A DNA stretch of 64,000 nt from Bacteroidota bacterium (GTDB lineage Bacteria; Bacteroidota; Bacteroidia; Chitinophagales; Chitinophagaceae), in contig JAEZDR010000064.1 in assembly GCA_023433265.1 (NCBI GenBank), forward strand, positions 65 to 64,064. The letters run 5' to 3'. Under the pieces are notes generated by a model. The model was not told the origin of the DNA and searched no databases. It was given only the letters and a program-made list of their open reading frames with translations. Below are positions 1 to 64,000 of the stretch, piece by piece. The translations under genes were made by a program, and so were the position numbers. The stretch's first letter is position 1, and each line of letters starts with the position of its first letter.

Positions 1-761
1 CCCGCATCTGCCGGTAAGGGCAGGCTATCTAAAGCATAGACGCTAACATCGTCCATGTAGTAGGCAGCACCATGGTAGCCCCCGGTGGGATTTACATTTA
101 AATATTGTGTTTGGTTGTCCCATTTAAAGTTGCCCAGAGTCAAATATTGTTCTCTTCCCTCTGCTACAAATACCCCGCTCACTTTTACCCAACCGAGTGT
201 ATCAGTGATAATGGGATTGCCAAAATTTGCTATTTGAGGAGTAGCCGGAAAAACCCCCAGGTTAGCTGCGGTATCTACATATACCTGTGTATCAGTAAAC
301 AGCATTGCGTGATTGTTGCAGGCATATACCATATGATTAATTCTATTTACGAAATACTCAGCATAATAGCATTTGTCTTTTTTTAAACTATCAAGAAGCT
401 TTACCGCGACGTAATTCCGGTGGTTTGTTCCGGGGCTATTCATATAGAAACTCGTCATATATGCGACACCGCTTTTTGCGTATTGAAAGCCTGGACCTGC
501 TACAGTGTAATGGAAAGGCACCCCAAGAGTTCCACTATCTGAGCAAGCGTTGCAATAGTTAGCTTGTCTTTTATCGGGCTTATACCAAACATTTGGACGA
601 TTATCATTGCCAAAAAATGGACAAACTGTATATTCTTCAAAACTTGGATTTGGTACAAGGTTAAAGTTTATCGTTTGGCAAAAACCGATATTCGAGCAAA
701 CAAGGCAAAGCAGGGGTAATAACCCCCGCTTTGCCAATAGAGTTTTTATGCCGTTAAACAT
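1..761 (-). CDS. Secreted protein, N-terminal part only (gene runs off the left edge); signal peptide plus NLVPNPSFEE-type sugar-binding-like domain
   Basis: This gene is absent from the ORF track because no stop codon lies inside the window. Manual reverse translation from the ATG at 761-759 gives MFNGIKTLLAKRGLLPLLCLVCSNIGFCQTINFNLVPNPSFEEYTVCPFFGNDNRPNVWYKPD... and stays open to position 1 (253 codons plus 2 nt). It has a hydrophobic signal peptide. Confidence 0.55.
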   Translation of the reverse strand, partial: MFNGIKTLLAKRGLLPLLCLVCSNIGFCQTINFNLVPNPSFEEYTVCPFFGNDNRPNVWYKPDKRQANYCNACSDSGTLGVPFHYTVAGPGFQYAKSGVAYMTSFYMNSPGTNHRNYVAVKLLDSLKKDKCYYAEYFVNRINHMVYACNNHAMLFTDTQVYVDTAANLGVFPATPQIANFGNPIITDTLGWVKVSGVFVAEGREQYLTLGNFKWDNQTQYLNVNPTGGYHGAAYYMDDVSVYALDSLPLPADA

Positions 762-768
762 TGCAAAA

Positions 769-1416
769 CTATTCAATAATCAATTTTTCAGTCTCTGTTC
801 TTCCATCCCTTGAAACAACCGTTACTAAATAAATGCCTCTGGGAAGTCTTGAAATGTCTATTTGTGCTAAGGCTGTTCCACCAAAAAGCTGGCTAACTTG
901 TCCTCTACCCAGAATATCAACTATAGTTACCTTTCTAATTCCACTGCCACTTATAAACACACTACTGCTAGCAGGATTAGGATAGATTTTTGTTATTCGA
1001 GCTTCCGTATTCTCATCAGAGGGTTTCTTAGGTTGTTTCAGCCTAGTAAATCCTTTGCTACTTTCAGACTCGCCTTCACACTTACCATCAAATTCGTTGA
1101 TTCTTTCAGTAAGTGCATTATAAAGATTGCGAACTGAATAAACCACACTGCCATAAACTTCCGGGCACTGATTAGCCAGCTCTCTGACCTCTTCCAGTTC
1201 AGGTCTATATTCTGGATCGTCGTGCATTTGGAGGAGCCAATCAAAATACTTCCTGAAGCTCTCATCCCCGCGTCCCCAGCCCTTGTCGTCTTTATTAAAG
1301 CTGGTATCCAGCATTCCAGCCTGGCCAAATGTTGTACTTGAAAAACACAAAGAGATGATAGTGTATAGGCATACTAGAACACTATGTTTCCCGGAAAGCT
1401 TAATAGCAGTTTCCAT
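769..1416 (-). CDS. Small secreted T9SS cargo protein (type A C-terminal sorting domain)
   Basis: The ORF spans 769..1485. The likely start is the internal ATG at 1416 (METAIKLSGKHSVLVCLYTIISLCFSSTTFGQ signal peptide). The C-terminus KIYPNPASSSVFISGSG...GIYLVTVVSRDGRTETEKLIIE matches the Por secretion tail pattern. The mature N-terminus AGMLDTSFN echoes the delta-60 genes next door. Confidence 0.6.
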   Translation of the reverse strand: METAIKLSGKHSVLVCLYTIISLCFSSTTFGQAGMLDTSFNKDDKGWGRGDESFRKYFDWLLQMHDDPEYRPELEEVRELANQCPEVYGSVVYSVRNLYNALTERINEFDGKCEGESESSKGFTRLKQPKKPSDENTEARITKIYPNPASSSVFISGSGIRKVTIVDILGRGQVSQLFGGTALAQIDISRLPRGIYLVTVVSRDGRTETEKLIIE

Positions 1417-1470
1417 AAACAGAGTTTGGTGTGGTAAACCTTGAAGGTACCGGTATGCCCGTTGTAAGAA

Positions 1471-1488
1471 TATGACAAAAGTCATTTA
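1471..1488. promoter_or_regulatory. Palindromic operator candidate TATGACAAAAGTCATTTA (core ATGAC-N4-GTCAT)
   Basis: It is a perfect 5+5 inverted repeat, 56-69 nt upstream of the probable start of the 769..1416 gene. It matches the copy at 1677..1694 at 17 of 18 positions. Confidence 0.45.
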
Positions 1489-1676
1489 TGAGTCAATCAA
1501 TGTAATCCACAAAGAGTGGCCTTTAATAAGACACTAAGCGTGCCGTATGATAAGTTGTCCTTTACCCTAGTAATACCGCCTAATAAAAATCCCGGGCTTT
1601 CACCAGGGGCTTCACTATCATAAAAGAGACTTACTCTCCCACAATCTCAAAGCTTTGACTAATTATGCTGTCCGTT

Positions 1677-1694
1677 TATGACGAAAGTCATTTA
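1677..1694. promoter_or_regulatory. Palindromic operator candidate TATGACGAAAGTCATTTA
   Basis: The core ATGACGAAAGTCAT (1678-1691) lies at -64..-51 from the ATG at 1742. It sits 22 nt upstream of the -7-like box TAGTTTCG (1714-1721). Confidence 0.45.
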
Positions 1695-1741
1695 ATGAAT
1701 GATGATCTGGAAATAGTTTCGTAGCACTTGAATTAAGTCGA

Positions 1742-4189
1742 ATGCAACTAACTGCCAAACGTTACCCAACTATCATTGCTGTTTTCGCAGTCATCTTTCT
1801 ATTGACAACATCAAAAACAGTTGCTCAGCCAGGTTTTTTAGATCCTACGTTCAATATCCAAGACAGCGTTGTTGCGAAAGGATTCGACAACCTTGTGAGA
1901 TGTTGCGTTAAACAACCAGATGGCAAATTGCTTGTTGGAGGATATTTCACCAACGTACACGGTGTTAAACGAACATGCATTGCCCGGCTTAATGCTGATG
2001 GGTCTTTAGACCATAGTTTCAAAGACGTTGAATTTAAGAATCCCGGGTACAACTATGGAGCATCAGGACAAATCTATTGTATCGCAATTCAAGCAGACGG
2101 TAAAATTGTTATCGGTGGCGCATTCGACTATGTAGCGGGTATGTTTAGGAAAAACATAGCTAGATTACTACCTAATGGTGATATTGATTCGTTTTTTAAT
2201 TCAGGAACTGGTTTCAACAAAACAGTACTCACTTTAGCTTGCCAGGCCGACGGAAAAATAATTGCCGGCGGAAGTTTTACTAGCTTCAATTCCTTTCCAG
2301 TAGGAAGGATTGCGCGGTTAAACACAGACGGTTCCCTTGAAATTCCTTTTAATACAGGTGTCGGTGCGAATAACAATGTGCAATCAATCTTAATTGACAG
2401 CATCGGACGAATTTATGTCACGGGATCCTTCAGTAACTTTAACAGCATAAGCACCGGAGTTGTTCGCCTATTATCCAATGGAGTGATTGATGGGTCTTAC
2501 AATGTCTCGGTATCAGGGCCTATTGCTTTCTCAGTGCTTAAGCCAACAGGAAAACTAATTTTAGCTGGGTCTGGTGTGCAAAGCGGTACAAAAAAGTACA
2601 TCATTCAACTTGATACAACTGGAGCTGTTGATGCATCTTTTACGTCTCCTGTAAATGTCTGGTCAAATATCTGGAATTTATTGGCCTTAAACGGCAACAA
2701 ATCAGCAGTACTCGGCTCTTTTCCTAAAAACATCATCGTTTTTAATGATAATGGAACAATAGATTCTGCTTTTAATGTGTTGGAAAGCTTTGATTTTTAC
2801 GACATAAAACGGCTACACACATCATGTGATTTAGGGGGAGGTAAACTTTTTGTTGCTGGTGATTTTTCAAGCTATGGAAACCGCAATGCTCAACAATTCG
2901 CTGTTTTTAATAACGACGGTAGCATAGATCAAGACTTTATAAGCCCTGCGTTTGGGCTGAACGAATCCAGTGATCAAGTCACTATCTCACTAGGTCAGCA
3001 AATTTTGGTGTCCGGAGAGTTTAACTTCTACAATCAAAGTAAAAGAAAGTTTTTTGCACGCCTACAACAGAATGGCGATGTTGACACTTTATTTAATTCT
3101 TCCACGGGGCCGAACGCGAAAGTGTCATCGTTAGCAGTCCAGCCCGATGGAAAAGTCATTATTGGAGGCAATTTCTCGCAGATTGATGGTAAAGCTGCAA
3201 AGAACATAGCAAGATTTTACAGCGACGGTTCGTTAGATTCAACGTTCAATCCAACAAATAACATCAGTACCAGTGTTTTCCGCATGGCGTTACAGCAGGA
3301 CGGCAAGATTATAATAGGTAATAACCTCAACGGCTTTATGCGACTTCTGCCAAATGGAAGTGTTGATGCATCCTTCAATTATACTGTTTCGGCTGGGTCT
3401 TCTCTGTATACACAAATAGGGATGCACCAAAATGGAAAGATTATCGTCGCAGGATATTTTTCGTCTTTAGGGGGTTCAACAAGACCTGGTATAGGACGGT
3501 TGAATGTAGACGGAAGTTTAGACAATACATTTAATCCGGTTATAAATGGAAACGCTGTAAGGTGTTTTGCTGTTCAGCCTAATAACAAAATCATCATTGG
3601 TGGCGAATTTACTTCTGTAGGGGGATTCCAACGAAACTCTGTAGCACGGCTCAATTGGGACGGAAGCAATGATTCAACCTTCAATTCAGTGTTTGCGTAT
3701 GGCACAACTATCAACTCAATTTTAGTTCAACCAACTGGTCACATTATCGTAGCTTATGGAAAAGTTGAAGGTGATAATTTTTTCCAAATAGTGCGACTTG
3801 ACAGCTCTGGCAATTACGATTATTCTTTCAACCCGGTAAAGTGCAACGGCACCATTATGCAGATGGCTCTTGACTCACACAGCATAATCGCGGTTGGACG
3901 ATTTTCTTCTATTAACAACACCGTCCGCAACAACATTGCGAAAATCCAGGCGCAGGTATATACCCCCAATTATACATTCAACGGCAATGGGAGTTGGAAT
4001 GATCCTGCTAACTGGCTAGGTGGCCAAATACCTACCAATCCCATTCCTGTAGGTACTGTCGTATTGGTGAATCCTTCAACAGGTGGTAGCTGCACCTTCA
4101 ACGGATCGCTAACTATAAGCTCGGGTGCCACGTTGCTCATCCCTCCAAATGTAAACTTCACCGTTAACGGAAACATTATTTACTTATAG
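1742..4189 (+). CDS. Delta-60-repeat beta-propeller surface protein, paralog 1 (815 aa)
   Basis: The ORF is complete and has a signal peptide (IIAVFAVIFLLTTSKTVAQ). It carries about 12 repeats of a roughly 58-aa unit with the DGKxxxGGxF...ARLxxDGSLDxxFN motif. It ends in the conserved ~75-aa tail YTFNGNGSW...NGNIIYL. Confidence 0.85.
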   Translation: MQLTAKRYPTIIAVFAVIFLLTTSKTVAQPGFLDPTFNIQDSVVAKGFDNLVRCCVKQPDGKLLVGGYFTNVHGVKRTCIARLNADGSLDHSFKDVEFKNPGYNYGASGQIYCIAIQADGKIVIGGAFDYVAGMFRKNIARLLPNGDIDSFFNSGTGFNKTVLTLACQADGKIIAGGSFTSFNSFPVGRIARLNTDGSLEIPFNTGVGANNNVQSILIDSIGRIYVTGSFSNFNSISTGVVRLLSNGVIDGSYNVSVSGPIAFSVLKPTGKLILAGSGVQSGTKKYIIQLDTTGAVDASFTSPVNVWSNIWNLLALNGNKSAVLGSFPKNIIVFNDNGTIDSAFNVLESFDFYDIKRLHTSCDLGGGKLFVAGDFSSYGNRNAQQFAVFNNDGSIDQDFISPAFGLNESSDQVTISLGQQILVSGEFNFYNQSKRKFFARLQQNGDVDTLFNSSTGPNAKVSSLAVQPDGKVIIGGNFSQIDGKAAKNIARFYSDGSLDSTFNPTNNISTSVFRMALQQDGKIIIGNNLNGFMRLLPNGSVDASFNYTVSAGSSLYTQIGMHQNGKIIVAGYFSSLGGSTRPGIGRLNVDGSLDNTFNPVINGNAVRCFAVQPNNKIIIGGEFTSVGGFQRNSVARLNWDGSNDSTFNSVFAYGTTINSILVQPTGHIIVAYGKVEGDNFFQIVRLDSSGNYDYSFNPVKCNGTIMQMALDSHSIIAVGRFSSINNTVRNNIAKIQAQVYTPNYTFNGNGSWNDPANWLGGQIPTNPIPVGTVVLVNPSTGGSCTFNGSLTISSGATLLIPPNVNFTVNGNIIYL

Positions 4190-4201
4190 TACAGTAACAA
4201 A

Positions 4202-4225
4202 AACCCCGGCGCGATGGCCGGGGTT
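4202..4225. terminator. Copy of the rplI terminator hairpin (AACCCCGGC-GCGAT-GCCGGGGTT)
   Basis: The stem-loop is identical to the one at 9511-9531. Further copies lie at about 4380-4401 (one mismatch) and at 6951-6974. The A-run on the plus strand means the T-run is on the minus strand, which is the rplI orientation. Confidence 0.7.
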
Positions 4226-4246
4226 CAGTATTCTCTGAGAGAAGGT

Positions 4247-4369
4247 TTATTCACCTACTACTTCAAACTCCATCTCAGTAACGTTGTTGTTACCAAAGTC
4301 GATGTTTGCTTTGTAAGTGCCTAGTTCTTTTACTTCGTCTACAATGCTTATACGCTTTCGGTTAATCTC
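4247..4369 (-). pseudogene. rplI: Relic of the 3' end of rplI (last 40 codons plus stop)
   Basis: The reverse translation is EINRKRISIVDEVKELGTYKANIDFGNNNVTEMEFEVVGE*. The genuine RplI C-terminus (9554-9676) reads EIDRKRISIVDEVKELGTYKANIDFGNNNVTEMEFEVVGE*. There are 9 nt differences in 123 nt. No upstream coding part is present. Confidence 0.9.
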
Positions 4370-4467
4370 TTAAACGAAAAACCCCGGCGCGATGGTCGGG
4401 GTCAGTATTCTCGGAAAGAAGGTTTATTCACCCACTACTTCAAACGCAGTTTAACTACAGAAAGCAG

Positions 4468-4481
4468 ATGATCAATATCAT
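4468..4481. promoter_or_regulatory. Palindromic operator candidate ATGATCAATATCAT
   Basis: It is a perfect palindrome at -65..-52 from the ATG at 4533. It sits 22 nt upstream of TAGCTTCG (4504-4511). Confidence 0.45.
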
Positions 4482-4532
4482 GTGTTCAGCGAAATATAGC
4501 AAATAGCTTCGTAACACCTGAAAATTTCAAAA

Positions 4533-6938
4533 ATGCTAGCTGCTAAACGTTTCCAAATTATTATACTTTTCACCACAGTTCTTTTTTTGGTTGGTATTGC
4601 TGTTGGTGCTCAACCAGGGTTTGTTGATCCAAGCTTCAATCTTCATGATACGATTTCTGCAAAAGGAACAAATGGATCAGCACGTTGTATTATCAAACAA
4701 CCTGACGGTAAAGTGATCGTAGGAGGTATGTTCTACATCGCAGATGGCGCAAAAAAATTTGGTCTTTTTCGGCTGAACACAGACGGTACGCTCGATGATG
4801 GCTTCAACGTTGATTTTCGGCAGAATAATAACAACTTTCATTACACGGTGTATTGCGGGGCAATTCAACCAGATGGCAAAATAGTCATTGGAGGCGCTTT
4901 TCAAAACATACATGGTTTCCCCCGTCAAAACATTGCGAGACTGCTAACGGATGGCAGTATTGACACATCCTTCGATCCCGGGGCAGTCTTCGGTAGTTAC
5001 GTGTCTGCTATTTCTATTCAACAAGATGGTAAAATAATTGCTGGAGGCTCTTTTAACCAGTTCAATTCTTCACCTGTTAATTATTTGGCTAGATTGAATA
5101 CCAATGGGTCATTAGACATCCTGTTTAGTGCAGGTGGAGGGTTTAATAACAGGGTTAATTCTGTTGCAACCGACGCTACGGGCAGAATTTACGTATCTGG
5201 AGAATTCAATAAATACAGGAGCGTCACTTGTAAAACGCTTGTAAGACTTCTTCCAACCGGCATATTGGATTCTACTTATACTCCGTCATTAGGCGGAGGC
5301 GCATTGTTGCTGCAACCTGACGGAAAGTTGTTGGCTGCTTCACTTGAAAGCAGTCTGCGCAGGTTCAATGAAGATGGGAGCGACGATATAACATTTTTAG
5401 CATCTCCAACCTCCAGTGGTAAAATCAACCACATATCATTTTTGCAAGGAGGCAAAATAGCAATAGCAGGTTCTTTCCTTGAAAAGGTGCTAGTGCTAAA
5501 TGTAAACGGCAACAAAGATGCAGCCTTCAATTTATCCGCGAGCTTCAACGGACCTGTTTTTGCCTGCTGTAGCTTTGGTGTCGACAAACTGCTTGTCGTC
5601 GGGGATTTCACGAGCTATGGCAATAAGAGTTACAGTAGAGTAGCAACAGTGGGTTATAATGGTGAAATCGACTCAACCTTCTCGAACAATGCGCGCGGCT
5701 TTAGCGAACAAGTAGTTACGGTAGCCTTGACTTCAGATAAACGACTGGTCGCAGCAGGAGACTTCAACTTTTATGATCAAAAACACGTGGGTTACCTTGC
5801 CAGATTACATGCTGATGGTCTGCCGGATTCAAGCTTTAATTCTATAATAGGAGCAGATGATCGGATAGCTGGGATAGCGTTACAGCCAGACGGCAAAATT
5901 TTGCTAGGTGGATCGTTCTCTAAATACAATGGAATAGATGCGAAAAATGTTTCGAGATTGTTCAATAACGGTTTAAACGATGGTAGTTTTAATCCGCCCA
6001 CTAATCTAGGTTCAAACATTAGAAGCATTGCAGTGCAGCCAGACGGTAAAATTCTCCTTCTGAGCGTAACGACCAAAGAAATTATACGGCTGCAACCGAA
6101 TGGTAGTATCGACGCTTCTTTCGCATTCCCTACATCACCCTCTAGCTACAAAGTTTTACTGCAGGCAGGGTTACAGCCCGATGGAAAAATTATCATTTGC
6201 GGGTCACTTAGTTCAATTGGAGGAATTACAAGAAGTGGGATCGCCAGACTAAACTCTAATGGCTCGTTAGATAACAGCTTCAATGTAACAGTACAAGGCG
6301 ACGAGGTTCGAAGTTTTCTACTGCGGCCTGATGGCAAAATATATATTCTAGGCAAATTTTCGTCAGTGAATGGAGTGGCTAGCAACGGCTTAGCACGACT
6401 TCACAGTGATGGAACCCTTGATACAACTTTTGAGGCCGCGTTAACGCCTGGCACTATTGTAAGTGCAGCCGTTTGGCACATGGGCTATCTATATTCTACT
6501 TCGTTACTAGATGGGGATCCGGATTATATCACAAAGCTTGTTCGTATGGACAGCACAGGAAATCTGGACTATACTTTCAACCTGGTTAAGATTACCGGCA
6601 TGGTATGGCAACTTTTACCAGACAGCGCACACCTATACGTGGCAGGAAGCTTTACCCGAGTCAATAATACAGTTCGCAACAACATCGCAAAGATTCAAGC
6701 GCAGGTTTACACGCCTAACTATACTTTCAACGGCACTGGCAGCTGGAGCAATTCTGCTAATTGGCTTGGCGGACAAATACCCCCTAATCCCGTTCCGGCA
6801 GGTAGTGTGGTATTGGTGAATCCTTCAACAGGTGGTAGCTGTACCTTCAATGGAGCGCTAACTATAAGCTCGGGTGCCACGTTACTCATCCCTCCAAACG
6901 TAAACTTCATCGTTAACGGAAACATCATTTACCTATAG
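4533..6938 (+). CDS. Delta-60-repeat beta-propeller surface protein, paralog 2 (801 aa)
   Basis: The ORF is complete, has a signal peptide and is collinear with paralog 1. It has the same C-terminal module. Confidence 0.85.
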   Translation: MLAAKRFQIIILFTTVLFLVGIAVGAQPGFVDPSFNLHDTISAKGTNGSARCIIKQPDGKVIVGGMFYIADGAKKFGLFRLNTDGTLDDGFNVDFRQNNNNFHYTVYCGAIQPDGKIVIGGAFQNIHGFPRQNIARLLTDGSIDTSFDPGAVFGSYVSAISIQQDGKIIAGGSFNQFNSSPVNYLARLNTNGSLDILFSAGGGFNNRVNSVATDATGRIYVSGEFNKYRSVTCKTLVRLLPTGILDSTYTPSLGGGALLLQPDGKLLAASLESSLRRFNEDGSDDITFLASPTSSGKINHISFLQGGKIAIAGSFLEKVLVLNVNGNKDAAFNLSASFNGPVFACCSFGVDKLLVVGDFTSYGNKSYSRVATVGYNGEIDSTFSNNARGFSEQVVTVALTSDKRLVAAGDFNFYDQKHVGYLARLHADGLPDSSFNSIIGADDRIAGIALQPDGKILLGGSFSKYNGIDAKNVSRLFNNGLNDGSFNPPTNLGSNIRSIAVQPDGKILLLSVTTKEIIRLQPNGSIDASFAFPTSPSSYKVLLQAGLQPDGKIIICGSLSSIGGITRSGIARLNSNGSLDNSFNVTVQGDEVRSFLLRPDGKIYILGKFSSVNGVASNGLARLHSDGTLDTTFEAALTPGTIVSAAVWHMGYLYSTSLLDGDPDYITKLVRMDSTGNLDYTFNLVKITGMVWQLLPDSAHLYVAGSFTRVNNTVRNNIAKIQAQVYTPNYTFNGTGSWSNSANWLGGQIPPNPVPAGSVVLVNPSTGGSCTFNGALTISSGATLLIPPNVNFIVNGNIIYL

Positions 6939-6950
6939 AAGAGTAACAAA

Positions 6951-6974
6951 AACCCCGGCGCGATGGCCGGGGTT
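6951..6974. terminator. Copy of the rplI terminator hairpin
   Basis: The sequence is AACCCCGGCGCGATGGCCGGGGTT. It is followed by a 20-nt rplI-end relic, ATTCACCTACTACTTCAAAC, at 6995-7014. Confidence 0.65.
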
Positions 6975-7035
6975 CAGTATTCTATGAGAGGAGGATTCAC
7001 CTACTACTTCAAACCTGTTTAACTACAGAAAGCCA

Positions 7036-7049
7036 ATGATCAATATCAT
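7036..7049. promoter_or_regulatory. Palindromic operator candidate ATGATCAATATCAT
   Basis: It is identical to the copy at 4468-4481 and lies at -65..-52 from the ATG at 7101. Confidence 0.45.
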
Positions 7050-7071
7050 GTCTTCAACCAAACACAGCAAA

Positions 7072-7079
7072 TAGCTTTG
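7072..7079 (+). promoter_or_regulatory. Bacteroidota -7 promoter box TAGCTTTG
   Basis: It is a perfect match to the TAnnTTTG consensus, 22 nt upstream of the ATG at 7101. Confidence 0.45.
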
Positions 7080-7100
7080 TAACAACCGAAACCCATAACC

Positions 7101-9497
7101 ATGCTAGTCGCCAACCGTTACAAAATTATTGGAGTTGTTACTGCAATATTCTTGATGCTGACCATTTCGGTTGCAGCTCAGCCGGGTTTGGTGGATGCAG
7201 CTTTTAACCTCAAAGATGTTGTGAAGCCTAAAGGCTTTAATGCTCCAGTTATGTGCAGTGTAACGCAACCTGATGGCAAGGTCTTACTCGGAGGTTTTTT
7301 CTTCATTGCGGATGGCACAAAGAAGCTTGGAATTGCAAGACTAAACATTGATGGCAGCTTAGATAATGGTTTCAACGTAGATTTTCGCCTACCGGAATAC
7401 TCTTCAACTGCATGGGCAGTTTACTCTATGGCTTTACAAGCTGATGGAAAGATTGTAATTGGTGGGCAATTCAGCAATATAGGTGGACTATCCAGGAATA
7501 ACATTGCGCGTTTGCTCCCAAATGGTGATGTTGACTCATCTTTCAATCCCGGGTCGGGATTCAACTCGACTCTCCTCACAGTTAAGTGCCAAAATGACGG
7601 CAAAGTAGTTGCCGGCGGCTTCTTTACCACCTTCAATTCCATTGCGGCGAGTGGATTAGTCCGGCTAAAACATGATGGCTCATTTGACGATACTTTTTCA
7701 ACTACCGGGTGGGGCTCAGGCTCAGTAAGAGCAATCGAAATTAGCACTGATGGTAAAATATATGTGGGAGGCTTCCAATTGAAAAGATTGCTTGCAAATG
7801 GTGAAGTTGATGCTTCTTTCACTTCAGGTTTTACTAAAAGTGTCCAGGCACTGCAACTTCAACAGGATGGTAAACTACTTGTAGGTAGTAACACAATAAG
7901 CGCCGGAACTAACAGTCTTGCCAGGCTAATGCCAGGCGGTAGCATTGACGGCTCTTTCAACCCACCGGTAATTGACGGCACCACCAACCATTTTCAGATC
8001 CTACCGGCAAACAAAATACTTGTCCTGGGATCTTTTGCAGAAAAAGCAATGATCTTAAATGACGACGGAAGTAAGGATGCTGCCTTTGCGATTGCCGCAA
8101 ACTCTACATATAACCAGAAGTTTTCAACTAGCAGCCTTTTTGGAGGTAAGCTACTACTAGCAGGTGACGTTACTTTTTACGCGTCATACGACACCAAAAG
8201 AATAGCGCTTTTTGACTTCAATGGCGTATTAGATTCAGTTTTCCTGAATCCTGCTCTTGGCATCAATCACGCCAGCAGCAACATTGTTGTTCAAACGGAT
8301 CAGAAGGTGCTTATTGCAGGACAGTTCAACTTCTATAACGGCAACCGCAGGAACTTCCTGGCCAGGCTTCATTCTAATGGTGAGCTTGATTCATCGTTTG
8401 CTCCAGGAACTGGTGCAGATTACTTTGTAAACGGTTGAGCACTTCAGCCCGACGGGAAGATTATCATCTCCGGTGCCTTTTCGAAGTATAATGGATTGGT
8501 GTCCAACCAAATTCAACGGTTAGATAGCAGCGGGCTCTTGGACGCAACGTTTAGTGCACCAACGGGGCTTGGCTCGGGAATAAACTGTATTGCTGTTCAA
8601 CCAGACGGAAAGATCGTAATAGCAACTGTGGACAATAAGAAAATTATACGGCTTATGCCGAATGGCAGCACTGACAACTCTTTTAATTCTCCCTCGTCAT
8701 CAAACTTTGTTAGCCTGGAAAGTCTCCAACTTCAACCGGACGGCAAGATAATAGTGGGTGGATCACTTACCAGTTTGGGAGGAGCGGCCAGGACCGGAAT
8801 CGGCCGCCTGAACACAGATGGCACCGTTGATAATGCGTTTAACCCAACGCTAAACGGCACTCATGTTAAAACATTTTGCATCAATGCTGATGGCAAAATT
8901 GTTATTGCGGGGCGCTTCTCTCAGGTAAACGGAGGGGGCAGAAACAGTATTGCGAGACTGAATAGCAATGGTAGCCTCGATACAACATTCAGCTCCCCTT
9001 TTTCTGAAGGCACCGCCATCTATGCAATGCTTCAGCAAACAGGCGGCAAATTGCTTGTCGTATATCAAGATCAAACTGTAGCCAATCTTTCCAGAATGAT
9101 TCGATTGAATACAGACGGCAAACCAGATTATACATTCACTCCTGTATTGTTTGACGGCATACCGCTGTCGCTTGCTTCAGATTCTACAAATGTTTATGCG
9201 ATAGGATCATTTTCCAGGGTCAACACTACTGTCCGCAACAACATCACAAAGATTCAAGCGCAGGTTTACACGCCTACCTATACTTTCAACGGCACTGGCA
9301 ATTGGAGCGATTCTGCTAATTGGCTTGGCGGACAAATACCACCTAATCCCGTTCCAGCAGGTAGTGTGGTATTGGTGAATCCTTCAACAGGTGGTAGCTG
9401 TACCTTCAATGGATCGCTAACAATAAGCCCGGGTGCCACGCTATTAATTCCTCCAAACGTAAACTTCACCGTTAACGGAAACATTATTTACTTATAG
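7101..9497 (+). pseudogene. Delta-60-repeat beta-propeller protein, paralog 3, interrupted by a single in-frame TGA at 8436-8438
   Basis: ORFs 7101..8438 and 8496..9497 are in the same frame. The translation reads ...GADYFVNG*ALQPDGKIIISGAFSKYNGL... and aligns across the stop with paralog 2 (...DRIAGIALQPDGKILLGGSFSKYNGI...). Read through, it would be 798 codons, compared with 801 and 815 aa for the paralogs. Only the first fragment has a signal peptide. Confidence 0.8.
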
Positions 9498-9510
9498 AAC
9501 AATAACAAAA

Positions 9511-9531
9511 ACCCCGGCGCGATGGCCGGGG
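9511..9531 (-). terminator. Intrinsic terminator of the rpsF-rpsR-rplI operon (also closes the convergent delta-60 gene)
   Basis: The hairpin is CCCCGGC-GCGAT-GCCGGGG. On the minus strand it is followed by TTTTTG, 20 nt after the rplI stop. Confidence 0.75.
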
Positions 9532-9553
9532 CTTCACTATCATAAAAGAGAAC

Positions 9554-10000
9554 TTACTCTCCTACCACTTCAAACTCCATCTCAGTAACGTTGTTGTTAC
9601 CAAAGTCGATGTTTGCTTTGTAAGTCCCTAGTTCTTTTACTTCGTCTACAATGCTGATGCGCTTGCGGTCGATCTCGTAACCTTTCTGGTCGCGGATAGC
9701 GCGGGCAATTTGAAGAGAGGTAACGCTACCGAAGATTTTACCGCTGGTACCTGTTTTAGCACCGATTTTAACGGGGCCTTCTTTGAGTACGCTGATAACG
9801 CTGTTGATCTCGGCCAGCATCTTAGCTTCTTTCTTTGCCTTTACTTTCTGGCGCTCTTCCAGTTGCTTTAGGTTGCCCGGATTAGCTTCTACCGCCATCT
9901 TCTTAGGAATAAGAAAGTTACGAGCGTAGCCATTCTTTACTGTTACCAGTTCGTTTGCTCCGCCCAGGTTATCTACATCCTGGATTAATATTACTTGCAT
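9554..10000 (-). CDS. rplI: 50S ribosomal protein L9
   Basis: The protein begins MQVILIQDVDNLGGANELVTVKNGYARNFLIPKKMA, a typical L9 N-terminus. The start was moved to the ATG at 10000, inside ORF 9554..10021. Confidence 0.9.
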   Translation of the reverse strand: MQVILIQDVDNLGGANELVTVKNGYARNFLIPKKMAVEANPGNLKQLEERQKVKAKKEAKMLAEINSVISVLKEGPVKIGAKTGTSGKIFGSVTSLQIARAIRDQKGYEIDRKRISIVDEVKELGTYKANIDFGNNNVTEMEFEVVGE

Positions 10001-10123
10001 GTTCTTGTTTTTAGTTCCCAAGAGCCCAGCTTTTGTTTGTGCTGTCTCCGCCGCGGCGGATTAGGGAATGGTGACTAATAGTGAATGGTGAATAGTTAGT
10101 ACTACTCAGCCATTCTGTCTTTT

Positions 10124-10390
10124 CTATTTCAACAAATCGGTTACGTAAGGTAACAGAGCCATCTGGCGAGCTTTTTTAATTGCGTCGCTTACTTTGCGCT
10201 GGTACTTAAGGCTGTTACCGCTTAAACGGCGAGGTAAAATTTTACCCTGCTCGTTGATGAACTTTTTCAAAAACTCAACGTCTTTGTAGTCCACGTAACG
10301 GATGCCATACTTCTTAAAGCGGCAGAATTTCTTCTTAGGCTTCTCAGCTTTGATAGCTGTAAGGTATTTGATTTCATTTGGTTTTGCCAT
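10124..10390 (-). CDS. rpsR: 30S ribosomal protein S18
   Basis: The 88-aa protein contains [45 protein letters not shown], which is the S18 signature. Confidence 0.9.
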
Positions 10391-10394
10391 GATC

Positions 10395-10751
10395 TTAAAC
10401 CTCCGCTACTTTTTCGATTCCTGTTGGTACGCCACTTCTCTTTTTTGCATTGTACTCGACGGCGTATTTATCGAGCTTGGTGAACATGTGACGCATAACC
10501 TGCTCGTCACGGAGCATCTGTACCTTAAACTTCTCATTGAAGCCGGATGGCGCCGAGTACTCAAGAACCCAGTAGATACCTGTGGTTTTCTTTTGTACAG
10601 GGTAGGCCAGTGATTTTAGTCCCCAGGGGTTACTGTGCGTGATGCCACCACCGTGTTCGGTAATGTAATCAGTGTATTTCTTTTGAACGGCTTTGAACTC
10701 GTCCTCAGAAAGCACAGGGGTAAAAATCACCATCAATTCGTAATTGTTCAT
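10395..10751 (-). CDS. rpsF: 30S ribosomal protein S6
   Basis: The protein begins [19 protein letters not shown], a typical S6 N-terminus. It lies immediately upstream of rpsR. Confidence 0.9.
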
Positions 10752-10892
10752 GATCCCTGTTTTGTTTGTTTAAAAAATAATTGGGGTGCAAAAGTAAGGA
10801 AAAACAGGCGTTTAGCAATAGCTATTCGCGGCGCTAAGGCTGCGAGTTCGTTAAAACTGGCGGATTGCAAGCCAGGCTCCCATAGGAGGAGA

Positions 10893-10900
10893 CAAAACTA
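10893..10900 (-). promoter_or_regulatory. Candidate -7 promoter box TAGTTTTG for the rpsF operon
   Basis: On the minus strand it is a perfect TAnnTTTG match. It implies a 5' UTR of roughly 135 nt. Confidence 0.35.
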
Positions 10901-10960
10901 GGTTCCGGAAGGAAAACAACTGCCGGTAGAGCGGAAAAATTATCATTCTAAACCTATTTG

Positions 10961-11083
10961 CAACGCTATATTAACGCTATATCCTCCCAGTTGCTATGCT
11001 TTTGCTACGGAGTTAGACCGCTACAGAGTCGCTATAGAGTCGCTACAGAATCGCTGCAGCACCGCTACAGCCCGCTACACATA
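10961..11083. repeat. 11-bp phased tandem array of (C/T)GCTA(C/T)A motifs (core unit CGCTACAGAGT)
   Basis: GCTA/GCTG cores start at 10965, 10976, 10993, 11004, 11020, 11031, 11042, 11053, 11064 and 11074. The last six are contiguous with spacings of 11, 11, 11, 11 and 10. Confidence 0.85.
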
Positions 11084-11197
11084 CCTTGCTTTAGGGATGT
11101 ACCTTGGGCCTTGGCCTAAATGTGGCAAGTAATTGAATCTTAACCACCCACTAACTAAATATGTTGAGCCGGGGGCGTCAGAAGTAAAAAAGCATAT

Positions 11198-11878
11198 ATG
11201 AAAAAACTAATACTCTCCTTTTTCGCATTAGCAATAGTTACCATCTATTCTTGCAGCGGACTGAAAAATATGGCCTATAGCCTGACCGAAAAGGATGCGG
11301 CAGCGGCCATCAGGCAACTGTTGCAGTTTGGATCGAGGGAGGGTTTAGACCCCTCTGCCTTTAGCAGGCAGGCTTTGATGCAAAGGATTATTCCCGGTGA
11401 ACTGCAAACCCCCGTACGGCTTCTTCAAACTGTTGGGCTTACGGGCGAGCTGGACAAAATGATGGGCACGGTGGAAACTGCAGCTACCAAGACTGCTGAG
11501 CGGTCGATTCCCATCTTTGAACAGACCATCACCCGGATGAATATCCATGATGCCATGCGGCTGGTGAAGCAAGGGGGCACCTCGGCAACTGACTACCTGA
11601 GGATGCATGCGGGCGATAGCTTAAGAAGGGCCATCCAACCTGTTATGCAGGAAGCACTTGCCACATATAAGGCCGACAAATATTGGGAAGCAGTAAAAAA
11701 GCCTTTACAAAGTGTATTAGGCAGCAACTTCAATCCTGATTTAGCAACCATTATGTCGGCATTCGTGACCGAGGTAATGTTTAATAAGATAGCGGAAAAA
11801 GAAAAACAGGTAAGGGCCGATGCTTCAGCCAGGCAAACCGAGCTGTTGCAAAAGGTGTTTTCGAAGGATTGGAATTAG
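11198..11878 (+). CDS. Lipoprotein resembling the DUF4197 family
   Basis: It has a lipobox (TIYSCSG). It is an alpha-helical protein of about 225 aa, with LTEKDAAAAIRQLL...NIHDAMRLVKQGGTSATDYLR resembling the DUF4197 pattern as I recall it. No search was run. Confidence 0.5.
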   Translation: MKKLILSFFALAIVTIYSCSGLKNMAYSLTEKDAAAAIRQLLQFGSREGLDPSAFSRQALMQRIIPGELQTPVRLLQTVGLTGELDKMMGTVETAATKTAERSIPIFEQTITRMNIHDAMRLVKQGGTSATDYLRMHAGDSLRRAIQPVMQEALATYKADKYWEAVKKPLQSVLGSNFNPDLATIMSAFVTEVMFNKIAEKEKQVRADASARQTELLQKVFSKDWN

Positions 11879-11971
11879 GGATAAAGTTTGGCAACCAACA
11901 GAAACGCAAGGGACGCCATAGATTGTAAGTATGTATTCTAGATAGATGTGTGACTGGTCTCCAGGGATATA

Positions 11972-12703
11972 TTAAGGGCGCTGCGTATTGCAGGATGTCT
12001 CAGACACTTGCTTCCTCCACTTTTTAAAAATCCGTAGTTCTTGGGGGGACAGCGTGTCTGCCACATGAATCACCCGCTCCGACGAAACATGCTGATCTGA
12101 CGGGGTTGGCAGGACATCATATCCCCATACGGGACAGGTTGCTGTTTCTTCGGATCCTTCAAATAGCTTCAATACATTTTTCTTTTGATCGCATCTTAAA
12201 TAAAATACGCTGTAAGCACCGCGAGGGTCTCCATTGGTTATTCTAATCCGCTTATAAACTATCCCTTCAATTGAAGTATCAGGCATTGGGTAGTATGGGT
12301 CTTTAAATATCTCTGGTTTTTTAAACGAAAACCAAACTAGTTCTTCGCCAACTTCATCAGCATGAAATGTCTTTATTAATGTGGTTGTATCGGAAAAACC
12401 AGAAAACTTGTAAAAACACAAAGTTCTTAGATCAAGCAAGTAAGAATTAGAAGGAACAGCTTTCAAACTGGTACTGTCGTGACCAAGATAAAAATTTTCT
12501 TCAACTAATGTACTATGGTTTTGAATGACAAAGCTATCCTGAGATAATGCAACAACCGTTACCGGCAGAGGCTTGTAAACCTTTTTCACAGGATCATAAA
12601 CAGACCTCTGGTATAGTACCTTGCCACAGTAGCTTTTGCCCTTTGTGGGTTCACAACCCACCAACAAGGAAAAGAATAGAATGATGGCCAAAAGCTTAAG
12701 CAT
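11972..12703 (-). CDS. Lipoprotein of unknown function, paralog A (243 aa)
   Basis: It has a signal peptide and lipobox (LLVGCEP). It is collinear with the 12868..13602 product, sharing DSFVIQN, PSNSY.(L/I)DLR..CF(Y/F)K(F/Y)S.FSDT.TL, FYLRCD, CP(V/I)W and W(R)KQ. Confidence 0.7.
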   Translation of the reverse strand: MLKLLAIILFFSLLVGCEPTKGKSYCGKVLYQRSVYDPVKKVYKPLPVTVVALSQDSFVIQNHSTLVEENFYLGHDSTSLKAVPSNSYLLDLRTLCFYKFSGFSDTTTLIKTFHADEVGEELVWFSFKKPEIFKDPYYPMPDTSIEGIVYKRIRITNGDPRGAYSVFYLRCDQKKNVLKLFEGSEETATCPVWGYDVLPTPSDQHVSSERVIHVADTLSPQELRIFKKWRKQVSETSCNTQRP

Positions 12704-12867
12704 TTTTCAAAATTGAGGATAAGAATTGGTTATAATTTGAAAGGCAGTTCAAGGGACTTATCTTATGCGTGAACAATATTGCTCAAGCACATGCTGGAGA
12801 GATAAGAGCGAAGAGAAGCGCTATATACCCGTACGGCAAATGCCAGGTAGGCTATACACTTCTGGCC

Positions 12868-13602
12868 TTATAGACAAGATATTTTTGCAATCTGCTTTCT
12901 CCATGTTGCAAAGATATTTTGTTCATGTTGCGAAAGAGAGTCCGCCATATGGATAAGTTGGATTGAAGGAACTGGCTTTTCCAGCTTTGCAGGCAGGTAA
13001 TCTCTTCGCCATATAGGGCAATCAAAAGTTGTAAGTGAACTAGCATACAACCCAAACATGCTACCTTTCATATCGCAGCGCAAATAAAAAATGCTTTCAG
13101 ATGTATTTGAACCTTCTGCTTTTTCTGTTGCTTTTATCCTTCTATATGACACGCCTAGGATAACAGTATCGGATAGAACATTGAGCTTTCCGATAGTCGA
13201 ATCAATTGAATTATTAAAAAAGGGCACCCAAACACCTTCAGCTTCTGCTTTAGAAATGGTGAAATCTCCCAACAAAGTGGCGGTATCGGAAAAGCTAGAA
13301 TACTTGAAAAAGCACATTGATCTTAAATCAATAATATACGAGTTTGAAGGAATTGCTGTCATTATGGTGCTATCTTTAAAATAGGAGACAATTTTTAGAA
13401 CTTGAGTATTTTGAATAACAAAACTGTCCTGATACAAGATTTCTAGAAATACAGGAATAGGCACATAATCTTTTTTAGTTATGTCATACCAACTTACTTG
13501 TGCCCGAATTTTCCCACAATTCACGGTCCTAGAGGAAGTGCAAGCCATAGGGCAGAGGACGATAAATACTAACAATGAAATTACTAAAGTTTGTTTGAAC
13601 AT
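12868..13602 (-). CDS. Lipoprotein of unknown function, paralog B (244 aa)
   Basis: It has a signal peptide (LLVFIVLCPMAC) and is a tandem paralog of 11972..12703. Confidence 0.7.
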   Translation of the reverse strand: MFKQTLVISLLVFIVLCPMACTSSRTVNCGKIRAQVSWYDITKKDYVPIPVFLEILYQDSFVIQNTQVLKIVSYFKDSTIMTAIPSNSYIIDLRSMCFFKYSSFSDTATLLGDFTISKAEAEGVWVPFFNNSIDSTIGKLNVLSDTVILGVSYRRIKATEKAEGSNTSESIFYLRCDMKGSMFGLYASSLTTFDCPIWRRDYLPAKLEKPVPSIQLIHMADSLSQHEQNIFATWRKQIAKISCL

Positions 13603-13666
13603 GCCTGAAACTAATTAACCAAGCGAAAGCTGTTTTTTTGATGCATTCACTCTCGATGATTGCCTT

Positions 13667-14734
13667 TTAAGGAAAAACTTCGTTGAATTTATATATATGG
13701 TAATTAGCAATTTTGACCGGTATTGGGCCAATGCGTGCTACTCCGCTAATATCAATCGTAGCAAATGGAGGAGTATGGTGGGTCGTCACGCCCGTTCGAG
13801 TCCAAGTGCAATCATAACCAACAATGGCATCCCCTAAAAAAGTGAACTCTGTAAAATGCCCTCCAAATACATCACTCTGCTTTTTCATCCCCCTAAATCT
13901 TAAAGTAGCGAAGCAATACCAAAGGTTTGATTGATTTCTTGCGAATTCCCAATCTAATTGTCTAACAACAGGGGTCTCCTCGTCTGGATCAACAGGAAAG
14001 CCTCCACCTGTGTCACCGCCATCAAGGTGATCTTTTTTAGTATTCTCGCAAAGGGTATATAAATATTCCCAGTTTTCCTCTGAATATAAATATATACCGT
14101 CCAAATAGTGGTGAGTCGTCGTTACCCAGTAGAAAGCGCGACAATTTGTCGTCGTTGCTTGATTAGTAATCCCTTCATCGTTAAGTCTTATACCTGAAGA
14201 AAAACTTGTTTCACTAATTTTTATGTCAGCCAAATTCAAAAATGAAACTTTGCCACTAATATCATGCTCGCCACTAAAATATCTTTCGAAAAATTGATCT
14301 GGCAGCACTGTTACCTCAGGGTTTTCAGGCAAAAATTGGGCAATATTGCATTTTCTTATGTTCCCAACTTTATCTAATATTACCAACAACGAGTTTATTG
14401 CTCCATGATTATGTTCAGAAACAAAGCCATCGCCAATACTTAGTATAGCAAGATGTTCGTCATCCCCAAGATTTTCAAATTTTACCTCATCTAAATTTGT
14501 AGAGCTTTGTATTGAAGCAATAACTTCAAATTTTTTTGGACTTTCCAAGCTTTTAATAGCAAACAAGTTGCGAAGTTGATCCTTAAAATTTTCTGGGCTA
14601 ATATTCTCGTAAGCAACTTCTGATTGTTCCTTGAGATTTGCCGTTTCTTTCTTACATTGAACAAAAAACAAAGCTAGGCTTAGCGACAGTAGCAGGTTAA
14701 ATTGTCGAGGAATCATGAAAAGCGATTTTTTCAA
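13667..14734 (-). CDS. Lipoprotein of unknown function (355 aa)
   Basis: It has a signal peptide and lipobox (LALFFVQCKK). I recognised no family motif. The sequence is AT-rich. Confidence 0.6.
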   Translation of the reverse strand: MKKSLFMIPRQFNLLLSLSLALFFVQCKKETANLKEQSEVAYENISPENFKDQLRNLFAIKSLESPKKFEVIASIQSSTNLDEVKFENLGDDEHLAILSIGDGFVSEHNHGAINSLLVILDKVGNIRKCNIAQFLPENPEVTVLPDQFFERYFSGEHDISGKVSFLNLADIKISETSFSSGIRLNDEGITNQATTTNCRAFYWVTTTHHYLDGIYLYSEENWEYLYTLCENTKKDHLDGGDTGGGFPVDPDEETPVVRQLDWEFARNQSNLWYCFATLRFRGMKKQSDVFGGHFTEFTFLGDAIVGYDCTWTRTGVTTHHTPPFATIDISGVARIGPIPVKIANYHIYKFNEVFP

Positions 14735-14817
14735 AGTTCCGTTGCAGCAGAAGTGACAACAAAAATAACCGATGATAATTTATCCGATTTTGCTATAACT
14801 TTAATAAAACTCACGCT

Positions 14818-15219
14818 ATGTACGGATACAAATTGAAGATGATCCGCGAACTAAGAAACTTGTCACAAGAATACATTGCCGAACAATGTTGCATTAAGCA
14901 GAATACATATTCCAAAATAGAAAGAGACGAGCAAAAGCTAACCGCTGAAATGTTGGACAAGTTATCTAGGGCATTAGGTGTTTCTCCGATGGATATCATG
15001 AATCAAGAGCCAACCCTTATTTCTTTCAATACGAAAAATGATACGTTAGCTGATAAACAGGAAAACAATACAAAGTTTGAATCTCATCTCTTGAAAGAAC
15101 TCGAGTTTAAGAATGCAGAAATTATGAGGTTGGAGCAGATACTACACCAATTGGTTGAAAACTGCCCAATTTGTGCGACAGCACTCGGAGCAAATGCTAT
15201 AGTCAAAAGCAAGTCGTAA
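14818..15219 (+). CDS. XRE-family helix-turn-helix transcriptional regulator
   Basis: The N-terminus KLKMIRELRNLSQEYIAEQCCIKQNTYSKIERDEQKLTAEMLDKLSRALGVSPMDI fits an HTH_3 pattern. It is divergent from the lipoprotein gene at 13667..14734. Confidence 0.75.
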   Translation: MYGYKLKMIRELRNLSQEYIAEQCCIKQNTYSKIERDEQKLTAEMLDKLSRALGVSPMDIMNQEPTLISFNTKNDTLADKQENNTKFESHLLKELEFKNAEIMRLEQILHQLVENCPICATALGANAIVKSKS

Positions 15220-15274
15220 GGTAACTTAATGGACTGGCACGGTTTTACCGGCCGTTTATTGTTAACCTAAAACA

Positions 15275-15514
15275 ATGAACATGAAAAACTTACCCGTATT
15301 GCTCCGTGCAAAGTATTTTGCCATGACCCTTTTTGCCCTGCTGGTGTCCTTTGTTGTGATGGCGCAGGAAGAAACCAAAAAGGTTGAGGTAGATATAGAT
15401 GCAGGGAAGGATGACACAGGCATGTTTGGATCGCCCTGGATATGGATTGTTGGGGTGGCCGTTTTTATCCTATTATTAGTGGCATTGATGCGCGGTGGCA
15501 GGCGCAGGGACTAG
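15275..15514 (+). CDS. Small membrane protein (79 aa; signal peptide plus C-terminal TM helix and RGGRRRD tail)
   Basis: It has two hydrophobic segments. A strong terminator follows directly. Confidence 0.5.
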   Translation: MNMKNLPVLLRAKYFAMTLFALLVSFVVMAQEETKKVEVDIDAGKDDTGMFGSPWIWIVGVAVFILLLVALMRGGRRRD

Positions 15515-15540
15515 TTGTTCCCCCGTTGACAGATATTGAG

Positions 15541-15570
15541 CGCTGCAAGGAATTGCAGCGTTTTTTTTTT
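15541..15570 (+). terminator. Intrinsic terminator
   Basis: The hairpin CGCTGCAA-GGAA-TTGCAGCG is followed by T10. Confidence 0.8.
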
Positions 15571-15611
15571 GCAAACAACTGTATACATAATATTGCAGAA
15601 ACGTTAGTGAC

Positions 15612-16028
15612 ATGTTGAGAAGCAGTTTACAGTCTATTTTATTAGTGCTATTGTTTGTTGGGGTAGGGTCTTGCAAGAAAGATTCATCACCCCGCCAGTT
15701 GCCAAACGAGATAAAAAATGGTAATTGGATAGTGAGTAGCTATATAGATAACGGGGTAAACGAAACCAACCACTTCACCGGCTATGCGTTTACCTTCACA
15801 GATCCGTCGACCGTTACTGCCCAAAATGGGACATCTACCGTAACCGGTACCTGGACGGCAGGGAAAGATGACAGCCATGAAAAGCTGGTGTTGTTATTTA
15901 CCACACCACCGTTCACTGAACTTAATGAAGACTGGAGAGCGCTGGAAATTAGTTCGACGCGACTAATGTTTAGTCATGTAAGCGGGGGATCGGGAGTAGC
16001 AGATTCGCTTACGTTTCAGCGGCAATAG
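15612..16028 (+). CDS. Lipoprotein of unknown function (138 aa)
   Basis: It has a lipobox (FVGVGSCKKD). I recognised no family. Confidence 0.55.
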   Translation: MLRSSLQSILLVLLFVGVGSCKKDSSPRQLPNEIKNGNWIVSSYIDNGVNETNHFTGYAFTFTDPSTVTAQNGTSTVTGTWTAGKDDSHEKLVLLFTTPPFTELNEDWRALEISSTRLMFSHVSGGSGVADSLTFQRQ

Positions 16029-16293
16029 GATTATAGGGTTAGTTACACCCTATTAAATTGTCGGGATCTTGCTTATCTGAGGTTTGTGCAGACAACGCGG
16101 TTGCTCGCAAGGTTTGAGGGCTCCCCTTTTCGTATCGCAATAATTTCTCTTTCGAAATGGAATGCCGGAGCGGACATTAGCGCAAAGATTTTGGTGTTCG
16201 CACCATGATAAATGGGCCCTTCCCAAGTTTTTATACAATGAATTTTCTACCATGGATAAAGAGATGGCGGGCGCCTGATTTTTTGTAAACCAA

Positions 16294-16322
16294 GACGCGT
16301 TTTATTATGCGTCATTTTTTTT
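16294..16322 (+). terminator. Orphan intrinsic terminator about 270 nt downstream of the nearest plus-strand gene
   Basis: The stem is GACGC-N10-GCGTC, followed by ATTTTTTTTT. Confidence 0.45.
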
Positions 16323-16481
16323 GCCGATAATGATTTTGTGATATCTTTAGCGACTCAACTGCCTGCTTTAAACCCGTTGGCCCTTTGTCCGCGATTTAAA
16401 ACACTCAGTTTATTTTCCAGCACTTGCAGAGTTCACTGACTGAACAGATCTTTTATTGCCAATTATTAACTAGAGTAAACG

Positions 16482-19400
16482 ATGAGAAACTTTTACTGTG
16501 TCTTTTTCAGCTTTTTATTGCTGATTGCCGGGCGATCGAACGCTCAAACGACCACTCCCATTGGGACGGGAACCGTAGGAAATACGGGAACGACTTACCC
16601 TGCCGCCTTGCAGGACTATTATGAAGGTGCGAGGGGGCAATTTCTTTACCTGGCCAGCGAGCTATCGACTGCGGGTATGATTGCCGGGCCTATTTCGTCC
16701 ATTTCCTTCAATGTTACGAACCTGAATACCTATTCAGGTACGATCCAGGAATTCACCATCAAGATTGGCGGAACCGCGGTGACTACATTGGGAACGACGA
16801 CCACATCGTGGGAAACTGTGAGTAACACGGTATATGGCCCTGTTGATTACACAGTAACTGCGGGTGTTAACACCTTCGTGTTTTCGACCCCGTTTGTATG
16901 GAACGGGACGGATAACATTGTAATTGAGATTTGCAATGGTTTACCGGCGAATACCAGTGATGGGCTGATACACTATACCCAAAATCCGACGATTCCATGG
17001 ACTACCGGTTTATCGTTCAACGGCTCGCATATGACTGTGATAGATAATGCCGGAAACCTTTGTAACAGCACTGCCGCCAGTTCACTTACCGTAACTCAGA
17101 CTACCCGTCCTAACATTAGCTTTACCTGGGTACCCGCTACTGCTTGTACAGGTAGCCCTGAAGCAGGCAGCGTGGTAGCCCCTTCTACGGCTTGTGCGAA
17201 TACAAACCTGAGCCTAAGCCTTAGCGGCAATACACAGGCATCGGGACTCAACTACCAGTGGCAATACTCTACGGATAATAGTAACTGGACCAATTTAACC
17301 GGCGCTACCACACCTACAGTAATGATTACTCATCCGAGTACGCGCTACTACAGGGCTTATGTGGTGTGTACGTCTTCTACCCTTTCTGATACTACTGCTT
17401 CAACACTTGTTTCCTCCCCCGCACTGGTTCAGGGTACATTTACTGTAAACAGTACAGTTGCTACCGGTGGCAGTAATTTTCAAAGTTTCGCGGATGCTAT
17501 TAATTATATCAAATGTGGCATTAACGGACCTGTAGTATTCAATGTAGCTCCCGGAACGGCATACGATGAAAAGATTGTAATTCCGAACATCGGCGGCGCT
17601 TCTTTAACCAACAGCATTACTATAAATGGTAATGGCGCCATCATCACATTGAACTCAACGACGCTCGCAACAGCGATTACACTTGACGGATCGAAGTTTG
17701 TGACGATAGATAGCCTGACAATAGATGCTGCAACGAGCACGAACGCATGGGGTATCTTACTTACCAACCAGGCGGACAGCAACGTAATAAAAAGCTGTAC
17801 CATTAACCTGAATACCACCCTTACTACAACTGCGGCAATGGGTATCATCTCCAGTGGTTCGGCTGCTTCAGCAACAACCCAAGGGAATAACGCTAATGGT
17901 AATCTCATTGAAAACAACGTAATCAACGGTGGTTATTACGGTATTTCGATGTATGGCAGCACAACTACTTACAATAAGAACAACGTTGTAAGAAATAATA
18001 CCATCAACGACTTTTACTACTATAGTATTTATTCTTACGGCCAGCAGGACAATATCATTAGCAGTAATGAGATAAGCCGTACCACAAGGACTACAGTATC
18101 CAGCTACAACGTTTATCTTTCTTCCAACAACGGTGGCATCCTGTTCGAGAAAAACAAAATACACAATGTTTTTGGCGGAGGAACAGCGCCTACTACGTTC
18201 TATAATATCTATATAGCTTCTGCATCGAATGTTGCAAACCCATCGAGGGTGCAAAACAATCTCGTTTATGACATTTCAGGAAACGGAGCAATATATGGTG
18301 TGTATGCACTTGGATATGCTAACTGGAACTTCTATCATAATACAATTGTGCTGGACGACGGAAGTGCGACGGGTGGAACAACCTACGGCATGTACGTTTA
18401 TGGTACAAACGTGAACGTTAAAAATAACATTGTATATATAACCCGTGGTGGTAGCGGCACTAAATACTGCCTTTACTATGCAACTACCGGCGTTACTGCA
18501 AGTAACAGGAACGTTTTATATATGGGATCGACCTCAGGAACAAATGGCATTGGCTACCTGGGTTCCGGAAAGACTACCCTGAGCGATTGGAAAACAACCA
18601 ATAACGACCTAAATAGTGTGGATGTAGATCCATTGTTTGCAGGTGGCGGAGATTATACTCCAAGCGAGGTTGCCATTAACAATCTTGGCGAATCAGGCTT
18701 AGGCGTGACTGAAGATATCAATGGCGTTACAAGGGCATCAAGTCCAGACCCAGGTGCATATGAGTTTGCGCCAGCAGGAACCGATGCAAGCCTTACATGG
18801 GTATCGCCTGTAACACCTACAAGCAAAGGATTAAAAACAATTACTGTAGCGCTAAACAATAATTCAGCTTCCGGCAACCTTACTTCCGCGAACCTGAGCT
18901 ACACTGATGGCAGCACGGTAATCACGCAAAACTTTACCGGCCTTTCAATTGCCCCGGGAGCTTCTCAAAACCTTTCTTTCACAACCCAGTATGATGCACA
19001 GAGCTATATTAAACTCACGGCTTACATTAATCTTGTGAACGGAAGCCTTGACCTGACACAGTTAAACGATACGACAACGCAAACACTCTGCTTTGCGCTA
19101 AAAGGCAACTATACAATTAACCAAACTGCACCAGCAAGTGCAACCAACTTCACAGGGTTTAGCACTGTGATTCAAGCGTTGAACTGTGCGGGGATTGATA
19201 GTTCAGTTGTGTTTACGGTTGCTCCGGGTTCGGGCCCGTACTACGGACCGATTGTATTAGATAGCATTAAAGGCGCTACCAAAGACAGAAAAGTTACCTT
19301 CTATGGCAGTGGCGAAAAGATTGAATACAACACCAGCAATTCTACTGCAAGAACCGGTTTGATTTTGAACGGTGCAGACCACGTTATTATTGACAGCTTC

Positions 19401-22400
19401 CTTATTGATGTTTCTGCAGGCACTTACGGATGGGGTATTGTTTTACTTAACCGTGCAGACAGTAATATCATCAGGAATTGTACGATAACAACCAACGCCA
19501 CCTCTACATCAACAAACTATGCGGGTATCGTTCTAAACGGTTCTGCCTCATCCACCGGCACGAGTGGTAATAACGCCAACGGGAACGTGATTGAGATGAA
19601 TACAATTACGGGTGGATATTATGGTGTTTACCTGTATGGAAGCACTACCCCGTATAACCTGAATAACATAGTACGCAACAACATCATTAACGATGTTTAC
19701 TACTACAGTGTTTATACATATGGACAGCAAGACAACCTCATCAGCGGTAATGATATATCCAGGCCAACGAGAACTGCTGTTTCCTCTTACAACCTGTATG
19801 TTTCCACGAACAATGGTGGCATTGTGATGGAGAAAAACAAAGTACATGATATGTTCCCGATGGTAACTGCCGCTACTGTGCTTTACAATATTTACATAGG
19901 AGCGTCGGGTGTGGCAGCAAACCCGAACAGGGTGGAGAACAACCTTATGTACAACATAAGTGGAAACGGTACCATCTACGGTATTTACATGGCTTCGTAC
20001 AACTATACCAATATTTACCATAATACATTGGTGATGGACGATCAGTCTGCCACTGGCGGAACTACTTATGGTATTTATGCATATGGCGCGACTGCCGTAA
20101 ATGTGAAGAACAACATTGTTTACATTACCAGAGGTGGCACAGGCACCAAGTATTGCCTGTACTACAGCTCAACCGGCGTAACATCATCCAACAACAACGT
20201 ACTGTACATGAACGCCCCTGCAGGAACAAACCATATAGGTTACCTGAGTTCGGCGCGTACAACGCTAGCTGATTGGCAGGTAACGGGCCATGATGCAAAC
20301 AGTAAGAGTATTGATCCAGTGTTTGTTGGCTCAGGCGATTACACCCCTACAGAAGTAAACATCAACAACATGGGAGCTTCCGGGCTTGGTGTGACGACTG
20401 ATATCACAGGTGCAGTAAGAGGAGCATCACCGGATCCAGGTGCATATGAATTTACAGTAGTAGGCACTGACGGTTCGTTAAGCTGGGTAGCACCGGGTAT
20501 GCCTGCTGTACAAGGATTGCAGACTGTAACCGTTAAAATAACAAACAACTCTGCATCAGGCAACATCACTTCGGCAAACATTACCTATACAGACGGCACG
20601 ATCGTTCAAACACAAAACTTTACAGGATTGAATATTGCGCCGGGTGCGAACCAGGATGTTTCGTTCACTACGCAATACAACGTGGCTTATAATGTAAGGC
20701 TGACTGCCTTCCTTAACACCGTTAACGGATCGCCAGACCTTAGCCAACTTAACGACACAACTTCTCAGTATTTATGTTTCAGCTTGAAAGGCGTTTATAC
20801 CATCAACCAGGGTGCGGCTGCAAGTGCGACAAACTTTGCCAGCTTTGGTGATGCCTTTGCGGCATTGACATGCGGTGGAGTAGATAGCGCTGTCGTATTG
20901 AATGTTGTGCCAGGTTCAGGACCTTATTACGAATCGGCAACATTGGGACAGATTGCAAATACCTCAGCGAGCTATACTGTAACCATTAATGGTAATGGCG
21001 AAACAGTAGCCCATAGCACATCGGACGGCGCTGCGCGAACTGCTATTGTGTTGAACGGAGCTGATTTCGTGATCATTGACAGTTTGAATATTGACCTTTC
21101 GACAGGAACGTACGGATGGGGTATTGTGTTGATGAATGGAGCGAATGATAACATCATCCGTAATTGTACCATCCTTAATAACACGAGTGAGTCAACTACA
21201 AACTTCTCGGGTATAGTTATCAATGGATCTGCTTCAGGTACTGCTGTTTCCGGCAATAACGGTAACAGGAACCTGATACATAATAATACCATTACGGGTG
21301 GATACTACGGAATCTATCTTTATGGTGCTTCTGCTACGCCGAACAAGCAAAACATAGTAAGGGATAACACCATTACAGATTTCTATGCTTATGGTATTTA
21401 TACTCTTTACCAGGATAGCAGCACCTATAGCAAGAACGATATGGCTCGCCCAACGCGTACTGCTTCCGGAACGGTGTATGGTATTTATGGTTCGTCATGT
21501 ACTAACCTGCTGGTTGAGAAAAATAAGGTGCATAACCTCTATGATGCACATCCAACGAGCACATCGGCAACCTATCCTATTTACCTGCCATCAACCGGAA
21601 TCTCTGCGGCTCAACCTAACAGGGTTGAAAACAACCTGATATATGAAGTAAATGGTGGTAGCGGGACGATATATGGTATTTACATTGCAGGGTATAATAA
21701 CTGGAGTATCTATCACAACACTGTGGTTTTAGACTACGCTGCTGCAACTGCGGGAACCACCTACGGATTGTACACCTACGGAACCGCGATGAACATTAAG
21801 AACAACATCGTATACGTAACGAGAGGTGGTACGGGAACAAAATACTGCCTGTATTATTCAACAACGGGTGTTGCCAGCTCGAACAGGAACGTGTTATACA
21901 TGGGATCTACTTCCGGCACTAACGGAATTGGATACTACAGCAGTGGCAAGACGACGTTGACTGACTGGAAGACTACGAACTATGATTTAAACAGCAGTGA
22001 TGCTGATCCATCATTCCCCGGTGCAGGCGATTACAAGCCTACCGAGCAGCTTATCAATAATATGGCTGAAGCGGGACTAGTATTAACAGACATTGCTGAC
22101 GTAGTACGCTCTACGAGCCCTGACCCAGGCGCTTACGAGTTTTCGGTTCTGACACCTGGATTGAACATGTCGGCCGACGGACTGGTTGCTCCTGCTGCAT
22201 CAGGCAACAATTGTTATGCTGCTACAGAAGCCGTAACCATTAAGATCGTTAACCTAAGCGAGTCGACTATTGATTTTGCTGTGAACCCGGTTACCGTTAC
22301 CGTAAACGTAACAGGCGCCGTAACACAGACATTGACAAAAGTTCTGATTTCCGGTACACTTGCTTCTGATTCAAGCATGAATGTTACGATGGATGTGCCA

Positions 22401-24059
22401 CTGAACATGCTTACAGCGGGTACTTATACGTTTGATGCATCAACCTCTGTAACAGGGGATGCTAACCCATCGAATGATGCGATGCCAACGGTAACAAGAA
22501 CCAAGACAGCCTTGGCCGCTGGTACCGTAGCAGCAACTCCTGGTGAACTTTGCGCTTATAGTCCATTGGTTCCAACGTTGTCATCTACGGGCACAACGGG
22601 ATATAGCGACCTGCAATGGCAGCAAAGTGCAAATACTACTTCCGGCTTTACAAACATATCCGGAGCAACAACCAATCCGTTCGTACTTGGGTCAGCTCCA
22701 ACACAGGCTATGTATTACAGATTAGTAGCTAGTTGTTCGGGCAACGGAGATACTTCTTCAGTATTTGCTTTGAGCTATAATAACCCGATGGTTACTTCTA
22801 CCACACCGGATACAACATGCGGTACAGGAAGTGTAACGTTACAAGCAACAGCTAACGCAGGCGCTACCCTTAACTGGTATGAAACAGCAACAGGCGGTAC
22901 AGCGATTGCAACCGGCAACAGCTTTACAACACCTTCCATCACCACTACAACCAAGTATTATGTATCTGCCTCACTTGGAGGTGGAACGGGATCGGCAGGT
23001 TTGCAGAATGCCATTTCAACTACCGGTTATACGCAGGAAGCGGGATTGATCTTCGATGCGCTTAGCACGTTTACTTTAATGGGTGTTAACGTGTACCCGA
23101 TGGGTTCAGGTTCCGGCACGGTAACTATTAATGTTGAGAATACAAGTAATGTTGTTATACACACTACCACCGTTACGCTAACGGGAACAGGTGCTCCATA
23201 TGTGAAAACATATGTTCCGCTTAACTGGGTAATTCCAGCCGGCACGAATTATAAGATCAACATGCTTACTCCAACAGGATCCGTTACCGGCCTGGTGAGA
23301 GAATCGGGTGCTTCATGGGGAAGTTACCCTCTAACTACAGCAGGTGTGATTAGCATCACAAATGGTAAATGCTGTCCTGATGCAGCAAGCGCTTCCTACT
23401 ACTACTTCTATGATTGGCTGGTTTCGACCGCATGTGAAAGCGGACGTGATACGGTAGAGGCATTTGTAGATTACACACCGGGATGTTCAACCGTACCTGT
23501 TACGATGCTTAGCTTACAAGGTGACAAACAAGGCAGTGTAAACAACCTTTCATGGAGCACAGTAAGCGAAGCGCACAACAGTGGTTTTGAAATTCAACGT
23601 AGTGTGGATGGACAACAGTTCAGCAAGCTTGCATTTGTAAATTCTAAAGGTGAAAACGGCAACAGCAGTTCATTGTTAACTTACAGTTACCAGGATGCCA
23701 AGCCATTAGCAACTACGAATTACTACAGGTTAAAGCAAATAAATAAAGACGGATCTTATCGCTTCTCAAACGTTATTTCTATTAAAGGAAATGATGCGAC
23801 AAGAATTGAGTTTACGAGCGTATATCCTAACCCGGTTATCAATAGCCTTAACGTTGTACTGACAGCTCCTTCTGCTGATAACGTAACACTGGTTATAACT
23901 GACATCATGGGTAAGGTAGTATTGCGTGAAGCAAGAACTCTCAAAGCAGGATCCAACCTGTTTAACCTAAACGTAAACAGCCTTGCCCAAGGAACATACA
24001 TTATAAAAGCTGTATGTTCTAAAGGATGCGAAGGAACTGTTACGAAGTTTGTGAAATAG
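16482..24059 (+). CDS. Giant T9SS-secreted surface protein (2525 aa) with three right-handed beta-helix modules, Ig-like domains and a type A C-terminal sorting domain
   Basis: It has a signal peptide (FFSFLLLIAGRSNAQ). It contains three repeated modules rich in NNxIxxN beta-helix rungs. YQWQxS...YYR Ig-like domains occur twice. The C-terminus is VYPNPVINSLNVVLT...GTYIIKAVCSKGCEGTVTKFVK. Confidence 0.85.
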   Translation: MRNFYCVFFSFLLLIAGRSNAQTTTPIGTGTVGNTGTTYPAALQDYYEGARGQFLYLASELSTAGMIAGPISSISFNVTNLNTYSGTIQEFTIKIGGTAVTTLGTTTTSWETVSNTVYGPVDYTVTAGVNTFVFSTPFVWNGTDNIVIEICNGLPANTSDGLIHYTQNPTIPWTTGLSFNGSHMTVIDNAGNLCNSTAASSLTVTQTTRPNISFTWVPATACTGSPEAGSVVAPSTACANTNLSLSLSGNTQASGLNYQWQYSTDNSNWTNLTGATTPTVMITHPSTRYYRAYVVCTSSTLSDTTASTLVSSPALVQGTFTVNSTVATGGSNFQSFADAINYIKCGINGPVVFNVAPGTAYDEKIVIPNIGGASLTNSITINGNGAIITLNSTTLATAITLDGSKFVTIDSLTIDAATSTNAWGILLTNQADSNVIKSCTINLNTTLTTTAAMGIISSGSAASATTQGNNANGNLIENNVINGGYYGISMYGSTTTYNKNNVVRNNTINDFYYYSIYSYGQQDNIISSNEISRTTRTTVSSYNVYLSSNNGGILFEKNKIHNVFGGGTAPTTFYNIYIASASNVANPSRVQNNLVYDISGNGAIYGVYALGYANWNFYHNTIVLDDGSATGGTTYGMYVYGTNVNVKNNIVYITRGGSGTKYCLYYATTGVTASNRNVLYMGSTSGTNGIGYLGSGKTTLSDWKTTNNDLNSVDVDPLFAGGGDYTPSEVAINNLGESGLGVTEDINGVTRASSPDPGAYEFAPAGTDASLTWVSPVTPTSKGLKTITVALNNNSASGNLTSANLSYTDGSTVITQNFTGLSIAPGASQNLSFTTQYDAQSYIKLTAYINLVNGSLDLTQLNDTTTQTLCFALKGNYTINQTAPASATNFTGFSTVIQALNCAGIDSSVVFTVAPGSGPYYGPIVLDSIKGATKDRKVTFYGSGEKIEYNTSNSTARTGLILNGADHVIIDSFLIDVSAGTYGWGIVLLNRADSNIIRNCTITTNATSTSTNYAGIVLNGSASSTGTSGNNANGNVIEMNTITGGYYGVYLYGSTTPYNLNNIVRNNIINDVYYYSVYTYGQQDNLISGNDISRPTRTAVSSYNLYVSTNNGGIVMEKNKVHDMFPMVTAATVLYNIYIGASGVAANPNRVENNLMYNISGNGTIYGIYMASYNYTNIYHNTLVMDDQSATGGTTYGIYAYGATAVNVKNNIVYITRGGTGTKYCLYYSSTGVTSSNNNVLYMNAPAGTNHIGYLSSARTTLADWQVTGHDANSKSIDPVFVGSGDYTPTEVNINNMGASGLGVTTDITGAVRGASPDPGAYEFTVVGTDGSLSWVAPGMPAVQGLQTVTVKITNNSASGNITSANITYTDGTIVQTQNFTGLNIAPGANQDVSFTTQYNVAYNVRLTAFLNTVNGSPDLSQLNDTTSQYLCFSLKGVYTINQGAAASATNFASFGDAFAALTCGGVDSAVVLNVVPGSGPYYESATLGQIANTSASYTVTINGNGETVAHSTSDGAARTAIVLNGADFVIIDSLNIDLSTGTYGWGIVLMNGANDNIIRNCTILNNTSESTTNFSGIVINGSASGTAVSGNNGNRNLIHNNTITGGYYGIYLYGASATPNKQNIVRDNTITDFYAYGIYTLYQDSSTYSKNDMARPTRTASGTVYGIYGSSCTNLLVEKNKVHNLYDAHPTSTSATYPIYLPSTGISAAQPNRVENNLIYEVNGGSGTIYGIYIAGYNNWSIYHNTVVLDYAAATAGTTYGLYTYGTAMNIKNNIVYVTRGGTGTKYCLYYSTTGVASSNRNVLYMGSTSGTNGIGYYSSGKTTLTDWKTTNYDLNSSDADPSFPGAGDYKPTEQLINNMAEAGLVLTDIADVVRSTSPDPGAYEFSVLTPGLNMSADGLVAPAASGNNCYAATEAVTIKIVNLSESTIDFAVNPVTVTVNVTGAVTQTLTKVLISGTLASDSSMNVTMDVPLNMLTAGTYTFDASTSVTGDANPSNDAMPTVTRTKTALAAGTVAATPGELCAYSPLVPTLSSTGTTGYSDLQWQQSANTTSGFTNISGATTNPFVLGSAPTQAMYYRLVASCSGNGDTSSVFALSYNNPMVTSTTPDTTCGTGSVTLQATANAGATLNWYETATGGTAIATGNSFTTPSITTTTKYYVSASLGGGTGSAGLQNAISTTGYTQEAGLIFDALSTFTLMGVNVYPMGSGSGTVTINVENTSNVVIHTTTVTLTGTGAPYVKTYVPLNWVIPAGTNYKINMLTPTGSVTGLVRESGASWGSYPLTTAGVISITNGKCCPDAASASYYYFYDWLVSTACESGRDTVEAFVDYTPGCSTVPVTMLSLQGDKQGSVNNLSWSTVSEAHNSGFEIQRSVDGQQFSKLAFVNSKGENGNSSSLLTYSYQDAKPLATTNYYRLKQINKDGSYRFSNVISIKGNDATRIEFTSVYPNPVINSLNVVLTAPSADNVTLVITDIMGKVVLREARTLKAGSNLFNLNVNSLAQGTYIIKAVCSKGCEGTVTKFVK
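17430..22500 (+). repeat. Intragenic tandem triplication (~1.69-kb, ~560-aa beta-helix plus CARDB-like module, three copies)
   Basis: The landmark PDPGAYEF is encoded at about 18744, 20429 and 22118 (spacings of 1685 and 1689 nt). Module openings (F/Y)T(V/I)N...ATNF lie at about 17437, 19108 and 20793. Confidence 0.85.
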
Positions 24060-24080
24060 CAAGCAATGCAATCATGAAAA

Positions 24081-24107
24081 GGCCGGAATTATTCCGGCCT
24101 TTTTTTA
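24081..24107. terminator. Bidirectional intrinsic terminator between the giant gene and the convergent ROK kinase gene
   Basis: The hairpin GGCCGGAAT-T-ATTCCGGCC is flanked by an A-run and T7. Confidence 0.8.
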
Positions 24108-24127
24108 TAATGTTTAGCGGAGAAAAA

Positions 24128-25099
24128 TTATTTCATCTCCCAAACAAGCGCGCTGGCTCCGAGTATGGCTGCATCGCTTTCTTTGAGTTCGCTGAAAATT
24201 AGTTGTATCTTATTGCGGAAGATGGGTAAGAGGTTTTCTTCCATGTGTTCGCGGGTGGGATTCATAATTAAGTCGCCTGCGGCTGCCAATCCGCCGAACA
24301 GTACGATAGCCTGCGGTGAGGAAAACATGATAAAGTTGGCGAGAGCCCGTCCCAATATTTCGCCGGTAAAACGAAAGACCTCAATTGCAACTTCGTCACC
24401 TTTTATGGCGCAATCATAAACAACTTTGGAGGTAAGTGCATCGGGACTGTAATTATGCAACAGGCTTTTTCCCGTCGTGTCTCTTGATAAACCTTCTATT
24501 GCCGTTAAGCGGACACCTGTGGCACTGCAATAAGCTTCGAGAGAGCCTTTGAGGCTGGTGCCCCAATGCGGCCTTCCATTAGGAAACACGATGGTATGAC
24601 CTAACTCGCCAGCAAATCCATCGTGTCCGTAAATTAACTGTCCATTTGCTACGATTCCACTGCCAACCCCGGTCCCGAGCGTTATCATAATAAAGTCGCG
24701 CATGCCCCTGGCTGCACCATACATCATTTCGCCAACGGCTGCTGCATTTGCATCATTGGTTAAAGCAGCTGGCAAATTGAAACGCCTGGTAACTATCTCA
24801 GCAAACGGAATAACGCCTTTCCATTCAAGGTTGGGTGCAAACTCAATGGTTCCTTTATAGTAATTACCGTTGGGCGCCCCTATTCCGATACCCTTGATAT
24901 TTTTATGACCTGCTTTAGCAATAATGGGTGAAAGAGACTTAAACAAGTCATCAATAAAGGTTTCGGGGGTGGCGTGGCCCCTGGTGGGCATGTCGCCCTG
25001 TTCGAAGATATTACCGCGGTGGTCAACAATGCCGTATTTGGTGTTTGTACCTCCGATATCGATACCTATAGCAAATTGCTGGTTAGCAGAAACATTCAT
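24128..25099 (-). CDS. ROK-family sugar kinase (glucokinase-like)
   Basis: The motifs are IGIDIGGTNTKYGIV, ALTNDANAAAVGE and GTGVGSGIV...GELGHT. Confidence 0.8.
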   Translation of the reverse strand: MNVSANQQFAIGIDIGGTNTKYGIVDHRGNIFEQGDMPTRGHATPETFIDDLFKSLSPIIAKAGHKNIKGIGIGAPNGNYYKGTIEFAPNLEWKGVIPFAEIVTRRFNLPAALTNDANAAAVGEMMYGAARGMRDFIMITLGTGVGSGIVANGQLIYGHDGFAGELGHTIVFPNGRPHWGTSLKGSLEAYCSATGVRLTAIEGLSRDTTGKSLLHNYSPDALTSKVVYDCAIKGDEVAIEVFRFTGEILGRALANFIMFSSPQAIVLFGGLAAAGDLIMNPTREHMEENLLPIFRNKIQLIFSELKESDAAILGASALVWEMK

Positions 25100-25111
25100 A
25101 CGATTGGGTTT

Positions 25112-26794
25112 TTAATGTGAGCCGGCAGTGCTTCTCTCAAAATCAATACCTTGTTTTCGCAGGCTACCTCTTACGTACCATGCAAAGAAGGCAAGGTAGG
25201 CGAAACATAAAACGGGGACCCAATAACTTTGGTGAATGCCATAGCCTGCTATGCCTGTGCGGCTTTGCATGAAGTCGGCGAGTTTACCCTGGATAGGTGG
25301 AATGATGCCTCCTCCCAATATCATCATTATTAAAAATGCAGAACCTTGCGTGGTGTATTTTCCTAACCCGGCCACACTAAGGTGAAATATTGCAGGCCAC
25401 ATGATACTGCAAAACAGTCCGCCGCTCATAAAAGCATACACTGCTACCATGCCGGTTGAGTTGATACCGACGAGCATGGCTAGCATTCCCAGTAGAGCGT
25501 ATAGGAGCAAAGTGCGCGAAGGTTTATCGTTACTGAGAAAAAAAGCTATGATTTGAATGATGACAAGGAAGACATAATACACAAGGGGCCGGTAATCGTA
25601 TTGAGATAAGGCAATTACACCAATGACAATTCCGAAAGCAACCAACGGGACAATGAATGTAAGCAGCTTACGAGTGGTATCTTTAAATTCAAACACTGCG
25701 AGTGATGCCGTCCACCTGCCTATCATTAAACTTCCCCAATACAGGGCAACGAAAGGCGCTACCTGTGATGATTGGAAACCTCCAAACATTTCCTGCTTCA
25801 ATAGCTCGCCTAAATTGCTTACAACAGTAACCTCCACCCCTACATATACGAAAATGCCGAGCATACCCAATACCAACTGGGGGTATTTCATGGCACCCCA
25901 GCCATTTGGGTTAGAAGCTGCGCTGCGGTTAGCAATCAATAAGCTGAACACGACTACAGCAAGCGCACCGAACAACCACTTCATACGATAGGTTTCGAGG
26001 TTGTGTAAGGTTTCGCCAGTGGCATCGGCCAGGCCTCCCCGGTAGCTATTGAATACAGGTACAAACATAACCACCAACAACACCGTCATTATTATAAGCA
26101 TGTATAAAGCCTTACCAGCCCTCTCTGTTTTTTCGATAGTAACTCCTGAAGGGACCTTTTTGGAGAAATGAAAAAGTGCGGCTGCGGCAATAAACAGGGC
26201 ACCTACTGCAGCATAGAGTACGATGACCTTATCGAGGCTTAAACCCTGTATTTTTTCATCGGTAATGGCTGCTGTGGTACCAAACAGTGCAAAGGCGACC
26301 ACAAGCGGACCGATTAAAGTTCCAAAGGAATTGATGCCCCCTCCGAGGTTTACGCGGCTAGCCCCGGTAGAAGGGTCACCTAACATGATTGCGAAAGGCT
26401 GGGCGGCCGTTTGCTGAAGAGAAAACCCAAGTGCAACAACGAATAAGCCTGCAAGCATACCATTGAAAGTATTGCCTTGTACTGCGACGATCATTGCCAA
26501 GGCCCCCAATGCAGAAAACAACAGACCGTATACGATGCTTTTTTTATATCCCCATTTACCAACAAGATCCATTCCTCCAAAGGCACCGTAGGCGAATAAA
26601 CCCAAAGCGCCAATGTAATAGGCTAGATAGAAGGCAAAATCAATGAGCTGGCTTTGAAACTGGTCGAGGTGAAAGTAGTGTTTACAAAAAGGAATAAAGA
26701 CACTGTTGCCTGCTGCTATAAACCCCCAGAAAAAGAAAACAGTAACCAGCGTAGTTAATGCGCCCTTATTGGTGGGTTGCAATGGTTTACTCAT
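25112..26794 (-). CDS. MFS sugar transporter (FucP/GluP glucose-galactose family)
   Basis: The N-terminal pattern is VTVFFFWGFIAAGNSVFIPFCKHYFHLDQFQSQLIDFAFYLAYY. The start was moved to the ATG at 26794 (MSKPLQ...) inside ORF 25112..26833. It is polytopic. Confidence 0.75.
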   Translation of the reverse strand: MSKPLQPTNKGALTTLVTVFFFWGFIAAGNSVFIPFCKHYFHLDQFQSQLIDFAFYLAYYIGALGLFAYGAFGGMDLVGKWGYKKSIVYGLLFSALGALAMIVAVQGNTFNGMLAGLFVVALGFSLQQTAAQPFAIMLGDPSTGASRVNLGGGINSFGTLIGPLVVAFALFGTTAAITDEKIQGLSLDKVIVLYAAVGALFIAAAALFHFSKKVPSGVTIEKTERAGKALYMLIIMTVLLVVMFVPVFNSYRGGLADATGETLHNLETYRMKWLFGALAVVVFSLLIANRSAASNPNGWGAMKYPQLVLGMLGIFVYVGVEVTVVSNLGELLKQEMFGGFQSSQVAPFVALYWGSLMIGRWTASLAVFEFKDTTRKLLTFIVPLVAFGIVIGVIALSQYDYRPLVYYVFLVIIQIIAFFLSNDKPSRTLLLYALLGMLAMLVGINSTGMVAVYAFMSGGLFCSIMWPAIFHLSVAGLGKYTTQGSAFLIMMILGGGIIPPIQGKLADFMQSRTGIAGYGIHQSYWVPVLCFAYLAFFAWYVRGSLRKQGIDFERSTAGSH

Positions 26795-26927
26795 ATAGTG
26801 ATACGAAAAGTTTTGAGCACTGAAAGTAAACAATGCAAAGAAAACATTGTGTTTTTACCCCGTATTTATGCCACTGGGAAGTATTACCGTATCAATAGTA
26901 ACGCCTACAAGCTACAACACGCAGGCC

Positions 26928-28526
26928 CTATTGCATGATAAGGTTGGCGATATTTATGATAGCCCCCGAGGGTACTGTGAGACGTGCACCGTTAGAGAAA
27001 GTAATGGATCCGGAATAAATACATGTGGATCCACCACTAATATCGATTACTACGTGCGAGCCGGGTGGCACGGGGTTGGGCGGGATGAGATTGTTGCGCC
27101 AATTGGAAGCCGTTTGCCAACTACCATTTCCGATGAAAGTATAAACAGGGCCACCACTTAGTTTCCACATATCTCCGAAAAATGAGTCACTATTACTACT
27201 TGCTGAGGTACCCTGACCTCCGAACACGTAAATATTGTAGTATTTATCAACCCACATCAGACCGTCCCACCGGGTACCAACCTTTAAATCGGGGTGTGGC
27301 ACACCGGGTTTTGTTGCATTAGAAGTTAGTTTAGTACCGGTAATGTCGCCTCCCAACCATGTCCATAGATTTGTTGCCGGTGAGTAACGAAAGAGATCAT
27401 TCAACATGACTACAGCTTCTGAACTGGAAGATCCCCATCCACCGAACATAATGAAGTCGCCTGAAGGTTCAATGGCACAGAACGGTTCGCCCCTGATGCC
27501 AGGTTTAGTAGAAGCGTTCGGAGTTCCTTTAGTATTATAGACAGAAAACTGGTTAAAACCCGTGGTAGTATCGCCCGAGACCCAGGTCCATTGATTGGTT
27601 GCAACTGAAAACTTCCAAAAGTCGCTCAAATAGAAGTTGCCATAAATACCACCCGCGGGAAAAAATGCTCTTCCATAACCGCCAAACAACCAAAGGTTAC
27701 CATTATTATCTGCCCAGCTAGCCGATCCATAACGAGCGCCGGGAGTATTAGCAGGAGCGGCGAAGCCTTTTGAGCCGAAGGTTGAAGATTTATTAGGCGT
27801 TGAGTCGCCTGCCATCCAGGTCCAGATTAGCGTTGCTGGATCAAATTTCCAGAGGTCGTTAAGATTTCCACCTGAAGAATTTGCATTTCCTGAGCCTCCG
27901 AACAACCAAAACTTTCCGGATGGATCCACCCAACTCCGTGTGCCAGATCGATTACCCGGCTCGGTTGCTGCTGTACCCATGCCTTTCACTCCATAATTAC
28001 TAAAGACTACACCAGAAGTTGTGTCGCCTTTAACCCAGGTCCATTCATTGGTGGCTATACTATATTTCCACATCACAACTGAAGAGCCTAATAGCCAAAG
28101 GTTGTTTTGGGCGTCGATCCATTGCGCATTTGAATGAAATGCAGGCGTATTGTTTATGGAAGGGACACCCATGGTGCCGAAAGTTGCTTTTTGGCTGCCG
28201 GTATCCGAGCCGCTTTTCCAGGTCCATTGATCTGTAGTTACGTTGTAATGCCAAAGGCAGTTCAGATCTCGCAATTTCGTAGTGTCTGCTGTGTACCCAT
28301 AGCCGCCGTACATCCAAAATTTGCCGCTGGTATCAGTCCATGATACCGCTCCTCTACGTGAACCTGGTCTGTTGGTAGCTGATGGAACGCCTTTAACCCC
28401 GTAAACTGCCGGGAGTTTCTCTCCACCTTTCATCATTGCTGCCCATTGGCTGGTACCTGTAACCTGCGAAAATGAGGAAATCGAAAAAATAAAAACGTAT
28501 GCAATTAGAAATAAAACGCGGGCCAT
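26928..28526 (-). CDS. Secreted Kelch-type beta-propeller protein carrying the same C-terminal module as the delta-60 proteins
   Basis: It has a signal peptide. Blades of the form G.(F/L)W(L/M)FGG...LNDLW(K)(F/Y)....WTW..G are repeated. The C-terminus is VYTFIGNGSWQTASNWRNNLIPPNPVPPGSHVVIDISGGSTCIYSGSITFSNGARLTVPSG. Confidence 0.8.
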   Translation of the reverse strand: MARVLFLIAYVFIFSISSFSQVTGTSQWAAMMKGGEKLPAVYGVKGVPSATNRPGSRRGAVSWTDTSGKFWMYGGYGYTADTTKLRDLNCLWHYNVTTDQWTWKSGSDTGSQKATFGTMGVPSINNTPAFHSNAQWIDAQNNLWLLGSSVVMWKYSIATNEWTWVKGDTTSGVVFSNYGVKGMGTAATEPGNRSGTRSWVDPSGKFWLFGGSGNANSSGGNLNDLWKFDPATLIWTWMAGDSTPNKSSTFGSKGFAAPANTPGARYGSASWADNNGNLWLFGGYGRAFFPAGGIYGNFYLSDFWKFSVATNQWTWVSGDTTTGFNQFSVYNTKGTPNASTKPGIRGEPFCAIEPSGDFIMFGGWGSSSSEAVVMLNDLFRYSPATNLWTWLGGDITGTKLTSNATKPGVPHPDLKVGTRWDGLMWVDKYYNIYVFGGQGTSASSNSDSFFGDMWKLSGGPVYTFIGNGSWQTASNWRNNLIPPNPVPPGSHVVIDISGGSTCIYSGSITFSNGARLTVPSGAIINIANLIMQ

Positions 28527-28710
28527 AAACAGTGATTTTGGTTTTTAAGCATCGGCAAAATAGGGAAAAAATACAAATATGAAAATGCCGGTGATACCAT
28601 TGCCTGAAGTAGTTATTGAAGATTATTATTGGACATTTTTTTGTTGACTCATCATATTTAGTTTTTTGAGCGTTACTTTGAAGTTGCGTTTCTTTATATA
28701 TGTAAGTAGT

Positions 28711-30123
28711 ATGGAAATAGTTCACGTTAGTGCAGAGTGTTACCCGGTTGCCAAAGCAGGCGGATTAGGTGATGTGGTAGGTGCCCTGCCAAAATACCTT
28801 GTGAATGCAGGGCACGAGGCAAAGGTGGTAATGCCCATGTACCGCACTAAATTCCTATACGAAAACAATTTTACCGTTGACCATAAGGGGACCACTAATC
28901 TTGGCGACTGGTGGTTTGAATACACCATAATTAAGGAATCGACGAACAAGTTGGGCTTTGATCTTTACCTGGTGGATATTCATGGTTTACTAGACCGTGA
29001 AAAGATTTATGGTTACCCGGACGATGTGGAGCGATTCACGGCATTTCAAATAGCTGTACTGCATTGGATAAACCAATGGAGCCATAAGCCGGATGTGATA
29101 CACTGCCACGATCATCATACTGCATTAATGCCATTTATGATGAAGTATTGCTTTGCGTTTGCGAAGTTGATGGATGTGCCTTCTGTGCTTACCATTCATA
29201 ATGCGCAGTACCAGGGATGGATGGGTTGGAACAAGAGCACCTATATACCAGCCTGGGACACATGGAAAGGAGGTTTACTGGACTGGAACGATACGATTAA
29301 CCCGCTTGCTTCGGGAATTAAGTGTGCGTGGGCAGTGACGACGGTTAGCAACAGTTACCTGGATGAAATGAAGTACCAGGCGAACGGCCTGGAGCCATTG
29401 TTTTGGTATGAACAGGGGAAAAGTCGTGGAATTTTAAACGGAATAGACACGGACGTGTGGAATCCTGAAACTGACAAATTCATCAAAGAGCAATACGATC
29501 CCGAGATTGTAAAGCAGGGAAAGGAATGGAACAAGAAGGCGATCTGCAAAGAGTTTGGCCTTGACCAAAACAATCCGCTTTTCGTATTTATCGGGCGGCT
29601 AGTAGGAGAAAAAGCGGCAGACATTTTGCCCGATGCTATTCTCTCTTCGCTGTACAGCATGCAAGGCAAAGTAAATTTCATGGTGCTGGGCAACGGAGAT
29701 GCGGAGGTAGAAAACCAATTGAAAAACATACGCAATCATTTTGAGGGCAACTATAATACATTCATAGGGTACGACGAATCCCTCAGCCACCTGTTGTATG
29801 CAGGAGCTGATTTTCTTTTAATGCCAAGCCGTGTAGAGCCTTGTGGCCTGAACCAGATGTATGCGATGAAGTATGGTACTGTTCCGATGGTGAGGAGTAC
29901 CGGGGGCCTGAAAGACACCGTGCAAGACATTGGGGACGATGGCTGGGGAATTCGGTTTGACCAGGCAACCGTTGGCGATGTGGCTTATAGTGTGGGAAGG
30001 GCAGTGAAACTTTATGATCAGCGCGACAGAATGGTGCAGGTTCAAAAGAAAATGATGCATATAGACCACAGTTGGGAGAACAGCGTAGAACAATACATAA
30101 ACCTATATAAAAGTCTCAAGTAA
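28711..30123 (+). CDS. glgA: Glycogen synthase
   Basis: The protein begins MEIVHVSAECYPVAKAGGLGDVVGALPK, the KAGGLGDV signature. The start is at the ATG at 28711, inside ORF 28666..30123. Confidence 0.9.
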   Translation: MEIVHVSAECYPVAKAGGLGDVVGALPKYLVNAGHEAKVVMPMYRTKFLYENNFTVDHKGTTNLGDWWFEYTIIKESTNKLGFDLYLVDIHGLLDREKIYGYPDDVERFTAFQIAVLHWINQWSHKPDVIHCHDHHTALMPFMMKYCFAFAKLMDVPSVLTIHNAQYQGWMGWNKSTYIPAWDTWKGGLLDWNDTINPLASGIKCAWAVTTVSNSYLDEMKYQANGLEPLFWYEQGKSRGILNGIDTDVWNPETDKFIKEQYDPEIVKQGKEWNKKAICKEFGLDQNNPLFVFIGRLVGEKAADILPDAILSSLYSMQGKVNFMVLGNGDAEVENQLKNIRNHFEGNYNTFIGYDESLSHLLYAGADFLLMPSRVEPCGLNQMYAMKYGTVPMVRSTGGLKDTVQDIGDDGWGIRFDQATVGDVAYSVGRAVKLYDQRDRMVQVQKKMMHIDHSWENSVEQYINLYKSLK

Positions 30124-30127
30124 TAAT

Positions 30128-31408
30128 ATGATAAACCCAAAATCTGTAATCTCCGTTATACTTGGAGGGGGCGCCGGAACCAGGCTTTACCCACTGACGG
30201 CTACGCGAAGCAAACCTGCGGTGCCGATTGCAGGAAAATACCGGCTGGTAGATATCCCTATAAGCAACTGTATAAATTCGAACATTCACCGCATGTTTGT
30301 ACTGACGCAGTACAACTCTGCATCGCTAAACAAGCATATTAAAAACACCTACCATTTCAGCGCATTCAGCACTGGCTTTGTAGACATATTAGCTGCAGAG
30401 CAAACGCCTGACAGCCAGAGCTGGTACCAAGGCACAGCAGATGCTGTAAGGCAGAGCCTGAAGCACATTTACAATTTTGACTTCGATTATGTACTCATCC
30501 TGAGTGGCGACCAGCTTTATCAAATAGATTTTGATGAGATGATTACTGCGCATGCCAACAGCGGTGCAGACATCACCATTGCCACGATACCTGTAGCAGA
30601 AAGAGAGGCTTCTGACTTCGGCATTCTTAAGATTGATGAAGACAAATTTATTACTTCGTTTATAGAGAAGCCAAAGAAAGACTTGCTAGCTGATTGGGTA
30701 AGTGATACCGGTGAAGAGATGAGAAAGCAGGGAAGGGTTTACCAGGCATCGATGGGTATTTATGTGTTTACCCGCAAGATGATGCACGATCTGCTTCTTG
30801 AGGAGTTCCCGGATGATACAGACTTTGGGAAAGAGATTATTCCGAAATCTATCGGAAATCATAAAGTGGTAAGCTATCAATACGATGGCTATTGGACGGA
30901 CATCGGTCACGTTTACGCTTTCTTTGAAGCTAACCTTGAGTTAACGAAAGACCTACCTCCTTTCAACCTTTTTGACAACACTAATATCATTTACAGCCGC
31001 GCACGTATGTTGCCGCCGGCAAAAATCAGTGGCACGACGCTGGAAAAAACCGTGATAGCTGATGGATCCATCATAAACGCCAGCCGAATAGAACATAGTG
31101 TGATAGGCATAAGGGCAAGGGTAGGCCATGGTACCACAATAGTAAGTACCTACATTATGGGGAACGACTATTATGAGACGATTGAACAAATGGAAGACAA
31201 TATTCAAAAAGGAATTCCTAAAATTGGTATCGGCGAACGTTGCTATATTAAGCAGGCTATAATTGATAAAAACGCCAGAATCGGAAACGATGTACGCATT
31301 AACGGAGGCACCCACCTGCAGGATATGGATCACAATCTTTTTACAATAAAGGACGGATTTGTCGTTGTAAAAAAGTGTGCGGTAATACCGGACGGGTTCG
31401 TTATCTAA
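30128..31408 (+). CDS. glgC: Glucose-1-phosphate adenylyltransferase
   Basis: It has the ILGGGAGTRLYPLTATRSKPAVPIAGKYRLVDIPISNC signature and lies adjacent to glgA. Confidence 0.9.
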   Translation: MINPKSVISVILGGGAGTRLYPLTATRSKPAVPIAGKYRLVDIPISNCINSNIHRMFVLTQYNSASLNKHIKNTYHFSAFSTGFVDILAAEQTPDSQSWYQGTADAVRQSLKHIYNFDFDYVLILSGDQLYQIDFDEMITAHANSGADITIATIPVAEREASDFGILKIDEDKFITSFIEKPKKDLLADWVSDTGEEMRKQGRVYQASMGIYVFTRKMMHDLLLEEFPDDTDFGKEIIPKSIGNHKVVSYQYDGYWTDIGHVYAFFEANLELTKDLPPFNLFDNTNIIYSRARMLPPAKISGTTLEKTVIADGSIINASRIEHSVIGIRARVGHGTTIVSTYIMGNDYYETIEQMEDNIQKGIPKIGIGERCYIKQAIIDKNARIGNDVRINGGTHLQDMDHNLFTIKDGFVVVKKCAVIPDGFVI

Positions 31409-31431
31409 CGGATAGGACGGAAAGTTTTAAA

Positions 31432-31460
31432 AAGCCCCTTAATAAAAGGGGCTTTTTTTT
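31432..31460 (+). terminator. Intrinsic terminator after glgC
   Basis: The hairpin AAGCCCCTT-AATAA-AAGGGGCTT is followed by a T-run. Confidence 0.8.
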
Positions 31461-31555
31461 GCAATAACCACAGCAAAAAATAGCAAAGCCCGGCAAACGC
31501 CAGGCTTTTACTGTTACATTCAAAACCAACCTAAGGTAATAACGCAGAACAGTTC

Positions 31556-34174
31556 CTATTTATTGTTGCTGCCATTTTCTTTTGCATCGTTCCTGAAGGC
31601 TACGACGCCATCGAACACATCAACCAGCACCGGATGGCCGCGATCTATATCGCCACTAAGTATTTTTTTACTAAGTTGGTTGACTATCTCCTTCTGTATC
31701 ATTCGTTTCAAAGGCCTTGCACCGAATTGCGGGTCGTAGCCATTCTCTGCCAGGTAGTCGAGGAGGTAATCACTGAACTCGAGTTGCATACCACTTTGTG
31801 CCACCATTTTTTGTAACTGAGCGAGCTGAATATTGATAATGCCTTTTATCTCGTTCTTCATCAATGGCTGAAACATAATGATCTCATCTATCCTGTTGAG
31901 AAATTCAGGCCTGATAGTTTGCCTAAGAAGATTCATGAGTTCCACCTTTGTACGATCCACTATCTCATCTACGTTTTGCTCTTTGACGTTTTCGAAAGCC
32001 TCCTGAATGATATGACTCCCGATATTGCTCGTCATAATTATGATCGTGTTTTTGAAATTAACTATCCTGCCTTTATTATCCGTTAAACGGCCATCATCCA
32101 GTACCTGCAGCAAGACATTCCACACGTCAGGGTGAGCTTTTTCGATTTCATCGAGCAATACCACGCTATATGGCTTTCTACGCACAGCCTCTGTTAACTG
32201 GCCGCCTTCATCATAACCCACATATCCCGGAGGAGCACCAACCAACCGAGAAACCGTGTGCTTCTCCTGGTATTCGCTCATATCAATTCTCGTCATCATA
32301 CTCTCGTCATCGAAAAGGTATTCTGCGAGGGCTTTTGCCAGTTCTGTTTTACCCACTCCCGTGGTACCGAGAAAGATGAAAGAGCCAATAGGTTTTCGCG
32401 GATCGCTCAACCCAGCCCTGCTCCTTCTTATTGCATCAGCCACGGCGGTGATGGCTTCGTCCTGTCCTACGACGCGTTGGTGTAAATGATCTTCAAGCTG
32501 AAGTAACTTCTCTCGTTCGCTTTGCAGCATACGGGTTACAGGAATGCCTGTGGCCTTTGCCACATTCTCAGCAATGTCTTCAGCATCCACTTCTTCCTTT
32601 AGCAGCCGCTTTTCGCTTGCTTCTTCCAACTGGCCGGACATTTCGGCGATGATCTTTTCCTGCTCCTGAATTTTACCATAGCGTATTTCTGCTACCCTGC
32701 CGTAATCACCTTCACGTTCAGCTCTTTCAGCTTCAATTTTCAGTTTCTCTATTTCGGCTTTTGCGTTCTGAACTTTTTCTACGAGGTCTTTCTCCTGTTG
32801 CCATTTTGCACTATAGGTATCCCTTTCTACCATCAGGTTACTAATATCTGTATTCAGCTCTTTCAGCTTTTCTTCATCATCTTCCCTTTTGATGGCTTCC
32901 CGTTCAATTTCGAGCTGGCGTATCTGGCGTTCGAGCTTATCCAGTTCCTCCGGCATAGAATTCATTTCGAGGCGGAGCCTGGCAGCACTTTCGTCAATCA
33001 AATCAATTGCTTTATCGGGTAAGAACCTGTCCGTGATATAACGATTGGAAAGCTCTACTGCTGCAATGATTGCTTCGTCCTTAATACGAACATGATGATG
33101 TGCTTCGTACCTGTCCTTCAACCCACGCAGGATAGAGATGGCATCGTCTACTGAAGGTTCATCGATTGTTACCCGTTGAAAACGACGCTCGAGCGCTTTA
33201 TCTTTTTCAAAAAACTTCTGGTATTCGTTGAGCGTTGTAGCGCCAACCGCCCTAAGCTCGCCCCTGGCAAGTGCAGGCTTCAGAATATTGGCTGCGTCCA
33301 TAGCTCCTTCGCCACCGCCCGCACCTACGAGCGTATGTATTTCATCGATGAAAAGAATTATCTCGCCATCACTTTTTGAAACTTCGTTGATGACAGCTTT
33401 CAAGCGCTCTTCAAATTCACCTTTATATTTAGCACCTGCAATGAGCTGCCCCATGTCGAGGGCATAAATAATTTTTGATTTAAGGTTCTCAGGTACGTCG
33501 CCGTTAACAATACGCATAGCTAAGCCTTCTGCAATAGCCGTTTTACCTACTCCCGGTTCTCCAACTAAAATAGGGTTATTCTTAGACCGGCGGGTAAGTA
33601 TGTGAAGCGTGCGGCGGATTTCCTCATCCCGGCCAATGACGGGGTCCAGTTTACCTGCACCTGCAAGTTCATTAAGGTTTTTCGCATACTTCTGCAAAGC
33701 GTTGTATTGCTGACTCTGGGTTTGTGAGTTTACGGTTGACCCTTTGCGCAGTTCTTTTACAGCAGCTACGAGGCCTTTTTCGGTAAGTCCTGCATCCTTT
33801 AACATTTTCGCCGCATCATCACTTCCCTGCAAAATGCCGAGAAGCAAGTGTTCAACACTAACAAATTCATCGTTGAAAGTGCGGATTGATGCGGCAGCCC
33901 GCAATAGTGCATTGTTGAGATCGCGCCCAACCACCTGAGCAGGATCGCCTGAGGCCTTTGGTAGTTTAGCAATGGTCTCCTCAAGACGCGTTGAAATATA
34001 TTGAACATTTATGTTGTTCTTTTTCAATAGGAAAAGTACAGGCGAATCCTGGTCGTCCAGCAAAGCTTTCAACAAGTGGTTCGTTTCAATGTTGGGATTG
34101 CCTGCATTGAAAGCTACCTGTTGCGCTGCCTGGATGGTTTCCTGGGCTTTGATAGTATAGTTGTTCAAGTTCAT
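31556..34174 (-). CDS. clpB: ATP-dependent chaperone ClpB
   Basis: It has two AAA+ modules (GEPGVGKT and GTTGVGKT) separated by a long coiled-coil middle domain. The start is at the ATG at 34174 ([12 protein letters not shown]), inside ORF 31556..34219. Confidence 0.92.
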
Positions 34175-34249
34175 AGTTCGATGTCTCCTAAATGGTACGT
34201 TTAGTTGTAGTATCTTCAAACCCTAATCCAACGGAATAAATCGGAAATT

Positions 34250-35311
34250 ATGACCTCTAAATCTGTTTTAAACTGCCTTTACGGCATTGTTACAGCAACA
34301 TTCCTGCTAATATTTCAGGCTCCTGTGTTTGCACAGTACGACTTCTCAGCTATTGACCGGATACTGGAGCGCAATAAGAAAGAGATAGGTGCAGACATTG
34401 TAGTGATGGTTGCGTCGCCAGATAAAATACTTTATAAGAAAGAGCTTGGAGAAATGAGAGCGAATAGTGAAGCACCGCTTGCTGACGCAAGCAAATGGCT
34501 CACGGCTGCGGTAATCATGCAGGCAGTGGACGAAGGAACTATGACACTGGATGACAAACTAGTGGACTATATTCCTTTGATGGAGAAATATAAGAAAAGC
34601 TACATAGCAATCAGGCATTGCCTGAGTCATACAACAGGGCTGGAAGCGAGCGAAGTATCGCTAAATGCAATAAAAAAGACGAAGTATGAAACCTTGCAAG
34701 AAGAAGTGAATGATTTCATTACGAAAAGGGATATCAAAAACAACCCCGGAGAAGAGTTTTGGTACAGCAATGTTGGCTTGAACATGGCTGCAAGGATAAT
34801 GGAACTGAAATCGAAAAATAAGTCGTTTGACCGTATCGCACAGGAGAAATTCTTCAGGCCAATGACCATGAAAACAAACTTCAGAACAGATGGTGTTTCT
34901 GCAGTGAATCCATCTGCCGGTGGAAGGAGCAATGCTGCAGACTATATTAAGTTTTTACAGATGATTCTGAACAATGGAATGTTCAATGGGAAGCATATAC
35001 TAAGTGAAAATGCAATTGCAGCAATGCATAAGCCCCAGATAACTGCCGACATGATAAAATATGCCCCAAAAGCAGCTGAGGGTTTCCTGTATGGATATGG
35101 CAATTGGGTTAAGTTTTCGGAGAACAATCCCAATCAATTGTCTTTGTCTCACTCTTCTGGTTTATTCGGCCCTTATGTTATGATTGACCATTGTAATAAA
35201 TATGCGCTTGTGATACTCGTACCGGAGCTATCGGCTGAAAAAAAGAAAGATGAGATTTATAAACAAATTAAAGGCGCAATAGACGAAGCGTTGAGCAGCA
35301 GTTGTGAATAA
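34250..35311 (+). CDS. Secreted beta-lactamase/PBP4-family serine-hydrolase homolog (SxxK box reads DASK)
   Basis: It has a signal peptide and a YSN box (WYSNVGLNMAARI). The region PLADASKWLTAAVIMQAVDEGTMTLDDKLVDYIP is collinear with the usual ...S-x-x-K-T/x-F-T-A... block. Confidence 0.65.
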   Translation: MTSKSVLNCLYGIVTATFLLIFQAPVFAQYDFSAIDRILERNKKEIGADIVVMVASPDKILYKKELGEMRANSEAPLADASKWLTAAVIMQAVDEGTMTLDDKLVDYIPLMEKYKKSYIAIRHCLSHTTGLEASEVSLNAIKKTKYETLQEEVNDFITKRDIKNNPGEEFWYSNVGLNMAARIMELKSKNKSFDRIAQEKFFRPMTMKTNFRTDGVSAVNPSAGGRSNAADYIKFLQMILNNGMFNGKHILSENAIAAMHKPQITADMIKYAPKAAEGFLYGYGNWVKFSENNPNQLSLSHSSGLFGPYVMIDHCNKYALVILVPELSAEKKKDEIYKQIKGAIDEALSSSCE

Positions 35312-35388
35312 GCTAATGTTAAAAGACCATTGCTTTTATCATCAATTCCGGTACAATAATGGTGGCTTTGTAAAGGAAAACTTATAAC

Positions 35389-35700
35389 ATGGATATAATA
35401 GTTGAATCTCCGGGTTTTAAAGCGAGCCAAGATCTTGTTAATTACGTTCACGAAAAAGTTGGTAAGCTGAAACCCAATGATCGCATCATAAGAGCAAATG
35501 TGACGTTATTTGCGGGTCCTGATAAAGCAACACCTACCGCGTATTGCGAAATAAGGCTTGAAATTCCCGGAAACGATCTTTTCGTAAAATCGGATGGTGG
35601 TGAATTTGAACAGGCAGTAGACAACGCCGTTGCCACAATACAGGAACAATTGAGAAGGGCTAAAGAAAAACAAGAAGATAGCTACCGGAGAATACAGTAG
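35389..35700 (+). CDS. hpf: Ribosome hibernation promoting factor (short HPF/RaiA type)
   Basis: The 103-aa protein has the pattern MDIIVESPGFKASQDLVNYVHEKVGKL...FEQAVDNAVATIQEQLRRAKEK, typical of the S30AE family. Confidence 0.8.
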   Translation: MDIIVESPGFKASQDLVNYVHEKVGKLKPNDRIIRANVTLFAGPDKATPTAYCEIRLEIPGNDLFVKSDGGEFEQAVDNAVATIQEQLRRAKEKQEDSYRRIQ

Positions 35701-35722
35701 TAATAAAAAGCGTTATAAAAAA

Positions 35723-35754
35723 GCATCCTGTTAAACCAGGGTGCTTTTTGTTTT
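35723..35754 (+). terminator. Intrinsic terminator after hpf
   Basis: The stem is GCATCCTG-N6-CAGGGTGC (one G-U pair), followed by TTTTTGTTTT. Confidence 0.7.
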
Positions 35755-35763
35755 ATGGAAGGG

Positions 35764-35796
35764 AAATTAAAAATCCCTCCTACTACGAGGAGGGAT
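35764..35796 (-). terminator. Intrinsic terminator of the dcw operon (after ftsZ)
   Basis: The hairpin is ATCCCTCCT-N6-AGGAGGGAT. On the minus strand it is followed by TTTTTAATTT. Confidence 0.75.
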
Positions 35797-35828
35797 TACA
35801 ACTAAAAACACCATACTATAAAGCCAGG

Positions 35829-37754
35829 TTAGTCGGGCTTCTTTCCATCCAGGAAAGTATTCAACGTTGAAATTTGCCCGTTCTCATTATTTTCATCAGC
35901 CTTCACATGATACTTACTATAAAAGTGTTCGGCAGATGTTAGTGTATTTCCAAACAACTCCATGTTCCTCCTAATGTAGGCAGGGACTGTTTCAAATTCG
36001 TTGTTTGGATCGTTTGCATTGATGTTATAAGAAAGGTTGCGCAGCTTTTGAATTCTTTCCTGTGCTCTTCTTTTCTGCCCGTCTTCATCTTCATCAAACA
36101 CTGCGCTGGAGGAAGATGCAACATTTTGGGAAGCGTCTTCTTTGATTACCATTCCAAAGTCGATTGCTTCTTCTTCATGATCATCTTTGAAGATGTTTAC
36201 AGGCTTAGCCGGTTGTTGATCATCCGTATTATTTCCGAGCGAACTAAGATAGCTGCGCGGATCTACCGGAGGCTGCTGTGCGATAGGAGGAATAAAGGAG
36301 ACTTCAGGCTTTGGCGTAGGAGGCTTTTCGGGCTGCGGGGTTTCCTCCCTTTTTAGTTCGTAAGCAGGTTTATCCTGTGCCGCATAGATATTGTTTGGCC
36401 TTTGCAGGAAAGATTCCATCACAGGTGTGTTGGGCACCTCAGGCTTTTCAACCAATTTCATTTCAGGCATTTCAGGTTCAACAGGTTCTACATTAACAGG
36501 CCCTGTTATTTCAGGAGTTAGTTCGAACATAACCGGAGGGACGTCTTCCTCTCTTGGGACCGGCGTGAAGAACACAGGTGCCTGGTCTAATACCTGGTTA
36601 TGGATATGGATTGATTCCTCTTTCAATGATGGTGCAAAAGGGTCTTTGTCTTCAAAGCTCAATGCCGCCTGCTGCGGCTGCACGGGTGGCGCTTTGGTTT
36701 TATCGTCGTTGTCCATCGAGAGCGTCATAAGAATTTTCTCTTCCTTGGGTTGCTGAACAACAGGCTTTTGCGTTTTTGTGAATGGATCTTTGTGTTCGAA
36801 ACCTGTGGCAATAAGTGTAATACCAATCTTATCGCCAAGGGTATTATCGTAGCCCATACCTACAATAACATCCGTATTTTCACCGGCCTGCATGCGTAGG
36901 TGGTTGTTGATAATTTCAAGTTCGTCCATTGTACATTCTGCGTCGCCCTCTGCACTATTGATATTGATTAGAATCCACTTAGCGCCACGGATATCGTTAT
37001 CGTTAAGTAATGGTGAACTAAGAGCGTCTTCGATGGCGCGCTGAGCACGGTCTTCCCCATTCATTTCGGAGCTACCGAGAATAGCGACTCCGCCATTTTT
37101 CATTACAGTACACACATCGGCAAAGTCGACAATAATGTGCCCGCGGCTGTTGATAATATCAGTGATACATTTGGCCGCAGTGGCAAGTACATTATCGGCC
37201 TTACCGAAAGCTTCCCTCATTTTGAGGTTGCCATATTGCATGCGTAATTTATCGTTGCTAATAACGAGTAGTGTGTCGACGTAAGGTTTTAATTCCCTGA
37301 TACCCTCCTCTGCCTGTTGGTGACGGCGTGGGCCTTCGAATCCAAAAGGCGTTGTAACGATACCTACTGTAAGAATACCGAGATCACGACAAATTTTAGC
37401 CATGATGGGTGCACCACCCGTACCGGTTCCACCGCCCATACCGGCACAGATGAAAGCCATTTTAGTATTTACCTCAAGTATCCGTTTAATTTCTTCTAGC
37501 GACTCTTCAGTTGCCTGCTTACCAATTTCGGGATTAGCACCGGCACCGAGCCCTTGTGTAAGATGGGGCCCAAGTTGAATTTTGTTTGGTACACGCGATT
37601 GCTCGAGCGCTTTAGCATCAGTATTGCAGATGATGAAGTCAACGCTTTCTATGTCCTGGCTGAACATGAAGTTTACTGCATTGCTTCCTCCACCTCCCAC
37701 ACCAAGCACCTTGATGATGGAGGATTTTTGTTTTGGAAGATCGAAATGGATCAT
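35829..37754 (-). CDS. ftsZ: Cell division protein FtsZ (641 aa, long Pro/Glu-rich linker)
   Basis: The motifs are KVLGVGGGGSNAVNFM and GMGGGTGTGGAPI. It is the last gene of the dcw cluster. Confidence 0.95.
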   Translation of the reverse strand: MIHFDLPKQKSSIIKVLGVGGGGSNAVNFMFSQDIESVDFIICNTDAKALEQSRVPNKIQLGPHLTQGLGAGANPEIGKQATEESLEEIKRILEVNTKMAFICAGMGGGTGTGGAPIMAKICRDLGILTVGIVTTPFGFEGPRRHQQAEEGIRELKPYVDTLLVISNDKLRMQYGNLKMREAFGKADNVLATAAKCITDIINSRGHIIVDFADVCTVMKNGGVAILGSSEMNGEDRAQRAIEDALSSPLLNDNDIRGAKWILININSAEGDAECTMDELEIINNHLRMQAGENTDVIVGMGYDNTLGDKIGITLIATGFEHKDPFTKTQKPVVQQPKEEKILMTLSMDNDDKTKAPPVQPQQAALSFEDKDPFAPSLKEESIHIHNQVLDQAPVFFTPVPREEDVPPVMFELTPEITGPVNVEPVEPEMPEMKLVEKPEVPNTPVMESFLQRPNNIYAAQDKPAYELKREETPQPEKPPTPKPEVSFIPPIAQQPPVDPRSYLSSLGNNTDDQQPAKPVNIFKDDHEEEAIDFGMVIKEDASQNVASSSSAVFDEDEDGQKRRAQERIQKLRNLSYNINANDPNNEFETVPAYIRRNMELFGNTLTSAEHFYSKYHVKADENNENGQISTLNTFLDGKKPD

Positions 37755-37810
37755 AGTTGATGTATTTAGTTGGGTTAGTAAGCTGTTTGGATTTTTAAGA
37801 GTTTATTGGT

Positions 37811-39190
37811 TTAGCGCATTTCCCTATCTGTTTCCTCATTAAAAAGATCAATGATGCTGTCTTTGAACTTTTCCCAGAAACGGTTTAGCCCTTTACGCTT
37901 CTTCATATCAATCATATCTCCCGTTTCTTCCGCCTTTGCAAGCGCTTCGATAGCTTCCTCTTTCCTGAGTGTTGGCGGCACCTCTAGTTTAATATGCTTT
38001 GTAGCAAACTCTTTAGTATTGTTTTCATAGTCGCTGAAACCTTTAAGAATAAGTCCGATACAGGTTGAGTACATCGGCTTCTTAAGTTCATCCACATGAT
38101 TAGCTGCGAGATGCTCATTGGGAAACCCTATTCTTGCATTGAGCCCGGTGACATACTCTGTAAGTTGGATGAGATGCTTTAACTGGGAACCGCCACCTGT
38201 GAGTATTATTCCTCCATTCATTGTACGGCTGTCCATACCTACCTGCTTAAGATGATAGGTAACAAAGTCTAGTATTTCACTCATCCTTGCCTGGATGATG
38301 TTAGCGAGATTCTTTACGCTGATCTCTTTTGGCGGCATGCCTTTGATGCCGGGTATTGTTATAAACGCGTTGCTCTTTGCTTCGTCTGACAATGCGCTAC
38401 CAAACTGAACCTTCATAGCCTCAGCCTGTGTAGTCAATACGCCCAGCCCTCTTTTGATATCAATTGTTATGTTCTCGCCACCAAATGGAATAACGGCCGT
38501 ATGTTTTAATATGCCATCGTAGAATACAGCGAGGTCCGAAGTACCACCGCCGATATCAAGTATAGCCACTCCAGCTTCAAGATCTACATCGCTCATCACG
38601 GCAGAAGCGGAAGCCAAGGGTTGCAAAACAAGATCTTTAGTTTTCAGGTTACTTCTTTCCACGGCGCGATTGATATTCCTTATCGCATTCTTATCGCCGG
38701 TGATGATGTGGAAGTTTGCCCCGACCTTAACGCCATTGTAGCCGATGGGGTCTTTTACATTTTGAAGATTGTCCACATGGAAATCCTGCGGAATCACGTC
38801 GATGATCTGGTCGCCTGCAGGAATGAAAGTTTTCTTTTGGTTTTCGATCAACTGGTTGATTTCCGATGCCTGGATTTCCACATCGGAGTTTTGGCGCACG
38901 ATATCGCCCCTTGTTTGCAAACTCTTGATGTGGTGGCCGGCAACCCCCACATAAACCTCGTTGATTTCGAGGTCGGGATTGCTTTTGTAACAATTGTCTA
39001 AAGCATTTTGGATGGCTTTAATCGTCTGGTCGATGTTTAGCACCTGTCCATGTTGTACTCCATGGCTGTTAGCGCGTCCAAAACCGAGGATTTCTAATTT
39101 GCCATACTCATTTTTTCGTCCGGCAATGGCTGCAATTTTTGTTGTTCCAATGTCGAGACCTACAATGATTGGTGATTCATTCTGGCTCAT
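37811..39190 (-). CDS. ftsA: Cell division protein FtsA
   Basis: It has an actin-like ATPase pattern (VGLDIGTTKIAAI, ILDIGGGTSDLAV, GGIILTGGGSQL) and sits between ftsQ and ftsZ. Confidence 0.93.
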   Translation of the reverse strand: MSQNESPIIVGLDIGTTKIAAIAGRKNEYGKLEILGFGRANSHGVQHGQVLNIDQTIKAIQNALDNCYKSNPDLEINEVYVGVAGHHIKSLQTRGDIVRQNSDVEIQASEINQLIENQKKTFIPAGDQIIDVIPQDFHVDNLQNVKDPIGYNGVKVGANFHIITGDKNAIRNINRAVERSNLKTKDLVLQPLASASAVMSDVDLEAGVAILDIGGGTSDLAVFYDGILKHTAVIPFGGENITIDIKRGLGVLTTQAEAMKVQFGSALSDEAKSNAFITIPGIKGMPPKEISVKNLANIIQARMSEILDFVTYHLKQVGMDSRTMNGGIILTGGGSQLKHLIQLTEYVTGLNARIGFPNEHLAANHVDELKKPMYSTCIGLILKGFSDYENNTKEFATKHIKLEVPPTLRKEEAIEALAKAEETGDMIDMKKRKGLNRFWEKFKDSIIDLFNEETDREMR

Positions 39191-39250
39191 ATATCTGTTT
39201 TTAGTTGTTAGAACTGTTTTTTCTATTGTTTTGTTTGTCTATACGTTGTA

Positions 39251-40192
39251 CTAAAGCCTTGATGTCTTTGTTTTTTCCAATGATGCAGGCCTGGTTTTCA
39301 TAACTGCCTTTGGCTTTGATGAAGGAGTAGCCTTCATCAAAGCAGGTGTTTTTACCTGGGCAATCCGGTACGGCACTAACACTGTATCAGCTACGGCGGT
39401 ATTTATCGAGTCATTCAGGATCGCCGGCATGCCTCCATTTGAAGCAACTACCTGGCCCTGGAACTGTACATTTATTTTGCGATACCGATCGAAGCCTTCC
39501 CGTGCCAATACCTGCCTGTAAAAAACCAGCATAGCATTTAGTTTACGCTCGATTTCTTCTGATGTTCCGATTTGAATTGTATGATTACCGATCACCGGAA
39601 CTATTTCGAATGTCCTGTTTGAAAGCACTTCCACCTGGGCCACCTGTGCATTCCAAAAAGAGTCTTTAACGATAAAGGCGGCAAGCTTCTTAACGTCGTT
39701 TAAAACCAAGCTGTCGGCCTTTGAAAGAAAAATACGGTCTGAAGGGAAAGATGTGAAATAAGGCACCCTTGCGCTTAGCTTATCGCTCAATGGCAAGCGC
39801 CGTGCCCCGCTATCGATGTAGAAAGAAGTGCCCTGCACTGTGAATATCCGGGCGATTGGCGTACGTTCCGTGACCCTGACCTGCAATACATGGTTGTTAT
39901 CGAAAAAGAGATTGGCTTTTGCTATCCATGGATTCTCTTCGAGTTGCTGTTCGAGTTTACGAAGCGAAATGCTGCCGGTAGAGCGGTTCAGCACATTACG
40001 TTCCGCGCCAAGCACTGTACGAATGTCTTTCTCATCGAGAAACATGCGGTCTTCCTCTGCATCGAGTTGTACGTTTACGTCAGAACAAAGCGTTGCATTC
40101 TTCGCCTGCATAGATACCACCATCAGGTACAAGGTTGTTGCCCCAAGGAGACACCACAAAGTGGCAATTATCTTATGCTTCCAATTCTTCAC
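39251..40192 (-). CDS. ftsQ: Cell division protein FtsQ
   Basis: It is a single-pass membrane protein (IIATLWCLLGATTLYLMVV) with a POTRA-like region, located between murC and ftsA. The ORF extends to 40288, but the GTG at 40192-40190 overlaps the murC stop (GTGA), which favours the shorter start. Confidence 0.7.
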   Translation of the reverse strand: MKNWKHKIIATLWCLLGATTLYLMVVSMQAKNATLCSDVNVQLDAEEDRMFLDEKDIRTVLGAERNVLNRSTGSISLRKLEQQLEENPWIAKANLFFDNNHVLQVRVTERTPIARIFTVQGTSFYIDSGARRLPLSDKLSARVPYFTSFPSDRIFLSKADSLVLNDVKKLAAFIVKDSFWNAQVAQVEVLSNRTFEIVPVIGNHTIQIGTSEEIERKLNAMLVFYRQVLAREGFDRYRKINVQFQGQVVASNGGMPAILNDSINTAVADTVLVPYRIAQVKTPALMKATPSSKPKAVMKTRPASLEKTKTSRL

Positions 40193-41559
40193 TTTGCTTT
40201 TAGTATTGTTTTTGCTTCCTGCACTATTGCGTCGATATCGCCTGCACCTGCCATTACTAACAAGCCGGGCTTCCGGGTTTTTACCCACTGCAGCAATTCA
40301 CCCTTCTCCATCACCCTGGCTTTTCCCGGAGGCATTTTTTGCTGTAATAACTGGCTGTTTACGCCTTCGATCGGGAGTTCTCTCGCCGGATAAATTGGTA
40401 ACAGTATCACTTCATCAGCCATGCTTAGCGTCCCGGCAAATCCATCGGCCTGGTCCAATGTGCGGGTGTATAAGTGTGGCTGAAACACAAGCGAAAAAGG
40501 CTCGTTACCGTAAATGCTTCTAATCCCGGAGATTAAAGCTTTCAGTTCTTCAGGATGATGTGCATAGTCGTCTATGAGTATCGTCCCTGTTTCGTTGCCG
40601 GGCTGAAGAATATATTCAAACCTGCGCCGTACACCTTTAAATTCTTTTATAGCAGCTTTGATTTTTTCGTCCGGGATGTTCAACTGCTTTGCTACTATTA
40701 TTGCTGCTATGCTATTCTCAACATTATGAAGGCCCCCCATTGAAAGTTCAAGCGTACCGATATTCCAGTTCCTACCCTGGATATTGTAATGATAGGTACC
40801 TTCCACGACCCTTAGATCTGTGGTATAAACATCAGCGTTTGTATCGTTGAGATGGTATGTTATGCAGCCCTTCGCCTTCAGGCCTTCCTGTCGGGGGAGG
40901 TTATGTTTTACAATCAATCGCCCCCCGTCCTTTATCACATCGGCAAATTGGAGAAATGCCTCCTCAAAAGCCGCCTGGGTTTTATAGATGTCGAGGTGAT
41001 CGGGATCCATTGCTGTTATCACCGCCAAATTGGGATGAAGCTTCAAGAATGACCGGTCGTATTCATCAGCTTCCACGACCACCACATTATTTGTATCGCT
41101 CCAAAAGTTAGTGCCGTAGTTGGCAGAAATACCACCAAGAAAAGCATTGCATCCAAAGCCGCTGTGCCTTAACAAATGCGCAATCATGGTGGTTGTGGTT
41201 GTTTTACCATGCGTACCCGCAACGCAAATATTAAAGCTGTTGGCCGTGACCCATTGAAGGAGGTCGCTGCGCTTTATTACATTGTACCCGTTTTCGCGAT
41301 ACCAAACAAGTTCTTTATGATCGGCGGGAACAGCGGGTGTATATACTACCACTTGTGCCTCTTTCGCAAGCTCATTGATATTTTCATCATAATGCACTAC
41401 TATGCCTGACTGTTCAAGCTCAATAGTGAGCGCGGTACGTGTGCGATCATAGCCACTGACAAGCGCTCCCTGTGTATGGAAATACCTTGCAAGCGCGCTC
41501 ATGCCTATGCCGCCAATGCCAATAAAGTAGATGTTCGATATGTTATTAAGCTCTTTCAC
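40189..41559 (-). CDS. murC: UDP-N-acetylmuramate--L-alanine ligase
   Basis: The motifs are IYFIGIGGIGMSALA and VAGTHGKTTTT. The call also rests on its position in the dcw cluster. Confidence 0.9.
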   Translation of the reverse strand: MKELNNISNIYFIGIGGIGMSALARYFHTQGALVSGYDRTRTALTIELEQSGIVVHYDENINELAKEAQVVVYTPAVPADHKELVWYRENGYNVIKRSDLLQWVTANSFNICVAGTHGKTTTTTMIAHLLRHSGFGCNAFLGGISANYGTNFWSDTNNVVVVEADEYDRSFLKLHPNLAVITAMDPDHLDIYKTQAAFEEAFLQFADVIKDGGRLIVKHNLPRQEGLKAKGCITYHLNDTNADVYTTDLRVVEGTYHYNIQGRNWNIGTLELSMGGLHNVENSIAAIIVAKQLNIPDEKIKAAIKEFKGVRRRFEYILQPGNETGTILIDDYAHHPEELKALISGIRSIYGNEPFSLVFQPHLYTRTLDQADGFAGTLSMADEVILLPIYPARELPIEGVNSQLLQQKMPPGKARVMEKGELLQWVKTRKPGLLVMAGAGDIDAIVQEAKTILKAK

Positions 41560-42685
41560 TTATTGCATTTACTATTTCTTCGGCGATTAGTTTGTCTGCG
41601 TTCCTTATAGCAAGGGTGGAAATATTTTGTTTAAATGTTTGTTGAAGCTCTTCGTTCTTAGCAAGGTCTATTATCATTGATACGAGCTTATTTTCCACGT
41701 CTCCATCCTGAATCATCCAGGCGGCATTCCGGTCTACTAAAAACCTGGCGTTAGCTGTTTGATGATCCTCTGCGGCATGTGGGTACGGAACGAAAATGGC
41801 GGGTTTTCCTGAAACCATTATTTCGGTGACAGCCATTGCACCGCTTCTTGAAACCACTACATCTGCGGCTGCGTAAGCCTTATCCATATCAGCAATAAAT
41901 TCGCCGATCCAAATTGATTGGCGCAGTTCACCGCCTGCTTTACTAAACTGAGGTTGCTTACCCGTTTGCCAAATGAGTTGCAAGTCATGGTTTTCAAAAT
42001 CGGCCAGCTTCTTACTGATTGCGCTGTTGATACTTCTTGCACCCAGGCTGCCTCCTATAATTAAAACCGTTTTACGGCTTGCATTTAGTCCAAAGAAAGA
42101 ACGGGCTTCAGCCCTGCTAGTGTTGTTTTCTGCAATACCGGCACGAACCGGATTTCCAGAAACAACAATTTTATTTGCGGGAAAGAATCTTTCCATACCT
42201 ACGGCCGCAACAAACACTTTTACAGCCCTTCTTGCTAAAATGATATTACTCTTACCTCCGAAAGAGTTAGACTCATGAATGAAAGTTGGAATGCCCTGGA
42301 TTTGCGCATACCGTAATACCGGAAAGCTTGAGTATCCACCAACGCCAATAACGGCGTGAGGTTTAAATGTTTTGAAAATATTGCGAACCTGGAAAAAGCT
42401 TTTGATCAACTTAAATGGCAAGGCTAGGTTTTTGATTAAAGAGGACCTGTTGAAGCCTGCTATTGTTAACCCCTTTATAGCATAACCTGCCTGAGGTACC
42501 TTTTCCATTTCCATTTTGCCCCTTGCACCCACGAATAAGAACTCGGTGCCGGGACGCTGAGCTTTGATGGCATTAGCAATAGCTATTGCCGGGAAAATAT
42601 GGCCGCCGGTGCCGCCACCTGCCATTACCACACGCAGTTGGGCAGGAGATGATTGGGGTGATATGTTTTGAACCCGATCAGGCAT
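41546..42685 (-). CDS. murG: UDP-N-acetylglucosamine--N-acetylmuramyl-(pentapeptide) pyrophosphoryl-undecaprenol GlcNAc transferase
   Basis: It has the MAGGGTGGHIFPAIAIA motif. I prefer the start at the ATG at 42685 (MPDRVQN), which overlaps the ftsW stop by 8 nt. The ORF extends to 42712. Confidence 0.88.
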   Translation of the reverse strand: MPDRVQNISPQSSPAQLRVVMAGGGTGGHIFPAIAIANAIKAQRPGTEFLFVGARGKMEMEKVPQAGYAIKGLTIAGFNRSSLIKNLALPFKLIKSFFQVRNIFKTFKPHAVIGVGGYSSFPVLRYAQIQGIPTFIHESNSFGGKSNIILARRAVKVFVAAVGMERFFPANKIVVSGNPVRAGIAENNTSRAEARSFFGLNASRKTVLIIGGSLGARSINSAISKKLADFENHDLQLIWQTGKQPQFSKAGGELRQSIWIGEFIADMDKAYAAADVVVSRSGAMAVTEIMVSGKPAIFVPYPHAAEDHQTANARFLVDRNAAWMIQDGDVENKLVSMIIDLAKNEELQQTFKQNISTLAIRNADKLIAEEIVNAISERA

Positions 42686-43991
42686 TGGCGATAGCTTGTT
42701 TTTTTGGTTCAAGTGATGTTACTGCGAGCGGTTGTGTTGGCACCTGTGGCGCCTCCATTTGTTCCACGTTTCTTGCAACACTTAGTATAATTCCAATAGC
42801 CGCACAGGTAAACAGAAACGAGCTGCCCCCCATGCTTACGAGTGGGAGGGTGACCCCGGTAACCGGTACTAAATTGACGTTAACTGCCATGTTGGCCACT
42901 GCCTGAATTACGAGCGTAAAGCTGAGGCCCAATGCCAGAAAGGCACCAAAAGCATAAGGGCATCGTTTAAATATATTGATGCACCTAAACAGGAAGACCA
43001 GGTATATAAAAATGATAAAGGCTCCCCCTATTAACCCATATTCCTCTATTATTATCGAATAAATAAAGTCGTTGTAAGCTTGCGGCAGATAATTGCGTTG
43101 TTCGCTATTGCCGGGGCCTTTTCCGAAAAGGATGCCACCATTTGAAATCGCAATTTTTGCCTGCTGAACCTGGTAGGGTTCCTGGGCAGCATCTGCATAC
43201 ATAAAGTCCTGCACCCTGTTTATCCAGGTACCCACGCGGCCGGTGGATGCTAAGGCCGTTACAAGCGGAGAGGCAGATTTTTCTTTTCCCTCCGGAGTAT
43301 ATGAAGCCATCGCGAGTGAGACAATTATTGCAACTGGAATTAGAGCAACCAACAGCACAAGGAGGATATGTTTGCCGCTGACCCGACCGATGAACAACAA
43401 TAAAAGCGCTGTTGCCCCGGTGAGCAATGCATTCGAAAGGTTGGCGGGCATAATGAGCGCGCAGGTAACGATTACGGGAACGATAACCGGTAAGAATCCC
43501 GACCTGAAATTCTTAATTGTCTCCTGTCGCTTGCTAAGCTGTCTCGACAGGTACATAAAGAGCGCCACTTTAGCCAAGTCGCTGGTTTGAATGGTCATGT
43601 TTATGATGGGCAGCTTTATCCACCGGCTTCCCTCATTAATGGTAGCTCCAAAAAACAGGGTATATAGTAAGAGCGGTATGGATAGTATGAACAGTATCTT
43701 TGCCACCTTTGCATATATTGTATAATTGACCCGGTGCATGAAATAGATGACCACAAGGCCGAGAATAATAAATGACAATTGTTTAAACAGGTAGACCTCG
43801 GTATTGCCTTTGTAAATTTTATAAGCCAGTGAACCTGTTGCACTATACACTACCAGCAGCGAGGTAACGGCCAGCAACACCACTATACCCCAGATGTAGT
43901 GGTCGCCTTTGGTTTTTTCCAAAAGACTACCACCGACCTTTTTGAAAGATGGAGCCTGAATGTTGACCTTATCTCTTACCTCAGCTATCAT
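42678..43991 (-). CDS. ftsW: Peptidoglycan glycosyltransferase FtsW (SEDS family)
   Basis: It is a polytopic SEDS-like protein located between murD and murG. Confidence 0.88.
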   Translation of the reverse strand: MIAEVRDKVNIQAPSFKKVGGSLLEKTKGDHYIWGIVVLLAVTSLLVVYSATGSLAYKIYKGNTEVYLFKQLSFIILGLVVIYFMHRVNYTIYAKVAKILFILSIPLLLYTLFFGATINEGSRWIKLPIINMTIQTSDLAKVALFMYLSRQLSKRQETIKNFRSGFLPVIVPVIVTCALIMPANLSNALLTGATALLLLFIGRVSGKHILLVLLVALIPVAIIVSLAMASYTPEGKEKSASPLVTALASTGRVGTWINRVQDFMYADAAQEPYQVQQAKIAISNGGILFGKGPGNSEQRNYLPQAYNDFIYSIIIEEYGLIGGAFIIFIYLVFLFRCINIFKRCPYAFGAFLALGLSFTLVIQAVANMAVNVNLVPVTGVTLPLVSMGGSSFLFTCAAIGIILSVARNVEQMEAPQVPTQPLAVTSLEPKKQAIANA

Positions 43992-45383
43992 TTATAATTC
44001 CTTAACTGCTTTTTTAAATTGTTGACCCCTGTCTTCATAATTTTTGAAGAGGTCGAAACTGGCGCAGGCGGGGCTTAACAGCACCACATCGCCTTTTGTT
44101 GCCAATGAAAACGCCTCCTGTACTGCTGCTGCAGCAGATTGCGTATCAACAATGATGGTTGTTATTCCATCGAAAGCCTTGTGAATTTTTTCGTTATCCA
44201 AACCCATACAGACTATCGCTTTCACCTTGTCTTTCACCAGGTCTTCAATCAGTGAATAATCATTACCCTTATCAGTACCCCCCATGATTAAAATAGTAGG
44301 CTTTCTCATGCTTTCAAGCGCATACCATGTGCTGTTAACATTTGTGGCCTTGCTATCGTTTATGAATTCTACCCCCCTTACCGTAGAGACATATTCCATG
44401 CGATGCTCGAGGCTCTCGAAAGTGGCGACTGCTTCACGAATCTTCTCCTTGCGTATGCCGATAGTTGCGGCTGCTACTCCTGCTGCCATGGTGTTATATT
44501 GGTTATGCTTTCCTTTGAGTGCGAAGTCGTATATGCTCATGCTTACACGTTCGCTTTCTGTTTTAACATGCATCTTGTCGCCTTTAATGAATGCACCTTT
44601 TGCCGGTTCATTTTTCATGGTAATGGGTAATGGGTTAGTGGTAAGCGTTATATGGTTAAGGTGGTTCATGATTACTTCATCGTCTTCGCAGTAAATGAAA
44701 TAGTCATATTGATCCTGGTTTTGAATAATCCTGAACTTGCTATTTATGTAGTTTTCGAATTTATAATCGTAGCGGTCGAGGTGGTCTTCCGTGATGTTTA
44801 GCAGCACAGACACGTCCGGTTTGAAATGAACGATGTCGTCGAGTTGGAATGAGCTGATTTCGACAACATATACTTCTTTCGGATCTTCAGCTACCTGCCG
44901 GGCGAAGGAATAACCAATGTTGCCTACTAATGCACAACTGAGACCTGCATGCTTGCAAATGTGATAGATTAATGCAGTAGTAGTGCTCTTGCCATTGCTG
45001 CCGGTAATGGCAATGATTTTACTGTTGCCTTTGAAGCGATAAGCAAACTCTATCTCGCTGATTATTTCAACCTTTTTTTCCCGTAATCTTTTTATAAGCT
45101 CATTCTTTTCCGGGATACCAGGGCTCTTAACAATTAAATCAGCGTTAAGTATTCGTTCGGTAGTATGTTTACCTTCTTCGAAAGGTATACCAGCATCCTG
45201 CAGTTGCTGGCGATAAACTTCCTTCAGATTTCCTGCATCGCTAAGGAAAACATTATAGCCCATCGCCTTAGCAAGAATAGCTGCGCCTACACCACTCTCG
45301 CCACCGCCCAACACTACCAACACTGAAACTGCTTTAGCTTCCTGCGCGTCGGGATGATATGATATGAAAGGTGTAGTCTGCAC
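43992..45383 (-). CDS. murD: UDP-N-acetylmuramoylalanine--D-glutamate ligase
   Basis: It has the Mur ligase P-loop ITGSNGKSTT. The call also rests on its dcw position. Confidence 0.9.
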   Translation of the reverse strand: MQTTPFISYHPDAQEAKAVSVLVVLGGGESGVGAAILAKAMGYNVFLSDAGNLKEVYRQQLQDAGIPFEEGKHTTERILNADLIVKSPGIPEKNELIKRLREKKVEIISEIEFAYRFKGNSKIIAITGSNGKSTTTALIYHICKHAGLSCALVGNIGYSFARQVAEDPKEVYVVEISSFQLDDIVHFKPDVSVLLNITEDHLDRYDYKFENYINSKFRIIQNQDQYDYFIYCEDDEVIMNHLNHITLTTNPLPITMKNEPAKGAFIKGDKMHVKTESERVSMSIYDFALKGKHNQYNTMAAGVAAATIGIRKEKIREAVATFESLEHRMEYVSTVRGVEFINDSKATNVNSTWYALESMRKPTILIMGGTDKGNDYSLIEDLVKDKVKAIVCMGLDNEKIHKAFDGITTIIVDTQSAAAAVQEAFSLATKGDVVLLSPACASFDLFKNYEDRGQQFKKAVKEL

Positions 45384-45384
45384 T

Positions 45385-46704
45385 CTACCTGATCTTTAGG
45401 GTTACAATTGAAAAAACAACTAAAAGCACGGTAATAATCCAGAATCTTACAGCGATTTTACTCTCGTGATATCCTAACATTTGATAATGGTGATGCAGAG
45501 GGCTCATTAGAAAAACACGGCGCCCTTCGCCAAATTTCCTTTTGGTATACTTAAAATAGGATACCTGGATGATGACGCTAAGGTTTTCGATTAAGAAAAT
45601 GCCGCAGAATATCGGAATTAATAATTCTTTACGTACGATGATGGCTAGCGATGCAATGATACCTCCGAGGGCGAGGCTACCCGTGTCGCCCATAAATACC
45701 TGTGCAGGGAAAGCATTGTACCAGAGGAAGCCAATACAAGCCCCAACAAATGAAGCTATAAAAATGGCAAGCTCGCCCAGGTTAGGGATGTACATTATAT
45801 TCAGGTAATCGGCGAGAACTGTATGGCCGCTTGCATAGGTGAAAACCCCGAGACCTGCACCTATTACAGCACTTACACCCGCTGCGAGGCCATCGAGGCC
45901 GTCGGTTATGTTTGCGCCGTTTGATACCGCTGTTACGATGAAGATGACAATTAAAATATAAATAATCCACGTATAGCGTTCGGCACCCTCACCCATCCAA
46001 CTAATAAGCTTGCTGTAATTAAACTCATGATCTTTTACGAATGGGATGGTGGTGATAGGAGTTTTGACTGTAACAAACCGGCGCTTTTCGCCATCGATTT
46101 CGCGTGTAATAAGTTTTACGGTTTGTTCGCCTTCCACCGGATTTACCTCATGATGGGTAACCATACCTGCCGGGCTAATTACTTCCCGTTCTACTACTAC
46201 GTTATCGTTGAAATAGAGTGTTGCACCTATAATAATACCCAGTCCTACCTGGCCAATAATCTTGGAGATACCCGCGAGGCCATCGCTGTCCTTCTTTGCA
46301 TACTTAACGCCTTTGAGCTGGGCTTTTTTCTTTGCACGTATTTTAAAGTAATCGTCCAGAAAACCAATAATACCGAGCCATACCGTTGAAAGAAGCATCA
46401 GCCTGATGTACACTTTATTTAGGTCGGCAAAAAGCAAAGTCGGAATCAGTATAGCCATCAGAATGATAAGCCCGCCCATTGTTGGGGTGCCCTTCTTTTG
46501 TTGTTCACCCTGCAAACCGAGTTCCCTGACACTTTCTCCAATCTGTTTTTTCTGCAACAGCCGAATAATTGTTTTACCATATACTGTAGCAATAAATAAC
46601 GAGAGCAAGATGGCCATGGAAGCACGGAACGTAATGAACTGGAACAATCCAGCACCGGTGAGTCCGAACTCCTGCTTTAGCCAGTTAAATAAATGATACA
46701 GCAT
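45385..46704 (-). CDS. mraY: Phospho-N-acetylmuramoyl-pentapeptide transferase
   Basis: It is a polytopic protein with [13 protein letters not shown] and [12 protein letters not shown] motifs. It carries a soluble insertion of roughly 80 aa. Confidence 0.92.
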
Positions 46705-46725
46705 ATTAAAAAGTTTGCCCGTTTA

Positions 46726-48192
46726 TTATTTCTCGTACAATTCAAACATTTCCTTTAATACAGCCTTATCGTCAAAAGGATATTTTACACCTTTTATCTC
46801 CTGGTACTTTTCATGGCCTTTACCTGCTACAAGAATTATGTCGCCAGGCTTTGCCATATCAACCGCCATTTTTATTGCTTCTTTCCTATCTGAGATCACA
46901 ACAGATTTGCGGCGACCTGCACTGTTTAGACTATGGGTGATATCGTCCAGGATGGCTTGCGGATCTTCGGACCGCGGGTTGTCGCTGGTAAAGACTACTT
47001 TATCACTCTGCTCGCAAGCATATTCACCCATAACCGGCCTTTTAGTCTTGTCCCTGTCGCCCCCGCATCCAACAACCGTTATTACCCTTTCTTCGCCCTT
47101 TTTGAGTTTCCTGATTGTGGCTAAAACATTGTCAAGCGCGTCGGGAGTGTGAGCATAATCAACAATTCCAATAATTTGTTTTTTACTAATTATGTAGTCG
47201 AAGCGACCCTCTGCTCCTGTGGTATCGCTTAGCACACGTAAAACTTCTTCGGCGGGCTCGCCAAGGTTTACCGCAGTGGCATATACAGCAAGCAGGTTAT
47301 ATGCGTTAAACTCTCCTATCAAGCGAAAATGAACTTCCTTTTCATTGATTGACATGTATAGACCGGTCAATGAATTTTCCAGGATTTTACCTTTGAAATC
47401 GCAAGGGGTTTTGAGGCCGTAGCCGAACTTTCCTGCATGCGTATTTTGCAACATTACCGGGCCGCGCTTGTCGTCGTAATTTGTGATAGCAAAAGCGGTG
47501 GATGGCAGGTGATCGAAGAATGACTTCTTGACCCGGATATATTCGTCAAAGGTTTTATGGTAATCGAGGTGGTCGTGGGTAATATTGCTAAAGATGCCGC
47601 CGGCAAACGACAAACCTGTTACACGGTGTTGATGTATTGCATGGCTGCTAACCTCCATGAAAACAAATGCACAACCTTGTTGTAACATATCGGCTAGCAA
47701 TGCGTTGAGACTGACCGCATCGGGTGTGGTATGAGTAGCCGGGATCACGTTGTCGGCAACCTGGTTTTGTACTGTGCTTATGAGACCGCAGGTATAACCA
47801 AGGCGGCTAAATAATTTGAACAACAACGTTGCGATAGTTGTTTTACCGTTTGTACCTGTAACTCCAACCAACTTTAGGCGGGTGGAAGGGTTGTTATAAA
47901 AATTTGCGCTGGTGTACCCTGCTGCTTCCGAAGAATTTTTGACCTGTATATAGGTGACGTTTCCTGCCAATTCTGCGGGCATATCTTCAACAATAATTGC
48001 AACAGCACCCTGGGCGATAGCCTGGGCAACAAACTGATGCCCATCGACGGCGACCCCTTTTACGGCGATAAACAACGATCCGGGCATCAGCTTGCGGCTG
48101 TCGATTGCTATTGACTTTACATCAACGTCCAACGACCCTTGTACCTGCATCAGGCTAACTTTATATAATATATCGCGAAGTATAGCCATCAA
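46726..48192 (-). CDS. murE: UDP-N-acetylmuramoyl-L-alanyl-D-glutamate--2,6-diaminopimelate ligase
   Basis: It has the VGVTGTNGKTT P-loop and DNPR (TSDNPRSEDP), which is typical of MurE. Confidence 0.9.
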   Translation of the reverse strand: MMAILRDILYKVSLMQVQGSLDVDVKSIAIDSRKLMPGSLFIAVKGVAVDGHQFVAQAIAQGAVAIIVEDMPAELAGNVTYIQVKNSSEAAGYTSANFYNNPSTRLKLVGVTGTNGKTTIATLLFKLFSRLGYTCGLISTVQNQVADNVIPATHTTPDAVSLNALLADMLQQGCAFVFMEVSSHAIHQHRVTGLSFAGGIFSNITHDHLDYHKTFDEYIRVKKSFFDHLPSTAFAITNYDDKRGPVMLQNTHAGKFGYGLKTPCDFKGKILENSLTGLYMSINEKEVHFRLIGEFNAYNLLAVYATAVNLGEPAEEVLRVLSDTTGAEGRFDYIISKKQIIGIVDYAHTPDALDNVLATIRKLKKGEERVITVVGCGGDRDKTKRPVMGEYACEQSDKVVFTSDNPRSEDPQAILDDITHSLNSAGRRKSVVISDRKEAIKMAVDMAKPGDIILVAGKGHEKYQEIKGVKYPFDDKAVLKEMFELYEK

Positions 48193-50336
48193 TTAAGTTG
48201 AATATCGATTAGTTGCCCTTTAATAATTCTTGAACCCTCCCTCACCGACTGTGTCCTGACCTTTCCTTTGCCCGTTGCATTTACAGCAAGGCCCATGCTC
48301 TCACACAATGTTACAGCGTCTTTTAAACCCAGCCCTATAAGCGAAGGCATGCCATCCGGATTTACCTGAATACCTTTTAAAGCCACAAGCCTTCCTGTTT
48401 TGGCTGCAGCCACCAAAGGCTCGGTGCCTTTGCTATTATCATTATAATTCAATTGGAGTTTCGCAAAAACCTCTTCAACATCTTTGGGATTTCCGACATA
48501 GCGAAACCAGGAACTATCTGCAACTTGTGCAGGTTGCGAACCAGGGGTATTGCCCTCGCGAACATGCATTGTGTACAGCCTGTCTGCAATTTCCTTGAAA
48601 ACAGGTCCAGCAACAGAAGCACCATAGTACCTTGCAGCGTGAGGCTTATTCTTTATTATTACTACAATTGTGTATTGAGGATTATCAGACGGAAAATAGC
48701 CTGCAAAGGATGATTGGTAGATATGGTCTGCGTATCCACGGCTTCCATTTGCTACAAGCGCAGTACCGGTTTTACCTGCAACTTTATAGGGAGAGTTTTT
48801 AAACAGTGAATAGCCAGTACCTCCTTCTACCGTACAGACACCTTCGAGACAATCCTGCAACTGCCTAACCGTTTGCTGGCTGCAAATCCTGGAGCCAATG
48901 GCAACCGGCTTTTTTTGCTCGTAGATGAGACCATCCTGTTGAATAGATTCAACCAGATAAGGCTTCATCATAATACCGTTGTTAGCAATAGCATTATAAA
49001 GCATTGCTGTATGAACCGGCGTGATGGCAATGTTATAACCAAAGGCCATCCAGGGTAAGGTTGTATTACTCCAGTACTTTCCACCCGGCCGATAGATTAC
49101 CGGTGTTCTTTCACCGCGCAAGTCAAGGCCCGTTGTTTTATCCATACCCAGCCGCCTGAGATGAGTGATAAACTGCGAAGGCTTTTGGTTGTAATATGTA
49201 TGTGCCAACTTGGCCATAGCTACATTAGAGCTGGCTTCGAATGATTGCTTTACAGTAACTTGTTGAAGCCCATGTTTCTCGCTGTCATATACTGTTCTTC
49301 CTGCTACCTTCCATACTCCACCTTCGAGGTTTACCTGGGTATTCAGTGAAACTTTTTTGTCTTCGAGTACAGCAAGTAAGGTTGCCAGTTTGAAAGTTGA
49401 CCCCGGCTCTGTTGGAGATAGGGCATAATTGAAATTCTCCCAGTATGCAGAATCCTTCACACGTCCAAGGTTAGCGATGGCTTTAATCTTGCCGGTTTTC
49501 ACCTCCATCACAATTGCGCAGCCGTGATCTGCATCATTACTCTTCAGCATCTTCAGGAGTGCATTCTGTGTTATTTCCTGAATGTGTATATCCAAAGTTG
49601 TTACAACATCTTTTCCATCCTGTGGCTCGATTTGCAGATCATTATTTTCAACAGGAACACTCACGCCGCCTGCGATGTAGCGAACGAGGCGTCGTCCTTT
49701 TGTGCCACGCAAAACGCTATCGTAGGTAAGTTCGAGCCCCACTTTGAAAGAATCCCTATCCAATCCTATGGTTCTAAAAGCCATCATTTGATATGGATTG
49801 AGCCTGATGTGTTTGACCTGAGCGATAAATCCGCTTTTGTTACGCCCTAACTTTACAAGAGGTAATTGGCGCAGTTGCTGGTATTTTCTGAAATCAATCT
49901 TTCTTTTTAAAAGAAAATACCTGTTCTTCTTCCGGTAGTTAGTAGTGAGTATTTTTTTATATTCTGCGGCAGGCTTGTCTTTAAAAAGTTGTGATAACCC
50001 TATTGAAAGCGAGTCAAGGTTTTCGCGAAACAGTTTACCACTGTTGTTACGCAAGGCATCAGCTGCAAAATCGATATAGATATCGAATTGAGGAAGGCTG
50101 GTACTTAACATCTCCATATTGGCGCTGTAAATCGTACCCCGGTCGGCATCAATTGATTCAATCTTTTGGTGGAGACTATCGCTCATGCTTCGATACTGCT
50201 TACCTTGTACTTGCTGTATGTAAACAGCCTTACCAAATATTACAAGGCATACAATGCCCACAGCTATGTAGCTGAGATATACCCGCCAAAGTATGTCTCG
50301 TTTTACTTCCACTGTGGTATGTTTACCGGCTTTCAA
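48189..50336 (-). CDS. ftsI: Penicillin-binding protein 3 / FtsI transpeptidase with a C-terminal PASTA-like domain
   Basis: It has an N-terminal TM anchor and the motifs STFK (PGSTFKLA), SSN (EASSNVA) and KTGT (AGKTGTA). The last 70 aa or so (GLGLKDAVTLCESMGLAVNATGKGKVRTQS...) look PASTA-like. Confidence 0.9.
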   Translation of the reverse strand: MKAGKHTTVEVKRDILWRVYLSYIAVGIVCLVIFGKAVYIQQVQGKQYRSMSDSLHQKIESIDADRGTIYSANMEMLSTSLPQFDIYIDFAADALRNNSGKLFRENLDSLSIGLSQLFKDKPAAEYKKILTTNYRKKNRYFLLKRKIDFRKYQQLRQLPLVKLGRNKSGFIAQVKHIRLNPYQMMAFRTIGLDRDSFKVGLELTYDSVLRGTKGRRLVRYIAGGVSVPVENNDLQIEPQDGKDVVTTLDIHIQEITQNALLKMLKSNDADHGCAIVMEVKTGKIKAIANLGRVKDSAYWENFNYALSPTEPGSTFKLATLLAVLEDKKVSLNTQVNLEGGVWKVAGRTVYDSEKHGLQQVTVKQSFEASSNVAMAKLAHTYYNQKPSQFITHLRRLGMDKTTGLDLRGERTPVIYRPGGKYWSNTTLPWMAFGYNIAITPVHTAMLYNAIANNGIMMKPYLVESIQQDGLIYEQKKPVAIGSRICSQQTVRQLQDCLEGVCTVEGGTGYSLFKNSPYKVAGKTGTALVANGSRGYADHIYQSSFAGYFPSDNPQYTIVVIIKNKPHAARYYGASVAGPVFKEIADRLYTMHVREGNTPGSQPAQVADSSWFRYVGNPKDVEEVFAKLQLNYNDNSKGTEPLVAAAKTGRLVALKGIQVNPDGMPSLIGLGLKDAVTLCESMGLAVNATGKGKVRTQSVREGSRIIKGQLIDIQLN

Positions 50337-50350
50337 AAGGATATTGAATT

Positions 50351-50689
50351 TTAATGGTTGCTGGCCTTGTTTGGTTTTTCTACAATATTCTTAATGCGGG
50401 CAGGAGGCGTAGTACTTATTTTCAAGCCCAATGGGCCTGCAGATTTTACTATCGCTTCTTCCCGTGTTTGGTACATGAGTTCGCTTTTTACAGTCTTGTA
50501 TTCAAACTGCAGTTCTTTTATTTCCTTTGAAGTTTTGTTGATTTCCCTGATGGTTTTATCGGCAGTGTGCCCATTAGCGATATAAACCACCGCCAATACG
50601 GCAAGGAAGAGGAAGAATCCGATATTATCCACTATCCAGTGGTAGTTGAAAATCCTTCTTTGTTTGCTATGTTCTTCTTTCTGCGCCAT
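50351..50689 (-). CDS. ftsL: FtsL-like cell division protein
   Basis: It is a 112-aa bitopic protein (TM helix FFLFLAVLAVVYI followed by a coiled coil). It sits in the conserved position between rsmH and ftsI. Confidence 0.7.
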   Translation of the reverse strand: MAQKEEHSKQRRIFNYHWIVDNIGFFLFLAVLAVVYIANGHTADKTIREINKTSKEIKELQFEYKTVKSELMYQTREEAIVKSAGPLGLKISTTPPARIKNIVEKPNKASNH

Positions 50690-50701
50690 TGACAGTTGCT
50701 G

Positions 50702-51607
50702 CTATAATTTTTCTGCTATTCTAAGTTTTGCACTTCTCGATCTTGGGTTTCGTTGCAGTTCCTCCTGGGTTGCAGTAACAGGCTTCTTCGTTACCACCTT
50801 CAACTGCTTTTCTACATGGATGGTGTATAACGGATGTTCCTGCGGTGGTTCCAAACTTCCATACCTGAAGAAGTCTTTGACAATCCTGTCTTCCACAGAA
50901 TGAAAGGTGATGATCGCTATTCTTCCACCCGGGTTAAGTACAGGGGGCAGTTGCCCAAGCAATTCGCGAAGCGCACCCATTTCATCATTCACCTCTATCC
51001 TCAATGCCTGGAACACCTGGGCCAGGTATTTTGCCGGGTTTCCTTTCACAACAGGTGAAAGCAGGTTTTTAAAACCTTCGATTGACTGAAAGGATGCCTG
51101 GTTACGATGCTGCGCAATGTGTTTAGCAAGCGTTTTGGAGTTAGTAACTTCTCCATATTGCTCAAACATTTTATGCAGTTGGCCTTCCGTGAGTCTCATC
51201 AATACTTCCGCTGCAGTTTGCTCGAGCCGCTGATCCATCCGCATGTCCAATGGACCATCGAAACGGGTGGAAAATCCACGCTCGCCTGTATCAAACTGGT
51301 GACTGCTAACACCAAGGTCTGCGAGGATGCCATCAACCGACACGACATTGTGCAAACGCAGGAAACGTTGGAGGTAACGGAAGTTCTGTGGTATAAACAA
51401 CAGCCGCTCATCGGGAGGAAGATTTGACTCAGCATCAGCATCCTGGTCAAAGGCAATCAACTTTCCTTTTGGAGACAGCTTATTCAGAATACCCCTACTA
51501 TGGCCTCCGCCGCCGAATGTGCAGTCCACATAAACGCCATCAGGCTTGATATTGAGCGCTTCGATGCTTTCATGGAAGAGGACAGGTATGTGATAAGTTT
51601 CTGACAT
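50702..51607 (-). CDS. rsmH: 16S rRNA (cytosine1402-N4)-methyltransferase
   Basis: The pattern is HIPVLFHESIEAL...VDCTFGGGGHSRGIL...DLGVSSHQ. Confidence 0.93.
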   Translation of the reverse strand: MSETYHIPVLFHESIEALNIKPDGVYVDCTFGGGGHSRGILNKLSPKGKLIAFDQDADAESNLPPDERLLFIPQNFRYLQRFLRLHNVVSVDGILADLGVSSHQFDTGERGFSTRFDGPLDMRMDQRLEQTAAEVLMRLTEGQLHKMFEQYGEVTNSKTLAKHIAQHRNQASFQSIEGFKNLLSPVVKGNPAKYLAQVFQALRIEVNDEMGALRELLGQLPPVLNPGGRIAIITFHSVEDRIVKDFFRYGSLEPPQEHPLYTIHVEKQLKVVTKKPVTATQEELQRNPRSRSAKLRIAEKL

Positions 51608-51643
51608 GAATTAGTAAGCGGTGGTTAGCAACTTATTCATGTA

Positions 51644-52096
51644 TTACAGAGGTTTATCACCCATTACCTGCGCAGCAAGTGCACTGAAGTAATCAGGAGA
51701 AACAGATTCAAAGAGCTGTTTGTACTTTATTGCATCCCATATTTCCAGCTTATCCACCGCTGCAGCAAGGACAATGTCTTTTGAAAGGCTTGCATGGTCT
51801 TTCAAGGTTGCGGGCACTAATAGCCTGCCTGCAGAGTCCATTTCCACTTCTGTAGCCCCGGCAAGAAACTGACGGCGGAATTCGCGAACTTTGGGATCAA
51901 AATCATTCAACTGGCTAATCCTGGTGTAAATGGGTATCCAACTAGACATAGGGAATAAGCTGAGGCATTTTTCCAGACCCCGGTTTATTACGAAACGGTT
52001 CTCACCTTCCGGTAACTGCTTTTTAAAGCCTGCCGGTAAGAGGAAACGCCCTTTCGCGTCTATTGTTGATTCATATTCACCGAGAAAACCAATCAT
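51644..52096 (-). CDS. mraZ: Transcriptional regulator MraZ
   Basis: The protein begins MIGFLGEYESTIDAKGRFLLPAGFKKQL and has a second SpoVT/AbrB-like half (DSAGRLLVPATLK). It is the first gene of the dcw cluster. Confidence 0.93.
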   Translation of the reverse strand: MIGFLGEYESTIDAKGRFLLPAGFKKQLPEGENRFVINRGLEKCLSLFPMSSWIPIYTRISQLNDFDPKVREFRRQFLAGATEVEMDSAGRLLVPATLKDHASLSKDIVLAAAVDKLEIWDAIKYKQLFESVSPDYFSALAAQVMGDKPL

Positions 52097-52118
52097 TTAA
52101 AGCAATAACTTACATTTA

Positions 52119-52145
52119 CCCCCACAAAATAACACTTTTTACCAC
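52119..52145 (-). promoter_or_regulatory. Candidate MraZ operator: three GTG(G/T) direct repeats at exact 10-bp spacing
   Basis: The minus strand reads GTGGTAAAAAGTGTTATTTTGTGGGGG. The cores are at 52145-52142, 52135-52132 and 52125-52122. The site lies 23-49 nt upstream of the mraZ ATG and just downstream of a -7-like box, cATTTTTG (52162-52155). Confidence 0.5.
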
Positions 52146-52474
52146 ATTGCTTTTCAAAAATGGAAATTTGTATTTATCCACCTAAGCACAATCGGGCTTA
52201 AGTGAATGTAAATCAATGTACTATCATCTATAGACGTACAGTAAAACACCAGACCCTGTGAATAGCATGTGGATAAGCGGTGGGCTAACTCGCTAGTGCA
52301 ATGATTATCAGCTTGTTTTCTTGGTTAATTAAGAAATATTTGAAGACATAGATCGCCTCGGCGATAGCCGGTATTTGTAATTATCGGCTTAACAAAAGAG
52401 TGGGTTTGGTGCGTTTGTGATTAAAAGTGGGAAGCGAAAATCGGTTTCTTTGCAGCCGCCCTACCAAGTTTCAT

Positions 52475-53686
52475 ATGATACCGCAGCTTAGAATAGAAGA
52501 TTTTGATTACGGACTTCCGCCCGAAAGGATTGCGCAAACGCCTTTGCAAAAGAGGGATCATAGCAAATTGCTGGTGTACCGGCAGGGAGAGATTCGCGAA
52601 ACTTTGTTTGAAGCGATAACAGCCGAAATTCCCGCAGACAGCTTCCTCGTTTTTAATGAAACGAAGGTGGTTGAAGCGAGGATCCGCTTTAAAAAGCCAA
52701 CAGGCGGCATGATAGAAGTGTTTTGCCTTGAACCTGCGGGTGAATATGGTGACATTAGTATTGCCATGCAGCAAAAGGGTAACATTCGATATAAATGCCT
52801 CATTGGCGGAGCCAGCAAATGGAAGCATGGCATGGAGTTAGAAAAAACGAATGGTGACCTCAGGCTAACCGCAGCTATCGCAGAAAGAACAGAAGACAGT
52901 TTTATCCTCGAGCTTTCCTGGAATAACGCCGATACCACATTTGCTGAAATGCTTCACCTGATGGGGGAGATACCCTTGCCGCCTTATATGAACAGGCAAC
53001 CGGAAGAAGCTGATAAAGCAAGATACCAAACAGTTTATGCCAAAACAGATGGCTCCGTGGCTGCACCCACTGCGGGATTGCATTTTACAGATGTTGTGCT
53101 CAACAGTTTTGAAAAAAAAGGTATCACTAAAGGATATGTTACGCTACATGTAGGTGCCGGAACTTTCATGCCCGTGAAAGCAAATGATATACGTGCGCAT
53201 GTTATGCACAGTGAATACATAGAAATAACAGACACATTCATTGCTGCCGTATTGGAGAACCTGGACAAGAAAATTATAACAGTAGGGACTACATCATTGC
53301 GCACTGTTGAGAGCCTGTATTGGCTGGGGTTAAAGGTGCTTGCGCAGCCTGCAATTTCTCCGACTGATTTACATGTATCGCAGTGGGATCCGTATGAATT
53401 AGAAAAAGGAGGGAGTGCAAAACAGTCGCTCTGTGCTTTGTTGCATTGGATGCAGGAAAGGAATATGGGCAAATTGGTTACCACAACCCAGGTGATCATA
53501 GCACCGGGTTACTGTTTTGCCCTTGCAGATGGATTGATCACCAATTTTCATCAGCCTCGTTCTACATTGCTTTTACTTGTTGCCGCACTCATTGGCGATG
53601 ACTGGAAACAAGTGTACAGCTATGCCTTGCAAAACAGTTTCAGGTTCTTAAGTTACGGCGACAGCAGTTTATTGTGGCGGTCGTAA
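52475..53686 (+). CDS. queA: S-adenosylmethionine:tRNA ribosyltransferase-isomerase
   Basis: The motifs are LRIEDFDYGLPPERIAQTPL, GSVAAPTAGLHFT and LITNFHQPRSTLLLLV. The start is at the ATG at 52475, inside ORF 52427..53686. Confidence 0.9.
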   Translation: MIPQLRIEDFDYGLPPERIAQTPLQKRDHSKLLVYRQGEIRETLFEAITAEIPADSFLVFNETKVVEARIRFKKPTGGMIEVFCLEPAGEYGDISIAMQQKGNIRYKCLIGGASKWKHGMELEKTNGDLRLTAAIAERTEDSFILELSWNNADTTFAEMLHLMGEIPLPPYMNRQPEEADKARYQTVYAKTDGSVAAPTAGLHFTDVVLNSFEKKGITKGYVTLHVGAGTFMPVKANDIRAHVMHSEYIEITDTFIAAVLENLDKKIITVGTTSLRTVESLYWLGLKVLAQPAISPTDLHVSQWDPYELEKGGSAKQSLCALLHWMQERNMGKLVTTTQVIIAPGYCFALADGLITNFHQPRSTLLLLVAALIGDDWKQVYSYALQNSFRFLSYGDSSLLWRS

Positions 53687-53710
53687 GCGTACACCAAGGC
53701 AATATTTCCA

Positions 53711-56700
53711 CTAAAGTATCGCGCGGATAGAAGCACGGCCTATGTGGATCGTATTTGCCTGTGAAGGCTTTCTGCCCTCGTATTGAAAGTTAAGTTCCAG
53801 GTTGTTTAGAAGACGTTTTGTAAAATCGATATTCCAGAGAGTGTTTGAACCGGGCAACAAACCTTCGAGTAAAATATAAGACACGGTTGTATTTGTATTG
53901 CCCGAATAATTGATACGGTGGTAAGAGAATTTAGCATTCAGGTTCATGCTTTGCAGGATGTTATATTTTCCTTCCAGGTTGAAGATATGGTTGATTGATT
54001 TTTCACCTCCATAAATACCAGCGTTTTTCTTGTGAATAAGCTGGTAGGAAGTGAGCAAACGGATTTTGGTTTGCCAGGTGTAGCTAAGACGCGGTTCTGT
54101 TTGAACTGAAGTAATCTGGTAGTTACGATTGGCGAAAGCAGGTGTATAGAGATTGTTGGTTGTAAACTTTTGCACTAGTTCGACAGTGTAGGCCGAAAAG
54201 AAATTCAACCTTGCCCGAAGTATCCAATCGTTTAGTTCACGTGTTTCAAGTCCATACGTAAGCAATGCCTTTGCATAATTTCTAACATTGGTAAAATCGA
54301 TACCCCACTTACTGCTAAACCTGTTGAACGAAAGCGTATTACTGAAGGTAGAATTTAATTGCACAAGTGAAGTATCCTGCAGTTCGCTTTTGAAAGGATT
54401 GAATGATGCTGCGCCGGTTGAGATTTCCTTTTTGCCGGTTTGCAATGAAGACTGAAGGAGGAAGCGAGTGATAAATTCAGCAGCGTTTGTTATTTGTTTG
54501 AAAGCTGCACGCGGGTTAAGCGTTATGTTGTAATTGAACTGCGTGTAATTCGCTTTTACAAACTGGTTGGTTGGCGTAAATATCCGGATGAATTTAGCCT
54601 GGTCGGAAAATAAGGCTATTTCAAATTCATTAAGTTGAGGAATACCGTCATTGTTGTAATCATTCCAGGCATATTCGCCTCTTCCGGCGGGTACTTCAAA
54701 ATACGAGAAATCACGGCGTGGCTCCTGCCCTGCTCCCAGTTCGTACAAGACGGAACCATGTACTAAACCCTTCCATTCATTAATGAGATATTCAACCCTT
54801 CCGAGAACACTGTTATCACGCTTTTGCCTTGAAAGTGTGTTATTAAACACAAATAATTCCCGATAGGTTGCATTGAAGCGAAACTGGTGCCTTGGGTTTG
54901 CAAAAATCTCAGCCTGAAGGTTATAGTTATTACTCTTGTCCCCTACTACAAGATCGCGGGCTAAGGGATATTTATCCTGCCTTGTGAAATAAGTAAATGC
55001 CCATTTATTAAGCTTGCTCACATCTGAACGAACAAAGGCGGAAATAGTTTGGAACGAAAAACTGGCGGGCGTTATCGTATCGCTTGACCGATGCCGTATT
55101 TCTTGGTGTTCAAGTGCATAGGAAGTTCCAACCGTATGATTCTTTAGCTGCGGGAATTGCCTGCTGAGTTGTAGCGCCGGGCGAAGAAAATAGCCCTTAT
55201 CCGCTGGGGTATTGATGAAGGTAAGATTGAGTAAATTGTCTGTAGTAAACTGGCCAAACATCTGCTTGTGTGCAACTGTGTGGCGGTAACCATTGTACTC
55301 GTCGCTACGCAGGTAAGCTGTAAAGTCGTATTGAAGTTTGTTGTTCTTCTCATCTGTTATTGCAATGCCTGCTGAAGGAAGATGTTCGGTAGCTGGTGCA
55401 GGTACAAAGTTTAAACCCCAGTCTCTTCCAAATTCTACAGAACGGAGACGCTCTACGGGTTTAAAGTTTTTGTCAATCCACTCGTAAGCAGTGAACCAGG
55501 AAAGATTATACTGTTTGGCAGAAGCCCTCAGTTGCCTGTTTTGTAACAAGTGAAAGCGGCCTGCAAATCCTACATCATCGCTTTTATTCTTTGAACTAAA
55601 TCGATTAACATTATAATTACTGAGGCCAAGGTCTGTTCTAATTATCGTATTGTTATCAATAGCATATTCCGTAGCTATGCTATAAACCTGGTGCTGCTTA
55701 GGGGTAACCAGAAAAACAGCGGGTTCAAAACTACCCTGTGGCACTCCATTTACGGGAGCTACATATTGGTATACCTTGCCATTAGCGCCATTGAAAAAAG
55801 GGATGTAATTACCACGATTGTCACCTACAAAAAGAAAGTTTAGACTATAGCGCGCACTGTCCGGGTGAGTAGAGTAAACGAAGATTGAATCGCCGGTTGG
55901 TAGTTCTATACGTTTATAAAGTATTTTGCCAGCAGAAAAGGTATCAAGCGCAAACGATGGATAAAAAGCATTTGCAATACTGTCGCCTATGTTAGACAAA
56001 AATTGCTTTTGCTGGTCGTTAAGCGATTGGTTGATAGGCGAATTCTTAGCATCTGTATTGGCATAGGCCCCCACCCGTACGGTTAATTTGTTACCCAGCT
56101 TTGTGGCATGGTTGGCATAGAGCATGGAGTTAAGGTAATTTCTGTCAGCATTTTCAAACTCCACTTGTATCCGCCTATCTTTTGTTATCATGCGGCGAGG
56201 TGTAAAGATGATTTCTGCCGTGTTGTAGTTGATAACGTAGTCCTGGTCTTCGCCGCGTTGCAGCATCTCGCCATCAAGAAAAACTCTTTCAGTTCCTGCC
56301 AAAACAATAAAAAAGAATTCGTTGTTGGCTCCCTGTAAGCGGTAAGGTCCCTGGTTGCCTTCCTGGCCCATAAAAATGTATCGGGTGAATTTACCCTTTG
56401 CGATGGCTCCGCTCACCAGGGATTCGTTCTTTACCCTGGTGCCGGCGTTCCATTTTTGCATATAGGACAAACCTTGTAGCCGCTTGTAGAAGTTTAGGAA
56501 ATAGAGATTATTCTGTCGTAGATCGATATCGCCAAGGTTAAGCTCCCAATTTGTTTTCCTAAACTGCAACAAGATCCGGTCAAACTCATTAAGCTGTTGC
56601 GTAGTACCATCCGGTTGAATGGGAATGTTATTATCGGTGATTGCTGCAGCCACTTCGATACTATCGCCGATGTATCCGTTCAATTGCAGGTTGAGCTGGG

Positions 56701-57148
56701 AATTGAAAACTGCGTCCTGGCTATTGCCAAAGCTAAGGCTGCGGCCAAAGCTGCCATTGTAGGTAAAGTTGCCGAAATTAAAGACCGTATTATCTGCGCC
56801 GCCACCCCTGTTTACCGCTGCAGGTGCATGGAAACGCCCTACCACACTATCATAGCTGAAGCGAAAGACCGGCTTATTGAAGCGCAAGGGAAAAACGCGA
56901 TACGTGACGGTGACGAACGTGCCCGGCGCAGCCTTTTTCCAGGAGAGGACTGCATTTACATAGTCGATAGCATAAAACGTAGTATCTATATCCCTTATGT
57001 ACAAGGTATTGGGTACAATACTCAGGCTATCCAAAACCACCGTACCGGTAGCGGGGATGCTCTTCGTACGCAGGTTAGAAGTTTGAGCAGATGCAGTGAG
57101 GCCGGTAAAGCACAAAAGCATTGATATATAGATGAGCCTGAGCTGCAT
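53711..57148 (-). CDS. Large outer-membrane beta-barrel-like protein of unknown function (~1145 aa)
   Basis: It has a signal peptide when started at the ATG at 57148 (MQLRLIYISMLLCFTGLTASAQ). The rest has a long alternating beta-strand-like composition rich in Y/F/N/R. I recognised no catalytic motif. Confidence 0.6.
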   Translation of the reverse strand: MQLRLIYISMLLCFTGLTASAQTSNLRTKSIPATGTVVLDSLSIVPNTLYIRDIDTTFYAIDYVNAVLSWKKAAPGTFVTVTYRVFPLRFNKPVFRFSYDSVVGRFHAPAAVNRGGGADNTVFNFGNFTYNGSFGRSLSFGNSQDAVFNSQLNLQLNGYIGDSIEVAAAITDNNIPIQPDGTTQQLNEFDRILLQFRKTNWELNLGDIDLRQNNLYFLNFYKRLQGLSYMQKWNAGTRVKNESLVSGAIAKGKFTRYIFMGQEGNQGPYRLQGANNEFFFIVLAGTERVFLDGEMLQRGEDQDYVINYNTAEIIFTPRRMITKDRRIQVEFENADRNYLNSMLYANHATKLGNKLTVRVGAYANTDAKNSPINQSLNDQQKQFLSNIGDSIANAFYPSFALDTFSAGKILYKRIELPTGDSIFVYSTHPDSARYSLNFLFVGDNRGNYIPFFNGANGKVYQYVAPVNGVPQGSFEPAVFLVTPKQHQVYSIATEYAIDNNTIIRTDLGLSNYNVNRFSSKNKSDDVGFAGRFHLLQNRQLRASAKQYNLSWFTAYEWIDKNFKPVERLRSVEFGRDWGLNFVPAPATEHLPSAGIAITDEKNNKLQYDFTAYLRSDEYNGYRHTVAHKQMFGQFTTDNLLNLTFINTPADKGYFLRPALQLSRQFPQLKNHTVGTSYALEHQEIRHRSSDTITPASFSFQTISAFVRSDVSKLNKWAFTYFTRQDKYPLARDLVVGDKSNNYNLQAEIFANPRHQFRFNATYRELFVFNNTLSRQKRDNSVLGRVEYLINEWKGLVHGSVLYELGAGQEPRRDFSYFEVPAGRGEYAWNDYNNDGIPQLNEFEIALFSDQAKFIRIFTPTNQFVKANYTQFNYNITLNPRAAFKQITNAAEFITRFLLQSSLQTGKKEISTGAASFNPFKSELQDTSLVQLNSTFSNTLSFNRFSSKWGIDFTNVRNYAKALLTYGLETRELNDWILRARLNFFSAYTVELVQKFTTNNLYTPAFANRNYQITSVQTEPRLSYTWQTKIRLLTSYQLIHKKNAGIYGGEKSINHIFNLEGKYNILQSMNLNAKFSYHRINYSGNTNTTVSYILLEGLLPGSNTLWNIDFTKRLLNNLELNFQYEGRKPSQANTIHIGRASIRAIL

Positions 57149-57521
57149 TAGCTGTAAAACTGATAAATGGATTGTTTTATTGCGCAAAGTAATGGAAAGC
57201 TTAGAGCGGGGGCAAAGGCAATAGTGAATTGTGAATAGTGAATGCCTGTAGATGCATGATTTTGGTTGATTAATCGGCACACAGAGCATTTTAGATGTAA
57301 GAAAACATAATGGGTGATGTAGAGTATGAAAACCTGCAGTCATTGTGTGTTTTTACGTTCTTGTGTCGCTTTTGCGCTGGAGGTACCCAAAAAAAGCCGC
57401 GTTTTGATGACCAGGCAAAACGCGAAATACGATCCTTTATCAAGGTTTTAGCAACGCAGTTTGTTACTTAGGAGGCTGCTTTAGATTTTTTCGAGCATTT
57501 TTGCAGTCTGATTTCTTTTAA

Positions 57522-57935
57522 ATGAGCAACCGGGTAGCGATATACAGGAAAGAACACTTCAATGCAGCGCACAGGCTACACAACGCTGCATGGAGCGATG
57601 AGGAGAACCAACGATATTTTGGCAAGTGTAACCATGCTAATTATCATGGACATAACTATGATGTGGTTGTGAAGCTGGTTGGCGAACCTGACCCGGAAAC
57701 AGGGTTTGTCTATGATATAAAAGTGTTGAGTGATCTTATTATAGAACATATCATTGAGCCTTTCGATCATAAAAACCTGAACCTTGATGTCAAGGAGTTT
57801 GCAACCCTAAATCCAACAGCAGAAAACATTGCTATCGTAACCTTTAACAGGTTAAGGGACCAACTGCCAAAGCACCTCGAATTATTTGTGAGAATCTATG
57901 AAACAGAAAGAAACTTTGTTGACTACCCCGCCTAA
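57522..57935 (+). CDS. 6-pyruvoyl-tetrahydropterin synthase family protein (COG0720; Cx5HGH type rather than QueD Cx3HGH)
   Basis: The sequence is FNAAHRLHN...[36 protein letters not shown]. It is nearly collinear with the animal PTPS active-site block as I recall it. Confidence 0.8.
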
Positions 57936-57948
57936 CCACTTACCCACT

Positions 57949-58542
57949 ATGTACAAAAAAGAAGAATCATTTAGTGAGAGCGTCACGGAACAACTTCAAC
58001 ACCATTACCGTTCTATTATTGAACTGCTGGGTGAGGATGCAGACCGTGAAGGATTGGTAAAGACACCTGAGCGAATTGCCAAGGCAATGCTTTATGGCGT
58101 GCAGGGTAACGGGCAGGACCCGGCAGCTATACTTAGAAGTGCAATGTTTAAAGAGGAAGTGAAGGAAATGATCATTGTCCGTGATATTGAACTGTACAGT
58201 ATGTGTGAGCACCATATGCTTCCTTTTTTCGGTAAAGCCCACGTAGCCTATATCCCTAATGGTTATATAACGGGACTAAGCAAGCTCGCGCGCGTAGTAG
58301 ACGTGTTTGCAAGAAGGATGCAGGTGCAGGAAAGGCTTACCCACCAAATCAGGGATGTGATACAGAATACCCTGAACCCTCTTGGGGTGGCAGTCGTAAT
58401 AGAAGCGAGGCACCTGTGTATGATGATGCGCGGGGTGCAAAAACAAAATAGTATTACAACTACCTCTGCTTTCGGTGGCGAGTTTATGAAGGATCCAACA
58501 AGAAAAGAGTTCCTCAGCCTTATAGCGACTCCGGTAAGATAG
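57949..58542 (+). CDS. folE: GTP cyclohydrolase I (type 1)
   Basis: The motifs are [36 protein letters not shown] and [10 protein letters not shown]. The start is at the ATG at 57949, inside ORF 57898..58542. Confidence 0.92.
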
Positions 58543-58576
58543 GAGATGCGAAACCTACACCCTGACGCGACGAAGA

Positions 58577-59938
58577 TCAGCGATTGGTGATCGTACTGGC
58601 AAGCTCTGTGACGTCTATTCCATCGTAGTTTCCGCTGCTCATGAGTAACAGGGCCGTATCATTATAATCCTGGGCTTTGAGCCAGGCTTCCAGTTCTGTC
58701 CTGGAAGTAAACACGACGAGGTCCGGCCGATTGAAGCCGGCCTTAACCTTAGAAGGATCGAGGAATGGCATACGCTTAATTTCCAGAGCGTGGCTGGAAT
58801 AAAACACCACTGCAACATCGGCACCGTTCAATGCACCTTCATATTCGCTCATGAAAGCCTCGTTCAGGCTACTGTATGTGTGAAGTTCAAGTATAGCAAT
58901 TACCTTTTTCCCAGGAAACTGGTCGCGTACGGCCTGCATTGTTGCCTTCACCTTGCTGGGTGCATGGGCAAAGTCGCGGTATACAATTGTTCCGTTACCA
59001 GATGCCAGTAGTTCCAACCTCTTGGCTGCGCCCTTAAAGGTGGCAATGGCTTCCAGGAAAGCCTCTGCAAAAATGTGTTGTGTTTTACACGCGTAATAGG
59101 CTGCCTGCAGGTTAAGTAGGTTATGGTTTCCAAAAACATTGAGCCTGCCTTTATGACCATCGAGTGTTGTAACAGTTTCGCCATCTTTTATTTCATGCTC
59201 AGGCAAACCATAGGGTTGATATTGTATATCGTCTCTTTTGGTTTCCTCCACCAGTTTCACCAGTGTTTCATCTGTAGCATTATAGATCAGAAGCCCTTCT
59301 TTTTCAATCTTCCCGATGAAGATGCGGAACTGTTCTAAATAAAAATCGAACGTCGGGAATACATTAATGTGATCCCAGGCTATACCTGTCAGAATGGCAA
59401 CATGGGGATACAGGAAGTGAAACTTGGGCCTTTTTTCCAGTGCGCTGGCTGGATATTCGTCGCCTTCGCAAACAATAACGGGCGCATCGGTAATGTTTAC
59501 ACTTTGGTCGAAACCTTCGAGCTTAGCCCCTACGAGGTAATCAAACTTCAGCGATTCATGCCTTAATACGTGCATGATCATACTGGTAGTGGTGGTTTTG
59601 CCATGGCTCCCCCCAACTACAATCCGCTGCTTTTCCAGGCTTTCCTGGTAGATGTATTCAGGAAATGAATAAATAGACAGGCCCAACTGTTTTGCTTTAA
59701 GCAATTCAGGGTTATCATCCTTGGCGTGCATACCTAAGATAATAGCATCCAGGTCGGGCGTTATGAGGGCCTCGTTCCATCCGAATCGCTGTGGCAGTAA
59801 GCCTTCGCGCTCCAAATTTGTTTTGGCGGGTTCAAAAATTTCGTCGTCGGTACCTGTAACAATATAACCTTTTCTTTTTAAGGCTATTGCAAGTTGGTGC
59901 ATTACGCTACCCCCTATAGAAATAAAATGAATTTTCAT
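58577..59938 (-). CDS. mpl: UDP-N-acetylmuramate:L-alanyl-gamma-D-glutamyl-meso-diaminopimelate ligase (murein peptide ligase)
   Basis: It is a Mur ligase (VGGSHGKTTTT) with the Mpl-style N-terminus MKIHFISIGGSVMHQLAIALKRKGYIVTGTD. It lies outside the dcw cluster. Confidence 0.75.
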   Translation of the reverse strand: MKIHFISIGGSVMHQLAIALKRKGYIVTGTDDEIFEPAKTNLEREGLLPQRFGWNEALITPDLDAIILGMHAKDDNPELLKAKQLGLSIYSFPEYIYQESLEKQRIVVGGSHGKTTTTSMIMHVLRHESLKFDYLVGAKLEGFDQSVNITDAPVIVCEGDEYPASALEKRPKFHFLYPHVAILTGIAWDHINVFPTFDFYLEQFRIFIGKIEKEGLLIYNATDETLVKLVEETKRDDIQYQPYGLPEHEIKDGETVTTLDGHKGRLNVFGNHNLLNLQAAYYACKTQHIFAEAFLEAIATFKGAAKRLELLASGNGTIVYRDFAHAPSKVKATMQAVRDQFPGKKVIAILELHTYSSLNEAFMSEYEGALNGADVAVVFYSSHALEIKRMPFLDPSKVKAGFNRPDLVVFTSRTELEAWLKAQDYNDTALLLMSSGNYDGIDVTELASTITNR

Positions 59939-60037
59939 GAAATGTATTTATCGGAGCGCTTTTTTTGGTTTTAAGGCACCTATTTTGTTTAACACCCCTA
60001 TATTTGAAATCAGAAATCGCAAATTAATTGAATTAGT

Positions 60038-60157
60038 ATGAAAAAGTTAACCGTAGTATTGATGTTGATGGCAATGGTAAGCACTACCGTAATGAGTTGT
60101 GCTTCTCAGAGGGGTACCGGTTGTCCTACTACTAACAAGAAGTATTTTAGGGCATAA
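60038..60157 (+). CDS. Small lipoprotein (39 aa), not in the ORF track
   Basis: The ATG at 60038 gives MKKLTVVLMLMAMVSTTVMSCASQRGTGCPTTNKKYFRA* with the stop at 60155-60157. It has a classic signal peptide with the lipobox VMSC. Confidence 0.4.
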   Translation: MKKLTVVLMLMAMVSTTVMSCASQRGTGCPTTNKKYFRA

Positions 60158-60195
60158 TACAGGTTTACTGTTTTTAAAATCTTTGCACGAGAGAA

Positions 60196-60528
60196 ATGGT
60201 GGAGTGGATTGAGCTTAACAGCCAGGACCAGCTAACGGAGATTAAACAGAAATCTAGTACACGAGCACAAATCATTTTTAAACACAGCACCCGCTGTAGT
60301 ATCAGCAGCATGGCACTCAACAGGCTTCAACGGTCTGAAGTGCCAGGCGATGCTGATTTTTATTTATTGGACCTTATCAGGTTTAGAAACATTTCCAACG
60401 CCATCGCAACCGAGTTTGGCGTAGCACACGAAAGCCCGCAGGTTTTAGTTATAAAAAACGGTACCTGTACCTACAATGAAAGCCATATGGGTATAGATAT
60501 GAAGGGCATACAGGAACAAGTGGCATAA
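60196..60528 (+). CDS. ytxJ: Bacillithiol-system thioredoxin-like protein YtxJ
   Basis: The 110-aa protein contains IIFKHSTRCSISSMA (a T-x-C-x-x-S monothiol motif). Its size and pattern fit YtxJ/DUF2847. Confidence 0.7.
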   Translation: MVEWIELNSQDQLTEIKQKSSTRAQIIFKHSTRCSISSMALNRLQRSEVPGDADFYLLDLIRFRNISNAIATEFGVAHESPQVLVIKNGTCTYNESHMGIDMKGIQEQVA

Positions 60529-60547
60529 ATATTTCAGCTTTTCTTTT

Positions 60548-61186
60548 ATGGTAATAACAATTTTTGGTGCCAGCGGCCGCGTGGGCTCGAGGCTGGTCAG
60601 CATTGCCCTTGCAAAAGGCCATGAGGTTAGAGCTTTTGGAAGAAATGTAGAACCGCTGATAGACGAAGAATTCAGGAATAAGCGGTTGCATGTTATAAGG
60701 GGTTACGTGTTCAATGAGCATGACGTTTACAATGCGTTAAAGGGCAGCGATGCTGTATTAAGTGCACTTGGCGGCGATACTTCGGGCACTGATAAAACCC
60801 GGAGCCTCGGAATGAAGAACATTGTTCAGCAGATGGAAAAAGCCGGTGTAAAGCGGATAGTGGCTGTGGGTGGCCTGGGCATTTTGGACGCCGGGGACGG
60901 CAAGATGATGCTGGACGCTGAAGACTATCCTAAAGAGTACCTTGCTGTAGGCAGGGAGCACCTTGAAGCTTATAACCACCTGCTACATTCTAACCTTGAT
61001 TGGACCATAGTAGGCGCTCCGGACATCATTGACGGTGACGAGGATGGCAGCTTCCTAACCAACGCAGATTATGCTCCGGAAGAAAACACCTATCGCATTA
61101 AGGCGGGTAACCTTGCGTTGTTTATGGTAGCGGAACTTGAAAAGAACGAGTATAGCAAGAAGCGGGTAGGGATAAGCGAACTTTAG
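60548..61186 (+). CDS. NAD(P)-binding atypical SDR (NmrA/flavin-reductase-like)
   Basis: The N-terminal Rossmann motif is MVITIFGASGRVGSRLV. The protein is about 210 aa. Confidence 0.7.
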   Translation: MVITIFGASGRVGSRLVSIALAKGHEVRAFGRNVEPLIDEEFRNKRLHVIRGYVFNEHDVYNALKGSDAVLSALGGDTSGTDKTRSLGMKNIVQQMEKAGVKRIVAVGGLGILDAGDGKMMLDAEDYPKEYLAVGREHLEAYNHLLHSNLDWTIVGAPDIIDGDEDGSFLTNADYAPEENTYRIKAGNLALFMVAELEKNEYSKKRVGISEL

Positions 61187-61600
61187 TTACGGGAATAATG
61201 TTATTGATATAATGAAAGATTGGTTCCTTCCGGGGTTAGGCCCCAGTTACGATGGAGAAAACCGGAAACAGAACACATTACGGTAACACTTCGAAGAACC
61301 AGAAATCCTGACCTTCGATTTGTCGCTGTCTTTGAAGCGATAAGTTACCTTTTTAACACGAAGTAAAAAAATATTATCCGGGTACCAGAAAGTTGCTCCC
61401 GGTGGATATCTCATGTACCATAAGCCTGGCGGTGTTTTTCACAAATCACGGGTTGGTATCACCTCGTCTCAGCATTTGCTTATCTAAAAATATACTTTAC
61501 CTTGTGTTTCTAATCCAAAACATAAGCTTATGCACAACTAACTGAACATTGGCTCAAACCAGCGCGCAATCCCCTTTTTCGAAACAATCAAAACAACTTT

Positions 61601-61897
61601 ATGATTAAAAAAACTAACACTAAAACAACGCGAGGCACTGATAGGTTCGGTCCAGCAAAACTCGCCCCTAACCCGGCGCAGAACTTCGTACAGGTGCAGT
61701 TTGCAACCGGTAACCCAAGGGCGGGCGTGGAGGTCGAACTGATGGATATGAATGGTAGAATGGTAAGATTCTTCAAGCTAAACGGTAATGCAAGCAGCTT
61801 TATGATACCGTTAGTCGGTCTGCAAAAAAGTTTTTATATTGTTCGTCTAAAACAAGACGGAAAAGTTTTGCAAACAGAAAAGTTGATTATCAATTAA
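61601..61897 (+). CDS. Orphan T9SS C-terminal sorting domain ORF (no signal peptide, no cargo domain); probable gene remnant
   Basis: The 98-aa product is little more than a CTD (LAPNPAQNFVQVQF...FYIVRLKQDGKVLQTEKLIIN). An in-frame stop lies upstream at 61523, and about 400 bp of non-coding DNA precedes the ORF. Confidence 0.45.
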   Translation: MIKKTNTKTTRGTDRFGPAKLAPNPAQNFVQVQFATGNPRAGVEVELMDMNGRMVRFFKLNGNASSFMIPLVGLQKSFYIVRLKQDGKVLQTEKLIIN

Positions 61898-61903
61898 GAG
61901 TCA

Positions 61904-61937
61904 ACCCGCCCCCTTTTCCAAAGGGGGCGGGTTTTTA
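61904..61937 (+). terminator. Intrinsic terminator
   Basis: The hairpin ACCCGCCCCCTT-TTCC-AAGGGGGCGGGT is followed by TTTTT. Confidence 0.85.
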
Positions 61938-61949
61938 AACTTTGCACGC

Positions 61950-62684
61950 ATGAAAAAAGCTACCCTCCTCCTGTTATCGTTGCTTTCAATCTACACCCTT
62001 AGCTATGCCCAAAGCTGGCAGTGGGGCAAAAGAGCCGGGAACGACGCTAATGGCTCGGGTACAATTGTCACAGATGAAGACCTCAAAGACATTACGGTAG
62101 ACAACGCGGGCAATGTGTATTTCATCGCCACCGTGCAAGGCCAAGGAGGCGCAATATCCATTGATGGAAGACCTGGAACCTTTACCGGTTATGGTGGTCG
62201 TGACATATTGGTGTGCAGCTATACCTGCAACGGAAATTTCAGATGGAAAAAAACGATTGGTGGAGCAGTAAATGATGGAAACAGCCATTTGTCAATTGGC
62301 ACAGACACCCTTGGTAACGTGTTCTTTTCCGGCTTCGTTTCTCAATCTCCTTCAACACCGGCAAAATTCGACGCAGATACTACGTTGAGCACAGCGAATC
62401 CCAAGGGCTTTTTTGTAGCGAGGTACGATACTTCAGGTAACTTTAAGTGGCTGAGGATGCCTGCCCCGGATACAATTTCCTATATCACGAAAAGTCGCTA
62501 TCCCATATTTGATATGTGGGTAAACAAGGATGGTACCGTGGACTTATTGACTTTTATTCAACAAGGTGGACCCATTGGTAATAGTAACACGTTTTACGCT
62601 GACAGTTCCAGAGCCTACATTCTCAGTTACAGTCTCACAGGCAATATCACACGTTTTATCAAGCCGCACCTTACGATGCGCTAA
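61950..62684 (+). CDS. N-terminal fragment (signal peptide plus beta-propeller repeats) of a T9SS cargo gene split by an in-frame TAA
   Basis: It has a signal peptide (LLLLSLLSIYTLSYAQ). It carries SBBP-like repeats (GNVYFIA...NGNFRWKK; GNVFFSG...SGNFKWLR). It ends at the TAA at 62682-62684, in the same frame as the next ORF. Confidence 0.6.
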   Translation: MKKATLLLLSLLSIYTLSYAQSWQWGKRAGNDANGSGTIVTDEDLKDITVDNAGNVYFIATVQGQGGAISIDGRPGTFTGYGGRDILVCSYTCNGNFRWKKTIGGAVNDGNSHLSIGTDTLGNVFFSGFVSQSPSTPAKFDADTTLSTANPKGFFVARYDTSGNFKWLRMPAPDTISYITKSRYPIFDMWVNKDGTVDLLTFIQQGGPIGNSNTFYADSSRAYILSYSLTGNITRFIKPHLTMR

Positions 62685-62726
62685 TCATTTTCCGGTGACA
62701 CGCTAACTCAAATCAGTTCTATTAGA

Positions 62727-64000
62727 ATGGCGAGAACTAACAATGGGAATTACATTCTTGCAGGAACTGTAAATTTTGGGGGCCCTCCTGATATCAACAA
62801 GTATCCCTTTTATATCGGTGGCCAGCAGGTGACGAGTCAAATGTTTGTTGGCTATTTTGATACAGATTGGAAGTATAAATGGATGAGGCAGGGAGGCTCT
62901 ATTGGAGGTGGTTTTTTTGGAAGGCCGGCTGTGGATGAGCAAAACAATATTTACCTGGGAGGGCAAGCTTCTCCCAACTTCATTTTTAATGGATATACTG
63001 TTACGAATACTCTGGGGTCTGGTGCAGTTCCACTTGTAGTAAAGCTGGATACATCTGGAAACAATATATGGATAAAAAATGCAAGTGCTTATCACGGTGT
63101 TTGGGGTATTTCACCAGTAGTCACCAATGGTGTTGTGTACATGCCGGGAAGCTACCCGAACACCCGGGTGACATGGGACAGTTACTCCATAGGTTCAGAT
63201 GTAATGAACCAGGGATACGACCCATACTTAGCGAGATTTAATGCTTTAACAGGTGCGGTGCTTGGTATTGACACGCTAAAAAGCAATACCGGTTTTTATG
63301 AGCGGTTCAACATGGCTGCAGCCGACAGCCGGGGCAATGTGTACCTCGGCGGCTATATGGAATATAACCTCACCATCGGCACTACAGGTACCGGCATTGT
63401 TACGGCCGGTGGCCTCACGGATATGATGCTAATTAAGTACGGCAATGCTGGCTGTGCCGGTAGCGTTGTGCCCCTTAAACTGCTGTCGTTTACTGCCAGG
63501 CTACATACCAATGGCAAAGACGTACACTGCAACTGGAAAACCGAAAACGAGATCAACACAAGTAGCTTTGTTGTGCAGCGTAGCGCTGATGGAAAAGAGT
63601 TTACTGATGCTGGTACTGTGCAGGCGGCGGGCAACAGCAGCACCACACGTGAGTATGCATTCACCGACCCCGCTCCTTTTGTAAACAGCAGCACACTGTA
63701 CTACCGCCTGCGTATGGAAGATAAGGACGGCAGCCTAACTTATAGCCATATGGCAAGAGTTAATCTGCCGCTGCAACAAGGAAGAATAAACGTCTTTCCC
63801 AATCCTGCAGCTAACCTCCTGCACGTAGAAGGCAGCGACATCAAAGAGATACAATTGCTGGATTACCTGGGAAGGTCAGTATATAAACTGGCAACCACAG
63901 GCAATCGCAATGCGTTGCATGTTGCACACCTTCCGGCCGGAATGTACCTTTTGAAAGCCATCACTGGCAATAACCAGATAATCACTGAGAAAGTTGTGAT
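62727..64000 (+). CDS. C-terminal fragment of the same T9SS cargo gene (propeller repeats, pre-CTD domain, type A CTD); runs to the window edge
   Basis: This gene is not in the ORF track because it has no stop in the window. Manual translation gives MARTNNGNYILAGTV...GNNIWIKN...RGNVYLGGY...VFPNPAANLLHVEG...GMYLLKAITGNNQIITEKVV. It has no signal peptide. It is in frame with 61950..62684 through 14 sense codons. Confidence 0.6.
   Translation, partial: MARTNNGNYILAGTVNFGGPPDINKYPFYIGGQQVTSQMFVGYFDTDWKYKWMRQGGSIGGGFFGRPAVDEQNNIYLGGQASPNFIFNGYTVTNTLGSGAVPLVVKLDTSGNNIWIKNASAYHGVWGISPVVTNGVVYMPGSYPNTRVTWDSYSIGSDVMNQGYDPYLARFNALTGAVLGIDTLKSNTGFYERFNMAAADSRGNVYLGGYMEYNLTIGTTGTGIVTAGGLTDMMLIKYGNAGCAGSVVPLKLLSFTARLHTNGKDVHCNWKTENEINTSSFVVQRSADGKEFTDAGTVQAAGNSSTTREYAFTDPAPFVNSSTLYYRLRMEDKDGSLTYSHMARVNLPLQQGRINVFPNPAANLLHVEGSDIKEIQLLDYLGRSVYKLATTGNRNALHVAHLPAGMYLLKAITGNNQIITEKVV

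Follow-up and report, generated by a model that had tools for sequence, protein, structure and literature searches.

Regulators of the FNR/CRP type are the switch by which bacteria usually respond to low oxygen. The class II FNR promoters of E. coli and Aliivibrio carry the box TTGAT-N4-ATCAA centred at -41.5. The FixK/FixK2 and Dnr/NnrR boxes of the alpha- and gamma-proteobacteria have the form TTGA-N6-TCAA; these regulators have no Fe-S sensor and stand below two-component or NO-sensing cascades, and their regulons contain both genes for low oxygen (hemN, fixNOQP/fixGHIS) and genes for nitrogen oxides (nos, nor). Since numerous Crp/Fnr paralogs of the Bacteroidota have boxes resembling TGA-N6-TCA, a box of this kind could answer to a signal other than oxygen or NO. 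The sigma-A promoter of Bacteroides and Flavobacterium reportedly consists of a -33 TTTG and a -7 TAnnTTTG. The delta-60 (DUF5122) propellers are common in the Bacteroidota and in many other phyla; we know of no function and no expression cue for this family.

We analysed a 64,000-nucleotide stretch of DNA (the window) from a Chitinophagaceae lineage, which contains a tandem array of three delta-60 genes and, divergent from it, an operon of cargo genes of the type IX secretion system (T9SS). The pattern ATGAYNNNNRTCAT (ATGAY-N4-RTCAT) has exactly four matches in the window: Box 1, ATGACAAAAGTCAT, at 1472..1485 in front of the minus-strand T9SS operon, and Box 2, ATGACGAAAGTCAT, at 1678..1691, Box 3, ATGATCAATATCAT, at 4468..4481, and Box 4, again ATGATCAATATCAT, at 7036..7049, in front of delta-60 copies 1, 2 and 3, respectively. 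None of the boxes is assigned a strand, and Boxes 2–4 are identified both by the pattern and by alignment. These are the four palindromes of the first-pass annotation, and the pattern scan returned every one of them at the same position. Dinucleotide shuffles yield 0.23 matches per window, and none of 100 shuffles reaches four, although copies 2 and 3 are recent duplicates and the count of four therefore overstates the independence of the sites. One-mismatch variants are at the chance level: 11 were found, the four exact sites included, against 7.6 expected.

All four sites are perfect 14-bp inverted repeats of the 5+4+5 type with the TGA-N6-TCA core, the organization shared by the FNR box of E. 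coli and Aliivibrio (structures 5cvr and 5e44) and the Anr box of Pseudomonas. The sequence TGAT-N4-ATCA in Boxes 3 and 4 (copies 2 and 3) is the FNR core itself. The strict E. coli consensus TTGAT-N4-ATCAA is not matched, as the outer bases are A...T in all four sites, and the inner position is C/G in two of them. The palindrome is an FNR-like variant and not the enterobacterial consensus. At the family level, we consider it probable that the boxes are Crp/Fnr-type sites.

The first gene of the T9SS operon (769..1416, minus strand) encodes a 215-aa type A cargo protein with a signal peptide. The second (1..761, minus strand) encodes a 501-aa type A cargo protein and runs off the window; the third, known from the gene calls of locus L081, encodes another 501-aa paralog. 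The T9SS sorting domain (Por_Secre_tail, TIGR04183/PF18962) is found in the 215-aa protein and in both 501-aa proteins. On the plus strand, copy 1 of the delta-60 propeller (1742..4189) encodes 815 aa, copy 2 (4533..6938) encodes 801 aa, and copy 3 (7101..9497) is interrupted by an in-frame TGA at 8436-8438. Repeats of the PF17164/TIGR02608 type are present in all three genes, with E-values from 2e-107 (copy 1, PF17164) to 3e-42, copy 3 being scored as two pieces. Thus the domain models bear out the identities proposed at first reading, three DUF5122/delta-60 genes and a T9SS cargo gene at 769-1416. The CTD models of types A, B and C give no match in the delta-60 proteins, while the N-terminus of the first T9SS protein resembles the delta-60 N-termini.

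No Crp/Fnr regulator is seen among the 13 putative products scanned or in the Pfam-annotated gene calls of L081; the 13 products bear out the earlier remark that the array has no regulator gene as a neighbour. The only DNA-binding protein encoded within about 10 kb is of the XRE type (14818-15219). A Crp/Fnr regulator is presumably encoded in this genome.

Besides their own paralogs, no relatives of the delta-60 proteins exceed 38% identity, and for the C-terminal module there is none except an M23-peptidase protein that matches it weakly and over part of its length, at 46% identity. By ribosomal protein L9, the nearest relatives show 91% identity, and the named matches, at 85–88%, belong to the Chitinophagaceae; in the nearest relatives, rplI is accompanied by DAHP synthase and not by a delta-60 array. 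In 80 distant DUF5122 loci (681 kb), the exact 14-mer occurs once, as a chance match in a coding region, and the relaxed core with a -7 box is absent as well. We therefore rejected the idea that DUF5122 genes generally carry the box.

The distance between the box and the -7 element is exactly 22 nt at all four promoters. On the plus strand, the elements are TAGTTTCG (1714..1721, copy 1, a conserved block in alignment A1), TAGCTTCG (4504..4511, copy 2) and TAGCTTTG (7072..7079, copy 3), followed after another 20–21 nt by the ATG at 1742, 4533 and 7101. On the minus strand, Box 1 is followed by 22 nt, the -7-like box TACCTTCA (1442..1449) and 25 nt to the ATG at 1416. The coordinates confirm the geometry that the first-pass annotation gave for the three plus-strand sites; it had overlooked the matching 22-nt spacing of the fourth, T9SS site. 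Only TAGCTTTG is a perfect TAnnTTTG; a single base deviates in TAGCTTCG and in TAGTTTCG, and two bases deviate in TACCTTCA. The word TA..TT[CT][AG] occupies 0.0011 of the window positions.

To look at the same architecture elsewhere, metagenomes were scanned with ATGAYNNNNRTCAT-N{21,23}-TAGYTTYG, that is, with a strong -7 box required; gene starts were set by a crude ORF rule. At least 120 loci were obtained. Among the matches listed, those in promoter context prefer the 22-nt spacing (24 matches, against five at 21 nt and three at 23 nt), whereas outside promoter context the distribution is flat (30, 27 and 31); the difference in the 22-nt preference is significant (Fisher p 7e-5). Promoters of other contigs of the Bacteroidota type thus repeatedly carry the palindrome at 22-nt spacing.

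At spacing 22, the genes behind the matches listed include hemN in four loci (three were scanned, and all three products score above the TIGR00538 cut-off), OmpW (two), a RIC-like hemerythrin (two), NosL, a MobA-like protein, PPK2 (two), a rhodanese, DoxX and a thioredoxin. At spacing 21, the list contains two CcoI/FixI-type ATPases, and at spacing 23, Usp and an FNR-like regulator. The gene of the regulator behind the box in locus L184 encodes a protein with Cys3, Cys6, Cys12 and Cys104, that is, CX2CX5C...C, which aligns from residue 2 with the FNR structures 5cvr and 5e44; a second cNMP/Crp-like gene stands behind a box in L200. When pairs of related genes are compared (hemN, PPK2, RIC-like, OmpW), the half-sites and the spacing are kept, whereas the centre and the spacer differ. 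The genes behind the promoter-context boxes are typical of the FNR, Anr, FixK and Dnr regulons, which respond to low oxygen or NO. In Pseudomonas, hemN is a core target of the Anr box (PMC6588701).

If, as seems probable, the boxes are of the Crp/Fnr (FNR-like) class II type, low oxygen or NO is the likely signal, and we lean, somewhat beyond even odds, to an FNR-like regulator responding to it. The most serious alternative, which we nevertheless consider unlikely, is a Crp/Fnr paralog with another signal (carbon source, cyclic nucleotide, sulfide or stress), whose private regulon would be small and consist of the delta-60 and T9SS genes. All of the Crp/Fnr family shares the TGA-N6-TCA core, and the metagenome matches listed also contain genes with no obvious tie to oxygen, namely PPK2, CysH, rhodanese, MFS and YkuD. 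Moreover, no delta-60 or T9SS cargo gene stands behind any of the 32 promoter-context matches listed. However, the class of 14-mers at 22 nt is dominated by genes of the hemN, ccoI, ompW, nosL, RIC, usp and fnr types, and Box 1 is letter-for-letter identical to boxes of this set, the same 14-mer preceding PPK2 and rhodanese genes in loci L094 and L097.

The position of the boxes bears on the mode of regulation. At all four promoters, 29.5 nt separate the centre of the box from the TA of the predicted -7 element. This is the class II distance (a centre at about -41.5 lies 29.5 nt from a -10-like TA), the start point and the activator geometry being derived from the predicted -7 box. A search for RNA or DNA sequencing runs that contain the locus listed none. 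The -33 TTTG, which would be located about 19 nt upstream of the -7 element, is absent from all four promoters, the three bases at its place being ATT, TTA, GTG and GTC; the palindrome ends 3 nt upstream of the expected start of this TTTG. Its absence is consistent with activator dependence. An operator of an unrelated dimeric regulator (an XRE, TetR or LacI-type repressor) that occludes the -33 region is improbable. Such a repressor would also fit a position adjoining -33, and the XRE-type gene mentioned above lies only about 7 kb away. However, promoters that depend on an activator typically lack the -33 TTTG, as do all four here. Across unrelated genes, moreover, the box keeps its distance from the -7 element to the base pair, a constraint unnecessary for a repressor, and Crp/Fnr genes themselves sit behind the box. 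Activation by a bound protein is thus the more plausible mode. An ECF-sigma promoter was also considered and rejected, since copy 1 has no conserved -35-like block in common with copies 2 and 3.

The upstream regions of all three delta-60 genes align, since the promoter was part of every duplication unit. A MAFFT alignment made without anchoring on the motif shows that the half-sites of copy 1 keep eight of ten positions relative to copies 2 or 3, whereas the flanks are near random (25–28 of 76); the contrast is significant (Fisher p 0.006-0.012). This agrees with the initial observation that the copy-1 leader had diverged apart from the dyad. This conservation is one independent signal; another is the second perfect site within the same 325-bp intergenic region, which has an equal spacing to its -7-like box. 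Between the T9SS site and that of copy 1, the flanks are identical at 15 of 76 positions, which is the random level, yet ten of ten half-site positions and the exact spacing are kept. In these promoters, conservation is confined to islands at the half-sites and the -7 box, and the rest has diverged.

The same data speak against the palindromes being mere remnants of one ancestral promoter, spread by tandem and inverted duplication and having no present binding function. The homology of the three delta-60 upstream regions would agree with this, as would the similarity of the T9SS N-terminus to those of the delta-60 proteins, by which the 5' region may be an inverted paralog, and the 17 of 18 nt shared by Boxes 1 and 2 in direct orientation. 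However, a remnant would hardly retain complete half-sites and spacing between flanks that have reached randomness, and the same architecture recurs in unrelated genomes; we regard this explanation as very doubtful. The least credible one, RNA or DNA hairpins acting as a leader structure or as a recombination signal for the array, starts from a 5-bp stem that each site can form (-1.7 to -5.9 kcal/mol) and from the joint change of positions 5 and 10 between copy 1 and copies 2/3, but the stems are weak, one of them being indistinguishable from shuffles, and transcripts should not include the sites, which precede the predicted -7 box. Nor is there covariation of positions 5 and 10 in the wider set, where the metagenome matches listed show all four combinations, with C/A mispairs in 6 of 24. 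The RNA hairpin was rejected on these grounds.

The left boundary of the duplicated promoter unit is recognizable just upstream of Box 4 by a copy of the rplI terminator hairpin (6950..6975, minus strand), behind which lies a remnant of the 3' end of rplI. Other copies of the hairpin are found at 1591-1607, 4201-4226 and about 4380-4405, the original being at 9508-9535. A derivation of the palindrome from the rplI coding relic, hinted at by MAFFT, was rejected, as the local alignments are no better than those of shuffles.

Taken together, the shared architecture, the conserved islands and the recurrence in metagenomes support the proposal of the first-pass annotation, in which the palindromes lie at or beside the -33 region and serve as sites of a dimeric regulator that would co-control this set of genes. 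We suggest that a dimeric Crp/Fnr-family regulator, most likely an FNR-like sensor of low oxygen or NO, binds the four palindromes in the class II activator position at Bacteroidota sigma-A promoters. The predicted order of elements is the ATGAY-N4-RTCAT box, 22 nt, a TAnnTTYG-like -7 element, 20–25 nt and the ATG. Since the four promoters lack the -33 TTTG, the bound dimer would replace the -33 contact and recruit RNA polymerase. Under the signal, the three delta-60 transcription units and the divergent three-gene T9SS cargo operon would be co-induced, and each tandem delta-60 duplication would have taken along its box and -7 element. The complete statement is tentative, and we assign it a probability of about 0.4: in a Chitinophagaceae lineage, the FNR-like hypoxia/NO regulon would have come to include a T9SS cargo operon and an array of secreted delta-60 beta-propellers that grows by tandem duplication, each duplication unit having its own activator box.

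If so, an FNR-type box before every copy of the array and before the T9SS operon predicts that the cells make these proteins when oxygen is low or NO is present, for instance in biofilm or sediment. Low oxygen would then be the first physiological cue assigned to the widespread DUF5122/delta-60 family, and a portable promoter of about 90 bp with an activator box would let the array expand and yet stay co-regulated. In the paper library searched, we found nothing on an FNR box of the Bacteroidota, nor any account of one at a fixed 22 nt from the -7 element; the locus adds to the view that the Bacteroidota place a class II FNR-like box at this fixed distance from their unusual -7 element.

Compared with the known systems, the locus most likely has a switch of an established type, whose targets here are new. 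The distance of 29.5 nt equals that between the centre of a -41.5 FNR or CRP site and the TA of the -10 hexamer, and, as in the class II FNR promoters, there is a weak upstream promoter element or none. The box elsewhere precedes members of the FNR regulon, such as hemN, ompW, usp, the cco-maturation ATPase and the fnr-like gene with the CX2CX5C motif. The differences from the E. coli box are the inverted outermost A/T base pair, ATGA...TCAT instead of TTGA...TCAA, and the degenerate (Y/R) inner base; the promoter, of the -33/-7 type found in Bacteroidota, is recognized by another sigma-A. With the FixK/FixK2 and Dnr/NnrR boxes, the core and the class II placement are shared, and the mixed content of the corresponding regulons matches the CcoI/FixI-type ATPase, NosL and the RIC-like protein behind the metagenome boxes. 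The four -7 elements resemble that of the Bacteroides/Flavobacterium sigma-A promoter and stand 20–25 nt before the ATG, whereas its -33 TTTG is missing here. Finally, the boxes of this locus precede genes of secreted repeat proteins and not respiratory genes.

The first-pass annotation had recognised three delta-60 genes and a T9SS cargo gene at this locus, and these identities hold: DUF5122/delta-60 propeller proteins are encoded at 1742–4189 (copy 1), 4533–6938 (copy 2) and 7101–9497 (copy 3), and a T9SS type A cargo protein of 215 aa at 769–1416 on the minus strand. The pattern ATGAYNNNNRTCAT has four exact matches in the 64-kb window, at 1472, 1678, 4468 and 7036 (boxes 1 to 4), while its one-mismatch variants occur at chance frequency and are located elsewhere in the window. 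When the four upstream regions were compared with the palindrome as the anchor, all of them featured the palindrome, 22 nt, a −7 box of the form TA(G/C)(T/C)TT(C/T)(G/A), 20–25 nt and ATG. The fixed distance between the palindrome and the −7 box, noted earlier for the three delta-60 genes, is thus reproduced as 22 nt, and the minus-strand T9SS operon shares this architecture, its −7-like box being TACCTTCA at 1442–1449. Since such −7-type words make up only 0.11% of the window positions, the fourth site belongs to a promoter of the same build. The Bacteroidota −33 TTTG is absent from its expected place, just after the palindrome, in all four promoters.

The 215-aa T9SS gene is the first gene of its operon. 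It is followed, in a longer ENA contig covering the locus (L081), by two 501-aa T9SS cargo paralogs (minus strand, L081 905–3922, upstream of the window), whose sole recognised domain is the sorting tail. A long internal DNA segment is near-identical between the paralogs (about L081 1140–1640 and 2650–3150), which points to a recent duplication or gene conversion. Three nucleotides past box 1 lies ATGAGTCAATCAAT (1488–1501), in which there is a 7-bp palindrome, TGAGTCA, as well as a TGA-N5-TCA near-box. In direct orientation, 17 of 18 positions agree between boxes 1 and 2 (TATGACRAAAGTCATTTA), and this similarity suggests that sequence was copied locally from one divergent promoter to the other.

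A single in-frame TGA (8436–8438) interrupts copy 3 of the delta-60 genes, with the frame intact onward to 9497. Its read-through product aligns to copies 1 and 2 over the full length, with 51% identity to copy 2, and the TGA may reflect recent pseudogenisation, recoding, or a variant arising in assembly or sequencing. The C-terminal ~100 residues (6630–6935 in copy 2, and the corresponding ends of the other two copies) are mostly invariant among all three copies; copies 1 and 2 share 83% identity here, as compared with 47–51% in the propeller bodies. A search of 5.8 billion proteins gave essentially no homolog of this module, the sole match being part of an M23-peptidase protein (46% identity), and no T9SS sorting-domain model recognises it. 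It may serve in anchoring or sorting as a module not described so far, and gene conversion may have homogenised it.

The collections searched contain no orthologous promoters of the delta-60 genes, and no sequencing run containing the locus was found. The best non-self homologs of the delta-60 proteins show 35–38% identity; judged by L9, the closest relatives (91% identity; the named matches, at 85–88%, are Chitinophagaceae) have a gene beside rplI that differs from that in the window. Hence we scanned metagenome contigs for the architecture itself, ATGAYNNNNRTCAT-N{21,23}-TAGYTTYG, and obtained at least 120 matching loci. A match was assigned to the promoter context if it lay outside any long open frame and if an ORF with an ATG start codon and at least 80 aa in length began 5–60 nt past the −7 box. 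Among the matches listed, spacings of 21, 22 and 23 nt were observed in 5, 24 and 3 cases in the promoter context, and in 27, 30 and 31 cases outside it (Fisher p = 7e-5; binomial p = 2e-6). In pairs of related genes among these matches, the half-sites and the spacing are constant, and the box centre and the spacer vary.

Known targets of FNR, FixK or Dnr include ompW, usp, cco/fix and nos genes. In the promoter context, the listed matches with the 22-nt spacing precede genes for the oxygen-independent coproporphyrinogen oxidase HemN (at least four loci; all three that were scanned exceed the TIGR00538 cut-off), OmpW, PPK2 and a RIC-like di-iron/hemerythrin protein (at least two loci each), as well as NosL, a rhodanese, DoxX, PAPS reductase, a thioredoxin-fold protein, a MobA-like transferase and an ADP-forming acyl-CoA synthetase. 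A CcoI/FixI-type P-type ATPase follows at spacing 21 (at least two loci), and a universal stress protein and an FNR-like regulator (L184 5054–5815) at spacing 23. In Pseudomonas, hemN is described as one of the core targets of the Anr box (PMC6588701). The L184 regulator has Cys3, Cys6, Cys12 and Cys104, that is, the CX2CX5C...C pattern of FNR, and its sequence alignment to FNR structures 5cvr and 5e44 begins at residue 2. A second cNMP/Crp-type gene lies behind an ATGAY-N4-RTCAT box in locus L200. Both regulators, as placed by eye, have E-x-x-I-R where the E. coli FNR recognition helix has E-T-I-S-R, a difference that could be connected with the half-site being ATGA instead of TTGA. Proteins without a Pfam or NCBIfam match stand behind the box in loci L105 and L131 (spacing 21) and L152 and L110 (spacing 22); they include a conserved membrane protein of ~400 aa from two soil contigs, and are candidate unknown members of a low-oxygen regulon.

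The TGA-N6-TCA core is a hallmark of Crp/Fnr-family boxes, and the boxes of delta-60 copies 2 and 3 contain the FNR core TGAT-N4-ATCA. The distance from the box centre to the TA of the −7 element is 7 + 22 + 0.5 = 29.5 nt, which we infer to be that from a class II FNR/CRP site at −41.5 to the TA of the −10 hexamer. The best reading of the four boxes is as predicted class II sites for a Crp/Fnr regulator of the FNR-like type; on this reading, a regulon responding to low oxygen and/or NO is predicted to include the delta-60 array and the T9SS operon in this uncultured bacterium, which is Chitinophagaceae-related as judged from L9 similarity. The earlier suggestion of a dimeric regulator co-controlling this set is thereby supported and made more specific. 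What we infer comprises protein binding and activation, the start of transcription, the signal and the presence of the regulator in the genome; no Crp/Fnr regulator gene is found among the window-locus products scanned. We found no published description of the ATGAY-N4-RTCAT box in Bacteroidota in our literature search. The main rival is a Crp/Fnr paralog responding to another signal. It is favoured by two facts: no delta-60 or T9SS gene stands behind the box among the metagenome matches listed, and the box is absent from 80 distant DUF5122 loci; therefore, the wiring is lineage-specific. A hairpin reading is rejected, as the hairpins are weak and positions 5 and 10 show all four combinations among the metagenome matches listed, which fits a protein site with Y/R degeneracy and not a hairpin.

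The delta-60 copies are products of tandem duplication. Each junction of the array contains a copied rplI terminator hairpin together with a relic of the 3' end of that gene, the intrinsic terminator copies lying in the minus-strand orientation at 1591–1607, 4201–4226, about 4380–4405, 6950–6975 and 9508–9535. Between copies 1 and 2 the junction has two copies of the terminator plus a coding-end relic (~110 nt, 4261–4372) that is near-identical to the end of the true rplI; the copy that precedes gene 1 is older and has diverged further. In each delta-60 copy the relic ends about 22–27 nt upstream of the palindrome, hence the duplication unit carried only about 90 bp of promoter. As the promoter was duplicated with the gene, the three plus-strand boxes are homologous, and the raw count of four against 0.23 expected in the window (dinucleotide shuffles) overstates the case. 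In a MAFFT alignment, not guided by the motif, the conserved islands of the upstream regions are the −7 box and the two half-sites. Copy 1 agrees with copies 2 and 3 at 8 of 10 half-site positions, as against 25–28 of 76 positions in the flank, centre, spacer and leader (p = 0.006–0.012). Between the T9SS promoter and copy 1, the identity of the flanks is at the random level (15/76), and the half-sites (10/10) and the spacing are kept; since this site was found via the pattern, only its spacing and −7 box constitute independent evidence. Derivation of the palindrome from the rplI coding relic was rejected, a shuffle test giving no support.

The prediction provides a testable expression cue for the delta-60 proteins, a family of unknown function. 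The mechanism read here for the predicted boxes would be the same as in the class II promoters of FNR, Anr and FixK. However, the outer base differs, TTGA there and ATGA here, the promoter here is of the Bacteroidota −7 type, and the target genes are different.

Follow-up and report, generated by a model that had tools for sequence, protein, structure and literature searches.

The window, a 64,000-nucleotide stretch of a Chitinophagaceae bacterium, contains three delta-60 (DUF5122) paralogs that lie in tandem on the same strand, downstream of, and convergent with, the ribosomal protein gene rplI. They were defined by open reading frames and profile matches, and occupy positions 1742-4189 (gene 1, 815 amino acids), 4533-6938 (gene 2, 801 amino acids) and 7101-9497 (gene 3, 798 codons) of the plus strand, the last being broken by a single in-frame TGA at 8436-8438. 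Matches to PF17164 had E-values of 1e-52 to 1e-110, and the TIGR02608 scores were 119-240 bits against a curated cutoff of 76.5. The array products are, as predicted from their sequences, secreted beta-propeller proteins of the delta-60 / DUF5122 family. The rplI gene (bL9, 148 amino acids; 9554-10000, minus strand) is the last of the rpsF-rpsR-rplI operon, in which rpsR is located at 10124-10390 and rpsF at 10395-10751. On the other side, a gene of 238 amino acids (769-1485, minus strand), with a T9SS C-terminal sorting domain recognized by Por_Secre_tail / TIGR04183 matches, lies outside the array and is transcribed away from it. Only delta-60 genes were found between the repeats, and the neighbors encode T9SS proteins, ribosomal proteins, DUF4197, an HTH protein and housekeeping functions. 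The left flank and the first 45 kb of the window yielded neither an integrase or transposase gene nor a tRNA gene, and Rfam and tRNA scans gave no matches.

Each gene is preceded by an upstream region on the plus strand, that of unit 1 (1652-1741) being homologous by alignment to those of unit 2 (4446-4532) and unit 3 (7015-7100). Each region carries a palindrome, namely ATGACGAAAGTCAT at 1678-1691 in unit 1 and ATGATCAATATCAT at 4468-4481 and 7036-7049 in units 2 and 3, followed by a Bacteroidota -7-like box (TAGTTTCG, 1714-1721; TAGCTTCG, 4504-4511; and TAGCTTTG, 7072-7079, respectively). From the known TAnnTTTG consensus, we take these boxes to be parts of the unit promoters.

Old gene bodies and young 3' ends

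The three proteins are 47-50% identical to each other, whereas a full-length search of a 5.8-billion-protein database retrieved no delta-60 ortholog, nor any other protein, above 39% identity. When the 100-residue conserved C-terminal module alone served as query, there were zero matches and even the window's own proteins were missed, so that the word index of this search seems blind to short fragments. Synonymous divergence has reached saturation in the gene bodies (pS about 0.8, pN about 0.38), in contrast to the last 60-80 codons, where pS is 0.09-0.4 and pN is 0.02-0.06. Nucleotide identity accordingly climbs toward the hairpin that follows each gene, from about 0.5 to 0.9-0.95, and a conserved 3' module of about 85 codons could be delineated at 3914-4189 of gene 1 (plus strand), with equivalents at 6663-6938 and 9222-9497 and a nucleotide identity of 80-95%. 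Given saturated bodies next to far younger joints and final 60-80 codons, the joints must have kept recombining. A neighboring tandem pair of 501-residue genes exhibits 3'-end homogenization of the same pattern; in another assembly this pair is represented by one hybrid gene, perhaps because the assembly collapsed the two.

Terminator hairpin after each gene

A 25-nucleotide hairpin, AAAAACCCCGGCGCGATGGCCGGGG, is found exactly at 4199-4223 (joint J1), 6948-6972 (J2) and 9507-9531 (live rplI), i.e., after each delta-60 gene, and a further copy with a single mismatch in the stem occurs at 4377-4401 (J1'), 178 nucleotides past the J1 hairpin. Read on the minus strand, they form strong terminator hairpins with a T-run behind them. 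The original prediction had placed a hairpin after every copy plus one degenerate copy, which was borne out with coordinates shifted by a few bases. Stretches of 64-66 nucleotides around the exact hairpins fold with -20 to -25 kcal/mol (z about -3.6 to -4.3), and the mismatched copy with -16 kcal/mol. At live rplI, the predicted terminator comprises a G+C-rich stem of 7-11 pairs (-22 to -25 kcal/mol) and a T-run on the minus strand, 22 nucleotides past the stop codon, and every relative has a terminator 20-45 nucleotides after its rplI stop. The hairpin is thus the predicted Rho-independent terminator of rplI. A metagenome scan with the 25-nucleotide sequence returned 54 exact matches in unrelated, mostly G+C-rich contexts, none with rplI or delta-60 homology around it; the hairpin is therefore a recurrent terminator sequence, and its use as a marker of related loci was rejected.

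Relics of the rplI 3' end at the joints

The hairpins are followed by relics of the rplI 3' end, which are 123, 22, 20 and about 21 nucleotides long. The longest (4247-4369, minus strand; 41 codons including the stop) aligns to 9554-9676 of live rplI with nine differences, eight of them synonymous at third codon positions and one at a first position (D to N), exactly as had been predicted. In the sense of rplI, these differences cluster at both ends: five in the first 21 nucleotides, one in the central 89 and three in the last 14. The relic is not an open reading frame, because an in-frame TAA lies directly upstream, and it was rejected as a coding sequence; its sole standard in-frame start, an ATG, lies nine codons ahead of the stop.

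The spacers between hairpin and relic are of two types. The J1 spacer (4224-4246, no strand assigned), which we call F type, differs from the R-type spacer between the live rplI stop and its terminator (9532-9553, minus strand) at 6 of the 20 positions aligned in the original prediction, or about 30%, a count that direct reading of the sequence reproduced. The two shorter relics that had also been predicted are present as well. J1' (4402-4445, minus strand) consists of an F-type spacer at 4402-4423 and a 22-nucleotide relic at 4424-4445 (FEVVGE*), and J2 (6973-7014, minus strand) of an F-type spacer at 6973-6994 and a 20-nucleotide relic at 6995-7014 that has lost part of its stop codon. FE[V/I]VGE* can still be read in all four relic versions.

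The junction of relic and upstream region, together with the upstream region itself, could be aligned in all three units. This common joint shows that there was a single ancestral tandem duplication with its endpoint 22 nucleotides inside rplI, and, because the duplicated unit extends into an essential neighbor, every joint keeps the terminator and readable rplI codons. Given that the genes are mutually closest and have a common joint, the array must have grown by unit duplication, either in this lineage or in a close relative. The same two observations speak against an independent import of the cassettes.

The left border of the array

The left joint, J0, contains a relic of 21 nucleotides (1631-1651, minus strand) that reads FEIVGE* and differs from live rplI at four positions, three of which are third codon positions. 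Partly overlapping it is a core at 1606-1639 (no strand assigned), made up of resident-type spacer, stop codon and first rplI codons, which aligns to 9528-9562 with 34 of 35 positions and a single 1-nucleotide indel, amid dissimilar flanking sequence. Within the window, the 24-mer GGGGCTTCACTATCATAAAAGAGA has two matches, compared to none expected from 100 shuffles. The claim that resident-type sequence brackets the array therefore holds. The hairpin of this joint, AAAAATCCCGGGCTTTCACCAGGGG (1585-1609, minus strand, by alignment), is degenerate: in its 5' half, 10 of 11 positions agree with the rplI hairpin, whereas the following 10 nucleotides are unrelated. A weak terminator-like site of five pairs lies at 1607-1591, and the degenerate copy has no significant fold (z -0.68). 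The original prediction had missed the J0 relic and degenerate hairpin, as well as the clustering of the nine differences at the ends of the long relic. It is also to be noted that a core of 34/35 within an otherwise poor match is awkward for RecA-type conversion, and would fit a site-specific crossover too.

Such a border invites the reading that the hairpin, spacer and relic together form an attachment site, at which a site-specific recombinase, with its gene elsewhere, inserted the units or the whole 7.9-kb array into the 3' end of rplI, with J0 and J3 as attL and attR around the 35-nucleotide core, in the manner of islands that target gene 3' ends and bring a replacement end. The near-identical core at both array ends between dissimilar flanks agrees with this, as does the absence of the array from all relatives examined, and the alternative gene ends differ synonymously, as in e14/icd (PMC6379469). 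Nonetheless, the array, together with 4 kb on its left and 35 kb on its right, yielded no integrase, transposase or other mobility gene, the cargo consists of three mutually closest paralogs with one duplication joint, and the hairpin is an ordinary terminator with the same 25-mer in unrelated metagenomic contexts. We regard this reading as very unlikely. There is a similarly slim chance that the block is a functional recombination site, at which a recombinase whose gene lies elsewhere captures promoter-bearing delta-60 cassettes, or the entire array, at the 3' end of rplI and releases them from it, with the 35-nucleotide core of the outer joints as the crossover site.

Codon positions and mosaic structure of the relics

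Under a model in which the relics decay neutrally in situ, 44% of the differences would be expected at third codon positions. The observed share was 8/9 in the 123-nucleotide relic (P = 0.008) and 12/14 in all relics pooled (P = 0.0017), agreeing with the original view that the relics derive from the ends of working rplI alleles and are not copies decaying in situ. Since the differences between relic and live gene are almost all synonymous, at least one partner in the exchanges would have been a functional rplI end from a separate lineage. The long relic is furthermore a mosaic by a maximum-gap test (P = 0.017) and by comparison of its ends with its center (Fisher P = 2e-4), both of these clustering tests having been defined only after inspection of the data. 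Recombination at the block of conserved gene end and terminator, as originally proposed, is evident from the mosaic identity along the array units. Constraint at the nucleotide level on the relic center was considered and rejected, as third positions in this part vary freely among 70 relatives. Because the differences are both codon-aware and patchy, at least one exchange appears to have involved a diverged functional rplI allele; together, the results, with just 14 variable sites behind the inter-lineage step, suggest past exchange with a related lineage at this locus.

The direction of the exchange is a different matter. The original prediction had taken the inner allele to be the foreign one, but a history in which homologous recombination replaced the live rplI end is about as good a fit as import of the inner part. 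Polarization of the nine sites of the long relic with outgroups, which are too saturated to be relied upon, assigned about five derived states to the live allele and three to four to the relic.

A history within a single lineage, in which tandem duplications, neutral decay of the relics and intragenomic conversion suffice and the synonymous bias is an accident of small samples, is the alternative that we take most seriously, although we consider it unlikely. In-situ growth is just what the common joint and the mutual closest relatedness of the genes would suggest, conversion patches are evident, and no donor lineage was found in the relatives searched. However, a relic should decay at all positions while the live gene drifts, so that the shares of 8/9 and 12/14 stand against the 44% expected, and of the 82 first and second positions of the long relic just one has changed, although the spacers differ by about 30%. 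Codon-aware divergence without another lineage would also result if a segmental duplication had produced two functional copies of rplI, or of its operon, that diverged under purifying selection until one was truncated to 123 nucleotides. Duplicated ribosomal-protein operons are normally homogenized or lost quickly, which counts against this course of events; moreover, the window holds no second rpsR, rpsF or rplI body, the 123 nucleotides abut another hairpin, and the 22-nucleotide relics exhibit the same bias, though in this scheme they were never part of a complete gene. We regard it as highly improbable.

Relatives and assemblies

Among 80 GTDB family genomes and the closest RplI relatives (87-92% identity), none had a delta-60 gene beside rplI and none bore the array, which is also the outcome of the synteny comparison that had been proposed across relatives. 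The best RplI match in the database has 91% identity. The search for a donor was likewise negative: the rplI ends of the relatives examined are at most 83% identical to the 123-nucleotide relic, and the nearest known sequence is resident rplI itself (92.7%), contrary to the anticipated match in another lineage. Judged by the second refuting condition of the original prediction, this outcome fails to confirm it. Exact-protein look-ups with RplI and the left-flank protein, made for strain variants, yielded only contigs that were 100% identical across the array.

The window derives from metagenome-derived contigs, and the contigs of one assembly break inside the repeated 3' module, at 6874 and 6935, as might be expected if assembly had threaded reads of two strains through the repeated module and hairpin. 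Against such an artifact, two assemblies, which come from different ENA analyses and differ in contig style, match the window at 100%, one contig (L144) covering J0, J1 and J1' and two others (L001, L002) covering J2 and J3. In addition, the relic stops after 123 nucleotides at a joint without a long shared k-mer, which a strain chimera would not produce. An artifact is the least probable of all the explanations considered here.

Discussion

We conclude that the locus is probably a lineage-specific tandem array of three old paralogs, shaped by recombination at the joints together with inter-lineage exchange at the rplI end. In the history that we propose, which contains no dedicated recombinase, the repeated unit comprises the 22-nucleotide rplI relic, promoter region, gene, rplI terminator and spacer; one ancestral tandem duplication ending 22 nucleotides inside rplI made the joint, which later unit duplications copied. 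The bodies have diverged to synonymous saturation, while the blocks spanning the joints, i.e., the last ~250 nucleotides of the gene, hairpin, spacer and relic, and in units 2 and 3 also the upstream region, are far more alike. Recombination between these blocks has continued, through gene conversion or unequal crossover, with homology provided by the selected C-terminal module and the terminator. On the codon-position statistics, at least one exchange partner would have been the end of a working rplI gene from another, diverged lineage, and homologous recombination with a close, unsampled relative may have either imported the inner array or replaced the live rplI end. Short conversion tracts would now be erasing the allele difference, as the patchy identity indicates, both in the near-identical central 89 nucleotides of the long relic and in the 35-nucleotide resident-type core within the diverged J0. 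Finally, the long relic and second hairpin may have arisen by a 178-nucleotide tandem duplication of terminator and gene end, or by loss of a unit. The original prediction had read the region 4202-4445 as the trace of a lost further copy, which is possible; the simple duplication accounts for this structure too.

Several known systems bear comparison. One likeness is to tandem paralog arrays under concerted evolution, with which the locus has in common its same-orientation, mutually closest paralogs, the common joint, saturated bodies next to young, low-pS 3' ends and joints, and a neighboring gene pair of the same pattern; it differs in that the unit here reaches into essential rplI, giving an internal record of past rplI alleles. 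Repeats of tRNA 3' ends occur at island borders, and here the direct repeats at the array borders (1606-1639 and 9528-9562) include the rplI 3' end. In E. coli, e14 in icd is accompanied by a 163-bp pseudo-icd' (PMC6379469), and displaced 3' ends of this type resemble ours in the truncated second gene end beyond inserted DNA, the mainly protein-preserving differences and the bracketing direct repeats; they differ in that our locus has no integrase and no phage or island genes, its cargo is a duplicated chromosomal family, and its relics lie at internal joints and the outer border alike. Sequential displacement arrays of orphan immunity genes and Rhs/CDI 3' ends are built by homologous and homology-facilitated illegitimate recombination (PMC5361080), and there, too, a conserved gene is the homology anchor, displaced 3' fragments downstream of it are interleaved with cassettes, and exchange between related strains is proposed. 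In contrast to those arrays, the cassettes run convergent to rplI and have no functional relation to it, no donor strains were found, and three of the four relics share one joint, which makes them copies of one event rather than successive displacements. Integron cassette arrays likewise alternate genes with a repeated hairpin element beside a fixed chromosomal point, but the 45 kb examined yielded no IntI gene, the hairpin has the perfect 7-bp stem of a terminator and is not an attC, and the cassettes are paralogs with their own predicted promoters. Overall, the locus is an unusually legible case of known duplication and recombination processes, not a new molecular system.

If the recombination-site reading were nevertheless true, the locus would amount to a cassette platform that resembles an integron, has no linked integrase and is anchored on a ribosomal protein gene. 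On the tandem-duplication history that we prefer, it is a compact natural record of the growth and reshuffling of tandem surface or secreted protein families in Bacteroidota. Because the duplication endpoint lies inside rplI, an essential gene subject to strong purifying selection, a codon-by-codon reading of the junction relics is possible. Such relics separate in-place decay from copies of a working gene, a distinction that non-coding junctions rarely allow. Should sister genomes appear, the relics could date the order and direction of the conversion and import events.

The rplI terminator and its copies

A search of the 64 kb with the 25-mer AAAAACCCCGGCGCGATGGCCGGGG returned exact copies at 4199-4223, 6948-6972 and 9507-9531, as well as one copy with a single mismatch at 4377-4401, and no further near matches; the features described in the original prediction are indeed present, with coordinates offset by ~3 nt. 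On the minus strand, every copy reads as a G+C-rich stem-loop followed by a T-run, and a terminator scan flagged the three exact copies. The rightmost copy follows the rplI stop codon at a distance of 22 nt; rplI itself (9554-10000, minus strand) is the final gene of rpsF-rpsR-rplI. Since every one of the ~75 relatives carries its own, differing terminator at this place (20-45 nt past the rplI stop), the sequence-based identification of the hairpin as the rplI terminator can be considered secure. Exact matches to the 25-mer also occur in JGI metagenomes (54, all in unrelated contexts). In these stretches, the flanks of the 25-nt A-run and hairpin are unrelated and mostly G+C-rich, usually with the T-run next, and the terminator, 6-nt loop included, is thus found again in bacteria that are only distantly related.

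The source organism belongs to the Chitinophagaceae and is unsampled; in a collection of 5.8 billion proteins, no sequence exceeds 91% identity to its RplI, and GTDB representatives reach 80-88%. What lies downstream of rplI varies even among the closest relatives, being a DAHP synthase in one group and a GCS2-family gene in another, and none of the relatives examined has delta-60 genes beside rplI.

The delta-60 genes and the repeat unit

The three delta-60 (DUF5122) genes, located at 1742-4189, 4533-6938 and 7101-9497, are convergent with rplI, and their products are beta-propeller proteins bearing a signal peptide. Considering that these proteins are 47-50% identical to one another while their next-best relatives anywhere reach no more than 39%, the genes constitute one lineage-specific family. 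The upstream regions of all three can be aligned from the last base of the rplI relic (the leftover copy of the rplI 3' end) onward, so that the repeat unit is made up of a 22-nt rplI relic, a putative promoter region, the gene, the terminator and a spacer. All units descend from one joint, the product of a tandem duplication with its endpoint 22 nt inside rplI. Between genes 1 and 2 there are two hairpin blocks 178 nt apart, the first of which has a 123-nt relic; this double block fits the loss of one unit, as originally proposed for 4202-4445, but equally a 178-nt tandem duplication of terminator and gene end.

The aligned upstream region holds a palindrome, ATGA-N6-TCAT (1678-1691, 4468-4481 and 7036-7049; ATGATCAATATCAT in units 2 and 3), which may be an operator for a shared regulator, and a TAG[C/T]TT[C/T]G box in agreement with TAnnTTTG, the -7 consensus of Bacteroidota. 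The palindrome is placed 22-23 nt upstream of this -7-like box in each gene. Gene 3 contains a single in-frame TGA at 8436-8438 (...FVNG*ALQPDGK), beyond which the frame runs on to a full-length paralog; the TGA is identical in all contigs that cover it (L001 and L002). Either gene 3 became a pseudogene recently or the TGA is a genuine nonsense polymorphism.

All three genes end in a conserved C-terminal module of ~85 amino acids (…YTFNGTGSWS..ANWLGGQIP…VLVNPSTGGSCTFNG…IIYL) at 3914-4186, 6663-6935 and 9222-9494. It had no match in Pfam or NCBIfam, a database search with the module alone gave no match, and it is not a T9SS sorting domain. Conserved antisense ORFs of 68-69 amino acids occur in the same stretch and are probably a by-product of module conservation.

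Codon-position signal in the rplI relics

The 123-nt relic (4247-4369) is 92.7% identical to the live rplI end at 9554-9676, and shorter relics lie at 4424-4445 and 6995-7014. As originally counted, the 123-nt relic differs from the live gene at nine positions, eight of them third-position and all synonymous, the ninth being a first-position change of D to N. If the relic had been made in place, it would have decayed at all three codon positions while the live gene drifted at synonymous sites for an equal time; with 24 synonymous sites in the 40 codons, 44% of the differences would therefore be expected at third positions, against the 8/9 observed (P = 0.008). The relic at the leftmost joint, J0, still reads FEIVGE*, with three of its four differences at third positions, and the sole difference between the two relics of the F type (the allele of the inner joints J1, J1' and J2) is also third-position. 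For all relics pooled, the count is 12 of 14 (P = 0.0017). The spacer beside the relic differs from that of the live gene at 6 of the 20 positions aligned in the original prediction and at more positions near the stop, ~30% overall, whereas a single one of the 82 first and second codon positions of the 123-nt relic has changed. Taken together, the third-position bias and this contrast suggest, in agreement with the original reading, that the relics come from functional rplI ends that evolved separately. The main rival, a purely in-situ history, is doubtful, but it fails solely on this count of codon positions, in which 14 sites are included. A second functional copy of rplI in the past would also supply such an end, but it left no other trace and is very improbable.

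The differences in the 123-nt relic are unevenly spread: the first 21 nt hold 5 and the last 14 nt hold 3, compared with 1 in the 89 nt of the centre (maximum-gap test, P = 0.017; Fisher test of ends versus centre, P = 2e-4, for a post hoc partition). Since the third positions of this centre vary freely among 70 relatives, the centre appears to be a patch of recent gene conversion involving the relic and the live gene. An assembly chimera is a very unlikely explanation of the joints, as independent assemblies agree 100% over every one of them and the 123-nt relic terminates at its joint without a long shared k-mer.

The left edge and the order of allele types

J0 is the surviving fragment of a fourth unit, consisting of a degenerate hairpin (1585-1609), a spacer and a 21-nt relic (1631-1651). 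The claim that the left junction matches the resident allele was borne out: 1606-1639 and 9528-9562 agree at 34 of 35 positions and differ by one 1-nt indel, where no such match is expected by chance. This 35-nt core, which would show on a small scale the same patchy conversion as the 123-nt relic, has on one side a hairpin with an unrelated 3' half and on the other a relic in which 12 nt contain 4 changes. Directly left of the hairpin, the sequence at 1560-1590 (ctttaccctagtaataccgcctaat) is similar to that of the final delta-60 codons with their stop region (atttacttatagaacaataac), which suggests the decayed 3' end of a lost unit 0. Further left, a 238-aa protein (769-1485, minus strand) has, within 1300-1420, GMLDTSFN right after its signal peptide, like the delta-60 motif G.LD.SFN; it has no DUF5122 match.

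The order of allele types, with the resident (R) type at J0 and at the live rplI end (J3) and the F type between, arises most simply if the inner part entered an R-type genome by double crossover in homologous array sequence. Import of the inner part, as originally proposed, is thus the simplest source of this order, but the live rplI end may instead have been replaced by an R allele, with a conversion patch at J0. The donor lineage sought among relatives' rplI ends was not found, none of the fetched loci being closer than 83% to the relic. The cassettes themselves do not look like independent foreign imports, because they have one joint in common and each is most closely related to the other two. 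A site-specific cassette or island is hinted at by the sharp 35-nt core that the two outer joints share, and by analogy with e14, a prophage that provides icd with an alternative gene end and leaves a 163-bp pseudo-icd' behind (PMC6379469); however, no integrase, transposase or tRNA gene was found in the array or its flanks (4 kb on the left, 35 kb on the right), making such an element very improbable.

Homogenisation of the junctions

The gene bodies are saturated at synonymous sites (pS ~0.8, pN ~0.38), whereas over the last 60-80 codons pS falls to 0.09-0.4 and pN to 0.02-0.06, and nucleotide identity rises to 0.90-0.95 beside each hairpin. In units 2 and 3, this young block runs on past the joint and takes in upstream sequence, which is 74-85% identical. 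Since non-coding relics could not have stayed recognisable through the divergence time of the gene bodies, gene conversion or unequal crossover must, judging from these gradients, have homogenised the junction blocks again and again. The homology for this recombination is the selected C-terminal module together with the terminator. In the proposed history, the tandem array would be old and its junction blocks would go on recombining; a diverged relative with the same locus organisation would have taken part in one or more homologous exchanges, and short intragenomic conversion tracts would at present blur the two allele types. Overall, the observation in the original prediction is confirmed, and its interpretation is supported in part only.

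A comparable pattern is seen just left of the window start, in two tandem 501-aa T9SS-sorted paralogs (10725-13742 of L143, another metagenome contig of this locus), whose 5' parts are 72% identical and last 500 nt 99% identical. A second assembly (L144, 6114-7616) has a single hybrid gene, 5' from copy A and 3' from copy B, with the crossover within the near-identical 500 nt; such a hybrid could stem from a real deletion, from unequal crossover within the population or from assembly collapse of the repeat. Another tandem pair, at 11972-12703 and 12868-13602 (minus strand), encodes paralogs of 243 and 244 aa with lipoprotein-like N-termini; neither these nor the 349-aa protein that follows belongs to a Pfam family.

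Relation to known systems

Recombination at Rhs, CDI and T6SS loci is anchored by a conserved gene, downstream of which displaced 3' ends pile up (PMC5361080). The present locus resembles this sequential displacement in having an anchor gene and displaced 3' ends, but membership fails on two counts: three relics have one joint in common, and there is no relationship between the cassettes and the anchor gene. An integron was rejected, as the 45 kb examined contained no IntI gene, the repeated element is an ordinary terminator and not attC, and each cassette has a putative promoter of its own. The locus is best classed as a tandem paralog array under concerted evolution, the unit of which happens to include the end of an essential neighbour; it is a clear and instructive case of known recombination processes, and not a new kind of element.
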